Assembly: GCA_965207885.1 (NCBI GenBank)
Contig: OZ242311.1
Location: 3,392,001 to 3,456,000, forward strand
Length of the DNA stretch: 64,000 nt
From: Candidatus Latescibacterota bacterium
GTDB taxonomy: Bacteria > Latescibacterota > UBA2968
Direction of reading: 5' to 3'
Below, one piece after another: positions 1-64,000 of this stretch. Below the pieces are notes generated by a model. It saw only the letters and a program-made list of their open reading frames with translations, ran no database searches and was not told where the DNA came from. Within the stretch, counting starts at the first letter, position 1. Each line of letters starts with the position of its first letter. Made by a program: the position numbers and the translations under genes.

Positions 1-1091
1 GTCGCCATCAAATCGACCAGGCCTACCAGATCATCACATTCGCGCCCGGGATTCTGAATGCCTTTGGGCCACCGCATAAAAAATGGCACCCGATGTCCAC
101 CTTCGTAAATATCCCTTTTACCTCCGCGATAAATACCATTGCTATGATGACCAAATTCTTCAATTCGTCCACGCCACGAATTCTCAGGGCCATTATCACT
201 GGTATATACAACAATAGTATTATCATCCAATCCCGACTGTTCCAGATAATCCAGCACGCGCCCTACATGGTGATCTGTCTCAATCATAAACTCACCATAG
301 CCACCACAATCACCCCGATTCCAAAATTCCTCACGCGGGCATACAGGATAGTGCGGCGATGTAAATGGCAGGTACAAAAAAAACGGCTTACCACTTTTGG
401 CACTTGCTTCTTTGCCCTGCATCCACGCAATCGCCTTATCGGTAAACCGCGTCAAACACTCATTGTCTATAAAATCAGGCGCAACCTCCATCCCCCTTGT
501 GCCTAATGCTTCAAGCGTTTCTTCTGGCGTATTCTCATACGGTGGCATGATGCGATAATCCACATGCCGGTTATTGGGTTTTTTAGCCGTATAAACTGTC
601 GGCGGTACTCTGGCATATCGCCCTTCAAACCAGGCGAGAATTCCATAATTGAGCGAAGCGGGTATGCCATAGAAATAATCAAATCCCTTATCCAACGGCA
701 TATCGGTAACAGGCTGACTCCAATCGCGATTGCCTACCTCGCCGGGAAAATTCATACCCAGATGCCACTTGCCAACCATTGCCGTATCATATCCATTTGC
801 CCCGAACATTGAAGCCAGCGTCATACGTTCGTCTGTAATCAGACACGGCACTTCGGCGGGAAAAACGCCCTGTTTCTTCAACGTCCGCCAGGAATAGCGT
901 CCAGTCAGCAATCCATAACGCGAAGGGGTGCAAACCGTATCTGAGCAATGCCCATTGGTAAAAGCGATCCCTTCTGCTGCCAACCGATCCAGATTTGGCG
1001 TTGGAAACTTCGCATCTGGATTCAGGCAACTCGCGTCACCATATCCCTGATCATCTGTAAAAATTACGATTACATTGGGTTTCTCTGCCAT
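1..1091 (-). CDS. arylsulfatase (Cys-type), 3' end runs off the window
   Basis: Not in the ORF track. Manual translation from ATG at 1091 gives MAEKPNVIVIFTDDQGYGD...TPNLDRL...VCTPSRYG (CxPxR motif). Confidence 0.9.
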   Translation of the reverse strand, partial: MAEKPNVIVIFTDDQGYGDASCLNPDAKFPTPNLDRLAAEGIAFTNGHCSDTVCTPSRYGLLTGRYSWRTLKKQGVFPAEVPCLITDERMTLASMFGANGYDTAMVGKWHLGMNFPGEVGNRDWSQPVTDMPLDKGFDYFYGIPASLNYGILAWFEGRYARVPPTVYTAKKPNNRHVDYRIMPPYENTPEETLEALGTRGMEVAPDFIDNECLTRFTDKAIAWMQGKEASAKSGKPFFLYLPFTSPHYPVCPREEFWNRGDCGGYGEFMIETDHHVGRVLDYLEQSGLDDNTIVVYTSDNGPENSWRGRIEEFGHHSNGIYRGGKRDIYEGGHRVPFFMRWPKGIQNPGRECDDLVGLVDLMA

Positions 1092-1113
1092 ACAGGGAGT
1101 CCTTTTCTAAGAG

Positions 1114-1824
1114 CTACCAGGGCACCACCGTACCATTATTCTGGAGAAAACTACCACTGTCGTCCATGGTCAACTTATCCAGCGTGCTGGTCATCAGTCC
1201 AACGGATTCTTCTACGGAAATCGTACCGTTCGGATTCATACCTGTGAGTACAGCCCCCGGTGTGAGAGCAACCACCACAATATTGCGGTCGGCGAGCCTG
1301 ATTGACAATCGCCTGGCAAGCATATTGACTCCTGCCTTGGCAATGGCGTAAGCATCCATTTCGTTTTGGCGATTGGCTCGCGCAATACTACCCACACCGG
1401 ATGAGGTCAGCACCAGCTTTGCCCCGTCGTTCAGCAGTGGCGTAACCATCTGTGCAAATAAAGCAGAACCAATGGTATGCACCTCGAAAGTAATCGCAAA
1501 ACTCTCCGTGTCCCACTCGCCAAAAGATTTTCCACTGCCTGAGCCAGCATTATTGATAGCAATGTCAATACGCACGTTGTATCGGGCTAAGGCTTCTCCC
1601 AAACGGTCGAAATGCTCTTCATTCGACATATCCAACTGCTCAATCAACAGCTTATTTCCGTATTCTTCTTTCAGCGCAATTAGATCTGTTGCCTCCGCTG
1701 GTGTCCGGCAAGTGGCCACGACAGAATCACCTGCATCGAGATAATGCTTCACCCACCCAAGCCCGATTCCTCGATTCGAGCCAGTTACAATCACAGTCTG
1801 TCCTGTCGCATCTTTAGTTTTCAT
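1114..1824 (-). CDS. short-chain dehydrogenase/reductase (CsgA/C-factor-like SDR)
   Basis: TGSNRGIG, NNAG and YAIAK (YxxxK) motifs. Likely start MKTKD at 1824. Confidence 0.9.
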   Translation of the reverse strand: MKTKDATGQTVIVTGSNRGIGLGWVKHYLDAGDSVVATCRTPAEATDLIALKEEYGNKLLIEQLDMSNEEHFDRLGEALARYNVRIDIAINNAGSGSGKSFGEWDTESFAITFEVHTIGSALFAQMVTPLLNDGAKLVLTSSGVGSIARANRQNEMDAYAIAKAGVNMLARRLSIRLADRNIVVVALTPGAVLTGMNPNGTISVEESVGLMTSTLDKLTMDDSGSFLQNNGTVVPW

Positions 1825-1852
1825 GGAAATCCCTTCATTTCTAAAAGTTTGT

Positions 1853-3421
1853 TTAGCCACGCAGAATCACATCTGCGGCTTTCTCCCCGATCATCATGCA
1901 CGGCGCATTGGTATTTGCATTGACAATGAATGGCATAATCGAAGCATCTGCTACGCGCAAACCCTCAATTCCGTGTACCTGAAGTCGATTGTTCACCACA
2001 GCCATATCATCGTTGCCCATCTTACACGTACCCACCGGATGGTAAATAGTCGTTGAATAATTGCGAATAAAGTCAACCAACGCCTGATCATCCTGCACAT
2101 CATCCCCCGGGAAAAACTCTTGTCCGCGATATCGGTCAAAAGCTGGTGCCCGTACAATTTCTCGCGCCAGTTTAACACCTTCCAGCATCACGCGCACATC
2201 GGCCTCCTCAACCAGGCATTGAGGATCGATCAATGGTGCATCAAACGGATCTGCCGAACGCAACTTAAGATCTCCCACGCTTTTTGTGCCCACCAGCCCC
2301 GGCAGAATTGTGAATCCATGCCCTTCCATCTCTTGAGACCCGTGCAAAACAAACCAATCAGGTCCAAAATGAAATTGCAATTCTGGCGCGGACGCATCGG
2401 CAGACAATTTCACGAACCCGCCCGCTTCACCCAAATTGGAAGTGAGCAATCCCATTCTTTCATTCTGATATCTGATCGCTTGCTCAGGATTATCTTTGCC
2501 AGCCTGCGTAATCTCCTCAGTACAGGCATACGCAATCCCTACCTGAACGTGCTCCATCAAATTTTGCCCTACACCCGGCAATGCCTTAACAACCGGAATA
2601 CCCAGCGCATTGAGATGTTCTGGCGGACCAATGCCCGACAACATCAGCAACTGAGGAGAATTGATTGCCCCGCCACAAAGTACCACTTCTCTACCAGCCT
2701 CAACCTCATGCGCCTTCCCTTCGTGCATATAATGAACACCAACACACCTTTTGCCATCAAATTCAAGGTGTGTAACATGGGCGTATGGAATCGCGGTGAA
2801 GTTGTCTCGTTCCAATGCCGGATGCAAATACCCCACCGCTGCGCTGCACCTCTGGCCCTCCTTCTGTGTGACCTGATACAGGCCAAACCCTTCCTGATCC
2901 CCATCATTGAAGTCTCGATTCAGACGAAATCCCACCTGCTGGGCCGCTTCGACAAAAGCCACACTCAATGGATTTGGATCCCGAGGGTCTGATACATGAA
3001 TCGGGCCTCCTGTCCCATGATATTCAGAGCCTCCCCGCGTCTGGTGCTGCATCTTCTTGAAATAGGGCAACACATCGACATACGCCCAGCCGTCATTCCC
3101 CATCGCAGCCCACTGATCGTAATCGCTCGGATGACCTCGCTGATAGACCATCGCATTGATAGAACTTGAACCGCCATACATTTTGCCGCGCGGCACATAA
3201 TCCCGCCGCCCGTTAAATCCGGCTTGCGGTGTGGTTTCGTAATCCCAATCTCTATATGTATGAAACAGGTCTGGAAATCGCGCAGGAATGTGAATTGCAT
3301 CCCGATCATCCGGTCCACCGGCTTCCAACAATAAAACGCGATACTGCCCACTTTCACTCAAACGACCCGCAACAGCACACCCTGCCGACCCTGCGCCAAT
3401 AATGATGTAGTCGTAATTCAT
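1853..3421 (-). CDS. GMC oxidoreductase (choline dehydrogenase-like)
   Basis: GAGSAG, GGSSSINAMVYQRG, YHPVGTCKMG and RVADASIMP...NTNAP motifs. Confidence 0.95.
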   Translation of the reverse strand: MNYDYIIIGAGSAGCAVAGRLSESGQYRVLLLEAGGPDDRDAIHIPARFPDLFHTYRDWDYETTPQAGFNGRRDYVPRGKMYGGSSSINAMVYQRGHPSDYDQWAAMGNDGWAYVDVLPYFKKMQHQTRGGSEYHGTGGPIHVSDPRDPNPLSVAFVEAAQQVGFRLNRDFNDGDQEGFGLYQVTQKEGQRCSAAVGYLHPALERDNFTAIPYAHVTHLEFDGKRCVGVHYMHEGKAHEVEAGREVVLCGGAINSPQLLMLSGIGPPEHLNALGIPVVKALPGVGQNLMEHVQVGIAYACTEEITQAGKDNPEQAIRYQNERMGLLTSNLGEAGGFVKLSADASAPELQFHFGPDWFVLHGSQEMEGHGFTILPGLVGTKSVGDLKLRSADPFDAPLIDPQCLVEEADVRVMLEGVKLAREIVRAPAFDRYRGQEFFPGDDVQDDQALVDFIRNYSTTIYHPVGTCKMGNDDMAVVNNRLQVHGIEGLRVADASIMPFIVNANTNAPCMMIGEKAADVILRG

Positions 3422-3455
3422 ATCGCTCTCCAGGTGCATCCACAATGAAATACGT

Positions 3456-5135
3456 TCATATATTCATAACGTAAGACTGGCCCTGTGTTCTCATCGCTGC
3501 TTCGTCTTCAGAGAGAATACTACATTCAGATGACCACGCTTCGATATTTTTCCGGGTCGTTTTCTCAAACCACCTATTTCTAAATGGAAGTTCTGCCTCT
3601 TTCATCCAGTTTTGTAATAAAGGATGAAGCTCTGTGCGAATGGCTTCAAAATTCTCATTGAAAAACAAATTGTCCAACTGAAACGGATCTTTGTTTCGGT
3701 CGTACAGCCAACCGCCTGGTTCGTCCCACTCTGTCCAATTCGGTTTTCCCCCCAAGCGTGTTTTCCCCTTGACACTATATACCCAGTCCTTTGTTATAAC
3801 GGTTCGATGAATAGGACAAGGACTCGAAATTGAATTCATATTGGAAAAATGAAATAAAAATACAGAATCAGGATCAGGTCCGCCTGATTCTGCCATAATA
3901 TTTCTACTGTGATTCACACCAGGACTGGCTTTTAAGTAGCCTAAAGATTCCAGGCTCGCTTTATCACTTTTTTCTGCCAACATTTCGTCTAATCCCGCCA
4001 AATGACAAAAGGTCGGAAAGAAATCAATGAATGAGAGGAGCTCATTCGCTTCCCTCCCAGGAGTTTTAATACTCTTATGCCAGCGCACGAGAAATGGTAT
4101 CCTCGATGAAGGGTCATGCGGCCATCTCTTTTGTCCTCCTGCGACATTCTGAGCACCACCCATAGCACCATGGTCGGACGTATAGATGACAATGGTATTA
4201 TCCCGAACACTTTCAGGCTGGTTATCAAGCCAATCCAAAACCCGCCCCAATTGCTCATCCACCGCAGTAATACTGCTATAATAGTCATAGTTATTGACCG
4301 CATTACGGATGCGATCATATGGCATATAAACGGGGTTATCTATATAGCTCTGATAGGGTTTCAAGGCTTTTGCAGGATGATTTTCATCATGTCGATACAA
4401 CTCCGGATAGTCAGAACGATGTGAAAAATCTCCCCACTCAGGCGCGCTATCTGTTCCTGTAAATGGACCATGCGGATCTTGCATGCAAAGCGTGAGAAAA
4501 AAAGGAGACGCATCAATGTCATGCCTGTCCAGTAAAGCGAGGGCTTGATCGGTTTGACCAACTATTTTATACGGATGGTTTGGGAAAGCCGGAAGAGAAA
4601 ATGTATCGCATTTTGAAACACCTGTATATGGGATATCACTCCCATCTCCTAAAATATCGTTTGAATCCAGGTCTTGAAAATCACCGCCGTTATGGCAATA
4701 TATCATGCTGTCATGCCTCTCATTTGACCATATATACGATTCATCATAACCCGCATTTTGAGCATTGTTCTCTAAACCCTGATGCCATTTCCCAACATGA
4801 AAAGTTGAATATCCCGCGTTCTTAAACAAAAATCCCAAAGTCTTATTTTCATTACCCTCTTCATCTACTCGATCATTCAAATCCATATGATTTGCAATTC
4901 CGCCCCATTGAAAGGGCCATCGACCCGTTTGATAGATCGCCCTTGCAGGCGAACAGATGGGTAGATTCGTATAACAATTTTTAAAGCTAACCCCTTCTTG
5001 CGCCATACGCTCCATATTAGGCGTATAAATTTCAAAATGATCCTTCAAGGAATTTGTAAATGACATAGCGTCATAACGATGCGTATCGCTTAAAATAAAA
5101 ATGAAATTGGCAGGGCGAAAAGAGGGCTTATTCAT
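3456..5135 (-). CDS. sulfatase (Cys-type)
   Basis: CSPAR, GKWH and TSDHG motifs. Visibly more AT-rich than its neighbours. Confidence 0.9.
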   Translation of the reverse strand: MNKPSFRPANFIFILSDTHRYDAMSFTNSLKDHFEIYTPNMERMAQEGVSFKNCYTNLPICSPARAIYQTGRWPFQWGGIANHMDLNDRVDEEGNENKTLGFLFKNAGYSTFHVGKWHQGLENNAQNAGYDESYIWSNERHDSMIYCHNGGDFQDLDSNDILGDGSDIPYTGVSKCDTFSLPAFPNHPYKIVGQTDQALALLDRHDIDASPFFLTLCMQDPHGPFTGTDSAPEWGDFSHRSDYPELYRHDENHPAKALKPYQSYIDNPVYMPYDRIRNAVNNYDYYSSITAVDEQLGRVLDWLDNQPESVRDNTIVIYTSDHGAMGGAQNVAGGQKRWPHDPSSRIPFLVRWHKSIKTPGREANELLSFIDFFPTFCHLAGLDEMLAEKSDKASLESLGYLKASPGVNHSRNIMAESGGPDPDSVFLFHFSNMNSISSPCPIHRTVITKDWVYSVKGKTRLGGKPNWTEWDEPGGWLYDRNKDPFQLDNLFFNENFEAIRTELHPLLQNWMKEAELPFRNRWFEKTTRKNIEAWSSECSILSEDEAAMRTQGQSYVMNI

Positions 5136-5312
5136 GTCGGTCTCCAGATGATTTCCATATTAATCCTCAACAATGGCCTCTCAATATAGTACCTGTGAAA
5201 GAAATCGCAAGCCATCAATTCAGATTTTCAATCCCCGGGAAAATGTCTTATATTGGCTCCGCTTACTGAACTCAAATGCAACCGACACCATCCAAATCCT
5301 GGAAACCAATCC

Positions 5313-7307
5313 ATGCCCGCCGCCCCCTTGATCCAAATCGTGCCTACCGATGGTGAGGCTCGTGTATTCATTGATTGCAATCGGAAAGCGGATAAACCCA
5401 TCAATCGAAATCTTTTCGGAAAATTTACAGAGCATCTCGGTCGCAACATCTACAATGGGATGTGGGCGCAGATCTTAGAGAACACTTCCTTCGCAGACTG
5501 GTCTTTCTTTAGCCGGATCTGGACGCCAGAGGCCGACCGTCTAAGGGACCCCGATATCGAGCGACACAGATCCGCCTACGAAAGGGGTATCGCCTACCGA
5601 TGGCTGCCCTACGGCTCAGAAGATGCGACCTATCTCATTGACTGGCTTAACCCGTACAACTCCCGCACGAGTCAAAGAATCACAGTCTCTGGATCTGAAG
5701 CGGGAATCCGCCAATCGACCTACTTGCCAGCCCACAGAACATTGGGATACACAGCCTCCTTCCACGCAAGAGGGCAAGCCGAATCCATCCGAATCTCCCT
5801 TGCCAAAGAGTCATCCGGCGAGGTACTTGCGGAAGCTGAAATAACCGGCCTTACAGACGACTGGTCCGACTACACAGCCGATCTCCAACTTCCAGCCGAT
5901 TCCCTGGAAAGAGGTGCGCCAGTTGAATTTCGGATCGGTCTTCCCAATCGTGGTCAGGTGTGGATCGATCAGGTATTTCTCTTTCCAGACGATCACATCT
6001 CGGGCTTTGACCCGGACGTTATCCAAATGCTAAAAGAATCACGCCTTCCGCTGTTGCGATATCCTGGAGGAAATTTTGTATCGGGGTATCATTGGCGAGA
6101 TGGCATTGGCCCCGTGGACAAGCGTCCCGTTTTACCAAACCCCGCGTGGCCTATTATCGAACCCAATCATGTGGGAACAGACGAGTTCATAGACTTCTGC
6201 AGGGCAGTAGATTGCGAGCCACTGATTTGCGTGAACGCGGGAAATGGCACACCACAGGAAGCGGCGGATTGGGTGGAATACTGCAATGGCGAAACCGACA
6301 CGCCAAACGGCGCACTCAGAGCCGAATACGGTCATCCACACCCCTACAATATTCGCTACTGGGAAATCGGAAATGAGCTATACGGCCGTTGGCAAATTGG
6401 TCACTGTCCGCCAGAAGAATACGCCGAAAGGTACGAAGCCTTCCGCGCAGCGATGCTCCAGGTCGATCCCGAATTGCTGATCATCGCCAATGGCCAGTCA
6501 CCCGAATGGAACAAGCCTCTGGTCGAGCGGAAAGGAAAACTCGTCCGGTCACTATCTTTGCACACCCTTACCGGTGGCGGAGCGCGTCGGGCAAAGGATG
6601 CCGAAGCGGTTTACCTGTCCCTCATGGGCTATATCGCCTCGTACGATAATAAACTCGAAGAACTGAAAGCTCAGGCGGCGCCGTACAACCCCGATATAAA
6701 AATCGCCATCACAGAGCATCAGATTATGTGTGGCGTTCTCCACTTACCTACGAATGCCACACAAGCAGAGTCGCTCTACCTATCAGGCGCGTTACACAGC
6801 GCAATGCGGCAAGGCGATCTCGTCGAGATATTTACCCACAGTGCATTGGTAAATCACGGGGGCGGGCTGAAGAAGGAGCGAGAGGTCGTTTATCCGACCC
6901 CGGTTCACTGGGTGTCACACCTTTACGGCAATCTTCCCGAGGCGACCCTTGTGCATTCCGTCACCACATCGCCGACCTTTACGGCAAAAATTCAATCCAT
7001 CATGACGGGGTCCAACCTGCCTTATGTTGATGCCCTTGCAGCGATCGGGGATAATGGCTTGATTCTCCTGGCGCAAAATCGCCATCCCACCGAAAAAATC
7101 GAGATCACTTGCGAACTCAGCAACTTCGACCCAGCTAATACCGCAGAACTCCAAACCATTGCAGGTGAGAGTTACATGTCTCGAAACGGCTGGGATTCAC
7201 CCAATAAAGTTGCGATTGACACACGAGAAATCCCAATTGGAGGCTCCAACTTTAAGATATCGCTCTCTCCGCACTCTGTAAATGCGTTGATGATCAATCA
7301 GGCTTAA
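5313..7307 (+). CDS. GH51 alpha-L-arabinofuranosidase-like protein with inserted CBM-like domain
   Basis: GKFTEHLGRNIYNG, LRYPGGNFVSGYHWRDGIGP, WEIGNE motifs. Confidence 0.9.
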   Translation: MPAAPLIQIVPTDGEARVFIDCNRKADKPINRNLFGKFTEHLGRNIYNGMWAQILENTSFADWSFFSRIWTPEADRLRDPDIERHRSAYERGIAYRWLPYGSEDATYLIDWLNPYNSRTSQRITVSGSEAGIRQSTYLPAHRTLGYTASFHARGQAESIRISLAKESSGEVLAEAEITGLTDDWSDYTADLQLPADSLERGAPVEFRIGLPNRGQVWIDQVFLFPDDHISGFDPDVIQMLKESRLPLLRYPGGNFVSGYHWRDGIGPVDKRPVLPNPAWPIIEPNHVGTDEFIDFCRAVDCEPLICVNAGNGTPQEAADWVEYCNGETDTPNGALRAEYGHPHPYNIRYWEIGNELYGRWQIGHCPPEEYAERYEAFRAAMLQVDPELLIIANGQSPEWNKPLVERKGKLVRSLSLHTLTGGGARRAKDAEAVYLSLMGYIASYDNKLEELKAQAAPYNPDIKIAITEHQIMCGVLHLPTNATQAESLYLSGALHSAMRQGDLVEIFTHSALVNHGGGLKKEREVVYPTPVHWVSHLYGNLPEATLVHSVTTSPTFTAKIQSIMTGSNLPYVDALAAIGDNGLILLAQNRHPTEKIEITCELSNFDPANTAELQTIAGESYMSRNGWDSPNKVAIDTREIPIGGSNFKISLSPHSVNALMINQA

Positions 7308-7359
7308 CCCATCCAACCTTTAAATCCATCTTAACATCATTTTTCAGGAGGAAACTTTC

Positions 7360-8199
7360 ATGAAACTCGTACTCTACAATGATTTTCAACTGGGTGTTTT
7401 GCAAGGCGATACAGTCGTCCCAGTTGGTAATTCGGTCGCAGATCTGGGGCATCACAACGCTCAAGAAATGATGCAGATGATCATTACTGATTGGGATGCC
7501 ATGCAATCCAGGATCAAGAGCGCCATAGAAGGAGGAAATGGTGTCGCCCTCGATACAGTGACTTTGCAATCGCCTCTGCCCCGCCCCGGCCAACTCATGT
7601 GTGCCGCCGGCAATTATATCGAGCCGAGCCACCCGGAGCGTGAGCTGTTCAATGGCTTTCTAAAGGCCAACACCAGCGTAATGCCTACCGGCAGCACGGT
7701 TGAACTCCCGGACGCCGAAGCGAGTGTTTTCCATTTTGAGCCAGAGTTGGCTCTGGTGATCGGCAAGAGAGCCAGCCACCTCTCGCAAGCCGATGCGCTG
7801 GACCATGTCTTTGGTTACACACAGTTCATAGATGTTTCGGCTCGCGGATTGCCTGGAGGCTTCTTCCTGGGAAAAAGCTGGCACACATTTGCTCCCTTGG
7901 GACCGGCTCTGGTGACTGCCGATGAGGTATCAAATCCAAATGATCTTTCAGTGAAGCTATGGGTCAACAACGCCCTCAAACACGACTTTTCTACAGGCGA
8001 TATGGCCCGCCACATTCCCGAGTTGCTGGAGGAAATCACCAGCGTCATCACCCTTGAACCAGGGGATGTCGTAGCAACCGGCACCCATCACGAAGCTCTG
8101 TCACCGATTCAGGATGGGTTCGTGGTCCGGTTGGAGGTCGAGGGATTCGGTCCCCACCTGGAGGTCAGTGTCCACGATTCGCTGAAGAGGCGTTGGTAA
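7360..8199 (+). CDS. fumarylacetoacetate hydrolase family protein
   Basis: FEPELALVIGK, DVSAR, GKSWHTFAPLGP, TLEPGDVVATGT motifs. Confidence 0.93.
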   Translation: MKLVLYNDFQLGVLQGDTVVPVGNSVADLGHHNAQEMMQMIITDWDAMQSRIKSAIEGGNGVALDTVTLQSPLPRPGQLMCAAGNYIEPSHPERELFNGFLKANTSVMPTGSTVELPDAEASVFHFEPELALVIGKRASHLSQADALDHVFGYTQFIDVSARGLPGGFFLGKSWHTFAPLGPALVTADEVSNPNDLSVKLWVNNALKHDFSTGDMARHIPELLEEITSVITLEPGDVVATGTHHEALSPIQDGFVVRLEVEGFGPHLEVSVHDSLKRRW

Positions 8200-8203
8200 A
8201 ATA

Positions 8204-8236
8204 GGGTCGCAGGTTCAAGTCCTGCCACCGGGACCA
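8204..8236 (+). other. isolated tRNA 3' fragment (T-arm, acceptor strand, CCA), possible att-site scar
   Basis: GGGTC-GCAGG-TTCAAGT-CCTGC-CACCGGG-A-CCA. There is no matching 5' half upstream, where the FAH coding sequence lies. Confidence 0.7.
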
Positions 8237-8262
8237 CAAAACACAATGTTTTTAAAAAATTT

Positions 8263-8294
8263 AAAAGGCTGCGAAATTATTTCGCAGCCTTTTT
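8263..8294. terminator. bidirectional rho-independent terminator
   Basis: AAAAGGCTGCGAAA-tta-TTTCGCAGCCTTTT perfect inverted repeat between convergent genes. Confidence 0.85.
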
Positions 8295-8341
8295 GGGATC
8301 TTAAGCTCAACCTATTATGCCAATAGATTTTTCATGTATAT

Positions 8342-9796
8342 TCACCCGATCAATTCTTCAATCACGCTGCCACCCGTCTGCGACAGTTGCATATATCGTC
8401 CAGCGTAAAAATACGTGAGCTTATTATCATCCAACCCCAAAAGCCTCAGAATCGTCACATGGACGTCCTGGATAGGATGCACTACACCGACTGCTTTTTC
8501 GCCAATCTCATCGGTTTCCCCAATCACGTGTCCCGCATTCACGCCCCCACCAGCAAACCACATTGGCATCGCCGTTGGGTTGTGATCACGACCATAAGCC
8601 ACCCCACCCCCTCGCAGACCATTGTCGGGACTGCGCCCAAACTCACCGCACCAGATAATCAATGTATCCTCCAGCATCCCTCGCTGCTTGAGATCGGTGA
8701 TCAATCCAGCGATGGGCTTGTCGATACTGCGAATCAACGAACCGTGTGCGCGAGCCAGATAATCGTGCGAATCCCATCCGCCAGAATAAATTTGCACAAA
8801 ACGCACACCTCGTTCGACAAGCCTTCGAGCCAACAGACACTTCCGACCAAACGCATCGGTTGTTTCTTCGCCAACACCGTACAACGCTTTGACCTTTTCA
8901 TTTTCTCCTTCTACATCGATAATGTCTGGCACTTCCATCTGCATTCGGAAGGCGAGTTCATAGCTGGCCATGCGTGCCGAAAGTTCGTTGTGTTGGGGAT
9001 GTTGTCTGGCATGGGATTTGTTAAACGCTTTGAGCAGAGAAAGGCTTTCTTTCTGATGGTTGTGGTTAATATGCGGTGGTGGGTGTATATCCAAAATAGG
9101 CGATCCAGTAGATCGCAGCGGCGTGCCCTGATAATGCGCCGGTAGAAAACCATTGGACCAGTTGGCAGCTCCCCCTTGAGGATAAGCCACTTCGGGCAAA
9201 ACAATAAACGCGGGCAGGTTTTCATTTTCAGTGCCCAACCCATAAGTCACCCAGGAGCCCATCGCCGGGTCACCACCGAATTTGTTGCCCGTATTGATGT
9301 GATACATCGCGGTCGGATGATCCACGGATTCTGCCTGGCAGCCTTGATAAAAACAAATCTCATCGGCAACCTCGGCCAAATGAACAAAATGCTCGCACAT
9401 ATCTGCGCCAGACTGACCTACCTTTCGGCTCTTAAATGGACTTTGTACATAGTACCGATTTCCACTCGCCATCGCCGAAAACTGTTTACCCTTCCGCCCA
9501 AACTTTGTCAGATGCAGATCTTGAAGTTTCGACTTGGGATCAAATGTGTCAATGTGGCTCGGCCCACCTTCCATCATTAAAAAAATGCATGATTTGGCTT
9601 TGGCAGGCACCATCTGGGGTTTGGGAGCAAGCAGATTGGATTGGCTGGCAGAGGCATTGTTTTGCATCAACAGGTGGCTCAATGCCACAGAACCAATACT
9701 CGAGCCAAGCCCGTAAAGAAAATCCCGCCGGTTGAGGTTACGCGCTGCCAGCAAATTGAGCCGTTTTTGGAGTTTGCGATCCATTTTACACCTCAA
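8342..9796 (-). CDS. DUF1501 domain protein (Tat-exported, planctomycete-type)
   Basis: NRRDFL Tat motif, GGPSHIDTFDPK, LARRLVERGVRFVQ, GEFGRSP, GRDH. Confidence 0.92.
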   Translation of the reverse strand: MRCKMDRKLQKRLNLLAARNLNRRDFLYGLGSSIGSVALSHLLMQNNASASQSNLLAPKPQMVPAKAKSCIFLMMEGGPSHIDTFDPKSKLQDLHLTKFGRKGKQFSAMASGNRYYVQSPFKSRKVGQSGADMCEHFVHLAEVADEICFYQGCQAESVDHPTAMYHINTGNKFGGDPAMGSWVTYGLGTENENLPAFIVLPEVAYPQGGAANWSNGFLPAHYQGTPLRSTGSPILDIHPPPHINHNHQKESLSLLKAFNKSHARQHPQHNELSARMASYELAFRMQMEVPDIIDVEGENEKVKALYGVGEETTDAFGRKCLLARRLVERGVRFVQIYSGGWDSHDYLARAHGSLIRSIDKPIAGLITDLKQRGMLEDTLIIWCGEFGRSPDNGLRGGGVAYGRDHNPTAMPMWFAGGGVNAGHVIGETDEIGEKAVGVVHPIQDVHVTILRLLGLDDNKLTYFYAGRYMQLSQTGGSVIEELIG

Positions 9797-12591
9797 TACA
9801 CATAGATAAATTCGTTGGAATTAAACAATACCAGACACAAATCAGCCAAAGCCCGCGTCTCAGCCTGCACATCCCATGGTTTGAGATCGGGCACATAGTC
9901 TTCATAAACATCCAGCTTTTCGACAAACTCAAATGCTTCGCCAGTCATCTCTTCAAACATCCTGCGCGTGACATCTGTCGCATATGTTTGAATCTCGGGC
10001 GAATTTTTGTGGTGATACACGACTGCTTTCTCCAAATACCCGACCGCCTTCTGATATTCTTCCACTGTAGGCACGCGCCCCCAGGCCAATTTAAATGCGC
10101 GCTCAATCTGGTCAGCCTCAGATGCGCTTTCCTTTTTCACCCGATGCGCCATTGCCAGAGCCCGGTCATAACTGTTTTGACTGTTAAATAGCGTAAATAC
10201 CTGGGGCGTAATTGTAGATGTTGTCCTCCGTTCACATGATAAATCTGCGGTTGGCTGGTTAAATACTTCCAGCATTGGATCGGGCAGACCGCGATATCGA
10301 TACGCATAAACGGTGCGCCGATTTCGCGTCGTCGGATCTCTCGAAGGCTGGTGAGCAGGCGCAACAGAACCCATCACATGGCGCGGCTGCAAGGCAACTT
10401 CCATATTGATTTCGGGAAAAATCGGCAACCCGCCCATTTCCAGATTCAGTTCGCCGGAAACAAACAGCATCCCATCGCGCAATTCTTCTGCGGTCAAACG
10501 ACGTGGTGAAAAATAGGACAGCAGTTTATTGCTCGGATCTTTTTTTTGCACCTTTTTCCAATCAGGAGGACTTTCCCCACGCTGGTACGTTTCCGAATTC
10601 ATAATCAGCCGATGCATCGTTTTGAAAGACCAGCCGTGCTCGACAAAATACAATGTTAACCAGTCGAGCAATTCTGGATGCGTAGGTTTTTTGCCCATCA
10701 CGCCAAAGTTATTGCTGTTGCCAGCAATGCCATGCCCGAAATGCCATTGCCAGATGCGGTTGACAATCGAACGTGTCGCCAGCGGATTGTTTGAGTTCGC
10801 AATCCAGTTTGCGAGCGCCAATCGTCGCCCATTCGTTGTTTCGGGAATGGTATTCCACGCAGAAGGCTCCAGATCGGCATTTGAGCCGTAAACAGCAGAG
10901 AGTACACCCGGTGAAACCAGCTCTGTTGGCGCATAAACCGAACCCCCGCCGAGGATATGCACTTTTTGGAGTTCACCTTTAAGATTCTCAGGCATCATCA
11001 TCCGTGATTTGACATTTCTGAGTGTGACAAGTGGGCCGTTGTAAATGCTAAGCGCAATGGGTTTGTAGCGATCCTTTTTCCAACTCAAGCGCTGAACCTG
11101 TTTGGCGAGCGCTTTTTGGGTACCCAAATCTTTGTGCGTCAATCCAATAAACCGGGGCAACCGTTTGTCGTCCGGCAATTTGCTTCTTTCCCTTTTGGAC
11201 AGATATTCCATGCCTCGTTCTTCCATCCACTTCCGTGTTGCATCCTCCTCTTTTTTTCTAATCTCTGCCTGTTTGTCGATTGCATTTTGAAGCAAACTTT
11301 CAATGCGCAGTCGCCCAACGCCAAATCTGTTCTGGTTTTCTGCTGGCAAATACGGCACATCGCGTTCGGCTAACTGAACGGGTGCAAAGACAGCCTGCAT
11401 CCGATAGTAGTCTCGCGTTGGAATGGGGTCAACTTTATGGTCGTGACACCTGGCACAACGCAACGGAATCGAGAGAAAGGTCTCACCCACACTGTTGGTC
11501 ACATCGTCGAGAAAAAGCTGACGAGTTTCAGCAGCTACGCTCATTCCGGTCTGTTCCCACGGCCCTGACCGCAAGTACCCCACGGCAATCAACATTTCGG
11601 GATTGTTGGGCTCAAATTCATCTCCAGCCAGTTGTTCAATAACAAACCGGTTGTAGGGCTTGTCAGAGTTGAAAGATCGAATGACATAGTCCCGGTATCG
11701 CCAGGCATTGGGGCGTTCAAAATCATTTGAATACCCGGCTGTATCGGCATAACGCACAACGTCCAGCCAGTTTCGCCCCCATCGCTCACCATACTGAGGA
11801 CTCTTCAGCAAGCGATCAATAACCTTATCAAAAGCTTTTTCAGACGCATCATTTACAAAAGCCTCAATCTCCTCAGGTGTAGGCGGCAATCCTATCAGAT
11901 CAAAGGTCGCGCGCCTGATCAACGTGCGTTTATCGGCTCGACCAGCCGGTGTGATCCCCGCGTCTTGCAATCTTTGATGGACAAAGGCATCTACCGGATT
12001 CTTCGTGTCCACTCCCGTCACGTCCTCTATATTCGGCACAGAATACCGTTGCACTGGCGCAAAAGCCCAGAGATCTTCGGGTTTGTACCGACGCTCCGTC
12101 CATTCTCGGGAAAGTCCGCCGCTTGTTTTTACAGTCACACCGTCTTTGGCAGACCAGGAGTCAGACTCAAGAATTTTCTCCTGAGCCACCCATGGTGCGC
12201 CTCCAAGGATCCACTCTCGCCACACCTTGATCTGCGCATCCGAAAGCCGATCATTCTCTTTGGGCGGCATTTGGAGTGCTCCGTCTTCCCACTTTATGGC
12301 GATGTACATTGCGCTTTCGTCAGGACTACCCGGCACGAGCACGGGTCCAAATGCACTGCCTTTGAGCATCCCCTCACGCGATCTCAAATCCAGATCTGCT
12401 CGCACATCGTCAGGGTTATCGCCGTGACAGGCAAAACACTTTGTCTTCAAAAGCGGCAACACTTCCCGAACAAATAACCTCTCTGCCGCCACAGGCGTCA
12501 CTTCGACTTCACCAGAAGCGGCAACAGAAGTCGATAAGCCCAACAATAACGAAGCAAAAAAATATACGAGCCAGCGCATCGTATCCATCAA
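9793..12591 (-). CDS. planctomycete cytochrome c / DUF1549 / DUF1553 (PSD1) protein
   Basis: Signal peptide, CFACH and CARCH haem motifs, WLDVVRYADT, PTHPELLDWL, FNSNEFIY. Overlaps the start of the DUF1501 gene. Confidence 0.93.
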   Translation of the reverse strand: MMDTMRWLVYFFASLLLGLSTSVAASGEVEVTPVAAERLFVREVLPLLKTKCFACHGDNPDDVRADLDLRSREGMLKGSAFGPVLVPGSPDESAMYIAIKWEDGALQMPPKENDRLSDAQIKVWREWILGGAPWVAQEKILESDSWSAKDGVTVKTSGGLSREWTERRYKPEDLWAFAPVQRYSVPNIEDVTGVDTKNPVDAFVHQRLQDAGITPAGRADKRTLIRRATFDLIGLPPTPEEIEAFVNDASEKAFDKVIDRLLKSPQYGERWGRNWLDVVRYADTAGYSNDFERPNAWRYRDYVIRSFNSDKPYNRFVIEQLAGDEFEPNNPEMLIAVGYLRSGPWEQTGMSVAAETRQLFLDDVTNSVGETFLSIPLRCARCHDHKVDPIPTRDYYRMQAVFAPVQLAERDVPYLPAENQNRFGVGRLRIESLLQNAIDKQAEIRKKEEDATRKWMEERGMEYLSKRERSKLPDDKRLPRFIGLTHKDLGTQKALAKQVQRLSWKKDRYKPIALSIYNGPLVTLRNVKSRMMMPENLKGELQKVHILGGGSVYAPTELVSPGVLSAVYGSNADLEPSAWNTIPETTNGRRLALANWIANSNNPLATRSIVNRIWQWHFGHGIAGNSNNFGVMGKKPTHPELLDWLTLYFVEHGWSFKTMHRLIMNSETYQRGESPPDWKKVQKKDPSNKLLSYFSPRRLTAEELRDGMLFVSGELNLEMGGLPIFPEINMEVALQPRHVMGSVAPAHQPSRDPTTRNRRTVYAYRYRGLPDPMLEVFNQPTADLSCERRTTSTITPQVFTLFNSQNSYDRALAMAHRVKKESASEADQIERAFKLAWGRVPTVEEYQKAVGYLEKAVVYHHKNSPEIQTYATDVTRRMFEEMTGEAFEFVEKLDVYEDYVPDLKPWDVQAETRALADLCLVLFNSNEFIYVY

Positions 12592-12726
12592 CCCTTAAGA
12601 AAATGCAGAAAAAACGCGTTCAGTGAAAAGTTTTATGGGTGTCATCGCTCCCTGGTTAATATAAATCGTCCACTGGAAATGACAAGGAACATCATCACCG
12701 ATTGAGCGCAGTAATCAAAGTCAAAA

Positions 12727-12758
12727 GGTCGTGAGAACTAATCTCACGACCCTTTTTT
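12727..12758 (+). terminator. rho-independent terminator-like hairpin with no upstream + strand gene
   Basis: GGTCGTGAGA-actaa-TCTCACGACC followed by cTTTTTT. Confidence 0.65.
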
Positions 12759-12777
12759 ATTAGGATGCGCAATGAAT

Positions 12778-12806
12778 GGAACGCGCCACGAATTTCTGCT
12801 GTCAAA
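12778..12806 (+). promoter_or_regulatory. putative RpoE-like ECF promoter of the multicopper oxidase
   Basis: GGAAC-N18-GTCAAA about 60 bp upstream of ATG 12868. Resembles the sigmaE consensus GGAACTT...GTCAAA. Confidence 0.4.
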
Positions 12807-12867
12807 TAAGATGTCACACCACTCGCGCACAAGCGCGCAACGCGGATCACCCATATAAGGAGAAAGC

Positions 12868-14835
12868 ATGCCTGCAAATACGGCGACCAGGTCCCGACGG
12901 CTGAAGCCAATCACAATAGAACTGTTGATTATCTTACTGTTATTGGGCGTGACCTGTTACTGGCTGTTGTTCATCCGAGCTACAAACAGTGGGTTGACCT
13001 TTGAGAATAAACTGCTGATTCCCGAACAGTTATTTGGAACTGTTGTGGATGGACGGCGGCAGTTTCACCTGACCGTTGCAGAAGGAAGCCGAGAGTTCTT
13101 GCCAGGCAAACAAACACCGACAGCTGGCGTTAACGGACCGTTTCTGGGACCGACACTGCGACTGCGTCGAGGCGAAGATGTCGATCTGATCGTCCAGAAC
13201 AACCTGGATGAAATAACGACAATGCACTGGCACGGAATGTACGTTCCCGCTCGCATGGACGGCACACCACATCAGAAAATCGAGCCTGGAGAATCATGGA
13301 CTGCCAGCTTTCCGGTCGATCAACAGGCCGCTCCGTTATGGTACCACCCGCATCCGCATGGCAGTACGGGGCGGCAGGTCTATCGGGGAGTCGCTGGCCT
13401 CATGTGGATCGATGACGATAACAGTGATGCGCTGGACCTGCCAAAGACCTACGGCGTTGACGACATTCCACTCGTGCTCCAGGACCGACTATTTGACAAC
13501 GATGGTGCGTTTCGCTTTGCCCGCAACCAGGGTGCTGTCTTTGGAAACACCATGCTGATCAATGGAACCTGGAATCCATTTCTCCAGGTTGAGTCGCGTC
13601 GCATTCGATTCAGACTGTTAAACGGCTCGAATGCGCGTATCTACTACATCGGCTTTGACGACAACCGAGAGTTTCATCAGATCGCCACAGATGGCGGATT
13701 CCTCGAGACGCCTCTCCAAACCAACCGCGTGATCCTCGCACCCGGCGAGCGAGCCGAGATCCTAATTGACTTCAGCGACGGTGCTGAAGTAGTGTTGAAA
13801 AGCTACCCGGAAGCAGGATTGCAGAGAACGATTATATCGTTTTTATGGGGGCACGGCACGGGGAATCTGCAATTGTTAAAGATCATTCCCCGACCGACAA
13901 ATCGTGCATCTCATGCACTGCCAGAGCGCCTCAACACCATCTCCCGCATCGATCCCTCACTCGCCGCCAAAACCCGTCCGATGGTTTTGGCTGGACCCCG
14001 ACAAGGTGGTCGAGGGGGACGAGGGGGACGACTACAAAACATACAACAACGCATCACCCGGAATCTGGAGGCACTACAAGGCGGACGAGAAGGACGGGGA
14101 GGTCGAGGAGGTCGAGGAGGTCGAGGAGGGCCACCGATCAACGGCAAGACAATGGATATGGCGAGAATTGATGAGGTCGTGCGATTGGGAGACATTGAGA
14201 TTTGGGAAGTGCACAATCGCGGCGGTCAGCCTCACCCTTTCCACCTCCATCCGGCCCAGTTTCAAATTCTCGACCGCAACGGCCAACCATCCACCAGTGC
14301 CGACCTCGGCTGGAAAGACACAGTCCTGGTGCCTCCAGGTGATCTCGTTCGGATCATCATGGCCTTCGAGCGATATGCTGACCCTCAGGTACCATACATG
14401 TACCACTGCCACATCCTGGAACACGAAGACAACGGGATGATGGGACAGTTCCTGGTTGTGGAAGAGCCAGAGCAACTCAGCTTGATCACTGGCAAGACGA
14501 CCGTCGTCACATTCATCACTGGCGTTCAATGCGGGCATTGTTACGAGCACGCGCGTTTGTTCGACGAGGTGCTTCGGGAGAACGACATCAATCTGGTGAT
14601 CATCACGCCAGAATCCGATCCAGACCAGGAGAGAGTTGCTGCGCTGTCGTCGAGCCTAATCTCAGACACTGCTGGCAAATGGGCAGGTTGGTTTGGAATG
14701 GCCCACACCGGCCCAACGCACGGCACAGTCCTGCTGGATACGACCGGCGAGGTCGTCTGGAGGTCCACAGCCCCCGAACCATACATGGATGTCCATGATC
14801 TCGTGAACCGTGCGAAAAATCTGCCGGGCACATAA
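12868..14835 (+). CDS. membrane-anchored multicopper oxidase (CueO-like) with RGG-rich insert and C-terminal thioredoxin/AhpC-like domain
   Basis: HWHG, WYHPHPH, HPFHLH and YHCHILEHEDNGMM copper motifs. N-terminal TM helix. C-terminal CGHC. Confidence 0.92.
   Translation: MPANTATRSRRLKPITIELLIILLLLGVTCYWLLFIRATNSGLTFENKLLIPEQLFGTVVDGRRQFHLTVAEGSREFLPGKQTPTAGVNGPFLGPTLRLRRGEDVDLIVQNNLDEITTMHWHGMYVPARMDGTPHQKIEPGESWTASFPVDQQAAPLWYHPHPHGSTGRQVYRGVAGLMWIDDDNSDALDLPKTYGVDDIPLVLQDRLFDNDGAFRFARNQGAVFGNTMLINGTWNPFLQVESRRIRFRLLNGSNARIYYIGFDDNREFHQIATDGGFLETPLQTNRVILAPGERAEILIDFSDGAEVVLKSYPEAGLQRTIISFLWGHGTGNLQLLKIIPRPTNRASHALPERLNTISRIDPSLAAKTRPMVLAGPRQGGRGGRGGRLQNIQQRITRNLEALQGGREGRGGRGGRGGRGGPPINGKTMDMARIDEVVRLGDIEIWEVHNRGGQPHPFHLHPAQFQILDRNGQPSTSADLGWKDTVLVPPGDLVRIIMAFERYADPQVPYMYHCHILEHEDNGMMGQFLVVEEPEQLSLITGKTTVVTFITGVQCGHCYEHARLFDEVLRENDINLVIITPESDPDQERVAALSSSLISDTAGKWAGWFGMAHTGPTHGTVLLDTTGEVVWRSTAPEPYMDVHDLVNRAKNLPGT
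14098..14124 (+). repeat. 9-bp tandem repeat (GGAGGTCGA)x3 encoding GGR repeats
   Basis: Read directly from the sequence. Confidence 0.85.
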
Positions 14836-14937
14836 AGACAACTTTATCTTCAGCTTGCAGTTGCGCCTTTAAATATGTAAGTTGTGCACACAAATAAAAA
14901 ATCACCGAGCACTGATATAAAACAAGGAGAATCTATT

Positions 14938-16272
14938 ATGAAGCTCACCCTGATACTCGGTCTCCTGCCCCTTGCGCTTATTTCCTGGGCCACAACGGCC
15001 GAGGCCAGATATCAGGAAGCCATGGACCCAAACGGTTTTGTGAAAAACCTCGATTCCGATTACGGCCTGGTCGATGACGGTGCAAAAACCAACCAGAGTG
15101 CGCTTTTGCAGAAGGCGATCAACGACGTCGCAGCCGCAGGCGGTGGACGGCTTATTATTCCGAAAGGCACCTATCGTTTTGCAAAAGTCTATCTCAAATC
15201 GAATGTACACCTGTTGATCGAAAAAGATACAGTCATCAAGCCCTATTGGCCAGAAGGTACAAAAACCGTTATTTTCATCCTGGACTATGAGGATACATCC
15301 AGGAGGGGACCTAAGCAAAGGGGAAATGAATTTATTGAGAACGTCAGCATTAGGGGACTCGGCGGACGGTTCATCGTCGATTATTCCGACCGGGAGCGGC
15401 GGGAAGAAGAGGGCATCCGCACCGTCTTGTGCAGAATGGTCAGAAATTTCCTCATCTCCGATCTCGATATAAAAGATAACTTCACGGTCTATTGTGGGTT
15501 GACGATGACTCCTACACGGTCGCGCAACGAAAATGTGAAACATTGGGAGATCTCTCGCGCTACCGATGGAACCATCCGAAATTGCCGCATCTTCAACGCC
15601 AGTCCGGGATATGGACTCGTCCAATTACACGGCGCACAATCGTTGCACTTCGAAGATCTTTATGCAAAGGGAGGCGTCACCTTGAGGCTCGAGACGGGGG
15701 CAGTGGGAGATCACACGGCAGTTTACGACATTACAGCCAGAAACATCACCTCTGAAAATGGCCGCTGTGCTGTCATGCTTGGACCTCACAGCGCGAACAA
15801 TGGATTGGTTCATGTCGATGGTGCCACGTCCAAAAGCAGTACATATGCGGTCACCATAGGCCGGGGGAACGTCAAGAAGGCTGAACAGGCGAGAAATCCC
15901 GACGCAAAACCCGGACGCTTTGCCGATGGGTGTTCCATCAAAAATATTCACGCGATTTTTGGGAAAGATGCGCAGGTAAAAACACACGAAATGATGAATA
16001 TTCCGGAAGAATACTACGATGATCTGAGGCTAAGAAAGGTCACAAAATTCTTTGATGGACCATCGATCGGGGCGGTAAAGGATTACACCAATGGAACGTA
16101 TCGCGTCGATATCGAGAATGTGACCCTTGAGGGATTTAAGTACAACGCTGATAAGAAGATCCTGACCCCAGAAGACGCCAGACCGGGCAAATGGGGACAA
16201 GCCCTCAGAAAATGGAAGGCTGACCGGGGTATCCCTATTGAACCCAAGAGAGCCTCAAATTCGGGAAAATAG
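14938..16272 (+). CDS. GH82 iota-carrageenase-like secreted beta-helix protein
   Basis: Signal peptide, then LQKAINDV..GGGRLIIPKGTY..LKSNVHL. GYGLVQLHGA...GGVTLRLETG resembles the GYGLIQ...GGIALRMETD segment of iota-carrageenase CgiA, as recalled. Confidence 0.75.
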   Translation: MKLTLILGLLPLALISWATTAEARYQEAMDPNGFVKNLDSDYGLVDDGAKTNQSALLQKAINDVAAAGGGRLIIPKGTYRFAKVYLKSNVHLLIEKDTVIKPYWPEGTKTVIFILDYEDTSRRGPKQRGNEFIENVSIRGLGGRFIVDYSDRERREEEGIRTVLCRMVRNFLISDLDIKDNFTVYCGLTMTPTRSRNENVKHWEISRATDGTIRNCRIFNASPGYGLVQLHGAQSLHFEDLYAKGGVTLRLETGAVGDHTAVYDITARNITSENGRCAVMLGPHSANNGLVHVDGATSKSSTYAVTIGRGNVKKAEQARNPDAKPGRFADGCSIKNIHAIFGKDAQVKTHEMMNIPEEYYDDLRLRKVTKFFDGPSIGAVKDYTNGTYRVDIENVTLEGFKYNADKKILTPEDARPGKWGQALRKWKADRGIPIEPKRASNSGK

Positions 16273-16275
16273 CTT

Positions 16276-17328
16276 TTAGCCCGTTACCTTTTCTGCTGCC
16301 ACAATCTCCTGCATGTCCCGGTCAAACGACGCTCCGTCGAACGGCACGACGACGATCTTGCTGGCGTGATTATCGTTTCCCAGGTCTTCCGCTTTCTTCA
16401 CATCAATGACCGAGAAGATGAAGTGCGTGACGTGGCCGTCTTCGACATATGCGGTCGGACGCTCCACCATCTCCCAGTGGTTCACAGTTCCATCTGTATA
16501 GCGAAATACCATGGCTTCTTTGCGGAAGGCAACGCCCCGATACGTCCAGTTATGAATACCATCTTCGGACGTAAAGTGATAAGATATCCCGGTAGGCCAA
16601 TGGTTGTACACAATGTGATACAGGCCGCCGCTGTACCAGACAGTGGGGTCCTCATTCCGCGTCTGAGGCAACTCTGGATATTTATCGTACAATCGATCGC
16701 TTATGATCTTATAAGGTCCCAGAATGCCGCTTTCGCTGATCAGGGTAGCAGTGGACCGGGGAACAATCATGTATCTCCCATCTGGTCGCAGCAGGATTTT
16801 GACATTGGCCATGCGGCCGTTCCTTTCATAGCGGGCAAGCGCCGGATCAAATCCGTTGAAATCTACCTTGATCCTGCCGAGCAGTTCAAACGGGCCGTCT
16901 GGCGATTCGGAAACAAAGACCTCTCCATGGGTAATCTCGCTTGTCACCGTGGCGTACCGACCGTCGTGCATCCTCAGTCCGATCACATTGTGTCCCTTAC
17001 CGCCCTGCCAGTGGGGCCAGAGAAGGCCCTTGTCTTCATAGGGACCCATAACGTGATCGCTGACAGCGTGTATGCCCTTTGAGTCTTCTTTCCAGCCTGT
17101 GCGGTGCGTAAAGGAGTGATGCCAGCGGCTGGCATAGATATGATAGCGCCCCTCATCGTCCTTCACGATCTTACCGTCCCAGTAGCACCAGTTCTCCAGT
17201 CTGGCATCCTCCAGCCCGTTGTGGATATCGCGCGGCAACACATTCGAATCGCCCCAGACTCCCTCGAAAACCAGAGGTCTCCGAGGCTCCATGGGAAGGA
17301 AGTAGTCAATCAGGGTTTTTGCTGTCAT
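16276..17328 (-). CDS. glycoside hydrolase, GH43/clan F-J-like five-bladed beta-propeller
   Basis: YWDG, YHIYASRW, AVSDHVMGPY, EDPTVW, ERPT motifs. Confidence 0.65.
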   Translation of the reverse strand: MTAKTLIDYFLPMEPRRPLVFEGVWGDSNVLPRDIHNGLEDARLENWCYWDGKIVKDDEGRYHIYASRWHHSFTHRTGWKEDSKGIHAVSDHVMGPYEDKGLLWPHWQGGKGHNVIGLRMHDGRYATVTSEITHGEVFVSESPDGPFELLGRIKVDFNGFDPALARYERNGRMANVKILLRPDGRYMIVPRSTATLISESGILGPYKIISDRLYDKYPELPQTRNEDPTVWYSGGLYHIVYNHWPTGISYHFTSEDGIHNWTYRGVAFRKEAMVFRYTDGTVNHWEMVERPTAYVEDGHVTHFIFSVIDVKKAEDLGNDNHASKIVVVPFDGASFDRDMQEIVAAEKVTG

Positions 17329-17360
17329 ACAATCTCCTTTACATCAGTCGCTTGAAGTTC

Positions 17361-17766
17361 TCAGTCAAGGCCCATCACCTCGCGGACGCAGGGAAATTCT
17401 CGCCAGATGTCGGTAAAGCAGTCGTTGCCATTTTTTGCACAATCAACATGGCTCATGTGGGCAATTGTGGCATAGCGAATGTTGGGAGAAGCATTGGGGC
17501 TGGCGCAGTGATACACCAAAAAATGAGCGAGAATTAGATCCCCTGCCTGACCGGTGATCATGTGCGGTGGCTCGGGCTGGTCGATACGTGGCTGTCCATT
17601 GGAGAGAATTTCAACGCCCTCCTGATTGAGATAGTCTTCATAGACGTGATGGGACCCGGGCCAGACAGTGAAATTCCCACTATAAGGCTCGGGTACATCG
17701 GCGAGATAGATGATGCCAAAGCAGGTAAAGCCCCGGTGATAGGAACCTTTTGGTTTGCCGTTTCTC
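17361..17766 (-). pseudogene. C-terminal remnant of a PhyH-family dioxygenase
   Basis: IYLADVPEPYSGNFTVWPGSHH...GQAGDLILAHFLVYHCASPN. The N-terminal HxD region is missing and the fragment abuts the stop codon of the upstream sulfatase. Confidence 0.75.
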
Positions 17767-19131
17767 CTATTGTGGTTCCGCATTGTGTTTTGGCAACCAG
17801 GATGACAGTTCTTGTTTGACCGAAACATACGCTTCCCGATCTGCCAGATTGTGGAACTCTTTCCCATCGTTTTGATGGTCGTATAATTCTTCCGAGCCGT
17901 CTTCATATCGGATATAACGCCATCTATCCGATCTTATTGCATGGTTATTGAATCCCTGTGTACAGACCACTGCGCGATGGGTCTCTTCCTCTGGATTATG
18001 CAGCAAAGGGACCAGACTCACGCCATCGAAGTCTCCTGATATTTTGCCGCCAGACAATTCGATCAGCGTGGGATAAATATCGAGCAGGCTGACAGCCTGC
18101 TTGCAGACCTTGCCCGAAGCAATCTCTCCAGGCGCAGCTATGATCATCGGTACCCGCGTGGTCTGCTCCCACAATGCGAATTTCTCCCAATGCTCCTTTT
18201 GCCCCAGATGATATCCATTGTCTGACCACAAAACAAGAATGGTATTTTTGGCGTGAGGCCCGTTTTGAAGTGCAGCTAATAGACGCCCAATCATGTCGTC
18301 GGTAAAACTGACAGCCGCATGATATGCCTGAACAGCCTCTTTCCATTTGTCATTTTCAACCATCCATTTGTGCCATGTACGCCTGGCCATAGCCTGACCT
18401 GCTTCTGGTACATCATCAAGATCATTTTCAAGAACCTCAGGTACCGCAACTTCGTCATAGGGATGTCTCTCGAAATACTCACCTGGCACGTACCAGGGAA
18501 TATGTGGTCGATAGATCCCCACGGCCAGAAACAAAGGTTGACCATGGTCTTGAGACAGTTGTTGTTCTGCCCACGACACGACTTTGGCATCGGCCATTTC
18601 ACCCGTTTCAATATCCAATGCCGCCCAATCAAAATATCCGCGATAAAACTTTTTGCTCCCATTTACAGGCCAAATATCTGGCGCGACTTCCTGAGGCATT
18701 TGACGGTTCTTCGATGGAAAGTATTCGTCCCAGGGGCGGGGATCGAGATATCCCATATACATCTTTTCGCTCAAGGTCGCCCCGTGGTACACCTTTCCGC
18801 CGCCAAGGGTTTTGTACCCCTTGTCCTTGAAATATTGAGGCAGTGTAACCCTATCTTTCAGGCTCTTACATTTTCTCCAGTCCTGCCTATTGAGATACAC
18901 GCCCGATGTTGATGGAGCCAATCCGGTCATCACACTTACACGCGAAGGATTGCAGGCAGGCGCTGCACAATGTGCATTGGTGAAATACACGCCCTTTTGG
19001 GCAAGCACATTCATATTGGGAGTATGAACAGATGTTTCTCCGTTCATCGCATCGGGACAGCCACACAGATCGTCAATGGCAATAAAGAGCACATTGGGTT
19101 GATTGCTTTTATTTGCTTTGGTGTCTGCCAT
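17767..19131 (-). CDS. sulfatase (iduronate-2-sulfatase/choline-sulfatase-like)
   Basis: NVLFIAIDDL, CNPSR, GIYRPHIPW, WSDNGYHLGQK motifs. Confidence 0.92.
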   Translation of the reverse strand: MADTKANKSNQPNVLFIAIDDLCGCPDAMNGETSVHTPNMNVLAQKGVYFTNAHCAAPACNPSRVSVMTGLAPSTSGVYLNRQDWRKCKSLKDRVTLPQYFKDKGYKTLGGGKVYHGATLSEKMYMGYLDPRPWDEYFPSKNRQMPQEVAPDIWPVNGSKKFYRGYFDWAALDIETGEMADAKVVSWAEQQLSQDHGQPLFLAVGIYRPHIPWYVPGEYFERHPYDEVAVPEVLENDLDDVPEAGQAMARRTWHKWMVENDKWKEAVQAYHAAVSFTDDMIGRLLAALQNGPHAKNTILVLWSDNGYHLGQKEHWEKFALWEQTTRVPMIIAAPGEIASGKVCKQAVSLLDIYPTLIELSGGKISGDFDGVSLVPLLHNPEEETHRAVVCTQGFNNHAIRSDRWRYIRYEDGSEELYDHQNDGKEFHNLADREAYVSVKQELSSWLPKHNAEPQ

Positions 19132-19138
19132 GAACTGC

Positions 19139-20509
19139 CTAATCCTCATCGTGCCCTTTGAATCCCATGGCTGGGTCGAGAATCTCGCCTTCGCGAACCG
19201 GTGTGTGAGCGTCCCCGGCATACTGAGTCATCTTCTCGAGAATGTCAGAATACTGAGCAGCAACATCGTCCAGTTCCTCAATATCTGTGCTCAAGTCATA
19301 TAACTCAAACGGCCCGTCATTGTCTGGTCTCACGGCTTTCCAACTCCCCATACGAACAGCGCAACTTTTCCGATCCTCCCAGTACAGATACTCGTGCTGC
19401 GCCTGCGTGCGCCCGGCCTCACCGCACAATGTGGGCGCGATCGAAATACCATCAATCTCAGACCCGGACTTCGCCCCCGTCAATTCCGCCAGAGTGGGCA
19501 TCACATCCGGAAAGTACCCCAGATGATCAGAAACCGTTCCCGGCGCGATTTGACCCGGCCACCGGACGATGAAGGGAACCCGTAGCCCGCCTTCATAGAA
19601 ATTGCCCTTGCCCCCGCGGAAGCGTTCGCCCGTCCCGGGATTCAGATTGGGGGCAAAAAAGCCATGCGGATGATTATCATTTGCGAAATAAGGAGCGCCA
19701 CCATTGTCGCCGCAAGCAAAGATGATGGTCTTCTCGTCGATTTTCAACGCCTTCAGCAGATCCATAATCTCACCGATCTGGCGATCGGCCATTTCCATCA
19801 TAGCCCCATACATCTGTGCATCGTGCGGTCCTCTCTGGTTCGTGGCATCCCATTTCACGTCCTTGTACTTCTGCCAGGCCGGATCCGATTCGGGCATCAT
19901 CCACTGGCCGTGCGGAGGCGTCCACGGAAGATAGGCAAAGAACGGGCGATCTTTGTTCTCTCGTATGAACTTCAGCCCTTCTTCATAGATGAGGCCATGG
20001 GAGAACACCTCGCCAGTGTGGAAATCACCTGTATTCCCCTCCAGATACATCTTCTCGCTATTGTGGAGAAGGTACCTCGGATAGTACGTGTGTGCATGCA
20101 CCTGGTGATAGTAACCAAAGAAGGTGTCGAAGCCGTGTTTCTCAGGTACGCCCGTTGTCCCGGCATCACCCAGGCCCCACTTACCAAAGCCACCAGTCGC
20201 GTAGCCCTCGGCTTTGAGCATTTCAGCGATCGTCACATCATCCGGACGCAGCGCCAAACCGCCGCCATTTGCGCGGATCGTTGTGTGGCCCGTATGCTGA
20301 CCTGTCATCAGTGCACAGCGGGTCGGAGCACAGACATTGCCTCCCGCAAGCATTTGAGTAAACTGGATGCCCTCAGACGCCATCTTGTCGATATTGGGCG
20401 TCTGAAGAATCGGATGATCCATGGCGGACCACTCAAAGTACCCCCACTCATCCAGCATGATATAGATGATATTCGGCTTCTCAATGCCTGCGATGTTTTG
20501 TTTTTCCAT
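19139..20509 (-). CDS. arylsulfatase
   Basis: CAPTR, GKWGLG, GDNGG, YEGGLRVP motifs. Confidence 0.93.
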   Translation of the reverse strand: MEKQNIAGIEKPNIIYIMLDEWGYFEWSAMDHPILQTPNIDKMASEGIQFTQMLAGGNVCAPTRCALMTGQHTGHTTIRANGGGLALRPDDVTIAEMLKAEGYATGGFGKWGLGDAGTTGVPEKHGFDTFFGYYHQVHAHTYYPRYLLHNSEKMYLEGNTGDFHTGEVFSHGLIYEEGLKFIRENKDRPFFAYLPWTPPHGQWMMPESDPAWQKYKDVKWDATNQRGPHDAQMYGAMMEMADRQIGEIMDLLKALKIDEKTIIFACGDNGGAPYFANDNHPHGFFAPNLNPGTGERFRGGKGNFYEGGLRVPFIVRWPGQIAPGTVSDHLGYFPDVMPTLAELTGAKSGSEIDGISIAPTLCGEAGRTQAQHEYLYWEDRKSCAVRMGSWKAVRPDNDGPFELYDLSTDIEELDDVAAQYSDILEKMTQYAGDAHTPVREGEILDPAMGFKGHDED

Positions 20510-20538
20510 TGCCCTACTCCCTTCAGCTCATTTCTCTA

Positions 20539-22077
20539 TCACCAGGGATTCGTCGCATCCATCTCCCACTTCACGATGTCGCTCACAACGATGGACCCAT
20601 CCGAAGAGAACACCCGAACCTGATCACTATCCTCTCGCGTTGGATACACCCTCTGAACCATACAAATCTGAGAATTGACAAAAATCTCCATCACTGACCG
20701 ATCGACAAACACATGGAAGCGCAACGGACCTTCGCTTCGCGGTTCGAATGGCACGATCTGCTTCATCGAGCTGGCAGTCTCACCTTCCAATATTGGATAG
20801 GCGAGATCATCTGCGAGACTCGCATCCGAAAAATCAATGACAAATTCCCTCTTCGTCCCATCGTAGGAGATGACGGTCTCCTCCGCACAGCCGGGAGAGC
20901 AAAACAGTTTGAACCCAAATGTGTTTGTATTTCCAGAATCGATGGCAAACTTCAATTCCATACAAGTACCGCTCAATTCTTCGAAAACGAGTTCCTGTCC
21001 AGCCTTTACCCACACCGAATCGACGGGACGTTCGTTGAACCTCAATCTCTGAAGTTCCTCAACCGGACGAATCTCGAGGCGGTTATTCGCATCGGAAATA
21101 AAATGCCATGGCAGCGTCATGATGCTGCCCCATCCGTACTTTGACGTACTCCTCCCCTCGCGGATCCATCCCCAGAAAATTCTCCGACCGCGCCCGTCAA
21201 TCAGAGTTTCTGGTCCGGCAAGAAGACCGCCGAGATAGCTCAGTTGACCGTTCTCTTCAGGGTAAAATTGCTCATTTTCATATCGGCCGATATAATACTG
21301 ACATTTTGAGAATGGCAGATGGGTATGCATCACCAGCATATACCGATCGCCAAACGGAAAGAAATCCGAGCACGCGCAATCCTCGACCTCTTCCGTCCAT
21401 TTTCGATCCGACTTGTAGAAAGGCCCGACATACTTCCAACTCCTCAAATCCTTCGACTTGAACAGACTTGTGCAATCCCCTTCATACCCGGGCCGGTGGT
21501 TCTTATTTCCGATCAGAGCGTAGTACGTATCCCCTTCCTTCCAACCACTCGGGTCGAAAATCACGCATTCCGGATAGGGCGCATCTGGCTTCAGTGTGTT
21601 CGTCACGCGATTCCAGCCTGCATCAATGGGAATAACTGGATTCTCATCGAGCGGAACCCAATGGTCGAGCCGGTCATCGTAACACTGATAAATGCAGATC
21701 CCTTTGCGCGGCATATTGGTGATAATTGTCGGAACCTCACAGCCTTCCATCGCATCACCGCTGTTAAAATAATCTCCCTTTTTGCCTTCAAGCGGCTCTC
21801 GCAGAGATGCTTTGTGGTAGGTCCAGTGAAGAAGGTCCCGGCTCGAAATATGCTGCCAACTGGAAAAATCCCTCTCACCGGATCCATTTGCAATCTTTTG
21901 CAAATACCCGATATGGTATCGCCCCATCCAGTAAATCGCGCCATTTATGTCATTCCATCGACCTTCTGGAGGCAAAAAATGGTATCGCGGGCGGTGTCGA
22001 TCAGCAACCATCTTTTCCCTGGACTCATAGACCTCCATCAAAAAATCGTCATAATTTTGCACACAGTCTCCTTTCAC
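20539..22077 (-). CDS. GH32-family protein with degenerate catalytic motifs
   Basis: RPRYHF, WNDING, FDP, ACSDFF, plus C-terminal beta-sandwich VFVDRSVMEIFVN...RVYP. Confidence 0.85.
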   Translation of the reverse strand: MKGDCVQNYDDFLMEVYESREKMVADRHRPRYHFLPPEGRWNDINGAIYWMGRYHIGYLQKIANGSGERDFSSWQHISSRDLLHWTYHKASLREPLEGKKGDYFNSGDAMEGCEVPTIITNMPRKGICIYQCYDDRLDHWVPLDENPVIPIDAGWNRVTNTLKPDAPYPECVIFDPSGWKEGDTYYALIGNKNHRPGYEGDCTSLFKSKDLRSWKYVGPFYKSDRKWTEEVEDCACSDFFPFGDRYMLVMHTHLPFSKCQYYIGRYENEQFYPEENGQLSYLGGLLAGPETLIDGRGRRIFWGWIREGRSTSKYGWGSIMTLPWHFISDANNRLEIRPVEELQRLRFNERPVDSVWVKAGQELVFEELSGTCMELKFAIDSGNTNTFGFKLFCSPGCAEETVISYDGTKREFVIDFSDASLADDLAYPILEGETASSMKQIVPFEPRSEGPLRFHVFVDRSVMEIFVNSQICMVQRVYPTREDSDQVRVFSSDGSIVVSDIVKWEMDATNPW

Positions 22078-22081
22078 CCTA

Positions 22082-23203
22082 CTACCCGATTGCCCAATTC
22101 GGGCCGTTCACAGGCTCCAATTGCCCGCTATCAGCAGAACGGATTCCAGCATCCACAATGGCCGTTGCATCGAGATTCATGCCCACCTGCAGCGTTTCAT
22201 GCAGAGGCTCACCCGTGTCCAGATGGTGAATTAATTCCTCGGATATCTGACGACGTCCCTGGGGCAGCCTCTCGCACGAATAGGTGACACTCTCACCGGC
22301 CTCTACCTGGACAGTTGGCTTGCCCCTACCTCCCCCTACCACCAACGTGCCTTTCGTCCCATATACGATCGGACCATTCGGCACTCCCTGATGCCTGGTA
22401 GTCCAGGTTCCCTCAAACACGCCCATTGCACGCGAGAACCGGACGATCATCACGCCGTTGTCGTCTGCGTCACCCCACGGGCTATTCAAGTTCGCTCGCA
22501 TTCCGATTGCTGACACGCCAGGTTCACCGATATACCATCGCGCGACAAGGGCTCCATAGGAACAGAAGTCCAGCATCGCACCCCCGCCATCCGACGCGCG
22601 ATGCCACCAGGTAGCGCCCAACTCCCGTTCGGTCATCGCTTCCGCACCTCCGCTCACGCCTGCGTGACTAACACCTGCCCCGAGCGGTCCGCGGTGACCA
22701 CCCCGCCAACGGACTTCGAGTACGCGGCCGATCACGCCTTGATCAATCAGCTCTTTGGCCTTTCTCGCAGCAGGACGCCACGTAATCGGCCAATTCACCG
22801 CCATTGTCACCCCTGCAGCTTCGCAAGCGCGGGCCATCTGCAACGCATCAGACATCGACATTGCCATCGGTTTCTCTACGCATACCTGAGCATTCGCCTG
22901 CGCGCAGGCGGCCACCACTTCCGGGTGGCGCGCATTTTCGGTCGTGCAGATTGCGATGTCGAGCGCTTCCTTCGCCAGCATCTCTCGATAATCTTCGTAC
23001 GCTTTCGGAATCCCTATCGTGTTCAGCGCGTTTTTCATATTCCACCCGCGAGAGTACGGCGCTTCGCGCAACTCGGGAACCGTCGGCACGGTATCCGCAC
23101 AGGCCACCATGTCAACCTGCGAGTGTTGTGCAAACAACGCGGCAACATTGTTGACGTGCATATGTGCAAAACCGATTACGCCGACCCGGTATGTATGGCT
23201 CAT
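22082..23203 (-). CDS. Gfo/Idh/MocA oxidoreductase
   Basis: GVIGFAH, EKPMA, GGGAMLD motifs. Confidence 0.9.
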   Translation of the reverse strand: MSHTYRVGVIGFAHMHVNNVAALFAQHSQVDMVACADTVPTVPELREAPYSRGWNMKNALNTIGIPKAYEDYREMLAKEALDIAICTTENARHPEVVAACAQANAQVCVEKPMAMSMSDALQMARACEAAGVTMAVNWPITWRPAARKAKELIDQGVIGRVLEVRWRGGHRGPLGAGVSHAGVSGGAEAMTERELGATWWHRASDGGGAMLDFCSYGALVARWYIGEPGVSAIGMRANLNSPWGDADDNGVMIVRFSRAMGVFEGTWTTRHQGVPNGPIVYGTKGTLVVGGGRGKPTVQVEAGESVTYSCERLPQGRRQISEELIHHLDTGEPLHETLQVGMNLDATAIVDAGIRSADSGQLEPVNGPNWAIG

Positions 23204-23296
23204 ATCCCTCCTCCTGTTGGCACCTGGTTACGCCTGTAATGAAACGAAATGCTTTCCTTATCCGCGAATCGGTCCCGGATTTGGCTATCACTTCGA

Positions 23297-25036
23297 TTAG
23301 ATCGATAAACAACAGACCCTTAGATAATAGACCCCACATAGCACCTCATCGTCCTTATCACAAAAAACAGAGCGTATAGTCGTTTTGCCCTTTTCCAGAC
23401 TCAAAGTAGCACTTACAGTTGCGTCGTTCTGCCCGACGGCTATCTCTCTATTCTGTCCCTCCACGGCGAGTATTGCCTTCGTTATCGGCAAGCTTATACC
23501 TTCTGGAAAGATGTCATCTTCCGCTCGATATTCATCCAATCCGCCTGCGATGGCGGTCTCTGCTTCAGGCGGCCAGCGACGCATCTCAAAGGTGTACTCA
23601 CCTGCTTTCTCGATTTCAATGTGCCAGTCGCCAAAGATGCGAGCTCCCTGGCGAACAGAACGCTGACGCGTATTATTTACCTCACCTTCGTAATCATCCC
23701 AGTCAAAGAGACACAGATTGACAACTTGCGTGCTCTTTCCGCCCACAGGAAACGCGTTGACCCGCTGAATGCTCGGCTCAACGGAATGCCACCATGCTTC
23801 ATAGTGTTTGCTCAACTCGACCACAATGTCAGGATATTCATTCGAAATGTCATTCTCCTGCGCAGGATCGTTTTCGATGTCGTATAATTCTTTCCCGGAA
23901 ATAAGTCTCCAATTCTGCCAGATAACGCACGCATCACCTTTTTGCGGCACAGGGGGACGCCTGGTGAACTGGACCACGAGTTTACGCTCATTGAGAGCCT
24001 TGCTCTCACCGCCCAGAAGAATCGGACTCAGGTCCATACCATCGCAATAGAAATCTTCAGGTGCATCCAACCTGCACAGGGTCATTAATGTGGGTAGAAT
24101 GTCCTGAACTTGCGTCACTTGCACCAGATCCTGTCCGGGTTTGAGGTTCCCCTTTTGCCAGCGGATAAAACTCGGGACACGATGACCGCCTTCGAAAAGC
24201 GTGCCTTTGCTGCCCCGCATACCTGCATTGTAGTATTCCACACCTGCCGTACCGCCATTGTCGGTCATGAACATCAAGATCGTATTCTCTTTCAGCTCAT
24301 TCTCTTCCAGGAACTCGTCCAGCCGAGTGATATTCTCATCTATATTGGCAATCATACCAAAAAAGCTGGAAAGTTTATGTCCTAAATGCCGATACGGTTC
24401 ACGGTATTGGTCGGGAACATAGTGAGGACCATGAGGACAATTTGTAGGAAGGTAGAGAAAGAATGGAGCCGAAGCCTCGCGACATTCCTCTATAAAGGCA
24501 ATGGCTTCACGAAACCACACATCGGTGCAATACCCCTTAAATTGTCTCACCTCGTCTTTATCCCAATAGTGATCATCGAAATAGTCGTTGTTCCAGTAAT
24601 CCGGCGTCTGCGTAATGGCCGCGCCTTTGTGGTGGATCGACGCATCAAAACCGCGATCATGCGGACGAAAGGGATAATTGTCTCCGAGATGCCATTTTCC
24701 AAAATGCCCGGTCTGATAGCCGTTTGCCCTGAAAATGTCAGCCATTGTTGGGATCTCAGGAAAAATGCACTCATGCCCATAAGCCCAGGAGTATGCACCG
24801 TTGCGTAATGCATCACATCCGGTAAGGAGTTGACTGCGAGTAGGCGTACAGATTGGCGCCACATGGAAGTTGTCCAGGCGGACACTCTCCTCACGCAGCT
24901 TGTCCATGCCTGGCGTTTGAAGTTCCGGATTGCCATGGCAGGCCAAATCTCCGTAGCCCTGATCATCGGTAAGCAGGATAATCACGTTTGGTCTATTCTC
25001 TTCCACGAGTAAAGCTCCCGGAAACGGTTCTTTCAT
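23297..25036 (-). CDS. arylsulfatase with C-terminal extension
   Basis: TDDQGYGD, CTPTR, GKWHLGDNYP, TDNGG. Start overlaps the upstream stop (TAATG). Confidence 0.93.
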   Translation of the reverse strand: MKEPFPGALLVEENRPNVIILLTDDQGYGDLACHGNPELQTPGMDKLREESVRLDNFHVAPICTPTRSQLLTGCDALRNGAYSWAYGHECIFPEIPTMADIFRANGYQTGHFGKWHLGDNYPFRPHDRGFDASIHHKGAAITQTPDYWNNDYFDDHYWDKDEVRQFKGYCTDVWFREAIAFIEECREASAPFFLYLPTNCPHGPHYVPDQYREPYRHLGHKLSSFFGMIANIDENITRLDEFLEENELKENTILMFMTDNGGTAGVEYYNAGMRGSKGTLFEGGHRVPSFIRWQKGNLKPGQDLVQVTQVQDILPTLMTLCRLDAPEDFYCDGMDLSPILLGGESKALNERKLVVQFTRRPPVPQKGDACVIWQNWRLISGKELYDIENDPAQENDISNEYPDIVVELSKHYEAWWHSVEPSIQRVNAFPVGGKSTQVVNLCLFDWDDYEGEVNNTRQRSVRQGARIFGDWHIEIEKAGEYTFEMRRWPPEAETAIAGGLDEYRAEDDIFPEGISLPITKAILAVEGQNREIAVGQNDATVSATLSLEKGKTTIRSVFCDKDDEVLCGVYYLRVCCLSI

Positions 25037-25725
25037 TACTTTTCTACGGGGGGCCACAAATGCGTCGACACCCCACGCCTGGGTTCACCTGTTGTATTCC
25101 CACTCGTATAGTGCAGGGTCCGTCCGTGGTGAAAGGTTGCATCACCCGGTTCATACTCTACCACCACGGCCTGGCTTTCGTCCACAATCACTTCCAGCGC
25201 ATTGTTAATCGGATTTTTGTGTTTCGCACTGATGTGTTCTGCAATCCCTTTCAAGTGACTGCCGGGAATAAACTGTAAAGACCCCATTTCCTTTGTCGCC
25301 TTAGACAAAGCCAGCCAGCACGTCAGCGCCCGATGGTTCGCTTCACCCGGCCAACCATATCCCGCATCCTGGTGCCACAATAATTCCACCTGAGAGTGAG
25401 GTGGTTTGTAAATTAACTGATCGTACCGATAGTCAATATCCTCACCCAGCAACTCCTTTCCTATCTGCACAATGCGCTGTCGATATTCATGATCTTCCCA
25501 CCCAGGTATCCTCAATGAAGGATTGCCAAGTTGCAGCGTCTTACCCGGTGCAATGCGGTCCTTCCAGGCCGGCACATCAAACTCATCACGAGTCGCCCGA
25601 TCATAATCTCGTGCCAGTCCAGCAACCATCTCTTCATGAATCAGGTGCCGCACCACAACAAACCCATCGCGATGAAAAATATCGATCTGCTCCTGCGTCA
25701 GAATTCGCTCTGACATACCTATCAC
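25036..25725 (-). CDS. PhyH-family Fe(II)/2OG dioxygenase
   Basis: WHQD, IPGSH, HHGRTLHYTSGN...RR motifs. Confidence 0.9.
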   Translation of the reverse strand: MIGMSERILTQEQIDIFHRDGFVVVRHLIHEEMVAGLARDYDRATRDEFDVPAWKDRIAPGKTLQLGNPSLRIPGWEDHEYRQRIVQIGKELLGEDIDYRYDQLIYKPPHSQVELLWHQDAGYGWPGEANHRALTCWLALSKATKEMGSLQFIPGSHLKGIAEHISAKHKNPINNALEVIVDESQAVVVEYEPGDATFHHGRTLHYTSGNTTGEPRRGVSTHLWPPVEK

Positions 25726-25769
25726 ACCTTTCTCAAAGATATCACATAGATCATGATTCTATGGTTCTG

Positions 25770-26957
25770 TCATCTGGCAGACTCGCCCCGGTTGCGTTCC
25801 CATTCCTCAACGCTCATGTCCCCGGCGACGATGTGGCTGTTGTCGCCGATGCGGTCTGGATGGCGCAGTTCCGGTTGATCCACAAACCTGGCGCGCAACG
25901 CCTTGTGTTGGTTCTCTGGCTGTAGCACATCCTCCTCGCCCTCGGCGAGGTGCCGATACAGCAGCTTCAGTTCCGGGGAGAACCTGGCGAAAACCTCTCG
26001 CGGCACGTAGGTCCTTAGTGTGTGGCCGCCCGAGTGCAAGTTGCCAAACTCATTCCCAGACAGCCACCATGGCGCATATCGGCACACCACCGCCGTGCGC
26101 TCGTGTTCGCTCTGGTTAAGCCCGGTCGAGTGCCAGCTCCTTGTGTCCTGCATAAAAACCGAGCCCGCCGGGGCAGAGACCTGGAATTCTCCTGGAATTG
26201 ACGCACGCGCGTCGATGCCGTCGTCGGGACCTCGCGGGTTACGCGGGTCTTTGTGCGACCCCGGCACGATCCACGTGCCGCCGTTGAACGGGGTCACGTC
26301 TTCCGGACCGAGGTACCAGACCGTGGATAGTGCCATGCAGACGTCGGGGAAGGGCTGGGTGACTGCGCCGCAGTGCTTCCAGGGATGCTCGCTGTTTGGA
26401 CCATACGCGCTCAGATCGTGTGGCCAGTCAGAATGCCAACCGCGGTGCTTAAGCTGCTGCTCGGATAGCGGTTTCTTAGCCGGTCGCGACGACTTGTTGA
26501 CCTCCGTCTGCAAAATACGAATGTGCGTATCGAGCATGGCTCTGGCAACCCGCAGTACGCGAGGCTCCGCGAGGTACTCGGCGAAGGTCTCGCACCGCGC
26601 GATATCGCACAGTTCGGCGTGCGGTGCCATAGGTGGCCGCACCGGGTCCTCGCGCCATCTTTCGAAGCGCTCAGGGCTGTCGTCGATCTCGGCATCGGGG
26701 TCTCTCTGACGCTCTATCTCTATGCGCTTGCGGCGCTCCGCCTCGCGGTCCTGTTGCAACAGCTCGCGACCCCGGTGCACACTCTCGCGCACCGCGTCAA
26801 CCTGATCTTTGGGAATCACCCGCTCAATGACGCAGAAACCCTGGGTTCGCAGCGATTGCACATACCCCTCAATCTCTGCATCGTTGGGAATGCCCGTGCC
26901 GATGGAGTAAGGGACGCGCAGCCGCTCATCTAAATTTAAGTGTTTTGACATAATCAA
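25770..26957 (-). CDS. PhyH-family dioxygenase (WHSDxPHDL type)
   Basis: WHSDWPHDL, NGGTWIVPGSH, DTRSWH, RYAPWW. Visibly GC-rich. Confidence 0.88.
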   Translation of the reverse strand: MIMSKHLNLDERLRVPYSIGTGIPNDAEIEGYVQSLRTQGFCVIERVIPKDQVDAVRESVHRGRELLQQDREAERRKRIEIERQRDPDAEIDDSPERFERWREDPVRPPMAPHAELCDIARCETFAEYLAEPRVLRVARAMLDTHIRILQTEVNKSSRPAKKPLSEQQLKHRGWHSDWPHDLSAYGPNSEHPWKHCGAVTQPFPDVCMALSTVWYLGPEDVTPFNGGTWIVPGSHKDPRNPRGPDDGIDARASIPGEFQVSAPAGSVFMQDTRSWHSTGLNQSEHERTAVVCRYAPWWLSGNEFGNLHSGGHTLRTYVPREVFARFSPELKLLYRHLAEGEEDVLQPENQHKALRARFVDQPELRHPDRIGDNSHIVAGDMSVEEWERNRGESAR

Positions 26958-27059
26958 CTCACTTGGTTTAAGGGTTTAAAAAAGCTGTGGCAGATGTATA
27001 ATCTTCTTGTTCGGCCATATTTGGTTCTCTGGTTGAAAATGAAAAACTGGAGATGTGGC

Positions 27060-27851
27060 TCAACGAATCGGTCCTGGATAAGAACACGCCATCCCATTGC
27101 GGATGAGCATTCCCCGATCGGCCTGATTCGCCTTTTCAGCCATCTCTTCGCGAAACGTGATCATAACACCGCCCCATCGCGTGCGATCGCTCGGATTCGG
27201 TGGACTCATATGCCACATATGCGCATGCCAGACCACCGCATCGCCCGGTCCCAAGGGCACAGGTTCAGGCGTCTTATCCTTCAAAAGCTCACGCGGAATC
27301 TCTGGGTGCAACCCATTATACTGCACATGTTCAATCACATCGCCTTTGTGGGCGCCTGGCATCACATGCAAACACCCATTCTCCAGATCGACAGTCTCCA
27401 GAGCCACCCAACAATTAAAATGTTCGCGCTTGTGTGGCCTGATGCCACGCGAGGCATCGCGCTCCCACAACCAAATGTCCTGATGCCAGGGAACCGATTC
27501 GCCGATTCGAGCCTGCTTCGTAAAAAAACGCGTGCCTTGCACGCGAACATTCTCACCCAGAAAGCGTTGGTTCATTGCAATCACATTCTCTGCTGTCAGC
27601 CACTCCTCCCAAAGCACCCGGCTATGAAGGTCCCGATCGCCCACAGCCCATACCGCCGCATCACCGTCAACACCTGTGTCATCTGCGCGATCAGTGGTCA
27701 ATCTGAATCCTTCCGGCTTTTCTGCGATGACCCGTTCAAGTTCACTTCGCACGGCCTCAACTGCCTGGGCTGTAAGCAGGTTTCGAACCACAAAATAACC
27801 ACGTTCTTCAAACTGCGCCTCTGCATCTTCGGGGATATAAAACGCACCCAT
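27060..27851 (-). CDS. PhyH-family dioxygenase (MGAF type)
   Basis: PWHQD, ENGCLHVMPGAH, WHAHMWHMSPPN motifs. Confidence 0.9.
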   Translation of the reverse strand: MGAFYIPEDAEAQFEERGYFVVRNLLTAQAVEAVRSELERVIAEKPEGFRLTTDRADDTGVDGDAAVWAVGDRDLHSRVLWEEWLTAENVIAMNQRFLGENVRVQGTRFFTKQARIGESVPWHQDIWLWERDASRGIRPHKREHFNCWVALETVDLENGCLHVMPGAHKGDVIEHVQYNGLHPEIPRELLKDKTPEPVPLGPGDAVVWHAHMWHMSPPNPSDRTRWGGVMITFREEMAEKANQADRGMLIRNGMACSYPGPIR

Positions 27852-27935
27852 ATGCTACTCCTTCCTGGCGGTTGTACCATCTACAAGGGTATCCTAACTG
27901 TTCACGAATTTACTCGCCCAAATTCTATTCTTTCT

Positions 27936-29330
27936 CTATTCCGACATATCATACAACGCGACGATATAGGGATGGTTGGGATCGTACGTCGTGAGTGGCT
28001 TAGGATTTTCTACCCGACCACAGGGACGTTGGTTCGCACCGGTAACGCCAGTGATGTCGTCGCCCAAATCCTCGCGGGCCGATTCCGCCGCATCTTCGAG
28101 CTTCTGAACCACGTCAGGAAGTTCGTCGTACTTATTGTCTGCCTCCCCAATGTCGGCATCCAAATCGTACAACTCTTTGAGATGGAGATGCAGCTTATAG
28201 TCGCCACTCCGTATCGCATCAAGATTGCCCTCCTTGAAGTACAGAAATTCTTTGTATCCAGATGATGCGCCAGCTTCCTGCGTCATGAGCCCCAGCATCG
28301 TATGACCATCTCGAATGACGCCATCTTCAATATCGGCTCCAGTTATGTCAGCGAATGTCGGCAGAAAGTCCATCATGGTGCAGATCTCGTTACAGATGGT
28401 GCCTGCAGGAATTCGTGCAGGCCATTTCATAATGCAGTTCACCCGCTGACCGCCTTCCCATGTCGATCCCTTGAATCCACGCAAGGGTGTATTAACGCTC
28501 TTGCTCGCGCCACCATTATCGGATACAAAGATAATGAGTGTATCGTCCGTCAATCCGCACCGTTCAAGCTCGTATTCGAGCATCGCCAAACTCCAGTCAA
28601 TATGCGCGACTGCTGCACCGAGGACGCCGTTCTCAGATTGTTTTTCGAAGACTTCCGGTACGAACAATGGGTTGTGTACATAGGTATGCGCGAAATAGAG
28701 AAAAAACGGCCGACCAGCGTTTTCTCGGATGAACGTCACGGCCTCCTCGGTATATCGTTCCGTAATGGAGGTCTGATCGGGCTGTTCTTGTACCACCACG
28801 CTATCCCGCACGAGAGGCAGGGGAGCCTTGATATGTTGCGCCCAGGCTTTTTTAGGCCTCCGAGTTTGAAGCCCCATGTCGTTGCTATACGGTATCCCAA
28901 ACCAGGAATCGAGACCATAATGAGCAGGTAAAAACTCAGGCTGGTCTCCCACATGCCACTTTCCGATCATTTTTGTCGTGTACCCACCCCCCTTCAACAC
29001 CGACGCAATCGTCTTCTCCTGGGGGTTTAACCCCTCTGCCTGCCCAGGAAACAACACCCCACGTTTTTCGATGACCTCTCCTGAACCATCGTTTTTTCGA
29101 ACGTCGAAAGCATGCATGTTAAGCCTTCGAGGGTATGAGCCAGCCAGCATAGCAGCTCTGGAGGGGGTGCATACTGGAGCGGCAGCGTAGAAATCGGTGA
29201 ACCGCATGCCTTGTTCGGCCAACCGGTCGAGCGCCGGTGTCTTATTGAGCGTTGATCCATAACAGCCGATATCGGCGTATCCTAAATCATCGCAATTTAT
29301 CAGGATGATGCTCGGGTTCTTTTTTGACAT
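27936..29330 (-). CDS. arylsulfatase A-like sulfatase
   Basis: DDLGYAD, CTPSR, GKWH, PYSNDM, SDNGG motifs. Confidence 0.93.
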   Translation of the reverse strand: MSKKNPSIILINCDDLGYADIGCYGSTLNKTPALDRLAEQGMRFTDFYAAAPVCTPSRAAMLAGSYPRRLNMHAFDVRKNDGSGEVIEKRGVLFPGQAEGLNPQEKTIASVLKGGGYTTKMIGKWHVGDQPEFLPAHYGLDSWFGIPYSNDMGLQTRRPKKAWAQHIKAPLPLVRDSVVVQEQPDQTSITERYTEEAVTFIRENAGRPFFLYFAHTYVHNPLFVPEVFEKQSENGVLGAAVAHIDWSLAMLEYELERCGLTDDTLIIFVSDNGGASKSVNTPLRGFKGSTWEGGQRVNCIMKWPARIPAGTICNEICTMMDFLPTFADITGADIEDGVIRDGHTMLGLMTQEAGASSGYKEFLYFKEGNLDAIRSGDYKLHLHLKELYDLDADIGEADNKYDELPDVVQKLEDAAESAREDLGDDITGVTGANQRPCGRVENPKPLTTYDPNHPYIVALYDMSE

Positions 29331-29389
29331 GCTTCACTCCAAGTAGGTTGGCATGACAAGAAACAGGTATGTCAGAAACGACCATTCCA

Positions 29390-30682
29390 TCATTCCTTTA
29401 CACCTTTTTTCAAACTGTCTAAGTTTTCACGAAGTTCTTTCACAACTTCAGGATGATCGTCTGCGACGTTGTTCTTTTCGCCAATGTCGCGATCCAGATC
29501 GTATAACTCCAGACCATTTGTACCGAAATCCATCAGAAAGCGATGGTCTTGTTCCGGTTTGCGCCCAGGAAGCAACAGCTTCCACTTTCCCTTTCTAATA
29601 CCGACACCCATATTGGCATCGCCATCTCCCACCTGATCATAGATAAAGGTTTCTCGGCCTTCTTCAGTCTGCCCCGAAAGCAATGCGGTCTGATCAATGC
29701 CGTCAATCACGCGATCCATCGGTGATTTGACACCTGATAGTGTGGTAAAAGTCGGCAGCAAATCAATCGTGGCCCAGAGCGCATCCGAGGTGCGCCCAGC
29801 CGGGACTTTATCCGGCCAACGGACAATACAGGGCACACGAGATCCGGCTTCATAAGCTGATCCCTTACCGGCGCGCAACGGCCCGGGATCGCCCCAAAAG
29901 ATGGAACCCTCTGGATGACCTTTCTTGTTTTCATAGTACTTTGATTGGCACCACGGTCCGTTATCCGTAGTATAGATCACCAGTGTGTTGTCGCGCAGTC
30001 CCAGTGTGTCCAGCTTGTCGAGCAAACGTCCGGTCTCATGGTCTAACTCTTCAACCACATCCCCATATAGTCCACCAGCCGATTTTCCCTTAAACTCAGG
30101 AGATGCATCGATGATCGTGTGCAACATCGTATGCGCCAGATAGAGCGCAAACGGCTTGTTCGGATCTCGGAAATTCTCCAGAAAATCAATCGCTTTATCG
30201 GTGTACAGGCGAATTGTACAGCTCATGTCTTCTGTTTCGGCGACCGCTGTGTTATTCTCGTGAAACTTTATAAATCCGTTGTCGTTTGCGCCAAGAGTAC
30301 CGTAATAATAATCAAACCCCTGGGCATTCGGCATCCGCTCGATAATTTCCTTCCTGTTCGAAACATCCCACTTACCGACGCAGGCTGTCTGGTATCCTGC
30401 GGGTTTCATCAACTCGGCAAAGGTGATCTCACTGGCGGGCATCCCCCAGCCCTTGCTGCGGACCGGATAGCGACCAGTGAGCAATGCCGACCGCGATGGA
30501 CCGCACACCGGCTGGGCGTAAAAGCTGGTGAAGCGCGTGCCCTCCTTCGCCAGTTGATCCAGACGCGGTGTCTTGTTCTTTTTGTTTCCAAAACACCCGA
30601 GATCCGCATATCCTTGATCATCGGTAAAAATAATCAGAATATTCGGACGTTCTTTGAGATCATCATCTATCGACTTACTCAT
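29390..30682 (-). CDS. arylsulfatase A-like sulfatase
   Basis: TDDQGYAD, CGPSR, TDNGPW, GKGSAYEAG motifs. Confidence 0.93.
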   Translation of the reverse strand: MSKSIDDDLKERPNILIIFTDDQGYADLGCFGNKKNKTPRLDQLAKEGTRFTSFYAQPVCGPSRSALLTGRYPVRSKGWGMPASEITFAELMKPAGYQTACVGKWDVSNRKEIIERMPNAQGFDYYYGTLGANDNGFIKFHENNTAVAETEDMSCTIRLYTDKAIDFLENFRDPNKPFALYLAHTMLHTIIDASPEFKGKSAGGLYGDVVEELDHETGRLLDKLDTLGLRDNTLVIYTTDNGPWCQSKYYENKKGHPEGSIFWGDPGPLRAGKGSAYEAGSRVPCIVRWPDKVPAGRTSDALWATIDLLPTFTTLSGVKSPMDRVIDGIDQTALLSGQTEEGRETFIYDQVGDGDANMGVGIRKGKWKLLLPGRKPEQDHRFLMDFGTNGLELYDLDRDIGEKNNVADDHPEVVKELRENLDSLKKGVKE

Positions 30683-30833
30683 CTGATAAACCTTTCTTTT
30701 TGCATCTGTGGTTGTGCAAAATATGGGATTGCCCCTTTCTGCCGTGGTTTAAGGACCAGTGCAGATCCGTTGTATCGCTTGTGCATCGCATCACGTGATA
30801 CACTTGGAATCGCACATTGTGAGTGGCTGGGGA

Positions 30834-31697
30834 TTAATATCGCTGAATAGGATTCGCCTCCCCCTCAACCCGATGCTTATACAGCAACTTTACTTCCTCG
30901 GGAAACCTTTCATAAATCTCCCTCGGCACCATTGCCTGATTACGCCCCCCAAATTCCAGATTCATCCACCATGGCGAATACCGCGTCAGCATCGTCACTC
31001 GCGGTTCATCGCTCGGATTATTTCCCGCCGTATGCCAGATTCGACTGTCGATCATCACGACACTCCCTGCTTTTCCTTCCAGCTGAATCTCGCCCGGGAT
31101 CGATTGCTTGACCGGAACATCATCGTGCACTTCTGGCGGATTGCGCGGGTCCAAGTGACTCCGCGGATTCCGCAAATCCCGATGACTGCGAGGCACCACC
31201 CAGGTACCACCATTCTCTGGTGAAAAATCCGACAACATCCATAATGCCGTAATCCCTGCCACCACATTGGGAAACGGCATTATAAAAGCACCCGCCCGTT
31301 CTCGGTCTGTCAAATCGTGTGGAAAATCTGAATGCCACCCCCGGTGACCCATCTTTCGCTCACCGGGTTGCCGTGTCTTAAACTCCGTCTGTGCAATACG
31401 TATGTGATGCGGATCCAACAGTGCCTTTGCAATGCCCACCACGCGTTCATCGCCAAAATAAGCTGCAAGACCGGGAATAAACGAAACTGCATTTCTATGA
31501 GGTTTGCCCTCTGCGTCAGATTGAAACACAAGTGAGCCACCGATCTCTTCATAATACTTCAGCCCATTTTTATGACCCTCCTGCACATGATCACAAAGAG
31601 AATCGACCTGATCCTCAGGAATCACCCCTTCGACCAAACACCAGCCCTCTGCTTTCATTTGCTCAACATGAGATTCGATTATTTCAGATACAGACAT
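30834..31697 (-). CDS. PhyH-family dioxygenase (WHSDxPHDL type)
   Basis: WHSDFPHDL, NGGTWVVPRSH, DSRIWH, RYSPWW. Likely start MSVSE at 31697. Confidence 0.88.
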   Translation of the reverse strand: MSVSEIIESHVEQMKAEGWCLVEGVIPEDQVDSLCDHVQEGHKNGLKYYEEIGGSLVFQSDAEGKPHRNAVSFIPGLAAYFGDERVVGIAKALLDPHHIRIAQTEFKTRQPGERKMGHRGWHSDFPHDLTDRERAGAFIMPFPNVVAGITALWMLSDFSPENGGTWVVPRSHRDLRNPRSHLDPRNPPEVHDDVPVKQSIPGEIQLEGKAGSVVMIDSRIWHTAGNNPSDEPRVTMLTRYSPWWMNLEFGGRNQAMVPREIYERFPEEVKLLYKHRVEGEANPIQRY

Positions 31698-31789
31698 AAC
31701 ATCCTCCGTAGTTTTGCAGCTTTCCAAAATCGTTTGTCTCTGTATCTTGTCCCCAAAGTTAAAAAAGAATTTTTGTGATAAATCGCACT

Positions 31790-32590
31790 TTATTTGCGAT
31801 TCGGTCCCGGATACGGACACGCCTCCCCATTGCGGATCATGAACCACCTGCCGGCATGATCTGCACCTTCCGACACTTCATCGGGAAACCCAATCATCAC
31901 ACCACCCCATCGCGTGCGGTCGCTCGTATTTGGTGGACTCATATGCCACATGTGAGAATGCCAGGCCACCCCATCGCCTGGTCCCAGCGGCACAGATTCA
32001 GGCGTTTTTTCAGCTACCAACTCACGCGGAATTTCGGGGGTGACACTGTCTTCATAACGAATGTGGTCAATGACTTCCCCTTTATGCGACCCTGGCATGA
32101 CATGAAGACAACCATTTTCCAAATCCACAGCCTCCAGCGCGATCCAAATGCTGAGATGGCGTTGCATATATTCTCGCGTGCCCAGTGACGGATCGCGCTC
32201 CCATATCCAGATATCTTGATGCCAGGGTGTCGATTCGCCCAACCGAGCAGGTTTGGTAAAAAATCGTGATCCCATCACCCGCACATTTTCGCCAACAAAA
32301 CGCCGCATAACCGAGACGACATTCTCAGCGGTTAACCACTCCTCCCAGAGTACCCGGTTCCGACAACCAAACGGGTCACCCACCGCCCGTACACCCTCTC
32401 CACCGTCCAGATCTGCGTTGTCAGCCCGCCTTCTATCCGGTGGAAACCATTTGACCTCTCCTGCGACGGCACGCTCGATTTCATTTTTCACTGCCTCAAT
32501 GGCCTGATCTCCAATGAGATTGCGAGCCACAAAAAAACCACGGTCTTCTAATTGAGCCTCTGCATCTTCGGGTATTGAAAACGCACCCAT
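31790..32590 (-). CDS. PhyH-family dioxygenase (MGAF type), close paralog of 27060..27851
   Basis: PWHQD, ENGCLHVMPGSH, WHSHMWHMSPPN motifs. Confidence 0.9.
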   Translation of the reverse strand: MGAFSIPEDAEAQLEDRGFFVARNLIGDQAIEAVKNEIERAVAGEVKWFPPDRRRADNADLDGGEGVRAVGDPFGCRNRVLWEEWLTAENVVSVMRRFVGENVRVMGSRFFTKPARLGESTPWHQDIWIWERDPSLGTREYMQRHLSIWIALEAVDLENGCLHVMPGSHKGEVIDHIRYEDSVTPEIPRELVAEKTPESVPLGPGDGVAWHSHMWHMSPPNTSDRTRWGGVMIGFPDEVSEGADHAGRWFMIRNGEACPYPGPNRK

Positions 32591-32593
32591 CTG

Positions 32594-32902
32594 CTATTCC
32601 TTCCTATTAAACGGGCGACCGAGTGGAATCGCCCCTACACATCTGCGTCCATCTGTGTCCATCTTCTGACGGATCACTACCTCGCCCACGGACAGGTCAT
32701 CGCCGTCTGCCGGGCCTTTATAGCCGCGCCTGAAATTGGGGAGAATCGTATAGCGGGTGACTTCGCCGCCTTGATCCTCGGAGGCTGTCGCTTCCAGCGT
32801 CCCCTTTACCAGAGAACGAAGCTGCTGCGCAAAATCTGGAGATTGCCCCTGCTCCTTTCTGTCGTGATTGAAAGACCAATGTAGATTCGTTTTTTCACTC
32901 AT
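32594..32902 (-). pseudogene. hypothetical protein, probably 3'-truncated at a REP-like element
   Basis: Has an RBS (GGAGG) and ATG, but the last codons read through a palindrome. Confidence 0.45.
32611..32638 (-). repeat. REP-like palindrome (GTAG family)
   Basis: Minus strand reads GTAG-GGGCGA-TTCCACTCGG-TCGCCC-GT. Confidence 0.7.
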
Positions 32903-32943
32903 TCTATTTTATCCTCCAGCTAATAAGAATTCGATATGCTGAT

Positions 32944-34989
32944 CTAATAGCTCAAACCATGACCAAACGGAAACAGCGTGTCTGCTTTGTCGTATCCCGG
33001 TGCGTCTGGATCCTGTTTCGCAATCGCCTTTGCATTTTTAGCCAGAGCAAAAGGAAGTTTCCCTGAAGGCTTGAATTTTCCAGTCAGAATATCTAAAATA
33101 GCTGCATCGCTCACGCCAAAAGTCGCCAAAATCGCGCCAGCCTTTCTCAATCCGCTTTGCTGGTCCAGTACATAGGGTTGCCGAAACCGAATGGCGAGAA
33201 TAGTCTTGTCGGCCCCCACTTCCTTCATAACACCCTGAATATCCGTGAGAGAAGGTGAAATGGACCAGGATTTGGCCTTTGCCATATCAGAAAACGCCAG
33301 CAAATCCAGTTCATCTGGACTGGCCCCGCCAAAGCGTCTATCCCGTGAACGCGGGTTAGAAACAACAATCCGCAAAATCGCATAGTCTGTACCTTCTGGC
33401 ATAGCAGGACGCATCTCATTCTTGTCGGGATCATAATCTCCTGCCACTACAGTATAACCCGACCACTGAGTGTCCTCCACCACTTCCGGGTTCATACCCA
33501 TCGTATAAATTTGAATCGAATCGGCCTCACTCTGAGCCATCAGGGGCAACACACCAGCATTGTTTTGCAGCAAAACAATAGATTTGCGCTGCGCAATCTC
33601 AGCCTTCTTCTGAAATGCCCGGTTGCCGACCAGATAGGCTGCACGATCTGGATTCACGTAGGGGTTCTCAAAAAGTCCCAGTTCAAACTGTTCTTTTAAA
33701 AGTCTTCGAACAGATAGATCAACCCGATCTACAGAAAGCTTTCCGCCAGTCACCAGATTCAAAATCTGTTTATTGTTATTAAACCCGGATAGCACATCGG
33801 TTCCCGCCTCTATGGCTATGACAATCTGCTCATCAACACTCTTGTCTTCCAAACCCCAGGCGCGAGCACCAATAATGCCTGTATCAGAATTGACATATCC
33901 TTTAAACCCGAGCTTATTTCGCAGCAACTCGGTCAAAATTCCCTTCGAGAAAGCCATTCCCACATCATTGGGCAAATACTGCTGACCGATTGGAACGCCA
34001 TAATAAGGCATAATTGACGACACCCCTGCATTGATGGCAGCTTTAAATGGCCTCACATGATAATCAAAGTTTTTCGCAGGATAAACCTGATTCTTACCAA
34101 AGTCGTAGTGCGGATCACCACCGCCTTCCTGGGGACCACCACCGGGAAAGTGCTTCATTGTCAGCGCAACACTTTTTGAATTCAGTTGCTCACCCTGTAG
34201 ATTCTTCACCAGAACAGTCATGATATTGGCGGCCAGGTCTGCATCTTCTGTAAATGTCTCATGAACCCGATACCAGCGCGGTTCCGTCGCAAGATCGGCC
34301 ATATAGCCATACATGGATCGCAAACCAATCGATGTCCACTCCCTGGCCATGGTCTGGGCAAACTCCGCAATCAGATCCATATCTCGTGTTGCCGCCAGCC
34401 CTGCTTCTTTTGGCCACTCAGAAAAAGACCCCGCCGATACACTGATACCTGCTCTTGCATCGTGCTCGTAGTGATTTCTGGCATTGGATTTGAACAGAGC
34501 GGGAATACCCAGACGAGCTGACTCTGCAAGTTCCTGCATCGCATTCATAAACTGCGCGGCTTCATAAGGAGTAATTTCAGCACCGCGCCACCGCGATCCC
34601 GTGTCAGAGCCGGGCGTCGCAGTAACAGTGTTGCGAAAGATAAAGCGGGTCATCCTTTCCGTGTCAACAAATTGCACAGCGCGATCAGAAAGCCGACCAC
34701 CAGACTCGGCGTTTAACGTATTGATGAGCAACATGCCAGCCTTTTCTTCTATGGTCATGTGCGAAAGCAGATTCGCCACACGCTGGTCAACGGGCTGACG
34801 CCAATCTTCGTACACATCAACTCTGCCATTTTTATTCAAGTCTTTAAACTGCAAACCATCTAAATGCAAAATATCTACAACCCGCGCATTGAGCATAGGC
34901 TGAGATGGGTATGTGCCCTGTGCTTCTACATTTGAATACAGCACAGACACTGTCAATAAACTCATGATCCATAAACCTATTTTCTTCAT
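32944..34989 (-). CDS. secreted GH3 beta-glucosidase-like glycosidase
   Basis: Signal peptide, KHFPGGGPQ, IMPYY, GYVNSDTG (nucleophile Asp), LFPFGHGLSY. Confidence 0.93.
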   Translation of the reverse strand: MKKIGLWIMSLLTVSVLYSNVEAQGTYPSQPMLNARVVDILHLDGLQFKDLNKNGRVDVYEDWRQPVDQRVANLLSHMTIEEKAGMLLINTLNAESGGRLSDRAVQFVDTERMTRFIFRNTVTATPGSDTGSRWRGAEITPYEAAQFMNAMQELAESARLGIPALFKSNARNHYEHDARAGISVSAGSFSEWPKEAGLAATRDMDLIAEFAQTMAREWTSIGLRSMYGYMADLATEPRWYRVHETFTEDADLAANIMTVLVKNLQGEQLNSKSVALTMKHFPGGGPQEGGGDPHYDFGKNQVYPAKNFDYHVRPFKAAINAGVSSIMPYYGVPIGQQYLPNDVGMAFSKGILTELLRNKLGFKGYVNSDTGIIGARAWGLEDKSVDEQIVIAIEAGTDVLSGFNNNKQILNLVTGGKLSVDRVDLSVRRLLKEQFELGLFENPYVNPDRAAYLVGNRAFQKKAEIAQRKSIVLLQNNAGVLPLMAQSEADSIQIYTMGMNPEVVEDTQWSGYTVVAGDYDPDKNEMRPAMPEGTDYAILRIVVSNPRSRDRRFGGASPDELDLLAFSDMAKAKSWSISPSLTDIQGVMKEVGADKTILAIRFRQPYVLDQQSGLRKAGAILATFGVSDAAILDILTGKFKPSGKLPFALAKNAKAIAKQDPDAPGYDKADTLFPFGHGLSY

Positions 34990-35145
34990 GTCATACTCTC
35001 CAATGTATTAAGGGGCGTGCATATGCCCGACATATCTCGATAGACTTTTAAATGATGTAGTCGTAATTTATATCGTTGCGTAGCCTTGCCATAACATCAA
35101 AAAACCTGCGCCCAATATTATAACACCTCCCAGGAGAACATCACC

Positions 35146-36243
35146 GTGCAAATTACAGATGTAAAAACAACCGTTCTGTCGATGCCTCATCTGACAGGCA
35201 TCCAAGATGCCACCATTCGTCACCTTGAACAGGGCAGAACACAGTGCTTTGTCCACATCGTCACCGATGAGGGATTGGAAGGGCTGGGCACCGGAGGGGG
35301 CGCACGAGCCGTCCGTGAAATCATCGAAGGGTCGTTCAAACCCATTCTGGTAGGTCAGGACCCACTCAACATCGAACAATTGTGGGCCGACATGTTCTGG
35401 CGCATACGCGGTGTGGGCCGCAAGGGCCTCGCCTTTTGCGCCCTTTCAGCAGTCGATATTGCCCTGTGGGACCTGAAAGCCAAGTATTATCAAGCTCCCC
35501 TCTACAAACTACTCGGCCCTTATACTGACACCGTCCCGGTTTACGGTAGCGGCGGTTGGACCCACTTCAGCGTAGATGAATTAATTGCCGAACAGGCCAG
35601 CTATGTAGAACGCGGCATGAAGTCCGTCAAAATGAAAGTCGGCAAAGATTTTGGCCGAAGTGAGGATGAAGATGTGGCGCGACTATCTGCGGTGCGGAAA
35701 GCACTGGGCGATGACGTGGAGATTCTCATTGACGCAAATAATGGATACTACGCCAAGCAAGCCATTCGCATGGCCCAGACGTTTGAGGAATACAACATCG
35801 GCTGGTTTGAAGAACCCGTGCTGGCTGATGACATCGAAGGCCTGGCCGCCATTGCACGTGCCACCGCGATTCCCATCGCAACCGGCGAACACGAGTACAC
35901 CAAATATGGCTTTAAAGACCTCATCGCCCGGGGCGGAGCGGATATCGTCCAACCCGATGTGGGCCGGGTCGGCGGCATCACCGAATGGATGAAAGTGGCA
36001 CACCTCGCCCACGCCTTCAACCTGCCCGTTGCGCCACACGCCTACCAGCTCATCCACCTGCACCTATCTTGCGCGACCCCAAATCTGCGAATTGTGGAAT
36101 ACCTCGGCATGGTGGAAGAAGCCGACCGGATAACCTACACAGAATTTTCCGAGCCAGTCAATGGCGTCTGGTCGCCCAATCCCGACAAACCCGGTCTGGG
36201 TCTGGAACTGGATCCCGAGGCAGTGAAACAATACGCAGTATAG
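35146..36243 (+). CDS. mandelate racemase-subgroup acid-sugar dehydratase
   Basis: SAVDIALWDLKAK, KMKVG, DANN, WFEEP, TGEHEY, APH motifs. Confidence 0.92.
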   Translation: MQITDVKTTVLSMPHLTGIQDATIRHLEQGRTQCFVHIVTDEGLEGLGTGGGARAVREIIEGSFKPILVGQDPLNIEQLWADMFWRIRGVGRKGLAFCALSAVDIALWDLKAKYYQAPLYKLLGPYTDTVPVYGSGGWTHFSVDELIAEQASYVERGMKSVKMKVGKDFGRSEDEDVARLSAVRKALGDDVEILIDANNGYYAKQAIRMAQTFEEYNIGWFEEPVLADDIEGLAAIARATAIPIATGEHEYTKYGFKDLIARGGADIVQPDVGRVGGITEWMKVAHLAHAFNLPVAPHAYQLIHLHLSCATPNLRIVEYLGMVEEADRITYTEFSEPVNGVWSPNPDKPGLGLELDPEAVKQYAV

Positions 36244-36256
36244 ATCAACTTGTATT

Positions 36257-37186
36257 TCAATTATTCTCAGGCAGTCCACGCGTCCAGGTTGTGTTCTGTA
36301 TCGGCTTCAGGATCTCAAGCACCTCAACAAGTAATGCTTCATCTATTGGCGATTCTAACCACTCGATATTCTCTTTCAAATGTTCAGGCCGTGTTGTACC
36401 GACCAGTGTCGTTGCAAAATCTGGGCTGGCCAATCCAAATTGCATAGCCAGCTTAGAAATGTTCTCGCCTTTCTGCTTGCAAGACGCCACAGCTTTTACA
36501 CAAACCCGCTTAATCTTTTCGGTAGCGGGATGACCTGGCGCTGGTCCGCGTTCAGTGAAGAGTCCCATCCCCAAAGGTGAAGCATTGATCATCCCCACAC
36601 CCTTTTTCCTTAAATAAGGCACCAGTAGTTCAAAGGACGTGTCATGTAGCATATAGTGACAAAACGACAGCACCGTATCCACATTCGTCCGATCGAGCAC
36701 ATATCGATAGACTTTTAACGGAAATCCAGTGATACCCACAAATCTGGTCTTCCCCTGCTCTTGCAACCGTCGCAAAGTAGGAAGAGCTTCTTCTACGATC
36801 TGATCCAGCGAGACAAAATCGATATCGTGACACTGGAAAATATCCACATAATCCAGCCCCAATCGCATAAGGCTCTCATCCATACTTTCCACAATTCGTC
36901 TAACTGAAAAATCGGACACCCCACCGGCATAACGTCCAACTTTGGTTGCCAGATAATATTTGTCTCGCGGAATCTCCTTCAAAGCCTTCCCCAGTGCGCT
37001 CTCCGATTTTGTTCCACCATAAAGCGGCGAGGTATCAATCAAATTGATCCCATAGTCAATAGCTGTATGCACAGCTTTGATTCCTCGAACTTCATCAGGT
37101 GTTCCATAAATACTGCCCAAACCAGATGCTCCATAACTCAGTACAGAGACTTTCAAACCCGTTTTTCCCAACTCGCGATATTCCAT
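36257..37186 (-). CDS. aldo/keto reductase, L-galactose dehydrogenase-like
   Basis: MEYRELGKTGL, DTSPLYG, QCHDIDF, GITGFPL, NASPLGMGLFT motifs. Confidence 0.88.
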   Translation of the reverse strand: MEYRELGKTGLKVSVLSYGASGLGSIYGTPDEVRGIKAVHTAIDYGINLIDTSPLYGGTKSESALGKALKEIPRDKYYLATKVGRYAGGVSDFSVRRIVESMDESLMRLGLDYVDIFQCHDIDFVSLDQIVEEALPTLRRLQEQGKTRFVGITGFPLKVYRYVLDRTNVDTVLSFCHYMLHDTSFELLVPYLRKKGVGMINASPLGMGLFTERGPAPGHPATEKIKRVCVKAVASCKQKGENISKLAMQFGLASPDFATTLVGTTRPEHLKENIEWLESPIDEALLVEVLEILKPIQNTTWTRGLPENN

Positions 37187-37206
37187 GCCTTACCTTATGT
37201 GCGCCG

Positions 37207-37545
37207 CTATGACTTTGCCGGAGTGTCTTCCTTATCCAGAGCCGCAATGCCCGTCAGCGCAACGGGTGGACGATCGGGGAATTCCGCTACCAGGCGCAAT
37301 GTCCCGCCCATCGCTTCGACATAGCCACTGAGCGTGGATAGCAGCAGATCACTACGCTTTTCAATACGGGAAACGTTTTCCTGGTTAATCCCGAGTTCCT
37401 TTGCTACGCGCACCTGCGTCTGCTTCCGCGCCTTGCGCAGGTCTCGTAGGGACATCTCTTCAGCGATCAACGCCTTAGCCCTCTCCTCAACTTTCTTCCG
37501 ACGCGCCGGGGGGAGCCGGTCCAGTCTCTCCGTTAGAGTCGTCAT
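37207..37545 (-). CDS. XRE-family HTH antitoxin (HigA-like), orphan
   Basis: SLRDLRKARKQTQ..VAKELGINQENVSRIEKRSDLLLSTL..YVEAMGGTL. Confidence 0.88.
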   Translation of the reverse strand: MTTLTERLDRLPPARRKKVEERAKALIAEEMSLRDLRKARKQTQVRVAKELGINQENVSRIEKRSDLLLSTLSGYVEAMGGTLRLVAEFPDRPPVALTGIAALDKEDTPAKS

Positions 37546-37595
37546 CTTGTCCTCCTCTTATCTTTCAATCGTTCGAGATGCAAGTCGAGTTTCTG
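37542..37595 (-). pseudogene. C-terminal remnant of a RelE/HigB-like toxin
   Basis: Manual translation gives QKLDLHLERLKDKRRTR*. Its stop overlaps the antitoxin start (ATGA). Confidence 0.55.
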
Positions 37596-37599
37596 TTAT

Positions 37600-38985
37600 T
37601 CACGGCGCAATTGGCTCGGGAAAATTGAATCTCACCCAATGCCATTGGAACATATCATTGGTCGCATCATTCCATCCCAACAAACGACCTTTCATATTCT
37701 CTAACACATCGGCGCACATCGGGTCATCAATCCGATTATTCATCTCCGCGGGATCGGTTTCGAGATCGTATAATTCGTCCAGATCGTGAGGTGTATATAC
37801 GTATTTCCAATTCTCCGTCCGCACCATTCGCTGCGAGCTATATCCCCACACCTCACCGTGGCTTTCGCAATACACACTGTCTGCCCAATCGTTGGGATCA
37901 TCGCCATTCACAAGCGGTACCAAACTCCTCGCATCCAATCCCTCGGGCAATTTTCCACCACCCCATTCGACAAAGGTCGGCATCAAATCCATCAGCCGAA
38001 CAAATTGCGACACATTGCGACTCACACCCCCTGGCACTTTCATCAGCAGCGGAATCCGAAACACTTCATCGTACATTGTACCCGATTTTTCAAAATGCTT
38101 GTGACTGCCCGTGGCATCACCGTGATCTGTACTGAAAAGAAATATCGTATTATCCTCAATCCCACATTCCCGTATCACATCCAGCACGCGCCCCACGCAT
38201 GTATCAATCAGAGACACATCGCCGTAATACTTGGCAACCACCTGTCGCCACCACGCCCAATCTTTATCTTGAAGATTCCATTCTCGATGTTTGCGCAAAT
38301 GAGCCGCGGGTTTGCCTTCAAAGGATTCGTCAAAATTTGGCCATGGCGGAATGGATTCAGGATCGTACATCGACGCATAAGGCTCCGGCACAATATTGGC
38401 AAAATGAGGTGCTGTTGCATCAATTCGCAAAAAAAACGGCTTGTCTCCTCCTGCCCGTTCGCGCAACATCTCAATCCCACAATCCGTCACCATCCACGTT
38501 TTATACTCTTCTGGCGACATCTCACCCGTACCCGCCACAGGGAAAGAACTTCCGGGAAACTCAACCGTCAATTCTGTACCAGGGACTATTTTCCCGCGTC
38601 CCCCTCTCCCCATCTTATGCCGATCAAAGCCGTATTCCTCAGGTCCAATATCTTGATGGACATGCCACTTCCCCGCATAATCCAGCACATACCCTGCCTC
38701 TTTGAGCAAACGGCTAAACGTCGGCACATCTGTTGACAATCCCCTATTCCACGCAGGCGCGATATGCGTATTGAGCATCACCCCGTGATTGTGCGGATAA
38801 AGGCCGCTCATCAACGAAGCGCGTGCAGGTGAACAAACAGGGCTTGTGGTATATGCCTGATCAAATCGCACACCCTCCTCTGCAAGTCGATCCAGATTGG
38901 GCGTCTGACAAATCTCATTGCCATAACACCCCAACGCATCGCGTCTCAACTGATCCGTAAGAAACAAAACAATATTGGGCGCCAT
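37600..38985 (-). CDS. sulfatase
   Basis: TDQLRRD, CSPAR, GKWH, STDHGD motifs. Confidence 0.93.
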   Translation of the reverse strand: MAPNIVLFLTDQLRRDALGCYGNEICQTPNLDRLAEEGVRFDQAYTTSPVCSPARASLMSGLYPHNHGVMLNTHIAPAWNRGLSTDVPTFSRLLKEAGYVLDYAGKWHVHQDIGPEEYGFDRHKMGRGGRGKIVPGTELTVEFPGSSFPVAGTGEMSPEEYKTWMVTDCGIEMLRERAGGDKPFFLRIDATAPHFANIVPEPYASMYDPESIPPWPNFDESFEGKPAAHLRKHREWNLQDKDWAWWRQVVAKYYGDVSLIDTCVGRVLDVIRECGIEDNTIFLFSTDHGDATGSHKHFEKSGTMYDEVFRIPLLMKVPGGVSRNVSQFVRLMDLMPTFVEWGGGKLPEGLDARSLVPLVNGDDPNDWADSVYCESHGEVWGYSSQRMVRTENWKYVYTPHDLDELYDLETDPAEMNNRIDDPMCADVLENMKGRLLGWNDATNDMFQWHWVRFNFPEPIAP

Positions 38986-39174
38986 AATCCCTCCTGTCGT
39001 ATGGCCCTTTGCCGACATTCGATCTATCGGTCTTATCTACGATGCTTAAGGGAAAGTGTCAAGGAGAATGCTCAGAACAAATAATTGGTAATATTCTTGA
39101 ACGCTTGATTTACGTACATTTGTAAACTAAATTGCGTTGGACCGCACTGGCAGACAATTCTTAAGGAGAAGATA

Positions 39175-40182
39175 ATGAGATCAGTAATCTGTGTTCACGA
39201 ACGCTTTGACGCCTCCTGGCCCTTTGTGGCCGACCACTGGAACCGCCGCTGGCAGGAATCGGGAGACTGCGAACTCTATCGCACCGAGGCATCTGGGGCT
39301 CGAGCGCCACAGATGGTGGAGAATCCTTCATCGGTACATCGGCTCGTCCTCCTTGGCCTTCCGGCTGACACTGAGGATCTTGAGCCATTTTCCGGTCTTG
39401 AGGAACTCTACCACGATGCAGCAGGCCAATCAAACGCTGGCCTCGATGGCGCACACACCCGTGGGGTGAACATAATTCGCCCTCGTGGTGCCATTCAATG
39501 GGGACAAACAGTTGCCGAGTTTGCGCTCGGACTCACAATAAGTGCATTGCGACGGATACCGCAGACCTACGTGGAGATGATGGAGAGCCACGAGACCTGG
39601 AAATACAAACCGGACGTAGGCAAACCCGGACAGAGGGGCGCTCAATTTGGCGACGACCCACGCTTTGTGAGCGGCACCATTGCTGGGAAGCGAGTACGCG
39701 TCGTTGGCATTGGTAATATTGGAGGACGGTACGCTTCATGGTGTTCGAACATGGGAGCAGATGTGGCCGTCTGGGATCCATTTGCTCCGGAGGCATCGTT
39801 TACGCTCGCCGGAGTCAGGCGATGCTTCGATCTCTCAGAACTCGTGAAAGACGCCGATATCTTTGCGCCGATGGTCCCCCTGAAGGACGATACGCGTGGG
39901 CTGGTTGGTCCGGAGGCCATTCGCACATTGCCGCATCAATCGCTCGTCGTTCTGGTGACACGCGCAGCGATCTGCGACACCGAAACATTGTACCAACGGG
40001 TCCTAAATGACGAACTCTCTTTGGCCGCAGACGTCTGGGACATGGAACCGGTGCGTTTGGATTCTCCACTGCTTGGCCGCCACAATGTGGTCCACACGCC
40101 GCACAATGCCGGGCGCACGATTGATGCAAATCACGCGCGGGCAGACGATGCAATAAACCGGTTTCGGCCGCGTAGCTCGTGA
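39175..40182 (+). CDS. D-isomer-specific 2-hydroxyacid dehydrogenase
   Basis: VAEFAL, GIGNIG, TRA, DVWDMEP, TPHNAG motifs. Confidence 0.88.
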   Translation: MRSVICVHERFDASWPFVADHWNRRWQESGDCELYRTEASGARAPQMVENPSSVHRLVLLGLPADTEDLEPFSGLEELYHDAAGQSNAGLDGAHTRGVNIIRPRGAIQWGQTVAEFALGLTISALRRIPQTYVEMMESHETWKYKPDVGKPGQRGAQFGDDPRFVSGTIAGKRVRVVGIGNIGGRYASWCSNMGADVAVWDPFAPEASFTLAGVRRCFDLSELVKDADIFAPMVPLKDDTRGLVGPEAIRTLPHQSLVVLVTRAAICDTETLYQRVLNDELSLAADVWDMEPVRLDSPLLGRHNVVHTPHNAGRTIDANHARADDAINRFRPRSS

Positions 40183-40211
40183 AGTCGTATAGAAAAGGAG
40201 CTTTTCAACCC

Positions 40212-43049
40212 ATGAAACAAACCCACTCACTCGATGGAACCTGGCAAGTTATTTACGATCACGACAACAAGGGCCGCACGCTCAACTTACAGCACCGCGA
40301 AAATTTCTATGCCTACGCAGACTTAGAGCAAGTAACCGTTCCCGCATGTCTCGAAGAATTCAAACAAGATTATGAAGGCGTCGCCTGGTACGGCAAAACG
40401 TTTACCCGTTCCCCTGACTGGCAAAACAAAACCATCCGCCTCCATTTTGAAGCAGTCAACTACCGCGCGGAAATCTGGGTCAATGGAGAAGCCGCTGGCG
40501 CGCACGAAGGCGGATACATCGGCTTTGAACTCCTGATAGACGACCTCTTAACCGAAGGCGAAAACTTCATCGCCGTTCGCGTCATCACGCCCCTTATCCT
40601 CCAAGACGTAGTCATTGATGGCATAGGCCGCGATGACATGCCCCACTGGCGCGGCGCAATCGCCGGTGGTATATGGCAATCGGTTTCCCTCATCGCTACG
40701 GGTCCTGTGTACGTTGAGGACACATTCGTTACATCCGACATCCACACAGGCGAAGTCAACATCGCCAGCACATTTCAAAATCGCGGTTTGAGAATACAAT
40801 CCGCAACCATCATCTGGTCAATAACAGAATACAAAAGCAACGCACAGGTCGCCTCCGGTGAAAAAACGCTCAACCTGAATCCCGGCACAAGTCACCACGA
40901 AGAAATATTCACTATCCCAAACCACAAACTCTGGCAACTCGACGATCCCTATCTCTACGTCGTCACCACCACAGTCGCCCTTGAGGGCGAAACCTCAGAT
41001 ATTGAGCAAACGCGCTTCGGCTTCCGAAAATTTACAGCCAAAGGCAAAAACTTCTACTTAAACGGCGAAAAAACCATCCTCAAAACCACCTTCAACGAAG
41101 CCTTCTATCCACACTCTCTCGCATACCCACGCGACCTCAGTCTTTTAAAAAGAGAATTCGAACTCATCAAAGACGGCAACATCAACATGATTCGCCCGTG
41201 GCGCAAACCCCAACCGCCAATCGTATATGACCTTGCAGACGAAATGGGCGTCCTATTTGTGGGCGCACTCCCCGTCGAATGCATGGACAACTGGCCCCAG
41301 ATCACCCCATATACCCAACAACGCATCGAAAACGAAGCTACGGAAATGGTCAAACGCGATCGCAACCACCCCTCCATCGTCATCTGGGAAATGTTTAATG
41401 AAATCATGCGCGACGGACTAAAACGCCTCAAACACAGCGTATCCTTAAAAGCGCGTGAATGCGATCACACCCGCATGATCATCGATGAAGCAGGCGGATT
41501 TGCCGATGGATGCAGCATTTACCTTCCCGGATCCTACGAACCCATTGTCATCAACGATGTACACAACTATCCCGGCACACCCTTTGCCCAAAGAAGTTAC
41601 GACAATTTGCTCGCACTGGGCAAAACCGAGGCGCAACTAAAAGAAATGGGATTGGAAATCGCCCAATTTACCAACAGCAAAATCAAACCCGACTTGCTCA
41701 CCAATATCTCAGAACTCGGGTATGGCAGTATTCCCGACCTCGAAGCAAATTTTGAACAATACAAAACAGAAGGCAATCCCATCACACCGGATTACCGCAT
41801 GCACGAACGCCTCCTCAATTCGTACCTCTCGGTCTTTCGCGAAACAGGAACAGATCAAATCTTTCCCAACTTCCACACCTTTGTACAGGCCTGCCAGGAA
41901 ATCCACGCCACTGGCAACAAGCTCATGACCGAAGCCTGCCGCATCAATCCCGACATCGCGGGTATCGGCATCCACGCGCTCAACGACGGCGACTGGGTCA
42001 TCGGGGCTGGCTTAATCGACAATTTCCGCAATCCCAAAAAACCTTATTACGCCATCCAAGAAGTATTTGCTGACCGTTATATCGCCATTCGCCCCGGCAA
42101 ACAAAATGTCTATGCAGGTGAAACCGTTCAAATCCAGCTCACCACCGTCAATGACAAAAACGATATATCTGGCACACTCTCCCTTCGCGTTACAACAAAC
42201 GACGGACAGAATCTTCTCGACATAAACGAACAAATAACAATACCTACAGGCATCACAGACCTGACGACTTACGAAGTCAACACCGGTGGCGTCGAAGGTC
42301 TGTGCCATATCGAGTTGACGTTTGAATCTTCGGATGCACACACCATCAAAAATCAATCCAGTATCTACGTCCTGGACAAAAAAAAATCCACCGTTCCAGA
42401 TGTACCCATAGCGATAATTGACCTCAATAGCGCACTCGGCAGATACCTTTCCAAAACCACCGCCTTCTCCACCCATACCCCAACAGACCAGGTCGCACTC
42501 GTTAATCTCCAGGGCTGGAACGGCAAACCCGATACCCGCTTCGCCGATCTCGCCACCTGGGTTAAAAACGGCGGCACAGCACTCTTCCTCAACCTGCCCG
42601 CTATGCACCTTCTCCAAATGGCGCCAGGAAAAAGCCGCATGTCTCGCCACATCGACAAAGACATTTTCTTCCCATTCCCACTATCTCTCTACTCCGGCAA
42701 GGGGTTATGGACGCCTTGCAGTCATGTTGTCAAAGACCATCTCTTCTACGATGGCTTGCCCTCAAATTGCCTGATGGGACAGGAATATCAAAACATCTCC
42801 TCTCAGTGGTCCATTGTAGAACCCAAAACCGACTGGATATGCGGCAACATCACCTACGACTGGTATGCGGGCCTCAAGCACAAACAAAACTACATCGGCG
42901 TCACAGAAGCCTTTCACGGCGCTGACCTCACACAAATCGCTCACGGCAATGGCAAATACATCCTTTGCACTCATCGCATTGTCGAAAACCTGGGCACAGA
43001 CCCGGTAGCGGATCGTTTACTGAGCAACATGCTCAAGACCCTCCTGTAA
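40212..43049 (+). CDS. GH2 glycoside hydrolase
   Basis: FEAVNYRAEIWVNG..HEGGY, RFGFRKF, RDRNHPSIVIWEMFNE, ISELG motifs. Confidence 0.92.
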   Translation: MKQTHSLDGTWQVIYDHDNKGRTLNLQHRENFYAYADLEQVTVPACLEEFKQDYEGVAWYGKTFTRSPDWQNKTIRLHFEAVNYRAEIWVNGEAAGAHEGGYIGFELLIDDLLTEGENFIAVRVITPLILQDVVIDGIGRDDMPHWRGAIAGGIWQSVSLIATGPVYVEDTFVTSDIHTGEVNIASTFQNRGLRIQSATIIWSITEYKSNAQVASGEKTLNLNPGTSHHEEIFTIPNHKLWQLDDPYLYVVTTTVALEGETSDIEQTRFGFRKFTAKGKNFYLNGEKTILKTTFNEAFYPHSLAYPRDLSLLKREFELIKDGNINMIRPWRKPQPPIVYDLADEMGVLFVGALPVECMDNWPQITPYTQQRIENEATEMVKRDRNHPSIVIWEMFNEIMRDGLKRLKHSVSLKARECDHTRMIIDEAGGFADGCSIYLPGSYEPIVINDVHNYPGTPFAQRSYDNLLALGKTEAQLKEMGLEIAQFTNSKIKPDLLTNISELGYGSIPDLEANFEQYKTEGNPITPDYRMHERLLNSYLSVFRETGTDQIFPNFHTFVQACQEIHATGNKLMTEACRINPDIAGIGIHALNDGDWVIGAGLIDNFRNPKKPYYAIQEVFADRYIAIRPGKQNVYAGETVQIQLTTVNDKNDISGTLSLRVTTNDGQNLLDINEQITIPTGITDLTTYEVNTGGVEGLCHIELTFESSDAHTIKNQSSIYVLDKKKSTVPDVPIAIIDLNSALGRYLSKTTAFSTHTPTDQVALVNLQGWNGKPDTRFADLATWVKNGGTALFLNLPAMHLLQMAPGKSRMSRHIDKDIFFPFPLSLYSGKGLWTPCSHVVKDHLFYDGLPSNCLMGQEYQNISSQWSIVEPKTDWICGNITYDWYAGLKHKQNYIGVTEAFHGADLTQIAHGNGKYILCTHRIVENLGTDPVADRLLSNMLKTLL

Positions 43050-43068
43050 CCAAATGAAAGGAATTCCC

Positions 43069-44499
43069 ATGAGTAATGAGAAACGCCCAAATATTCTGTT
43101 CGTATTTTCTGATCAGCAGCGTTATAGCGCGCTGGGTGCGAATGGCAATGACATAATCCAAACGCCTGTTTTGGATGCGATGGCAGCTGAAGGAATGGCA
43201 TGTGACAATATGTTTTCCAACCACCCGCTGTGTTCGCCTTATCGAGCGATTTTGTTAACCGGTCGGTATGGTTGGCAAAATTTGGTGATTGATAATGAGT
43301 ACAGTCCGCGACGAGATATCCCAACCTTGCCAGGCACTTTGCGCGAGCATGGGTATGGCACTGCGCACGTGGGTACATGGCACCTGGGTAAAGGGCCGTA
43401 CGGCGACGACAATCGGTACGGGCTGGATTATCTTGCGGCGCTGGCAGGCGGGAGAGGACGGGGAGCCTACTTCGACAGAACCTATTACGAAAACGATGAG
43501 GGTCCGAACTTTTACGGAGGCTGGGCTCCAACGAACGAAACGGATTTGGCTATTCAATTTATGGAAAAACACCTGGATGCTCGAACAGACGATCCATTTG
43601 CCGTCTTTGTGTCCTGGCGACCTCCTCACTGGCCATATATGCAGTATCCCGACGAATATAATATTTATGATCCTGCGGACATGGATGTGCCGGGTAATGT
43701 ACCAGACGAGATGAAAGCATGGGCGCATGAGGAACTCGCAGACTATTACGGGTGTTGTACAGGGCTTGACGCAGAGATGGGGCGATTGTTGGAAGCGCTG
43801 GATCGCTTAGGGGTCAAAAACAATACAATTGTCTGTTATACATCAGATCATGGAGATCATCTTTCAAGCCATGGGTATGGCAAACCCAGTAGTCGCTGGT
43901 TGGACGAGTCGATGCGGGCTTCAAAAGCAACACCTTATGAAGAATCTTGCCATGTGCCGTTTGTCGTGCGTTGGCCCGATGCTATTGAAGCTGGTACACG
44001 AACGGATGCCTTCTTTGGTGCGATTGATATTGTACCTACATTGCTCGGTGCTTGTGGCGTGCCGTTGCCAGAAGGTCTGCAAGGGCGAGATATTTCGAGC
44101 GTGTGGCATGGTGGTGAAGCACCTGCAGATACAGAGTTAACGCCTGGTGGATCGGAGTCTGTCTATTTGCAGAATATGGCACACGGTTGGCCCAATCGCG
44201 ACGGTTGGGTTGGGCGCTGGCGCGGTGTGCGTACCGAACGCTATACCTATGCGCGTTGGTTTGCTAATGAGCGAGGCCCCTGGCTGTTTGACCGGCAGGA
44301 AGATCCGCTCGAAATGGTTAACCTGGCGAATTCTGCTAAAGCGCGGCCAGCACTTCAAGAAATGGAAGAAAGATTGCATCGTTGGATGGAAGGTACAAAA
44401 GATCCATTTGAATACGGCAGGCGTGGCCCCCGTGGCTTTTTGGAATTGGGACAGGAGTTTGCGGATCCGGATAAGTATCCTGGCTGGGGCGTTGCATAA
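43069..44499 (+). CDS. sulfatase
   Basis: SDQQR, CSPYR, WRPPH, TSDHGD motifs. Confidence 0.92.
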   Translation: MSNEKRPNILFVFSDQQRYSALGANGNDIIQTPVLDAMAAEGMACDNMFSNHPLCSPYRAILLTGRYGWQNLVIDNEYSPRRDIPTLPGTLREHGYGTAHVGTWHLGKGPYGDDNRYGLDYLAALAGGRGRGAYFDRTYYENDEGPNFYGGWAPTNETDLAIQFMEKHLDARTDDPFAVFVSWRPPHWPYMQYPDEYNIYDPADMDVPGNVPDEMKAWAHEELADYYGCCTGLDAEMGRLLEALDRLGVKNNTIVCYTSDHGDHLSSHGYGKPSSRWLDESMRASKATPYEESCHVPFVVRWPDAIEAGTRTDAFFGAIDIVPTLLGACGVPLPEGLQGRDISSVWHGGEAPADTELTPGGSESVYLQNMAHGWPNRDGWVGRWRGVRTERYTYARWFANERGPWLFDRQEDPLEMVNLANSAKARPALQEMEERLHRWMEGTKDPFEYGRRGPRGFLELGQEFADPDKYPGWGVA

Positions 44500-44526
44500 T
44501 TGACAAATGGAAGAAAGGAATCATAA

Positions 44527-45693
44527 ATGCGAATAGAACAAATCGACGCCTATGTCGTCAAATTACCCCGTCCCAATATCGCTGAAAATATTCCCGATTA
44601 TGCGCGTTCTCGCAAATCGCTCTCCTACGACACAGCACCTCCCATTGACGACATGGCAGCTGCGCGTTATGCCGAAGCGCTCTTTGTCAAAATCACCGCC
44701 GACAATGGCCTTGTCGGATGGGGCGAAGGCCAATCCCTGCTCGTTCCCGAAGCCACCAAAGCAGTCGTAGATCGCCTGTTTGCCCCCATTCTCATCGGCG
44801 AAAATCCACTCGCCCGCGAAAAGCTCTACGACATGACCTATGGCACCATGCGCGGTCGAGGTTACCGCTCGGGTTATCTCGCGGCCGCCCTTGCGGGCAT
44901 CAACAATGCCCTCTGGGATCTATCGGGCAAAGCCCTCGACGTACCCTGCTACGTCCTCCTCGGTGGCCCCTACCGCGACAAGGTGCGTGTCTACAACAAT
45001 ATACATGGTCCCACACCCGAAGTCGGTGTTGAGCAAGCCCTCAAAGCCGTTGAAATGGGTTACGACGCAGTCAAATATCACCTCAATCGGCCCTTGAAAA
45101 ATGCCGTTGCCGTCGTAGAAGCCACACGCGAAGCCGTTGGGCCCGATGTCGAAATCCTCGTCGATCTCACCTGGCACTACGACGTACCCGGTGCAATTGC
45201 CCTGGGGAAAGAACTCGAAAAATTCGACGTCTTCTGGCTCGAATCGCCCGTGCCCAGCGAAGACCTCCGCCGCCATGCCGAAGTACCACGCGACCTCACC
45301 CTGCCCATCTGCATCGGCCAGGAATATTACAACGCCTATCAATTCCGCGCTGTTCTGGAAGCACATGCCGCCGACATACTTCTGCCCGACCTCGCGCGAA
45401 CAGGCATCACGGGCAGCCAGCGCATCGCCCACCTCGCCGAAACCTTCGACATCCCACTCGCTCCAGCAGTTGGCGCAGGCAACGTCCTTTCAACCGCTGC
45501 GCAACTCCAGCTCTCGGCAGGCATCCTCAACTTTGTCATCATGGAACACTTCGACCAGAGCTTCCAGCTAAAAAGCGATCAAATCCTAAAACACTCCCTC
45601 ACCCGAAATGGCAGCTATCTCGAACTGCCCGACTGCCCGGGATTGGGCATTGAAATCGATGAAGAAAAATTGATGCAGTACGCAGTGAAATAA
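44527..45693 (+). CDS. mandelate racemase/muconate lactonizing enzyme family protein (galactonate dehydratase-like, divergent)
   Basis: GWGEG, ALWDLSGK, LLGGPYRD, WLESP, PGLGIEID motifs. Confidence 0.88.
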   Translation: MRIEQIDAYVVKLPRPNIAENIPDYARSRKSLSYDTAPPIDDMAAARYAEALFVKITADNGLVGWGEGQSLLVPEATKAVVDRLFAPILIGENPLAREKLYDMTYGTMRGRGYRSGYLAAALAGINNALWDLSGKALDVPCYVLLGGPYRDKVRVYNNIHGPTPEVGVEQALKAVEMGYDAVKYHLNRPLKNAVAVVEATREAVGPDVEILVDLTWHYDVPGAIALGKELEKFDVFWLESPVPSEDLRRHAEVPRDLTLPICIGQEYYNAYQFRAVLEAHAADILLPDLARTGITGSQRIAHLAETFDIPLAPAVGAGNVLSTAAQLQLSAGILNFVIMEHFDQSFQLKSDQILKHSLTRNGSYLELPDCPGLGIEIDEEKLMQYAVK

Positions 45694-45706
45694 CACAGGA
45701 GCAAAA

Positions 45707-46468
45707 ATGCCCAAAAATCTCGATTATAAAAAAATCATGATCGATCTCGATGAAGTGGGTTTCCACATCATTCCTTCGGTCATCCCAGAAAAAAAAGCAG
45801 ATAAAGCACGCGGTATTCTTGAGCAACTCCTCAAAGAAGAAGCCACCGAGCAATCGCTTGCAGCCAAAACGCAGCGCGTAGGGCGCATCGCCGTCAAGCA
45901 CCCCATCTTCCTCGAACTCATGTCCCACCCGACCATCGTAGCCCTGTGGCGCAAATACCTCGGCGACGACATGGTCTGCTCCACCTGGTCTGGCAATACA
46001 GTCTATCCGGGCGCAGACAGTTTTGGCTGGCATTCAGACTACCCTTATTGGTCTGTGCAACCGCCCTGGCCCCCCGGCCGTCTCGCAGGTCAAACCATCT
46101 GGCTTCTGAACGATCTCACCGAAGAAAACGGCGCAACCGCCATGCTGCCCCAAAGCCACCTCAAAGGCGAACCGCCACCGCCAGAACTCAAAAGCCAATG
46201 GATCGACGGCGGTAAAATCCTCACCGGCAAACGCGGAAGCGCCATTGTCATGCACGGTGCCTGCTGGCATACAGCTCGCCCAAACCAAACCGACGAAATT
46301 CGATCTGTTCTCCTCGGCATGTATATGCGCCCCTGGTTCATCCCACAAGAAGACATGCGCGGCCAACTGGCAGAGTTAGAAAACCCTTCGGACTTAGTAC
46401 GCCACCTTATGTGCGCCAATCAACGGACGCCAAGTAATGTTGGCGCAAATCAATATGCAGCGAAATAA
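45707..46468 (+). CDS. PhyH-family dioxygenase
   Basis: WHSDYPYW, ENGAT..LPQSH, GACWH...R motifs. Confidence 0.9.
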   Translation: MPKNLDYKKIMIDLDEVGFHIIPSVIPEKKADKARGILEQLLKEEATEQSLAAKTQRVGRIAVKHPIFLELMSHPTIVALWRKYLGDDMVCSTWSGNTVYPGADSFGWHSDYPYWSVQPPWPPGRLAGQTIWLLNDLTEENGATAMLPQSHLKGEPPPPELKSQWIDGGKILTGKRGSAIVMHGACWHTARPNQTDEIRSVLLGMYMRPWFIPQEDMRGQLAELENPSDLVRHLMCANQRTPSNVGANQYAAK

Positions 46469-46485
46469 CACAGGAAAAATTGGAT

Positions 46486-48110
46486 ATGACTGAGGGACAA
46501 GAAGTTGCCAGCAATACAGGAGCGGTTGCAGCCGGACCTCCAGAGGCGGCAAGAGTTGGTGCGAGAATACTCGAACAGGGCGGCAACGCCTTTGATGCAG
46601 CGGTGGCGACCAGTATGGCATGCTGCATGTTACAGCCACAATCTACGGGTGTGGGCGGTTATGTCCTGTGTGCCGTGATCCTGGAAGGCACCACGGGCAA
46701 AGTCTGGTCGATAGACGCCAATTCAATTTCGCCCAAAGCGGCTCACGAACACATGTACACCATCCTGCCAACGCGTACCCCGGAGGCATCAATGAAAAAG
46801 AATACAACTGCAGCGTAAAGGACAATGCCAACGTCCATGGTCCTCTCGCCATTGGTCCCCCGGGTATGATGGCAGGCATGGGCACCATTTGGGAAAAGTG
46901 GGGAAAACTCAAATGGTCCGATGTGGTAGCACCATCGCTGAAGCTACTCGAAGATGGCTTTCCCTTTGGTTCTACTGCAGGTGCGATCAAAAATCTCCAG
47001 AACGTGATCCGCAGATTTGAAGCAACAGAAAAACACCTGATGCCCGAAGGACGTGTCCCGACACCAGATGATATCTGGCACCGTCGCGATATGGAAAAAA
47101 CCCTTGCAAGAATTTCAGAAGCCGGATGGCAGGATTTCTACACGGGGGAAATCGGCAACAAAATAGTGGATCACGTTCAAGCCACTGGCGGTATTTTGAC
47201 AATGGAAGACATGGCTGCCTTCAAACCAGGCGTGACCGAACCATATACCACGACCTACCGCGAGGCATCCGTGCATGGTGCAATTTTGCCCAACGGCGGA
47301 TTGTCCAGCTTGCAACTGCTCAACATGTGGGAATGCTTCGATCCCCTACCGGAAGACACGGTCGAGTACTGGCACCGACTCGCCGAGCTTCTCAAGCTGG
47401 TCTGGCGGGATCGCCTTCTACATCTCGCGGATCCAAACCATGTGGATGTGCCGATCGAGCGACTCCTGAGCAAAGATTATGCAGCCGGTCGCGTGGAAAC
47501 ACTGCGCCAGTTTCCCCATGCGGTAGATCAGCTTGTGCCACCGCCAATGGGTGATTCAAATGATGGTACGCTCCACGTCTCTTCCGCAGATGCCGAAGGA
47601 AATGTGGCGGCCGTAACAATTTCTCAAGGCGGCGCTTTCGGCTCCCTTGTTACGGTACCCGATACAGGCATCATTCTGGGACATGGAATGTGCAGATTAG
47701 ATCCCAGACCCGGTCGCAAAAATTCCGTGGCTTCGCTCAAGAGACCGCTGAACAACACAGTTCCGCTCATCATTCAGCTTCCAGATCGGGATGTGGCGAT
47801 TGGAATGCCAGGCGGCAGGCGTATCATCTCTGTGAACGCGCGTGCGGCCCAAAAAATCGTCGATTACGGCGCAACATCCTTCGAGGCCGTCAGTGGTCCA
47901 AGGATGCATGTACAAACCCACGAGCCGGTAAGTGCGACCCGCACCTTGCCCGATGATATTGTGAATGGATTGATCGAAATGGGCCACGAAATCACATCTG
48001 TCAACAGTCTGGGTGGGGGGATCCACTGCGCGGAGTTTCTAAAAGCAGAAGGAACCGTTCGGGCAGGTGGCAATACATGGTCTGCAGGAAGTGATATAAA
48101 TCCAATCTAA
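46486..48110 (+). pseudogene. ggt: gamma-glutamyltransferase-family Ntn hydrolase split by a 1-bp frameshift near 46778-46781
   Basis: First ORF has GGNAFDAAVA...GVGG. Second ORF has TLHVSSADAEGN, FGS and GMPGG. Adding one C to the CCCC run joins the frames. Confidence 0.8.
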
Positions 48111-48396
48111 TTTCGCCTTCGTCGATTATTTCTCCTTTGAGCTGAATCGTTTAATTTGTGACTCTAAGTGCTTTAAGACTTTGGATTTGTTCTGCACTCA
48201 TCATAGACTCTATGAGATGATATGTTAATGCTTCTACCACTACTCTGCGGCCCTCACCCTGGCCAGCCAGATCAGCATAGTCCGTTACAAGATGATCTAC
48301 TGGCAGCGTAATCAGGCAGTGACGCTTTCAAAGTAATTGGGCTAAAAATGCAAAATAAAGCGAAGACTGCACCCAAAGCCCATTGCGTGTATCTGG

Positions 48397-50991
48397 TCAT
48401 CTTTTCTCTATCCTATAAGAATAGCCCACCTCGCCATTTGTCCGTCCAGCAGCTTCATCTCCTGGCAGATAAGCTCTAATGTATTCCACCACAACATCAT
48501 CTGGAGAAACAGTTACACGCAAATGCCCAGAATTTCCCAAGACAGTACCACTCAAATACCCCCCTTCAACAGCTATCTTGTCACCATTCCGATAATTTGT
48601 ATTACTGGGTTGTGGCAACACCTGATACACCACCCCATCTAACTCCTGCTTCACAAACACATGGTCATGACCGTGAAAAAAAGCCGACACATTGTTCTCT
48701 ACCATCAGTTGATGAATCGGCTTGTACCATCCCGCGCGTTTTGTGTCAAACCCCCAACTGTCATCTCTATTCTTTCCGCCCCATTCGTAATACGGAGCCA
48801 TCTCAATACCGCCACGTCCTTCTCCTGTATGAATACCCCCCACCAGTTGATGTGAAAATATAAACTTAAAGGTAGCATCACTCGCCTCCAGCACCTGTCG
48901 CAGCCACTGATATTGCTTTGCGCCAAGGGTCCAGCGCCAGTTATCCGATACGCCGCCTCGTTTGGGCTTTGTCGCCGTGTACCAATAAGGATCAATCACA
49001 ACAAACAGCGCATCTCCCCACGACCACGAATAATAACTCTCTCTCACACCAACAAACGGCTCTTCATCGGAATCCCCGGAATAGAACACATCTGGCACGG
49101 GATTCGTATAATATTTTTTACGCGCCAATGTAGCCCAAACAGCCACATTGTTCGGCGTACCATTCAATGACCACCCCTCTTCCCCATCGTGGTTGCCATT
49201 GACGAGAAACAGCGGAATAGAATGCGTAATCTTCCCAAAATTTCCGCGCTCATACAAATACCGACGCTCAACGGTTGCGTAATCGGGTGCAGGTCTTACA
49301 GTCGCCGTAAGTGGTTCTGAGTGTTTGTTGCACATAAATGTATCACCGAGATCAATGAGAAAATCGGACTGATATGCTGCGACATTTTCCAGCGAGCGAT
49401 GGTAGAGTTCCAGGCTGGATCGACCATCTAAATGTGCGCAGGCCTGAATTGAAAAAGTGAATGTTGTACCCGGTGGACGATATGTGTGAAACGTATATTC
49501 GCCCCGCCTTTTGAACTCTGTCTCTCCTGCGCGCCGGTAGCGCGTTCGATAATAATACCGCGTGTCAGAAAGCAACCCCTCCATCGCAATTTCAATCGGT
49601 GTATCTCGTGATCCCATCACCACGGATGTCTGATTTGTGTAAACACCTGATTCTGTTCCGTATTCCAGATAAATTTCCAGATCTGCTGATGGAACCAAAT
49701 TGACAGTCACGGATCTGTCGGTTGGCCGTCCCAACAACTCGGACGCAATAAACAAAGAATCGGAATCCGTATCGGGTGGATCGGTTACAGTTTGGGGGCC
49801 TGAATCATTAGACCCACCGCTCTGGCCTGACGTTCCCGCATCACCTTCTACTGCAACACTCCCATTGGAGCGGTAAGTTTGTCGCGTGATATTGCCGCTG
49901 GCATCTGTAAATTGAAAATCATAATCCCCATCTGGTCTCAGAAAATAGGCAATCGCATATGTTCCACCGTTTGCCTCATATGTAAGCCGATACCAATCAT
50001 CTGTCCCCTTCACAAAATCTGTGATATTTGCCCGCATCCCCCTTCCAGAAGGGCGAACGGGCCTTGTACGGGGTTGATTTGCGACTTCTTCTCCCCTAAA
50101 AAGTTCAATAACGCCCTTAAATCCACCATTGACATAGGGATAATCCAGCGTGCTGTGATAGTGATAATTTCCATTTGCATCAAAATGTCCGTTCAAATCG
50201 TCCAGATCTTTCGCCGGGGTACCATCGGGTTCATTGATTCCATACATCGGGTATCCATCCAGGGCATAAGCAATAGGTACGGCATCGCCCACTTTTTCTG
50301 TAAGAAACAACGGCGCGATATGGTAGTGATAGTCGTCCGCACGACCAGCATGCCCCCCAAATTCATCTAATTCCCCAGCCAAATACGTGTCGGTGCGGCC
50401 ATTCTGTTTGATGGGATTAAAAATGGGCACGCCGTTAATCGCCAGACCAATAGCCCCTCGAAACAGCGTCTGGCTTGCATACACTGGCACATCTGCAACC
50501 GCGGGTTTCAATGGGATCTGCCAGGCATTATCGCCCTGATAAGGCTGCGGCAAAGGCACCTGCTGATTCCAGGCTGTAATCCCCACCATCATGCGGTGAT
50601 CGGGAAAAGCGTCGGACTCGATATATAAAAAATCATCATCCCACTGGATATTCAGCCGGTCTGCAAAATGCTGGAATGCTTGTGCGCTCACAGGGGCATC
50701 GCCCTGTGTACCACCAGAAGATCCAGACCCGGGCTGTCCAAATGCAGAGATAAACGCCAGAAAGTCGGGAAAATCCACCAAACCATTCTGATTTAAATCG
50801 AATTGTATCTGTTGCGAACCAAATGCAGCCGCAAACATGACAAAATCAACGAAGTCCGTTTCTCCATCGTCATTGAAATCTGTCACATCACTTTCATCAC
50901 TGTAGAGCATGTGCCCTTCCGCATAACTGGCACACAACACGCTTATCACGCAAAAAAACAATCCGAACATCCTCAATTGTCGCCTCATCAT
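48397..50991 (-). CDS. secreted fusion: EF-hand/dockerin-like + YHYH domain + FN3-like/metallophosphoesterase
   Basis: Signal peptide, DFNDDGETDFVDF and DLNQNGLVDFPDF, YHYH twice, then DLGD, GNHD, FSHQ, HGHDH. Confidence 0.85.
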   Translation of the reverse strand: MMRRQLRMFGLFFCVISVLCASYAEGHMLYSDESDVTDFNDDGETDFVDFVMFAAAFGSQQIQFDLNQNGLVDFPDFLAFISAFGQPGSGSSGGTQGDAPVSAQAFQHFADRLNIQWDDDFLYIESDAFPDHRMMVGITAWNQQVPLPQPYQGDNAWQIPLKPAVADVPVYASQTLFRGAIGLAINGVPIFNPIKQNGRTDTYLAGELDEFGGHAGRADDYHYHIAPLFLTEKVGDAVPIAYALDGYPMYGINEPDGTPAKDLDDLNGHFDANGNYHYHSTLDYPYVNGGFKGVIELFRGEEVANQPRTRPVRPSGRGMRANITDFVKGTDDWYRLTYEANGGTYAIAYFLRPDGDYDFQFTDASGNITRQTYRSNGSVAVEGDAGTSGQSGGSNDSGPQTVTDPPDTDSDSLFIASELLGRPTDRSVTVNLVPSADLEIYLEYGTESGVYTNQTSVVMGSRDTPIEIAMEGLLSDTRYYYRTRYRRAGETEFKRRGEYTFHTYRPPGTTFTFSIQACAHLDGRSSLELYHRSLENVAAYQSDFLIDLGDTFMCNKHSEPLTATVRPAPDYATVERRYLYERGNFGKITHSIPLFLVNGNHDGEEGWSLNGTPNNVAVWATLARKKYYTNPVPDVFYSGDSDEEPFVGVRESYYSWSWGDALFVVIDPYWYTATKPKRGGVSDNWRWTLGAKQYQWLRQVLEASDATFKFIFSHQLVGGIHTGEGRGGIEMAPYYEWGGKNRDDSWGFDTKRAGWYKPIHQLMVENNVSAFFHGHDHVFVKQELDGVVYQVLPQPSNTNYRNGDKIAVEGGYLSGTVLGNSGHLRVTVSPDDVVVEYIRAYLPGDEAAGRTNGEVGYSYRIEKR

Positions 50992-51034
50992 TTGCCACCT
51001 CCTGTAGCCTCCAATTTATCCCCGGCTTATAGGC

Positions 51035-51063
51035 TTAGACGCCAGACAGCGAGAAAACCTGCG
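51035..51063 (-). promoter_or_regulatory. putative ECF promoter of the YHYH fusion gene
   Basis: Minus strand CGCAGG-N16-CGTCTAA. A matching motif lies at 51999..52027. Confidence 0.7.
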
Positions 51064-51065
51064 GG

Positions 51066-51101
51066 CAAAAAACAAAAAACTCGACAAGTGCCGAGTTTTT
51101 G
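51066..51101 (-). terminator. rho-independent terminator after the Spy-like gene
   Basis: Minus strand AAAAACTCG-gcacttgt-CGAGTTTTTTGTTTTTT. Confidence 0.8.
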
Positions 51102-51117
51102 CAAAGAGGACTGTATT

Positions 51118-51651
51118 TTATGAACCGTTATTGGGAGGACGAGATCGCCCACGACGTGGGGGACGACTATTGCCCTGCTTCATAAATACTTCATCTAACA
51201 AGGCTTTCAAACTCTCTTCCTGATCTTCGCCAATCAAGGCTTTCAATTTTTGAAAATGTAGGAAGGTCTGTTTCTCAAATTCAAATTGTTTATTGGCAAT
51301 CCGTCTGGCCGCCTGATTTATCTTGAGCGTATCTGCCTTGCTTGTAAACATCTCTACTTGCAACTGATTTCGCTTCAAATCCCGAATTTCATCCCGCAAC
51401 GCCTTGCTCTGCTGAAGATATACACTGTGCAACTTCCTAAATTCTCGAGCTTGTTCCTTACTTAAATCTAGTTCGCGTTCAATAAATCGCAGCATTCTCT
51501 CCCTGTTATCCAACGCATTAGCAGGGCCTCTCACTGGTCGCGGTGGTTTGTTGATTTCTTTGTACCACAATAGAGACAGTGTAGAGATATTAAAAATAAG
51601 AAGCAATGCGATAGCCCACGCACCAAATCCCTTTTGCCAGAAGTTGCTCAT
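51118..51651 (-). CDS. Spy/CpxP/ZraP/CnrX-like periplasmic helical protein with N-terminal membrane anchor
   Basis: TM helix, ELDLSKEQ (LTxxQ-like) motif, C-terminal HF..LK.LI..DQ pattern. Confidence 0.75.
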   Translation of the reverse strand: MSNFWQKGFGAWAIALLLIFNISTLSLLWYKEINKPPRPVRGPANALDNRERMLRFIERELDLSKEQAREFRKLHSVYLQQSKALRDEIRDLKRNQLQVEMFTSKADTLKINQAARRIANKQFEFEKQTFLHFQKLKALIGEDQEESLKALLDEVFMKQGNSRPPRRGRSRPPNNGS

Positions 51652-51663
51652 ATAAGCACCCTT

Positions 51664-51975
51664 TTATTCGTCTCCCTCAAGCACATAAAGTTCAGCAAAT
51701 GCACTAATCATCTCACTTCGGTCATAGGCTTCTGTTTGATCGCTTCCAATAAGGTAGGTCACTGTCACAATATTCCAAATAAGCAGTAGCGAGAGAGAAA
51801 CGAATCTCAACACACCAAATGCGAATCGATACTTGTGAGTCACTCTTCGATGCAACCCATCAATCCTTGCCCGAAGTCTTATATAAAAAAAGGGCGAGGG
51901 TTGTAGTCTGTCGGCAGACTCAAAGCTCTGAAGCGTTTGCTCAACAGCTTCTTCTATTTTTCGTTCCCGGCTCAT
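51664..51975 (-). CDS. putative single-TM anti-sigma factor
   Basis: Short protein with PSPFFYIRLRARI and one TM helix, directly downstream of the ECF sigma. Confidence 0.65.
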   Translation of the reverse strand: MSRERKIEEAVEQTLQSFESADRLQPSPFFYIRLRARIDGLHRRVTHKYRFAFGVLRFVSLSLLLIWNIVTVTYLIGSDQTEAYDRSEMISAFAELYVLEGDE

Positions 51976-51998
51976 AGACTTTCTTTCCTCATCTATAG

Positions 51999-52027
51999 TT
52001 AGACGTGATTTTTTATAGATCCCTTCG
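51999..52027 (-). promoter_or_regulatory. putative ECF promoter of the anti-sigma/Spy genes
   Basis: Minus strand CGAAGG-N16-CGTCTAA overlapping the end of the sigma gene. Confidence 0.7.
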
Positions 52028-52612
52028 CATTTTTTTATTTTTAAAATCTTCCTCATAATATCTGTAGAGTTTCTTTCGCAAATTCTTCAGGCCTCGTTGA
52101 ATGAGGGAATCAACAGCCGAAACAGTTGTCTCCATCACATCGGCTACTTCTGCATAGCTGAATCCCTCAAACTTATTTAAAATTATAGCAGTCCGTTGTT
52201 TTTTTGACAAAGATGCCACAGTTTGTCTCAAAATCGCGGCACATTCCTTTGTCTCCAGCACAACCTCGGGTTGAGAGTCTGAAGAAGCGCGCAACTGATT
52301 CTCCACTTCATCAAGCCCCAGAAAATATCTGACCTGTCCAAAGCGCTTTTTGCGGTTTTTCTTTCGCACAAAATCCAGAGACTTATTAACGGCAATACGG
52401 TGAATCCAGGTACTCAACTTCGCATCGTTCCGAAAATTTCCAATTGAGCGATAAATTTCCACAAATACATCTTGTGCCACATCTTCTGCATCCTCCCGAT
52501 GGTTGACAAACCGATAGCACAAATTCAATACGCTCTCCTGGTATTGATCCACAAGTATCTTAAAATCAAAGTCTTCGCCTTGATTTTCTTTATAGAGCTT
52601 TCTTTCTGCCAT
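52013..52612 (-). CDS. ECF RNA polymerase sigma factor
   Basis: DAEDVAQDVF, STWIHRIAVNKSLD, EGFSYAEVADVM motifs. Confidence 0.95.
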   Translation of the reverse strand: MAERKLYKENQGEDFDFKILVDQYQESVLNLCYRFVNHREDAEDVAQDVFVEIYRSIGNFRNDAKLSTWIHRIAVNKSLDFVRKKNRKKRFGQVRYFLGLDEVENQLRASSDSQPEVVLETKECAAILRQTVASLSKKQRTAIILNKFEGFSYAEVADVMETTVSAVDSLIQRGLKNLRKKLYRYYEEDFKNKKMRRDL

Positions 52613-53234
52613 CACAATTGCCAATCAATAAAATTTCGCCCGTGTTTTTGGCAATAATCACAAATGATAGGCAAAAAGACATCGGCATATTTCTCAAGTT
52701 TCACAGGACCGACACCGGAAACCCGTCCGAATGCTTCCACCGATTGTGGTAATTGGGCAGCCATTTCTCGCAACGTCCTGTCGTGAAAAACAACGAACGC
52801 TGGTACGTGTTCAGCCTCCGCTAACTCTCTGCGTTTAGTGCGAAGTTGCTCGAAAAGTTCCTGGCTATATTCATTTGATTCTTCGGATATTGTATCATGA
52901 ACAGGTTCTTCAGTTATGCGGTCTGCCGAATCCACAGGAAATCCCCAAAACTGCATTTTGCCTCTGTTCACCTCACGCCCATCAGGCCTCAGCTTGAGAC
53001 TGCCGTGTTGTAGGTCTCGATTAAGAAGTCCCTGTTGGAGGAATTGCAGTACCAGATGTTTCCATTGTGTTTTGTTATATTCCCTCCCAGTGCCATAGGT
53101 GGAGAGTTGGTGATGTCGGTTCTTAACAACCTTCTTTGCTTTTGAACCGAGTAATACATTGATAATATGCTCTACACCGAAAATTTGCTTTGTTTCGATA
53201 ACAGAAGAGAGGAATTTGCGAGCCGGATCTGTTA
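52612..53234 (-). pseudogene. recQ: 3' fragment of RecQ helicase (RQC + HRDC domains), 5'-truncated by IS
   Basis: The frame is open up to the IS edge: LTDPARKFLSSV...FGVEHIINVLLGSK...HHQLSTYGTG, then HRDC LFEQLRTKRRELA..VPAFVVFHDRTLREMA. Confidence 0.88.
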
Positions 53235-54171
53235 GGTAGTGTCTGAAAAGTAAGCTTTGAAGAGTTGTCTGATACAGGCCAGCTTGACCATAGTGAGAAA
53301 ATGAGTCGCCTTTTTTTCAAATCGGGTCACAATCCGTCGGCAGTGTTTAAGCCAACCAAAGAGACGCTCCACGATATTGCGTTTGGCATATAATCTTTTA
53401 TCACACTTAGGCCGTGGTCCTCTCTTACGCCGTTTTCTGCCTTTGGGAATCGCCTTGTTTGGGATAGCAGCCTTGATACCCCGTTTGCGTAGATAGACTC
53501 TGATGCGTGAGACATCATAAGATTTATCAGCTACCAGATACTTGGGTCGGTTTCTTGGACGCCCTCGTTTGGTGGGTATGCATACCTTTGACAGTAGCCT
53601 TTCAGCCTGTGTGGATTCTGACTGGTTACCAGGGAGAAGATCCACTGCTAAAGGATGCCCGACTGCATCGCAAAGAAGATGGATTTTCGTGGTCAAACCG
53701 CCACGAGAGCGTCCTAAAGCGTGATCTGGGGGCTCTTCTTCACCCTTTTTGCCCTTTTTTTTTCGCTCCTGCCGCGGCTTGTGTGGCTCGAATATGGGTT
53801 GCATCCATCATCCAGGTCGCATAATCTAAAAGACCATCTTCACCCAATTTGAGATGTAGCTTTTCTACAATGCGATCAAAGGTGCCATCCTGTTTCCATT
53901 TGCAGAATCGGTCAAAGGCTGTCTGCCAAGGACCATATCGTTCTGGCAGGTCGCGCCAAGCTGCACCTGAACACAATATCCAGAAGATCCCGTTGAATAA
54001 TGTACGATCATCCCGACGGGGACGACCCATCTTCTTCGGCGGTGGGAACAGGTCTTGGATCAGATGCCAAGCCTCGTCGCGCAGTTCATATCTCCGTTGC
54101 ATATCATACTCCTTGGTTTAGGGCGTATGCTGCAACTAAAATACATACTTTACGACTTTTCAGACACTACC
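53235..54171 (-). mobile_element. IS5-family (IS427-like) element, copy 1, 937 bp
   Basis: Terminal inverted repeats GGTAGTGTCTGAAAAGT, flanked by TA. orfA 53740..54102 and orfB 53232..53804. Confidence 0.95.
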
Positions 54172-55088
54172 TAGTTTTATTCCGCTGTCCGTCACTGGTG
54201 TACACAAAGACCCCAGCATGTACATCAACCACATAGAAGTGGTTGTTCATATACGTGATACCATACGAATTACTGTTGAATCTATCCGGATGGAAGCCTG
54301 AAGGTGCAATCCGCTGTCCGTTACTGGTGTACACAAAGAACTGGTCACGATTAGAATCAGCCACATAGAAGTGGTTGTTCACATACGTGATAGCCGTCGG
54401 CCAACTGTTGGAACCATGCAGATCGAATTCTTTAGTTTCGTCTCGCTGTCCAGCACTGGTGTACACATAGACCTTACCCTCGCTACCACCAAGCACATAG
54501 AAGTGGTTGTTCGCATACGTGATACCACTCGGATAACTATAACTGTTATCGATATCCAAATCGAAGGTCGAGGTTGCTGTGTTTGTTGGCGGCGTTCCAC
54601 CGTTAGAGGGCGGCACTTGACTGCCACCTATGGCAAGCGCATTTTCTATTGCCATACGCGAGGTTGGGACAGTGCCAGTTTTTCCAAAGTTATCAACGAG
54701 TAGCAGGAAATCTGCAACATTGACGTGCCCATCGTAATTGATGTCGCCGTCAATCGGCCACACAATCTGAAACGGATTAAGCGTATTCGTAGTTGAAGAC
54801 CGATTAAACACGATCTCATTACCAGAAGTGATTTCGTCGAAATTGTTGATATTCTCAACCAATTTAACTTTTTCAATCTCAATTTTAAACTCGCTATTCG
54901 CGACATTAACAAGCGTTGTAAACTCCGCCTTTGCCAGAAAGACATCCCCATTTGCTAAAGGGGTTAAAGGGTTTCCAAAAGTCAACGCTACGCCATTGGA
55001 GAGATTCACAGGAACAAATGTGTTTGGATTTTCTGCTCCCACATAAGTCAAAATGGGGCTGGATTTAAAAATGATTTCTACTGCACTA
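54172..55088 (-). pseudogene. internal fragment of a surface-protein gene (cohesin-like, dockerin/EF-hand, three ~40-aa beta-propeller repeats), cut by IS at both ends
   Basis: The frame is open from the copy-2 edge and stops inside copy 1. DGDINYDGHVNVADFLLLVDNFG, and three ITYxNNHFYV...VYTSxGQR repeats. Confidence 0.8.
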
Positions 55089-56025
55089 GGTAGTGTCTGA
55101 AAAGTCGTAAAGTATGTATTTTAGTTGCAGCATACGCCCTAAACCAAGGAGTATGATATGCAACGGAGATATGAACTGCGCGACGAGGCTTGGCATCTGA
55201 TCCAAGACCTGTTCCCACCGCCGAAGAAGATGGGTCGTCCCCGTCGGGATGATCGTACATTATTCAACGGGATCTTCTGGATATTGTGTTCAGGTGCAGC
55301 TTGGCGCGACCTGCCAGAACGATATGGTCCTTGGCAGACAGCCTTTGACCGATTCTGCAAATGGAAACAGGATGGCACCTTTGATCGCATTGTAGAAAAG
55401 CTACATCTCAAATTGGGTGAAGATGGTCTTTTAGATTATGCGACCTGGATGATGGATGCAACCCATATTCGAGCCACACAAGCCGCGGCAGGAGCGAAAA
55501 AAAAAGGGCAAAAAGGGTGAAGAAGAGCCCCCAGATCACGCTTTAGGACGCTCTCGTGGCGGTTTGACCACGAAAATCCATCTTCTTTGCGATGCAGTCG
55601 GGCATCCTTTAGCAGTGGATCTTCTCCCTGGTAACCAGTCAGAATCCACACAGGCTGAAAGGCTACTGTCAAAGGTATGCATACCCACCAAACGAGGGCG
55701 TCCAAGAAACCGACCCAAGTATCTGGTAGCTGATAAATCTTATGATGTCTCACGCATCAGAGTCTATCTACGCAAACGGGGTATCAAGGCTGCTATCCCA
55801 AACAAGGCGATTCCCAAAGGCAGAAAACGGCGTAAGAGAGGACCACGGCCTAAGTGTGATAAAAGATTATATGCCAAACGCAATATCGTGGAGCGTCTCT
55901 TTGGTTGGCTTAAACACTGCCGACGGATTGTGACCCGATTTGAAAAAAAGGCGACTCATTTTCTCACTATGGTCAAGCTGGCCTGTATCAGACAACTCTT
56001 CAAAGCTTACTTTTCAGACACTACC
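55089..56025 (+). mobile_element. IS5-family (IS427-like) element, copy 2, 937 bp, inverted relative to copy 1
   Basis: Same inverted repeats and identical ORF translations. orfA 55158..55520 (GAAWRDLPERYGPW). orfB 55456..56028 (GRSRGGLTTKIH, ADKSYD, RNIVERLF). Confidence 0.95.
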
Positions 56026-56027
56026 TA

Positions 56028-56565
56028 ATACACATGGACTCACCCTACCCCGTTCAATCAATGATGTTCTACAGGGCAGACAACCGGGAGCGAACAAAGA
56101 CATGCGGTCGCGGCATCAGGCATTTGGATTTCGCTTACATTACGATGCCACGCTTGTTTGGGGCGTGATCTTACAAAAGAGTTCGAATTACCGACTCTCA
56201 CCCCACCGTGGGTGAGAGAATATTTTCAGCCAGCTCTGGATCTCATTCGATATGCAGCGGGATTAGAAAAGAAAAATACAACAGACTTTTCTCTCCCCGA
56301 AGAGCCTCGACTGAAACTCCGCAAGTTGGCGCGGCTCGGCGTATTAGGTGGGGCTTGCCTCTTGATGGCACAAGGACGCTTTCGTTCGCTTAAAGGAGTT
56401 GACACAATACCAGTGCTAAAGGCGTCATATCCACAGTGGACCGACTTTCTCAATGAGACCGGAGAGTTGTATATCCACCTGGCGACATCTTCAAGTGAGA
56501 GGGTATCAAAATACCTTTCACAGCTTGTGAAGTGGATGGATTGGATAGAGGAAGAATTGAAGTAG
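56028..56565 (+). pseudogene. 5'-truncated hypothetical gene with an additional frameshift at a G4 run (~56160)
   Basis: The frame starts at the IS edge. ...DATLVWG joins RDLTKEF... if one G is added. Confidence 0.55.
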
Positions 56566-56624
56566 ATCGCGGAAGCGGTTGGCTATTCGTGGGATTATTA
56601 AGCGTTACAAATATGGAGGAAAAG

Positions 56625-57251
56625 ATGGGTATTCTCAGATCTGCTTTCGGTCCCTCCAAGGACGAAATCTGGACGCAGATTGCTACGGATATAGGTGGTG
56701 AGTTTATTGAAGGTGGATTCTGGGGCACGGATGTGCTCACTTACAAACACGGTGAGTGGCAAATTCTGCTCGATACTTACACGGTTACAACCCCTGCTGG
56801 ACAAGTAACAACGACAACGACACACACTCGGATGCGCGCGCCATTTATAAACAAAGACGGTCTCTATTTCGAGATCTCTCGCGAAGGATTCTTCAGTTCA
56901 ATTGGCAAATTATTCGGCATGAAAGACATAGAAATAGGCGATCCATCTTTTGACAAGCAGTTTGAAATCAAAGGCAATAATCCAGAAAAAATTAAATTGT
57001 TACTCGCCGACGCAAGAATACGAAAGCTATGTGAAACACAGCCGAATATCCATTTCAAGATCAAAGACGATGAAGGCTGGTTTGGCGCTGATTTTCCCGA
57101 AGGCGTTGACGAATTGTATTTTGAATGCAGCGGCGTTATCAAAAAGACAGAGTTATTGAAGTCTTTGTTCGCTCTGTTCGCTCTGACTTTAGAGCGCCTG
57201 GTTCAAATAGATTCCGCGTATGAGAACGATCCCCAGGTCACGTTGAAATAG
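56625..57251 (+). CDS. conserved hypothetical protein (DUF3137-like)
   Basis: GGAGG RBS. FGPSKDEIW, DIEIGDPSFDKQFEIKGN. Confidence 0.7.
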   Translation: MGILRSAFGPSKDEIWTQIATDIGGEFIEGGFWGTDVLTYKHGEWQILLDTYTVTTPAGQVTTTTTHTRMRAPFINKDGLYFEISREGFFSSIGKLFGMKDIEIGDPSFDKQFEIKGNNPEKIKLLLADARIRKLCETQPNIHFKIKDDEGWFGADFPEGVDELYFECSGVIKKTELLKSLFALFALTLERLVQIDSAYENDPQVTLK

Positions 57252-57287
57252 CGATAGCTCAACAAGCACGCGCTTGAGCCGATGGTT

Positions 57288-58214
57288 CTAAATCCCATCA
57301 GCTTTCTTCACCGCATCCAGCAGGGTATATCCACCCTCATCTACCGCAATCGAGCGCACCCCTCGATACTGGTCGTAAACCGCATTCATCTCATCCACTG
57401 AATCGAAATATCCCACCACGTATGCGGCTCCGACCGTGTCCCCTGCCGCCACCTTTCGACCGTGCAGTTCCTGGATGAAGCAGACATAACCCCGTTGATG
57501 ACACCATGCCTCGTACACATCCGCCGGATCCAGCGTCATCCCAGCCAGCCACACGGATGTGCCATCCTCTTGTCGTTGTTCGTATGCCCGGATAATCCGA
57601 TCGGGAATATCGCCCTCTTTTCGCTGGTAGAGAAATCCCTCATCAGGAGGGAAATCTGCCAGGAACTCTGAAGATTCAATATACCCGTGATAGCTCAAGT
57701 AAATTCGTGTAAAGGAGTCTCCGCCCTTGTGGTGCAAGTGGCCGGGCATGTCGATCCGGTAGAACAGACAGTCCGCGCTGTTGACACAATAAATCCGTTC
57801 ACTTGAAAGCACGTATCGCGTATCCGGCAGAAAGAGCAATGTCTGCTCCCACCGCGATCCGGCCTGGAAACCTTCAACCACGCTCGTGAACGTAAACCAC
57901 TGCCGCACAGCCAGAAACGCCTCACTCTGGATGACCTCATAATCCAACCGCTGTGCTCGCGTACAGATCTGGGGACCTTCCACGACGTGCTTGGGCAGAT
58001 TCCCGTCGTAGATCCGATTTGGCTCCGCATCTCCCCACTCCGGCACGAGCAGGAAGTCCATAATGTGCAGGCCCGAACCCAGATCGGTTACGCCAGTCCG
58101 TTTATCTACAAACGACCTGCTCTTGATCCCGCTTACATATCCCTCGGTCCGCACCGTCGCACAAAGATGCGGTGTTTCGATCTCGAGTTCCGCTCTGCGT
58201 TCGCACCGTATCAT
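57288..58214 (-). CDS. hypothetical protein (beta-sandwich-like), downstream of the candidate selenoprotein
   Basis: Long ORF with GGAG RBS. No family recognised. Confidence 0.7.
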   Translation of the reverse strand: MIRCERRAELEIETPHLCATVRTEGYVSGIKSRSFVDKRTGVTDLGSGLHIMDFLLVPEWGDAEPNRIYDGNLPKHVVEGPQICTRAQRLDYEVIQSEAFLAVRQWFTFTSVVEGFQAGSRWEQTLLFLPDTRYVLSSERIYCVNSADCLFYRIDMPGHLHHKGGDSFTRIYLSYHGYIESSEFLADFPPDEGFLYQRKEGDIPDRIIRAYEQRQEDGTSVWLAGMTLDPADVYEAWCHQRGYVCFIQELHGRKVAAGDTVGAAYVVGYFDSVDEMNAVYDQYRGVRSIAVDEGGYTLLDAVKKADGI

Positions 58215-58256
58215 TGTCTCTCCAAAAATGCGACAAAACACATCCCGACTATCAAA

Positions 58257-59537
58257 TCACGCATTAAAATACCATTCCAGGCCACCCCGTCTCTGGCACG
58301 CATCCGGCGCTGTGCGATCCCTCACCTCCAGTCCGGCAATCGTCATCGCAATCCCGATAGGTGCAGGCTCCAAATCGTCCTGCCGTACGTTGTAGTCCGT
58401 GCCACCCCATCGCGATCCCACCGCCACAACATCGAACCTCACGAACCGTTCCGTCCGCCGGTCAAAACGGAGATAACCCAACAGCGATGCATCCAGACCC
58501 CGTACCTGGCACGCGCCCTCGTACCAACTCCCCTCCGAGAACAGCTGCGCGGATCCGGAAAGCCTTAAATCAACCCATTCCGGTGTCTCCTCAGTCACCG
58601 TCAATGTCATAGCCGCATCCCGGATCGCCTCGGATGGCCACGAAGACGTTTCCCCTCGAACATAATCCGCCAGATGATAACGCACCAGCCGTCTGACCAG
58701 CCCATCGGGCATGGGGATAACATCGCCCACAGCCGCATCCGGTGGAACCATAGCCAGCACCTCTTCCCGTCGAAACCAGACGTAATCCTGATTGTGCGCC
58801 TCTCGCTTCATTCCCGAAGGCCGCGTATCCACCTCCCGGGGCAGATCCCGAACGCTCAGGTGTAAAACCAATCCGTCTTCAGGATACCCCGTCCAGCTAA
58901 ATGTGGGATCCCGATACGCCAGATCTGCGATTTCCAATGCCTCGTGCTGGGTCTTGCGGTTATCCCAATTCTCCAGCGCCCGTCTCAACATCCACAAAAA
59001 TCGGTCTGGATCGCTACCCACACCATGGACCGAGACCTTGCCTCCCGGAAACAGCCTATTGCGACTACCCAACACTTCCCCCCCTGCCGTCACTGCATAT
59101 AAACCCTGATGATTCAGCCCGTGATCGATATCCTCCAATCTGGCCTGTGCTTCCTCAAAAGAATATCCGTACCTTCCCTGCCAGGAGATCAAGCGCAAAA
59201 ACCGGCCCTCATCATCGGCTTGTCGCTGCAACCGGGTATTGTTTACAGCCACCGGGATAAACCGTTCGTTCAAAAACTCGATCACACGCGGATCTGAAAA
59301 AACGAGCGCACGGCCCGTAACCCCGTTATTTCACGTACACCCCAGGGGATGGCCGTTCATCGCCCAGATAAACAGTGGCTTCTCCTCGCGCGCCGCCTTC
59401 TGTCGCCCCTCCCAGAGTTCTCCGATCCAGGGGATATCTGTCCACCCTTCCTTTTGGGGCCGGCAGGCTTCGAACAACGCCTCAAATGTCTCGTCCGTCA
59501 ACGCCGGAGCGGGATTTGTTATCTCTTTGGGTGCCAT
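58257..59537 (-). CDS. candidate selenoprotein, 426 aa, thioredoxin-like N-terminal domain with C-T-U (Sec69)
   Basis: ORFs 59331..59537 and 58257..59285 are in the same frame, separated only by TGA at 59331-59333: PLFIWAMNGHPLGCT-U-NNGVTGRALVFSDPRVIEFLNERFIPVAV. Confidence 0.78.
59295..59333 (-). promoter_or_regulatory. putative bacterial SECIS element
   Basis: UGAAAUAACGGG-GU-UACG-GGC-CGUG-CG-CUCGUUUUUUCA folds into a long stem with a G-starting apical loop about 16 nt after the UGA. Confidence 0.6.
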
Positions 59538-59635
59538 AACACACCTCCGTGTTTCTTCGGGTGAAAATTGATCGCAGTTTAAAAGAATAAGTCAACAATC
59601 GTTCAATCTCTCCCCTGTACGAAAAAAACAAGAGA

Positions 59636-59663
59636 TTGACAAAGGGACTCCTATCCGTAAATT
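59636..59663 (+). promoter_or_regulatory. putative sigma70 promoter
   Basis: TTGACA-N16-TAAATT in the AT-rich divergent intergenic region. Confidence 0.4.
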
Positions 59664-59811
59664 CGCAAATATGATACATAAAATCAAGAGAAGATCATTA
59701 GTAAAATCCATGGTCATCAAACTTGATTTGTCTATGTTTGTAATCTAAATTTGTTTTATTCCGTCTGCTATTTGGCCTGAAGGTAGCCGCTTGTTAACAC
59801 AAGGAGTATGG

Positions 59812-61512
59812 ATGAAACTCTGTACTAGAATCGCTCTATTCTTCTGGGTATTCTATATCGGAATCTGGTGCCAGGAGGTGCAATTTGTGGAGGTATCTGT
59901 CCAGGCTGGTATTGACTTCATCCATGTCAACGGAGCCAGTGGCAGGAAGTACGAAGTAGAGACAATGGGCCCTGGCTGTGGGCTATTCGATTACGACGGC
60001 GACGGCGATCTGGACATCTACCTGATCAATGGCGCACCGCTGCCGGGCTATCAGACAACGGTGATACCGACCAACCGCCTTTACAGAAACGATGGAGAGT
60101 GGCGGTTTACGGATGTGACGGCAGTATCAGCAACGGACAATCCGGGCTACGGTCTGGGATGTGCGGTGGGAGATTACAATAACGATGGGGACCTGGATCT
60201 TTACGTGACCAACTTCGGCCCCAACATGCTTTACCGCAATGAAGGCAACGGAACCTTTGCAGATGTGACCACCCGGGCTGTCGTGGGGGATGCACGCTGG
60301 GGTAGTACCGCGATGTTCCTCGACTATGACCGGGACGGAGACCTGGACCTCTATCTGGTCAACTACATCGATTGTACTCTAAAAAACGATAGAGACTGCA
60401 GAATACCCGGCACAACTACGCTGGGCTATTGCCACCCGGATATCTACCCTGGGGTCCCGGACGTGCTCTACCGAAACGAAGGAGATGGAACCTTTACAGA
60501 TGTAACCCGCGAGTCCGGCATCTACCGTTCGGGAGCGAGAGGACTGGGCGTGGTGGGCACCGACTACGACAACGACGGAGATCTGGACATATATGTGGCC
60601 AACGATTCAATGGAGAACTACCTCTTTGCCAATCTGGGCGACGGAACATTTGAGGAAATCGCCCTGCTGTCCGGCGTGTCATTCAACGAGAGGGGCCACG
60701 CCGAAGCGGGAATGGGAGTGGATATCGCGGACGTAGATGGAAACGGCTATTCGGATATCCTGATCGGACACCTGGCGACGGAGACGAATACCCTCTACCT
60801 GAACAACGGAGATGAAACATTTACGGATGCGACCAAGACAGCGGGCCTTGCCACGACACTGAATGACCTGACATTCGGACTGGTCTTCTTAGATGCGGAC
60901 AACGATGGAGATACCGATGCCTTTGCCGCGAACGGGCATGTCCTGGACAACATCGAGCTTATCTCCGACGCGTCTCCCTACAAACAGCGCAATAAGCTCT
61001 TTGAAAATACGGGCAATGGGCAATTCGCGGATGCTTCGGCACGCTTTGGCCCCGGCTTGAGCATTCTCAAATCGAGCCGGGGAACCGCTGCGGGGGATAT
61101 CGACAACGACGGCGATATCGATCTGCTGGTAGCCAATGTCGCCGATCGGCCAGATCTGCTGAGGAATGAAGGAGGCAACCGGAATAACTGGCTGATGGTG
61201 AGACTCATTGGAGGAGAAAGTGTTCCGGAAGTAAAGAAAAACTCGAAACTTTCCAATCGAGATGGAATCGGAGCGCAGGTAACCGTAATATCCGGCGATC
61301 TGCGGCAGGTAAAAGAGGTACACAGCGCAGCCAGCTACCAATCGGCCAATGATCTGAGATTGCACTTTGGATTGGGAAAGTGGAAACAGATAGACCTCGT
61401 AGAGGTCCGATGGCCATCGGGAAGAGTGGATCGAATCGCAGAAACATCTTCCAACAAAATACTGGTGATCAAAGAAGGGGAAACCATGCCTGTATCGAGG
61501 ACGCAGGATTAG
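59812..61512 (+). CDS. CRTAC1-family FG-GAP repeat protein with ASPIC/UnbV domain
   Basis: Repeated DYDxDGDLDxY motifs. NRDGIGAQV, SYQSANDLRLHFGLG, VRWPSG. Confidence 0.93.
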   Translation: MKLCTRIALFFWVFYIGIWCQEVQFVEVSVQAGIDFIHVNGASGRKYEVETMGPGCGLFDYDGDGDLDIYLINGAPLPGYQTTVIPTNRLYRNDGEWRFTDVTAVSATDNPGYGLGCAVGDYNNDGDLDLYVTNFGPNMLYRNEGNGTFADVTTRAVVGDARWGSTAMFLDYDRDGDLDLYLVNYIDCTLKNDRDCRIPGTTTLGYCHPDIYPGVPDVLYRNEGDGTFTDVTRESGIYRSGARGLGVVGTDYDNDGDLDIYVANDSMENYLFANLGDGTFEEIALLSGVSFNERGHAEAGMGVDIADVDGNGYSDILIGHLATETNTLYLNNGDETFTDATKTAGLATTLNDLTFGLVFLDADNDGDTDAFAANGHVLDNIELISDASPYKQRNKLFENTGNGQFADASARFGPGLSILKSSRGTAAGDIDNDGDIDLLVANVADRPDLLRNEGGNRNNWLMVRLIGGESVPEVKKNSKLSNRDGIGAQVTVISGDLRQVKEVHSAASYQSANDLRLHFGLGKWKQIDLVEVRWPSGRVDRIAETSSNKILVIKEGETMPVSRTQD

Positions 61513-61551
61513 GCTGTGTGTGCCCGATACTCGCGGTGGAAAACGCGAGAC

Positions 61552-63573
61552 CTAAAGCCGGTGGACCATGTGGCCCTGCTCGGGAAACCATATCAAGTCA
61601 ATGAAGAGCGATAACACGACACCCAGGACATAGCCGACGAGCAGGCCCAGAAATAGGGGTCGGGATTTCTGGTACGAGGATGCTCCCCCTACCTTTACGG
61701 TAATCCATCTGATCAGCCAGGCTACGAGAATCGTCAGGCTCGTCCGTCGAGCGAGGAAGGAGCCTGAAATGGTGAGACCCACCGGATGAAGAGGCCACCA
61801 CGGGAACCGACGCCTGAGCAGGAAGAGCAACGCGGTAGCCAGCGCGCCGAGCACAAAAAAGGCAAACTGGTCAGGATGCTCTATGAAGATCGGTGCATCG
61901 GTATCCTGCATCAGAAAAGATCTGACGGATTTCGCGGTGCGATCGTAGTGCGGATTGCCGGATCTAATGGCCACCCAACCTGTGAAGTTCAGTGCGCCGT
62001 GTCGATAACCCAGATAAAGTGTCACCAACACGCATGTGACCACACTCGTCACAAAAGCCAGAAAAACCGCGCCTGTGAGCTGTCGCCGGCTTTCCACCTG
62101 CACACCCTCAGCCACCCGTCCGGCCTGACTGAGAGCGGGTAAGAAGGATCCCTTGAAATTGGACAACAGGACGCCCGAGGTCCGTGCAGCTACCCGAGTG
62201 CTCGCGTGGATGGATTCTCCATCCAGAAAGGGACTTACCAGCCCCCATCCTCCCCAAATGGGGGCGTTGACATAAGGCAACCCCGTATCGGATAGGATTC
62301 TCGCCAATCCCAAATAGGTGAAGATCGCCCCAAAGATCAGCAGTACCGCCTGAAAAGGATCGAATCCGATCCGGACCAACCAGACCCAGATGTAGATCAG
62401 GCTGATAGCCAACCCTGCAACAGCCGTGCGGTAGGAGAGCGGTTCGTCCCTATCGTCAACCGGGGCCTGGGGGTCAAGTGCCTTCCAAAACACATCTCGG
62501 ATCTGCGAACGCGCCGCCCAGGTGGTAGAAAGCACCAGAAAGAAAAAGGCTCCCTTCGTCTGCCAGGAGCAGACCCCCGAGTAGTAATAGGGCGAAGTAG
62601 CCACAAATCCGATCCGGTTGAGCAGGCCCCCTTCGAGAATAAAGAGCAAATCGAAAAACCAGATGCTAAACAGAACTTCCACAGTTGCGAAATAGGAAAA
62701 GCAGATAGTAAAAATATCGAGGATGCCGTAGATAGGCGGAAAATTTCGATCGATCCAGATCCATCGCCCACCCTGGTGTGCCGCACTGCCCTGCGCGTAG
62801 ATGGGGAATTGGGGAAAGGTAGGAATGAAGTAGTTGACACAGTTCCAGGCGATCATCCCGAAGACTATCCAGAAGCCAATCCAGAAGAGGGTATTCCGCG
62901 TGAATGCCGGGAGAAACCCCTTTCCGTCTCCCGGGTGGGAGGCCATTTCGACCAGTGGTGCCATAGCCGGAAAAGCCACTTTTTCGTAGTGTATCCACTG
63001 TTTGCGGAAGATGGTGGTGACGCAGGCATAAAGGACAAAAGCGGCAAGTGTCAATCCACCCCACCAGAACAGGGGTAAGATCCACTTCCCCCACGGCAAT
63101 TGCGCGCCCCTGGGAAGTCCCTCCCAGAACCAGGTCACCGCTTTCTCTTCGTTTTCGGGAAACAGCCACTCTGCAATGTAGGGATGCAGATAATTGGCCC
63201 ATTCGTTTTCACCCGTGGCGAAGTAGTGCGGCGCGCCCATGTAGGAAATGAGGTAGCCGGAATACCCGTAGAACAGAACCGCTGCTCCGACTATTCCCAT
63301 CGCCAGAATCGTATGCCATTCTGAGGGCGACAGTGCCCGCCTCGTTCCACGCGCAACAACTGCTCCGACCAGGAGCATCAGGACAAAACCGATTAGCACG
63401 ACCATTGGCACATGGCTATAAGCCATCATTGGGCCGCGGGGGAGCAAGTATTTCACATGGATAGCCAGCACATCAATACCGACGACCAGGCCGAGGCCGA
63501 GAAGTACGGCGCGCGTCATGGGTCTGGTTCTTTCGGGAGAGTCAAGTTGCCCGGAAGGCTCTTGCATGGCCAT
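61552..63573 (-). CDS. polytopic membrane protein, DUF6785/DUF6784-type putative transporter
   Basis: Many TM helices. RKQWIHYEKVAFP, WWPLHPVG, RPLFLGLLVG motifs. Confidence 0.75.
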   Translation of the reverse strand: MAMQEPSGQLDSPERTRPMTRAVLLGLGLVVGIDVLAIHVKYLLPRGPMMAYSHVPMVVLIGFVLMLLVGAVVARGTRRALSPSEWHTILAMGIVGAAVLFYGYSGYLISYMGAPHYFATGENEWANYLHPYIAEWLFPENEEKAVTWFWEGLPRGAQLPWGKWILPLFWWGGLTLAAFVLYACVTTIFRKQWIHYEKVAFPAMAPLVEMASHPGDGKGFLPAFTRNTLFWIGFWIVFGMIAWNCVNYFIPTFPQFPIYAQGSAAHQGGRWIWIDRNFPPIYGILDIFTICFSYFATVEVLFSIWFFDLLFILEGGLLNRIGFVATSPYYYSGVCSWQTKGAFFFLVLSTTWAARSQIRDVFWKALDPQAPVDDRDEPLSYRTAVAGLAISLIYIWVWLVRIGFDPFQAVLLIFGAIFTYLGLARILSDTGLPYVNAPIWGGWGLVSPFLDGESIHASTRVAARTSGVLLSNFKGSFLPALSQAGRVAEGVQVESRRQLTGAVFLAFVTSVVTCVLVTLYLGYRHGALNFTGWVAIRSGNPHYDRTAKSVRSFLMQDTDAPIFIEHPDQFAFFVLGALATALLFLLRRRFPWWPLHPVGLTISGSFLARRTSLTILVAWLIRWITVKVGGASSYQKSRPLFLGLLVGYVLGVVLSLFIDLIWFPEQGHMVHRL

Positions 63574-63633
63574 CGCTGATCAATCCTGAAAATCCTGCCT
63601 GATACAAATATGGTCGCGCGGGATGAAATCGGA

Positions 63634-64000
63634 CTAAACAGGAACAAGCCCCTCTGCATTCTCCCGCCCGATCTTCCGCCACACATCCTCAGGAAGATCC
63701 AGACTGCCCAGAAACGTGAGTAACTCGCCGCCATAGTAGTCCCGACCGAACAGGAACCGGTCGGCGTACGCAATCAGCATCTCTCGGGAGAATTCTGGAT
63801 CGGCCTTGAGCGCTCTTAATCCACTGCCGGCTGAAAGGTCGGCACGCAGATTCGCATACCGGTCAAACATATCCGGCAGTCTGCCACCGCGCACCAAAGG
63901 GTCACGGTGACTCACCTGGGGATATTCGTCGGCGTCGGCACTCAACTCTCGCCAGAACCCCGGTGCGTGCCCAATGAATATCGTATCCGGACAGGCATCC
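63634..64000 (-). CDS. amidohydrolase_2-family protein, 5' end outside the window
   Basis: CPDTIFIGHAPGFW, NLRADLSAGSG, DRFLFGRD, KIGRENA. Confidence 0.8.
   Translation of the reverse strand, partial: DACPDTIFIGHAPGFWRELSADADEYPQVSHRDPLVRGGRLPDMFDRYANLRADLSAGSGLRALKADPEFSREMLIAYADRFLFGRDYYGGELLTFLGSLDLPEDVWRKIGRENAEGLVPV

Follow-up and report, generated by a model that had tools for sequence, protein, structure and literature searches.

A predicted selenoprotein with a thioredoxin-like domain, encoded across an in-frame UGA in a Latescibacterota genome

In the window analysed here (the whole stretch of 64,000 nucleotides, positions 3,392,001 to 3,456,000 of contig OZ242311.1 from a Candidatus Latescibacterota bacterium), two adjacent open reading frames of the minus strand are very probably one gene, in which an internal TGA encodes selenocysteine within a thioredoxin-like active site. 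We put the probability that positions 58257..59537 hold a single gene for a 426-residue selenoprotein, with UGA69 predicted to be decoded by means of SelB and a SECIS element, at roughly 0.88. The gene occurs in several bacterial phyla, is uncatalogued, and is usually mis-annotated. The refuting conditions listed in the preliminary description were each examined, directly or by approximation, and the selenoprotein reading withstood them.

The reading frame and its homologs

The two reading frames, one of 68 codons (59537..59331, TGA included) and the other of 342 (59285..58257), lie in a common frame. The preliminary description had taken the TGA for the only interruption between them, and this was borne out: translation of 59537..58260 with TGA read as U gives 426 residues, and the only internal TGA is codon 69 (59331..59333). 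The residues preceding it are ...KPLFIWAMNGHPLGCT (ending in GHPLGCT) and those following it NNGVTGRALVFSDPRVIEFLNERFIPVAV, so that the site as a whole reads HPLGCTUNNG. As read directly from the sequence, a ribosome-binding site, GGAGG (59544..59548, minus strand), stands 7 nt 5' of the ATG at 59537, while no such site stands in front of the GTG at 59285, with which the 342-codon frame begins and which falls within the hairpin region discussed below. The gene is terminated by another TGA (58259..58257), and its orthologs in the extracted loci terminate at the same place by TGA, TAA or TAG; hence TGA is used as a stop codon in these genomes.

The internal TGA occupies the same alignment column in every homolog that spans it. 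Within the phylum, all 47 matches spanning codon 69 (40-95% identity; five further ones are fragments without coverage of this codon) contain exactly one TGA, and all of them in this column, as do 29 of 29 extracted loci. Other assemblies contributed 80 loci, which carry the labels of six or more phyla (Latescibacterota, Gemmatimonadota, Chloroflexota/Thermomicrobiales, Poribacteria, Planctomycetota, and Armatimonadota); 79 of them agree, the single exception being a broken copy. Both flanks are strongly conserved, which speaks for coding sequence on either side: W32, W37, W42, P54, W58, A59, M60, N61, G62, P64 and C67 are invariant upstream of the TGA, and N70, N71, G72 and R76 downstream of it.

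The family is large: the homolog search retrieved 1833 cluster representatives at E <= 1e-3. Among 268 database homologs, 194 start not more than 30 residues after the position of selenocysteine, and the active site is thus absent from most public protein records of the family. Only 21 database homologs cover the site. Seven of these (P0132, P0140, P0152, P0167, P0185, P0206, and P0227), all of them full-length single proteins, carry Cys, the residue anticipated in the preliminary description; 12 carry Ser, Asp, Ala, Arg, Gly or Asn (Arg being found in one 81-residue fragment and in one full-length homolog), and two, P0054 and P0057, carry Trp. Residues other than Cys had been named beforehand as evidence against selenocysteine. 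Cys homologs do exist, while non-redox residues or Trp stand at the site in the other 14 proteins. It follows that the position is not essential across the superfamily, and that the wider superfamily is not uniformly redox-active. In a quick tree the selenocysteine forms do not make up one clade; Cys and other forms are nested among them, and at least five label changes are needed, two of which are forced by starred branches.

Fold and predicted active site

The protein was modelled by AF2 as a whole (pLDDT 82) and as the N-terminal domain alone (pLDDT 88). The models predict a thioredoxin-like N-terminal domain (about residues 25-200; 58938..59465, minus strand) and a beta-rich C-terminal domain (about residues 215-426; 58260..58895, minus strand). 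The order of elements in the former, beta-alpha-beta-alpha-beta-beta-alpha, is seen in both models, and all its leading Foldseek matches are thioredoxin-fold proteins of the DsbH, AGR, DsbD-gamma and UAS types (3ira, 9i3u, 3ph9, 3f9u, 7tkv, 2dlx, 2ju5, and 2fwg), with probabilities of up to 1.00, TM values of 0.41-0.64, and modest E-values from 1.4e-3 for the best match to 7e-2. These data support the thioredoxin-fold reading first proposed from the sequence around the TGA. Sec69 is placed by the model at the N-terminus of helix 1 (residues 71-80), in the loop that connects this helix with strand 1 (residues 55-60), although pLDDT falls below 50 at residues 68-74 of the whole-protein model. 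The TGA thus splits the predicted fold, strand 1 being encoded upstream and helix 1 downstream of it.

At the level of sequence, no Pfam model matched the window's protein at E <= 1, and the thresholds of Thioredoxin_7 and Thioredox_DsbH were not reached; among 12 relatives, weak matches (E about 2e-3) were obtained with Thioredox_DsbH (PF03190) in two and with Thioredoxin_7 (PF13899) in two. The C-terminal domain, described at the outset as large and not recognised, remained so, with no match in Pfam or NCBIfam and none in the PDB by Foldseek or profile: the whole model retrieved nothing from the PDB at E <= 1e-3 (the highest-ranking rows, with TM of about 0.1, were unrelated beta-barrels), and the search of PDB sequences with the family profile gave two chance-level rows only.

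By analogy with its structural relatives, the N-terminal domain would belong to the DsbH/Thioredoxin_7/AGR type, with Sec69 at the place of the attacking Cys of CxxC. Cys67, two residues ahead, is likely to form with it a selenenylsulfide redox couple, which would act on a thiol, a disulfide or an oxidised substrate. In the model the C-terminal domain packs against the N-terminal one, and it probably serves in binding a substrate or ligand. No signal peptide, hydrophobic or transmembrane segment, or EF-hand was found in the window's protein, and, given the absence of a signal peptide, this copy is probably cytoplasmic. Many relatives look exported, and in some the same two-domain module forms the portion of membrane Ser/Thr kinases that lies outside the cytoplasm.

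The hairpin, its proposed decoding, and other explanations of the TGA

A SECIS-like hairpin was found 3' of the UGA (59302..59318, minus strand), with a 6-bp stem, ACGGGC/GCUCGU, and a 5-nt loop, CGUGC; its stem starts 12 nt and its loop 18 nt after the UGA. RNAalifold predicts it independently. In an alignment of 24 sequences the stem is paired in 100% of cases, with double changes in three pairs; in a set of 53 sequences 92.8% of the cells are paired and double changes are present in all six pairs, the covariation amounting to 0.649 as compared with 0.318 in shuffled alignments (none of 500 shuffles scored as high). These compensatory substitutions alter the encoded amino acids (ACG..GUU pairs with GUG..ACG, and GGC..CUC with CGC..CGC), and synonymous variation among 13 orthologs is 0.061 in codons 70-82 against 0.188 gene-wide.

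The published bSECIS criteria comprise a loop of 3-9 nt, a stem of 4-16 bp, a G in the first two loop positions, a UGA-to-loop distance of 16-37 nt, and an MFE <= -7.5. The hairpin has a loop of 5 nt, a stem of 6 bp, a G within the first two loop positions, and a spacing of 18 nt. Its energy is borderline: -7.0 kcal/mol for the hairpin alone, which is short of -7.5, and -10.5 when the hairpin is enforced in 45 nt, so that it passes in context only. The signal came solely from the comparative analysis. The single-sequence MFE fold of the window uses another upper stem (ACGG/CCGU), its z value is 0.57, and 137 of 200 shuffles fold equally well or better. The stem-loop announced in the preliminary description is therefore present, but the upper stem drawn there is not supported, and the comparative data favour ACGGGC/GCUCGU instead. 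We also considered a lower stem of 5 bp, between alignment columns 15-19 and 42-46, and dropped it, pair 16-45 being unpaired in 15 and pair 18-43 in seven of 24 sequences. The preliminary description had proposed a likeness to the E. coli fdhF SECIS, which may or may not extend to the stem supported here. The Rfam scan of 59150-59450 returned chance-level rows only.

The genome encodes all four components of the selenocysteine machinery that were looked for (selA, selB, selD, and tRNA-Sec). Profile searches retrieved selB with 386 bits, selA next to it with 575 bits, and selD with 369 bits, all above the curated cut-offs; selA and selB contain no internal stops, selD carries a TGA of its own, and tRNA-Sec(tca) was located beside it by aragorn. 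Among carrier genomes of the phylum, selA is present in 41 of 42; since 131 of the phylum's 168 genomes have selA anyway, finding it together with the gene counts as weak evidence. As to the mechanism, established SelB/SECIS biology leads us to propose that SelB with Sec-tRNA(Sec) would bind the hairpin beginning 12 nt past UGA69, whose stem has 6 bp and whose loop, CGUGC, has G-U in positions 2-3. Selenocysteine would in this case be inserted at UGA69 instead of termination, and translation would proceed to the second TGA (58259..58257), behind which there is no such hairpin.

The TGA might, in principle, be a true stop after 68 residues, separating two genes, with the hairpin and a U run acting as an intrinsic terminator or attenuator and the GTG at 59285 serving as the second start. 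Indeed, in the window the hairpin precedes a U run, a terminator scan flags 59318..59302 followed by TTTTTCAGAT, and for the 194 homologs mentioned above, public gene calling has yielded only the part behind the TGA. However, the U run is not conserved though the stem is, the tails in other clades being GUUUUCCG, CUAUUCAG or CUUCAGC; the frame is maintained across the TGA in all spanning homologs; strand 1 and helix 1 of the thioredoxin fold lie on its opposite sides; and the GTG lacks a ribosome-binding site. Two RNA libraries, both from a single study, contain contigs that run across the UGA and the hairpin, although such contigs can contain DNA and come from relatives that are 90-99% alike. 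Finally, the Cys homologs exist as full-length single proteins, contrary to the suggestion that homologs might always be two separate proteins. All this makes separate genes very unlikely. Recoding of the UGA as Trp, Cys, Gly or another residue independently of selenium, by near-cognate decoding or an alternative code, is quite unlikely as well. The Trp in P0054 and P0057 and the Arg in the 81-residue fragment and in one full-length homolog could be taken in its favour; the Trp calls, though, are most simply explained by a metagenome gene caller that applied code 4 to the TGA. Against such recoding stand the use of TGA as the terminator of this gene and of its orthologs, the complete selenocysteine machinery in the genome, and the conserved hairpin of SECIS geometry 3' of the UGA.

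The chance that the stop reflects a pseudogene or an assembly error is next to nil. One relative (G086; L037/L067) is truly broken, only residues 1-36 and 199-426 being left, but a TGA in the same column, between strongly conserved flanks, has been retained by over 100 independent assemblies, even where identity is as low as 35-40%, and its occurrence in so many assemblies excludes a sequencing error, another objection raised beforehand. By these comparisons the pseudogene or error explanation appears effectively refuted. In the comparison with reads, no difference was seen at 59331-59333 among the 40 differences listed, there being 127 further ones. A single selenoprotein gene thus remains the reading that we prefer.

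Relation to known selenoproteins and genomic context

The predicted protein resembles bacterial thioredoxin-fold selenoproteins whose decoding depends on SelB and an in-frame SECIS (selenocysteine-containing Trx, Grx and Prx-like proteins, and the CxU-motif "thioredoxin-like selenoprotein Sec.1" of Table 1 in PMC13188914) in having an in-frame UGA and a hairpin in the coding region. It also shares with them the position of selenocysteine at the N-terminus of helix 1 and a nearby Cys as the likely resolving partner. It differs from the catalogued families in that neither PF13192 nor another of the Pfam or NCBIfam models linked with them gave a match; in addition, the family motif is G-C-[TV]-U-N-N-G rather than UxxC or CxxU, and, unlike in known thioredoxin-fold selenoproteins, a beta-rich C-terminal domain of roughly 210 residues is always attached. 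Structurally, the N-terminal domain is most alike to the DsbH/Thioredoxin_7/DsbD-gamma/AGR2-AGR3/UAS class, from which it is distinguished by a longer active-site loop with C-x-U as opposed to CxxC or CxxS. No match to the protein was found among the 119 families that the 2026 catalogue lists (PMC13188914, in the portion accessible to us), and together with the lack of a fitting Pfam or NCBIfam model this agrees with the initial impression that it belongs to no classical selenoprotein family. The sole curated model that touches it is VPGUxxT type 2 (NF041383; "OS_HP5"), residues 34-104 being aligned to profile positions 4-70 with 19.3 bits and E 6.9e-4. Membership was rejected, as the score is far below the curated cut-off of 275 and the site, HPLGCTUNNG, has no VPGU motif. 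The weak match recurs in three of 12 relatives, and searches of the window's genome and of five other carrier genomes for true NF041383 members gave sub-threshold rows only.

A possible link leads to animal selenoprotein N (SELENON). When the Cys homolog P0132 was used as query in a search by language-model features, a "Selenoprotein N" cluster ranked second (score 0.91, 193 of 256 features shared), but this match was not recovered with the N-terminal domain alone. SELENON, according to published descriptions, has a thioredoxin-like domain, an adjacent Cys-Sec pair (SCUG) with an Arg a short distance behind Sec, and an EF-hand. The window's family has, likewise, an invariant Arg seven residues after Sec, and an EF-hand is present in the relative P0255. 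On the other hand, C and U are adjacent in the SCUG so described and separated by one residue in GCTU, and the window's protein has neither SCUG nor the N-terminal transmembrane anchor nor the EF-hand of SELENON. It is conceivable, although we consider it doubtful, that the family is a bacterial counterpart of SELENON, i.e., a selenocysteine-containing thioredoxin-like module with a sensing or binding domain, widespread in Latescibacterota, Chloroflexota, Planctomycetota, Armatimonadota, Poribacteria and relatives, and attached also to membrane Ser/Thr kinases and at least once to an EF-hand. A laboratory working on selenoprotein N has reportedly discussed a SelenoN-like protein from a Poribacteria symbiont. 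In the literature available to us we found no account of the family or of a bacterial selenoprotein N homolog; supplements, such as S9 of PMC4807772 with selenoprotein candidates of Planctomycetes, may list related genes.

If the link with SELENON is true, its biochemically obscure redox domain would gain numerous prokaryotic relatives, among them Sec, Cys and inactive variants, that lend themselves to study in tractable systems, and the short list of selenoprotein families common to bacteria and animals would be extended by one; for the present, the family offers a concrete candidate lead to a prokaryotic relative of selenoprotein N. Even without it, this is a large predicted selenoprotein family missing from Pfam, NCBIfam, and the accessible part of the 119-family catalogue. 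The family is a prediction, and discoveries of new selenoprotein families in bacteria are fairly frequent; still, annotation routinely cuts selenoprotein genes in two, and recognition of the present one would restore a C-x-U thioredoxin-like active site to hundreds of protein clusters in several mostly uncultured phyla, sponge-associated lineages included. The variants that nature provides (Sec, Cys and non-redox), together with the kinase-fused sensor forms, may help to learn what selenium adds.

Downstream of the selenoprotein gene and on the same strand lies a hypothetical gene (57288..58214, minus strand), which has no Pfam or NCBIfam match. Co-transcription of the two, supposed in the preliminary description, is possible, as the 42-nt gap between them holds no terminator-like site and one RNA-library contig bridges both; yet the neighbour is not a conserved partner, its homolog being found beside the gene in only five of 79 loci. 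The survey of these 79 loci revealed no partner common to different phyla and no functional clue. The largest neighbour cluster is that of short-chain dehydrogenases (19 of 79 loci, mostly from one genus-level clade), and DUF6785/DUF6784 neighbours occur at seven loci, all of them in Latescibacterota.

The in-frame UGA and its conservation

The gene at 58257..59537 (minus strand) is, with a probability that we put at about 0.88, a genuine, conserved and mis-annotated selenoprotein gene; this reading is carried by the conservation of the UGA, by a hairpin with SECIS geometry that is likewise conserved and shows covariation, by the genomic selenocysteine (Sec) machinery and by the existence of Cys homologs. 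Just as the preliminary description had it, the ORFs of 68 aa (59537..59331) and 342 aa (59285..58257) lie in a common frame of the minus strand, and translation of 59537..58260 with TGA read as Sec yields 426 residues with a single internal TGA, codon 69 (59333..59331), which stands after ...KPLFIWAMNGHPLGCT and before NNGVTGRALVFSDPRVIEFLNERFIPVAV. A GGAGG sequence is located 7 nt 5' of the ATG at 59537 (minus strand), and the genome (6.23 Mb, one contig) harbors a single copy of the gene. The true stop of the gene is TGA too; the orthologs end at the same position by TGA, TAA or TAG, and TGA is therefore an ordinary stop in the genomes carrying them.

The gene was matched in 45 of the 168 genomes of the phylum. 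Exactly one TGA was present in all 47 rows spanning codon 69 (40-95% identity), the remaining five of the 52 match rows being fragments or a broken copy not spanning this codon, and the TGA occupied the identical column in 29/29 extracted phylum loci. A scan with one genome per species, biased toward the subfamily of the window's gene by one of its three search patterns, located just 5' of the TGA, gave 210 relatives, and in the best 80 of them, which were retained, the TGA was aligned to codon 69 in 79 cases, the lone exception being a broken copy. The record labels of these 80 include Latescibacterota, Gemmatimonadota, Chloroflexota/Thermomicrobiales/Thermoflexus, Poribacteria, Planctomycetota, and Armatimonadota. 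The proposal that homologs should keep TGA at codon 69 with conservation on both sides is thus borne out: W32, W37, W42, P54, W58-G62, P64, and C67 are invariant 5' of the TGA and N70-G72 and R76 3' of it, the family motif being WAMNG[HND]P[LIVF][GAS]C[TV]-U-NNG[VI].

Within the genus, the copy of one genome (G086; loci L037/L067) is broken: it retains only residues 1-36 and 199-426 and has lost the Sec codon together with most of the thioredoxin domain. Two other genomes of the genus possess a second TGA-bearing paralog, 65-66% identical to the first and separated from it by about 20 kb (G082:C1:3319853-3321178, locus L064, and G089:C1:5974137-5975459, locus L059), with a DUF6785/DUF6784 gene directly 3' of it; such a gene is also found near the gene in the window (61552-63573).

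As to the Sec machinery, for which selA, selB, selC, and selD had been named as the genes to be sought, selA, selB, selD and tRNA-Sec(tca) were all found in the same genome. There selB (386 bits) adjoins selA (575 bits) at C1:4303107-4306366, apart from selD (369 bits; C1:5699073-5700198), which contains an in-frame TGA of its own and is located next to the tRNA-Sec gene. A full-length TGA copy occurs in 42 genomes of the phylum, and selA accompanies it in 41 of them, being absent only from an assembly of 80% completeness; this co-occurrence is weak evidence, since selA is present in 131 of the 168 phylum genomes anyway. Most database homologs (194/268) start no further than 30 residues past the Sec position, a hallmark of gene calls that were truncated, and 53 start further downstream. 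The 21 homologs that cover the site have Cys (7), Ser (4), Trp (2), Asp (2), Ala (2), Arg (2), Gly (1) or Asn (1), so that the anticipated Cys occurs in one third of them. Both Trp homologs retain the exact Sec-type motif, and their Trp probably represents TGA translated under code 4.

The hairpin downstream of the UGA

Folded as a single sequence, the window's region is no more stable than shuffled sequences (z = 0.57; 137 of 200 shuffles are at least as stable), and Rfam contains no match to it. The alignment of 24 distinct sequences, analyzed with RNAalifold, yields a prediction of one 6-bp stem (59318..59313 with 59307..59302) closed by a 5-nt loop CGUG[C/A]. All six pairs are formed in 24/24 sequences, and three of them exhibit double changes (GC 12 / AU 11; CG 14 / UA 10; GU 17 / CG 6). 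When 53 distinct sequences from all phyla were considered, 92.8% of the cells were paired, double changes were seen at 6/6 pairs, and the covariation score was 0.649 vs 0.318 in shuffles, with 0/500 shuffles as high and slid controls not exceeding 0.168. Constraint on the protein alone is a poor account of this pattern, because the encoded amino acids on the two sides of the stem change together with the compensating substitutions (e.g., Thr..Val to Val..Thr, or Gly..Leu to Arg..Arg). In addition, synonymous differences among 13 close orthologs amount to 0.061 over codons 70-82 vs 0.188 in the whole gene.

With a 5-nt loop, a 6-bp stem, G-U at loop positions 2-3, and 18 nt from the UGA to the loop, the hairpin fits the published bacterial SECIS model; the energy is borderline (-7.0 kcal/mol for the isolated hairpin and -10.5 within its sequence context, the criterion being -7.5). 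In members from Planctomycetota and Armatimonadota the stem is extended or shifted by ~4 nt. A lower stem below the 6-bp hairpin was also considered and rejected, being poorly supported by pairing in the alignment of 24 sequences. In the window the hairpin precedes a U run and was flagged as terminator-like by a terminator scan; this run is not conserved outside the window. Low synonymous variation (0.017-0.06 vs 0.188 gene-wide, 13 orthologs) was also noted at codons 171-178 (59016-59039), a long way from the SECIS.

Protein architecture and relation to known selenoproteins

The gene very probably encodes a bacterial selenoprotein of thioredoxin fold, with the SECIS in frame and an unusual architecture. 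The AlphaFold2 model of the whole protein (20 sequences) has pLDDT 82 and pTM 0.82; the N-domain (approximately residues 25-200) modeled alone (37 sequences) has pLDDT 88. In the model, the secondary-structure elements of residues 55-192 are ordered as in thioredoxin (strand, helix, strand, helix, strand, strand, helix), and Cys67 and Sec69 are situated in the loop right before helix 1 (71-80); the predicted fold is thioredoxin-like, and Sec takes the place of the nucleophile in it. The leading Foldseek matches of the N-domain are all of thioredoxin fold (DsbH, Thioredoxin_7, AGR2/3, DsbD-gamma, UAS), which gives modest support to this fold assignment (best E 1.4e-3, TM 0.41-0.64), and weak Pfam matches to Thioredox_DsbH and Thioredoxin_7 were each obtained for 2/12 relatives. 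The C-terminal beta-rich domain (~215-426) had no match in Pfam, NCBIfam, Foldseek PDB or a PDB-sequence profile search. We propose that Sec would be inserted at UGA69 in a SelB-dependent way, that Cys67 and Sec69 would form a selenenylsulfide redox couple, and that the C-domain could be involved in substrate binding or sensing.

In four representatives the module is preceded by a Ser/Thr kinase domain and a single hydrophobic helix, and is predicted to form the extracytoplasmic portion of a membrane kinase; other relatives add a PQQ-type beta-propeller, a SecDF head domain or a C-terminal EF-hand. Most of the fused relatives (database homologs P0125, P0143, P0152, P0162, P0255, P0139, and P0206) are without Sec or Cys at the site. 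By eye, signal-peptide-like N-termini are seen in many members from Planctomycetota, Armatimonadota, and Poribacteria; inspection of the window's protein revealed no signal peptide.

Pfam contains no match to the window's protein, and its only NCBIfam match, NF041383 (VPGUxxT thioredoxin-like selenoprotein type 2), scored 19.3 bits vs a cut-off of 275, which rules out membership and reflects a distant likeness of the thioredoxin part. In the part of the 2026 review covered here, none of the 119 prokaryotic selenoprotein families with domain identifiers (Table 1, PMC13188914) corresponds to it, and the portions covered of the deep-Sep and BSepDB papers do not mention the family; we did not find it in current curated resources. 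The family may be linked to animal selenoprotein N (SELENON): when the ESM Atlas was searched by features, with the Cys homolog P0132 as query, a eukaryotic 'Selenoprotein N' cluster ranked second (score 0.91, 193/256 shared features), a match that was not reproduced with the N-domain of another homolog, P0054, alone. According to the portion of the literature covered, SELENON contains an SCUG motif in a thioredoxin-like region, Arg four residues past Sec, and an EF-hand. In the present family the motif is C-x-U, an invariant Arg stands at +7 from Sec, and one member possesses an EF-hand.

Occurrence in sequencing runs and neighboring genes

Public runs labelled as sponge metagenome contain the stretch 57288-59600, and in one of them a 3581-nt contig covers the whole gene with 49 differences in 1678 bases, so that the organism may live in association with sponges. 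In two RNA libraries, both from one study, contigs extend across the UGA and the hairpin; this is consistent with the site being transcribed and proves nothing on decoding.

The gene neighborhood provides no clue to function. The divergent neighbor (59791-61512, plus strand) encodes a 573-aa FG-GAP/ASPIC-UnbV repeat protein with no evident link to the selenoprotein. Two DDE transposase ORFs of 190 aa with identical Pfam scores (53232-53804, minus strand, and 55456-56028, plus strand) are inverted around an NHL-repeat gene (54167-55051) and may constitute a composite transposon or be a single insertion sequence present twice.
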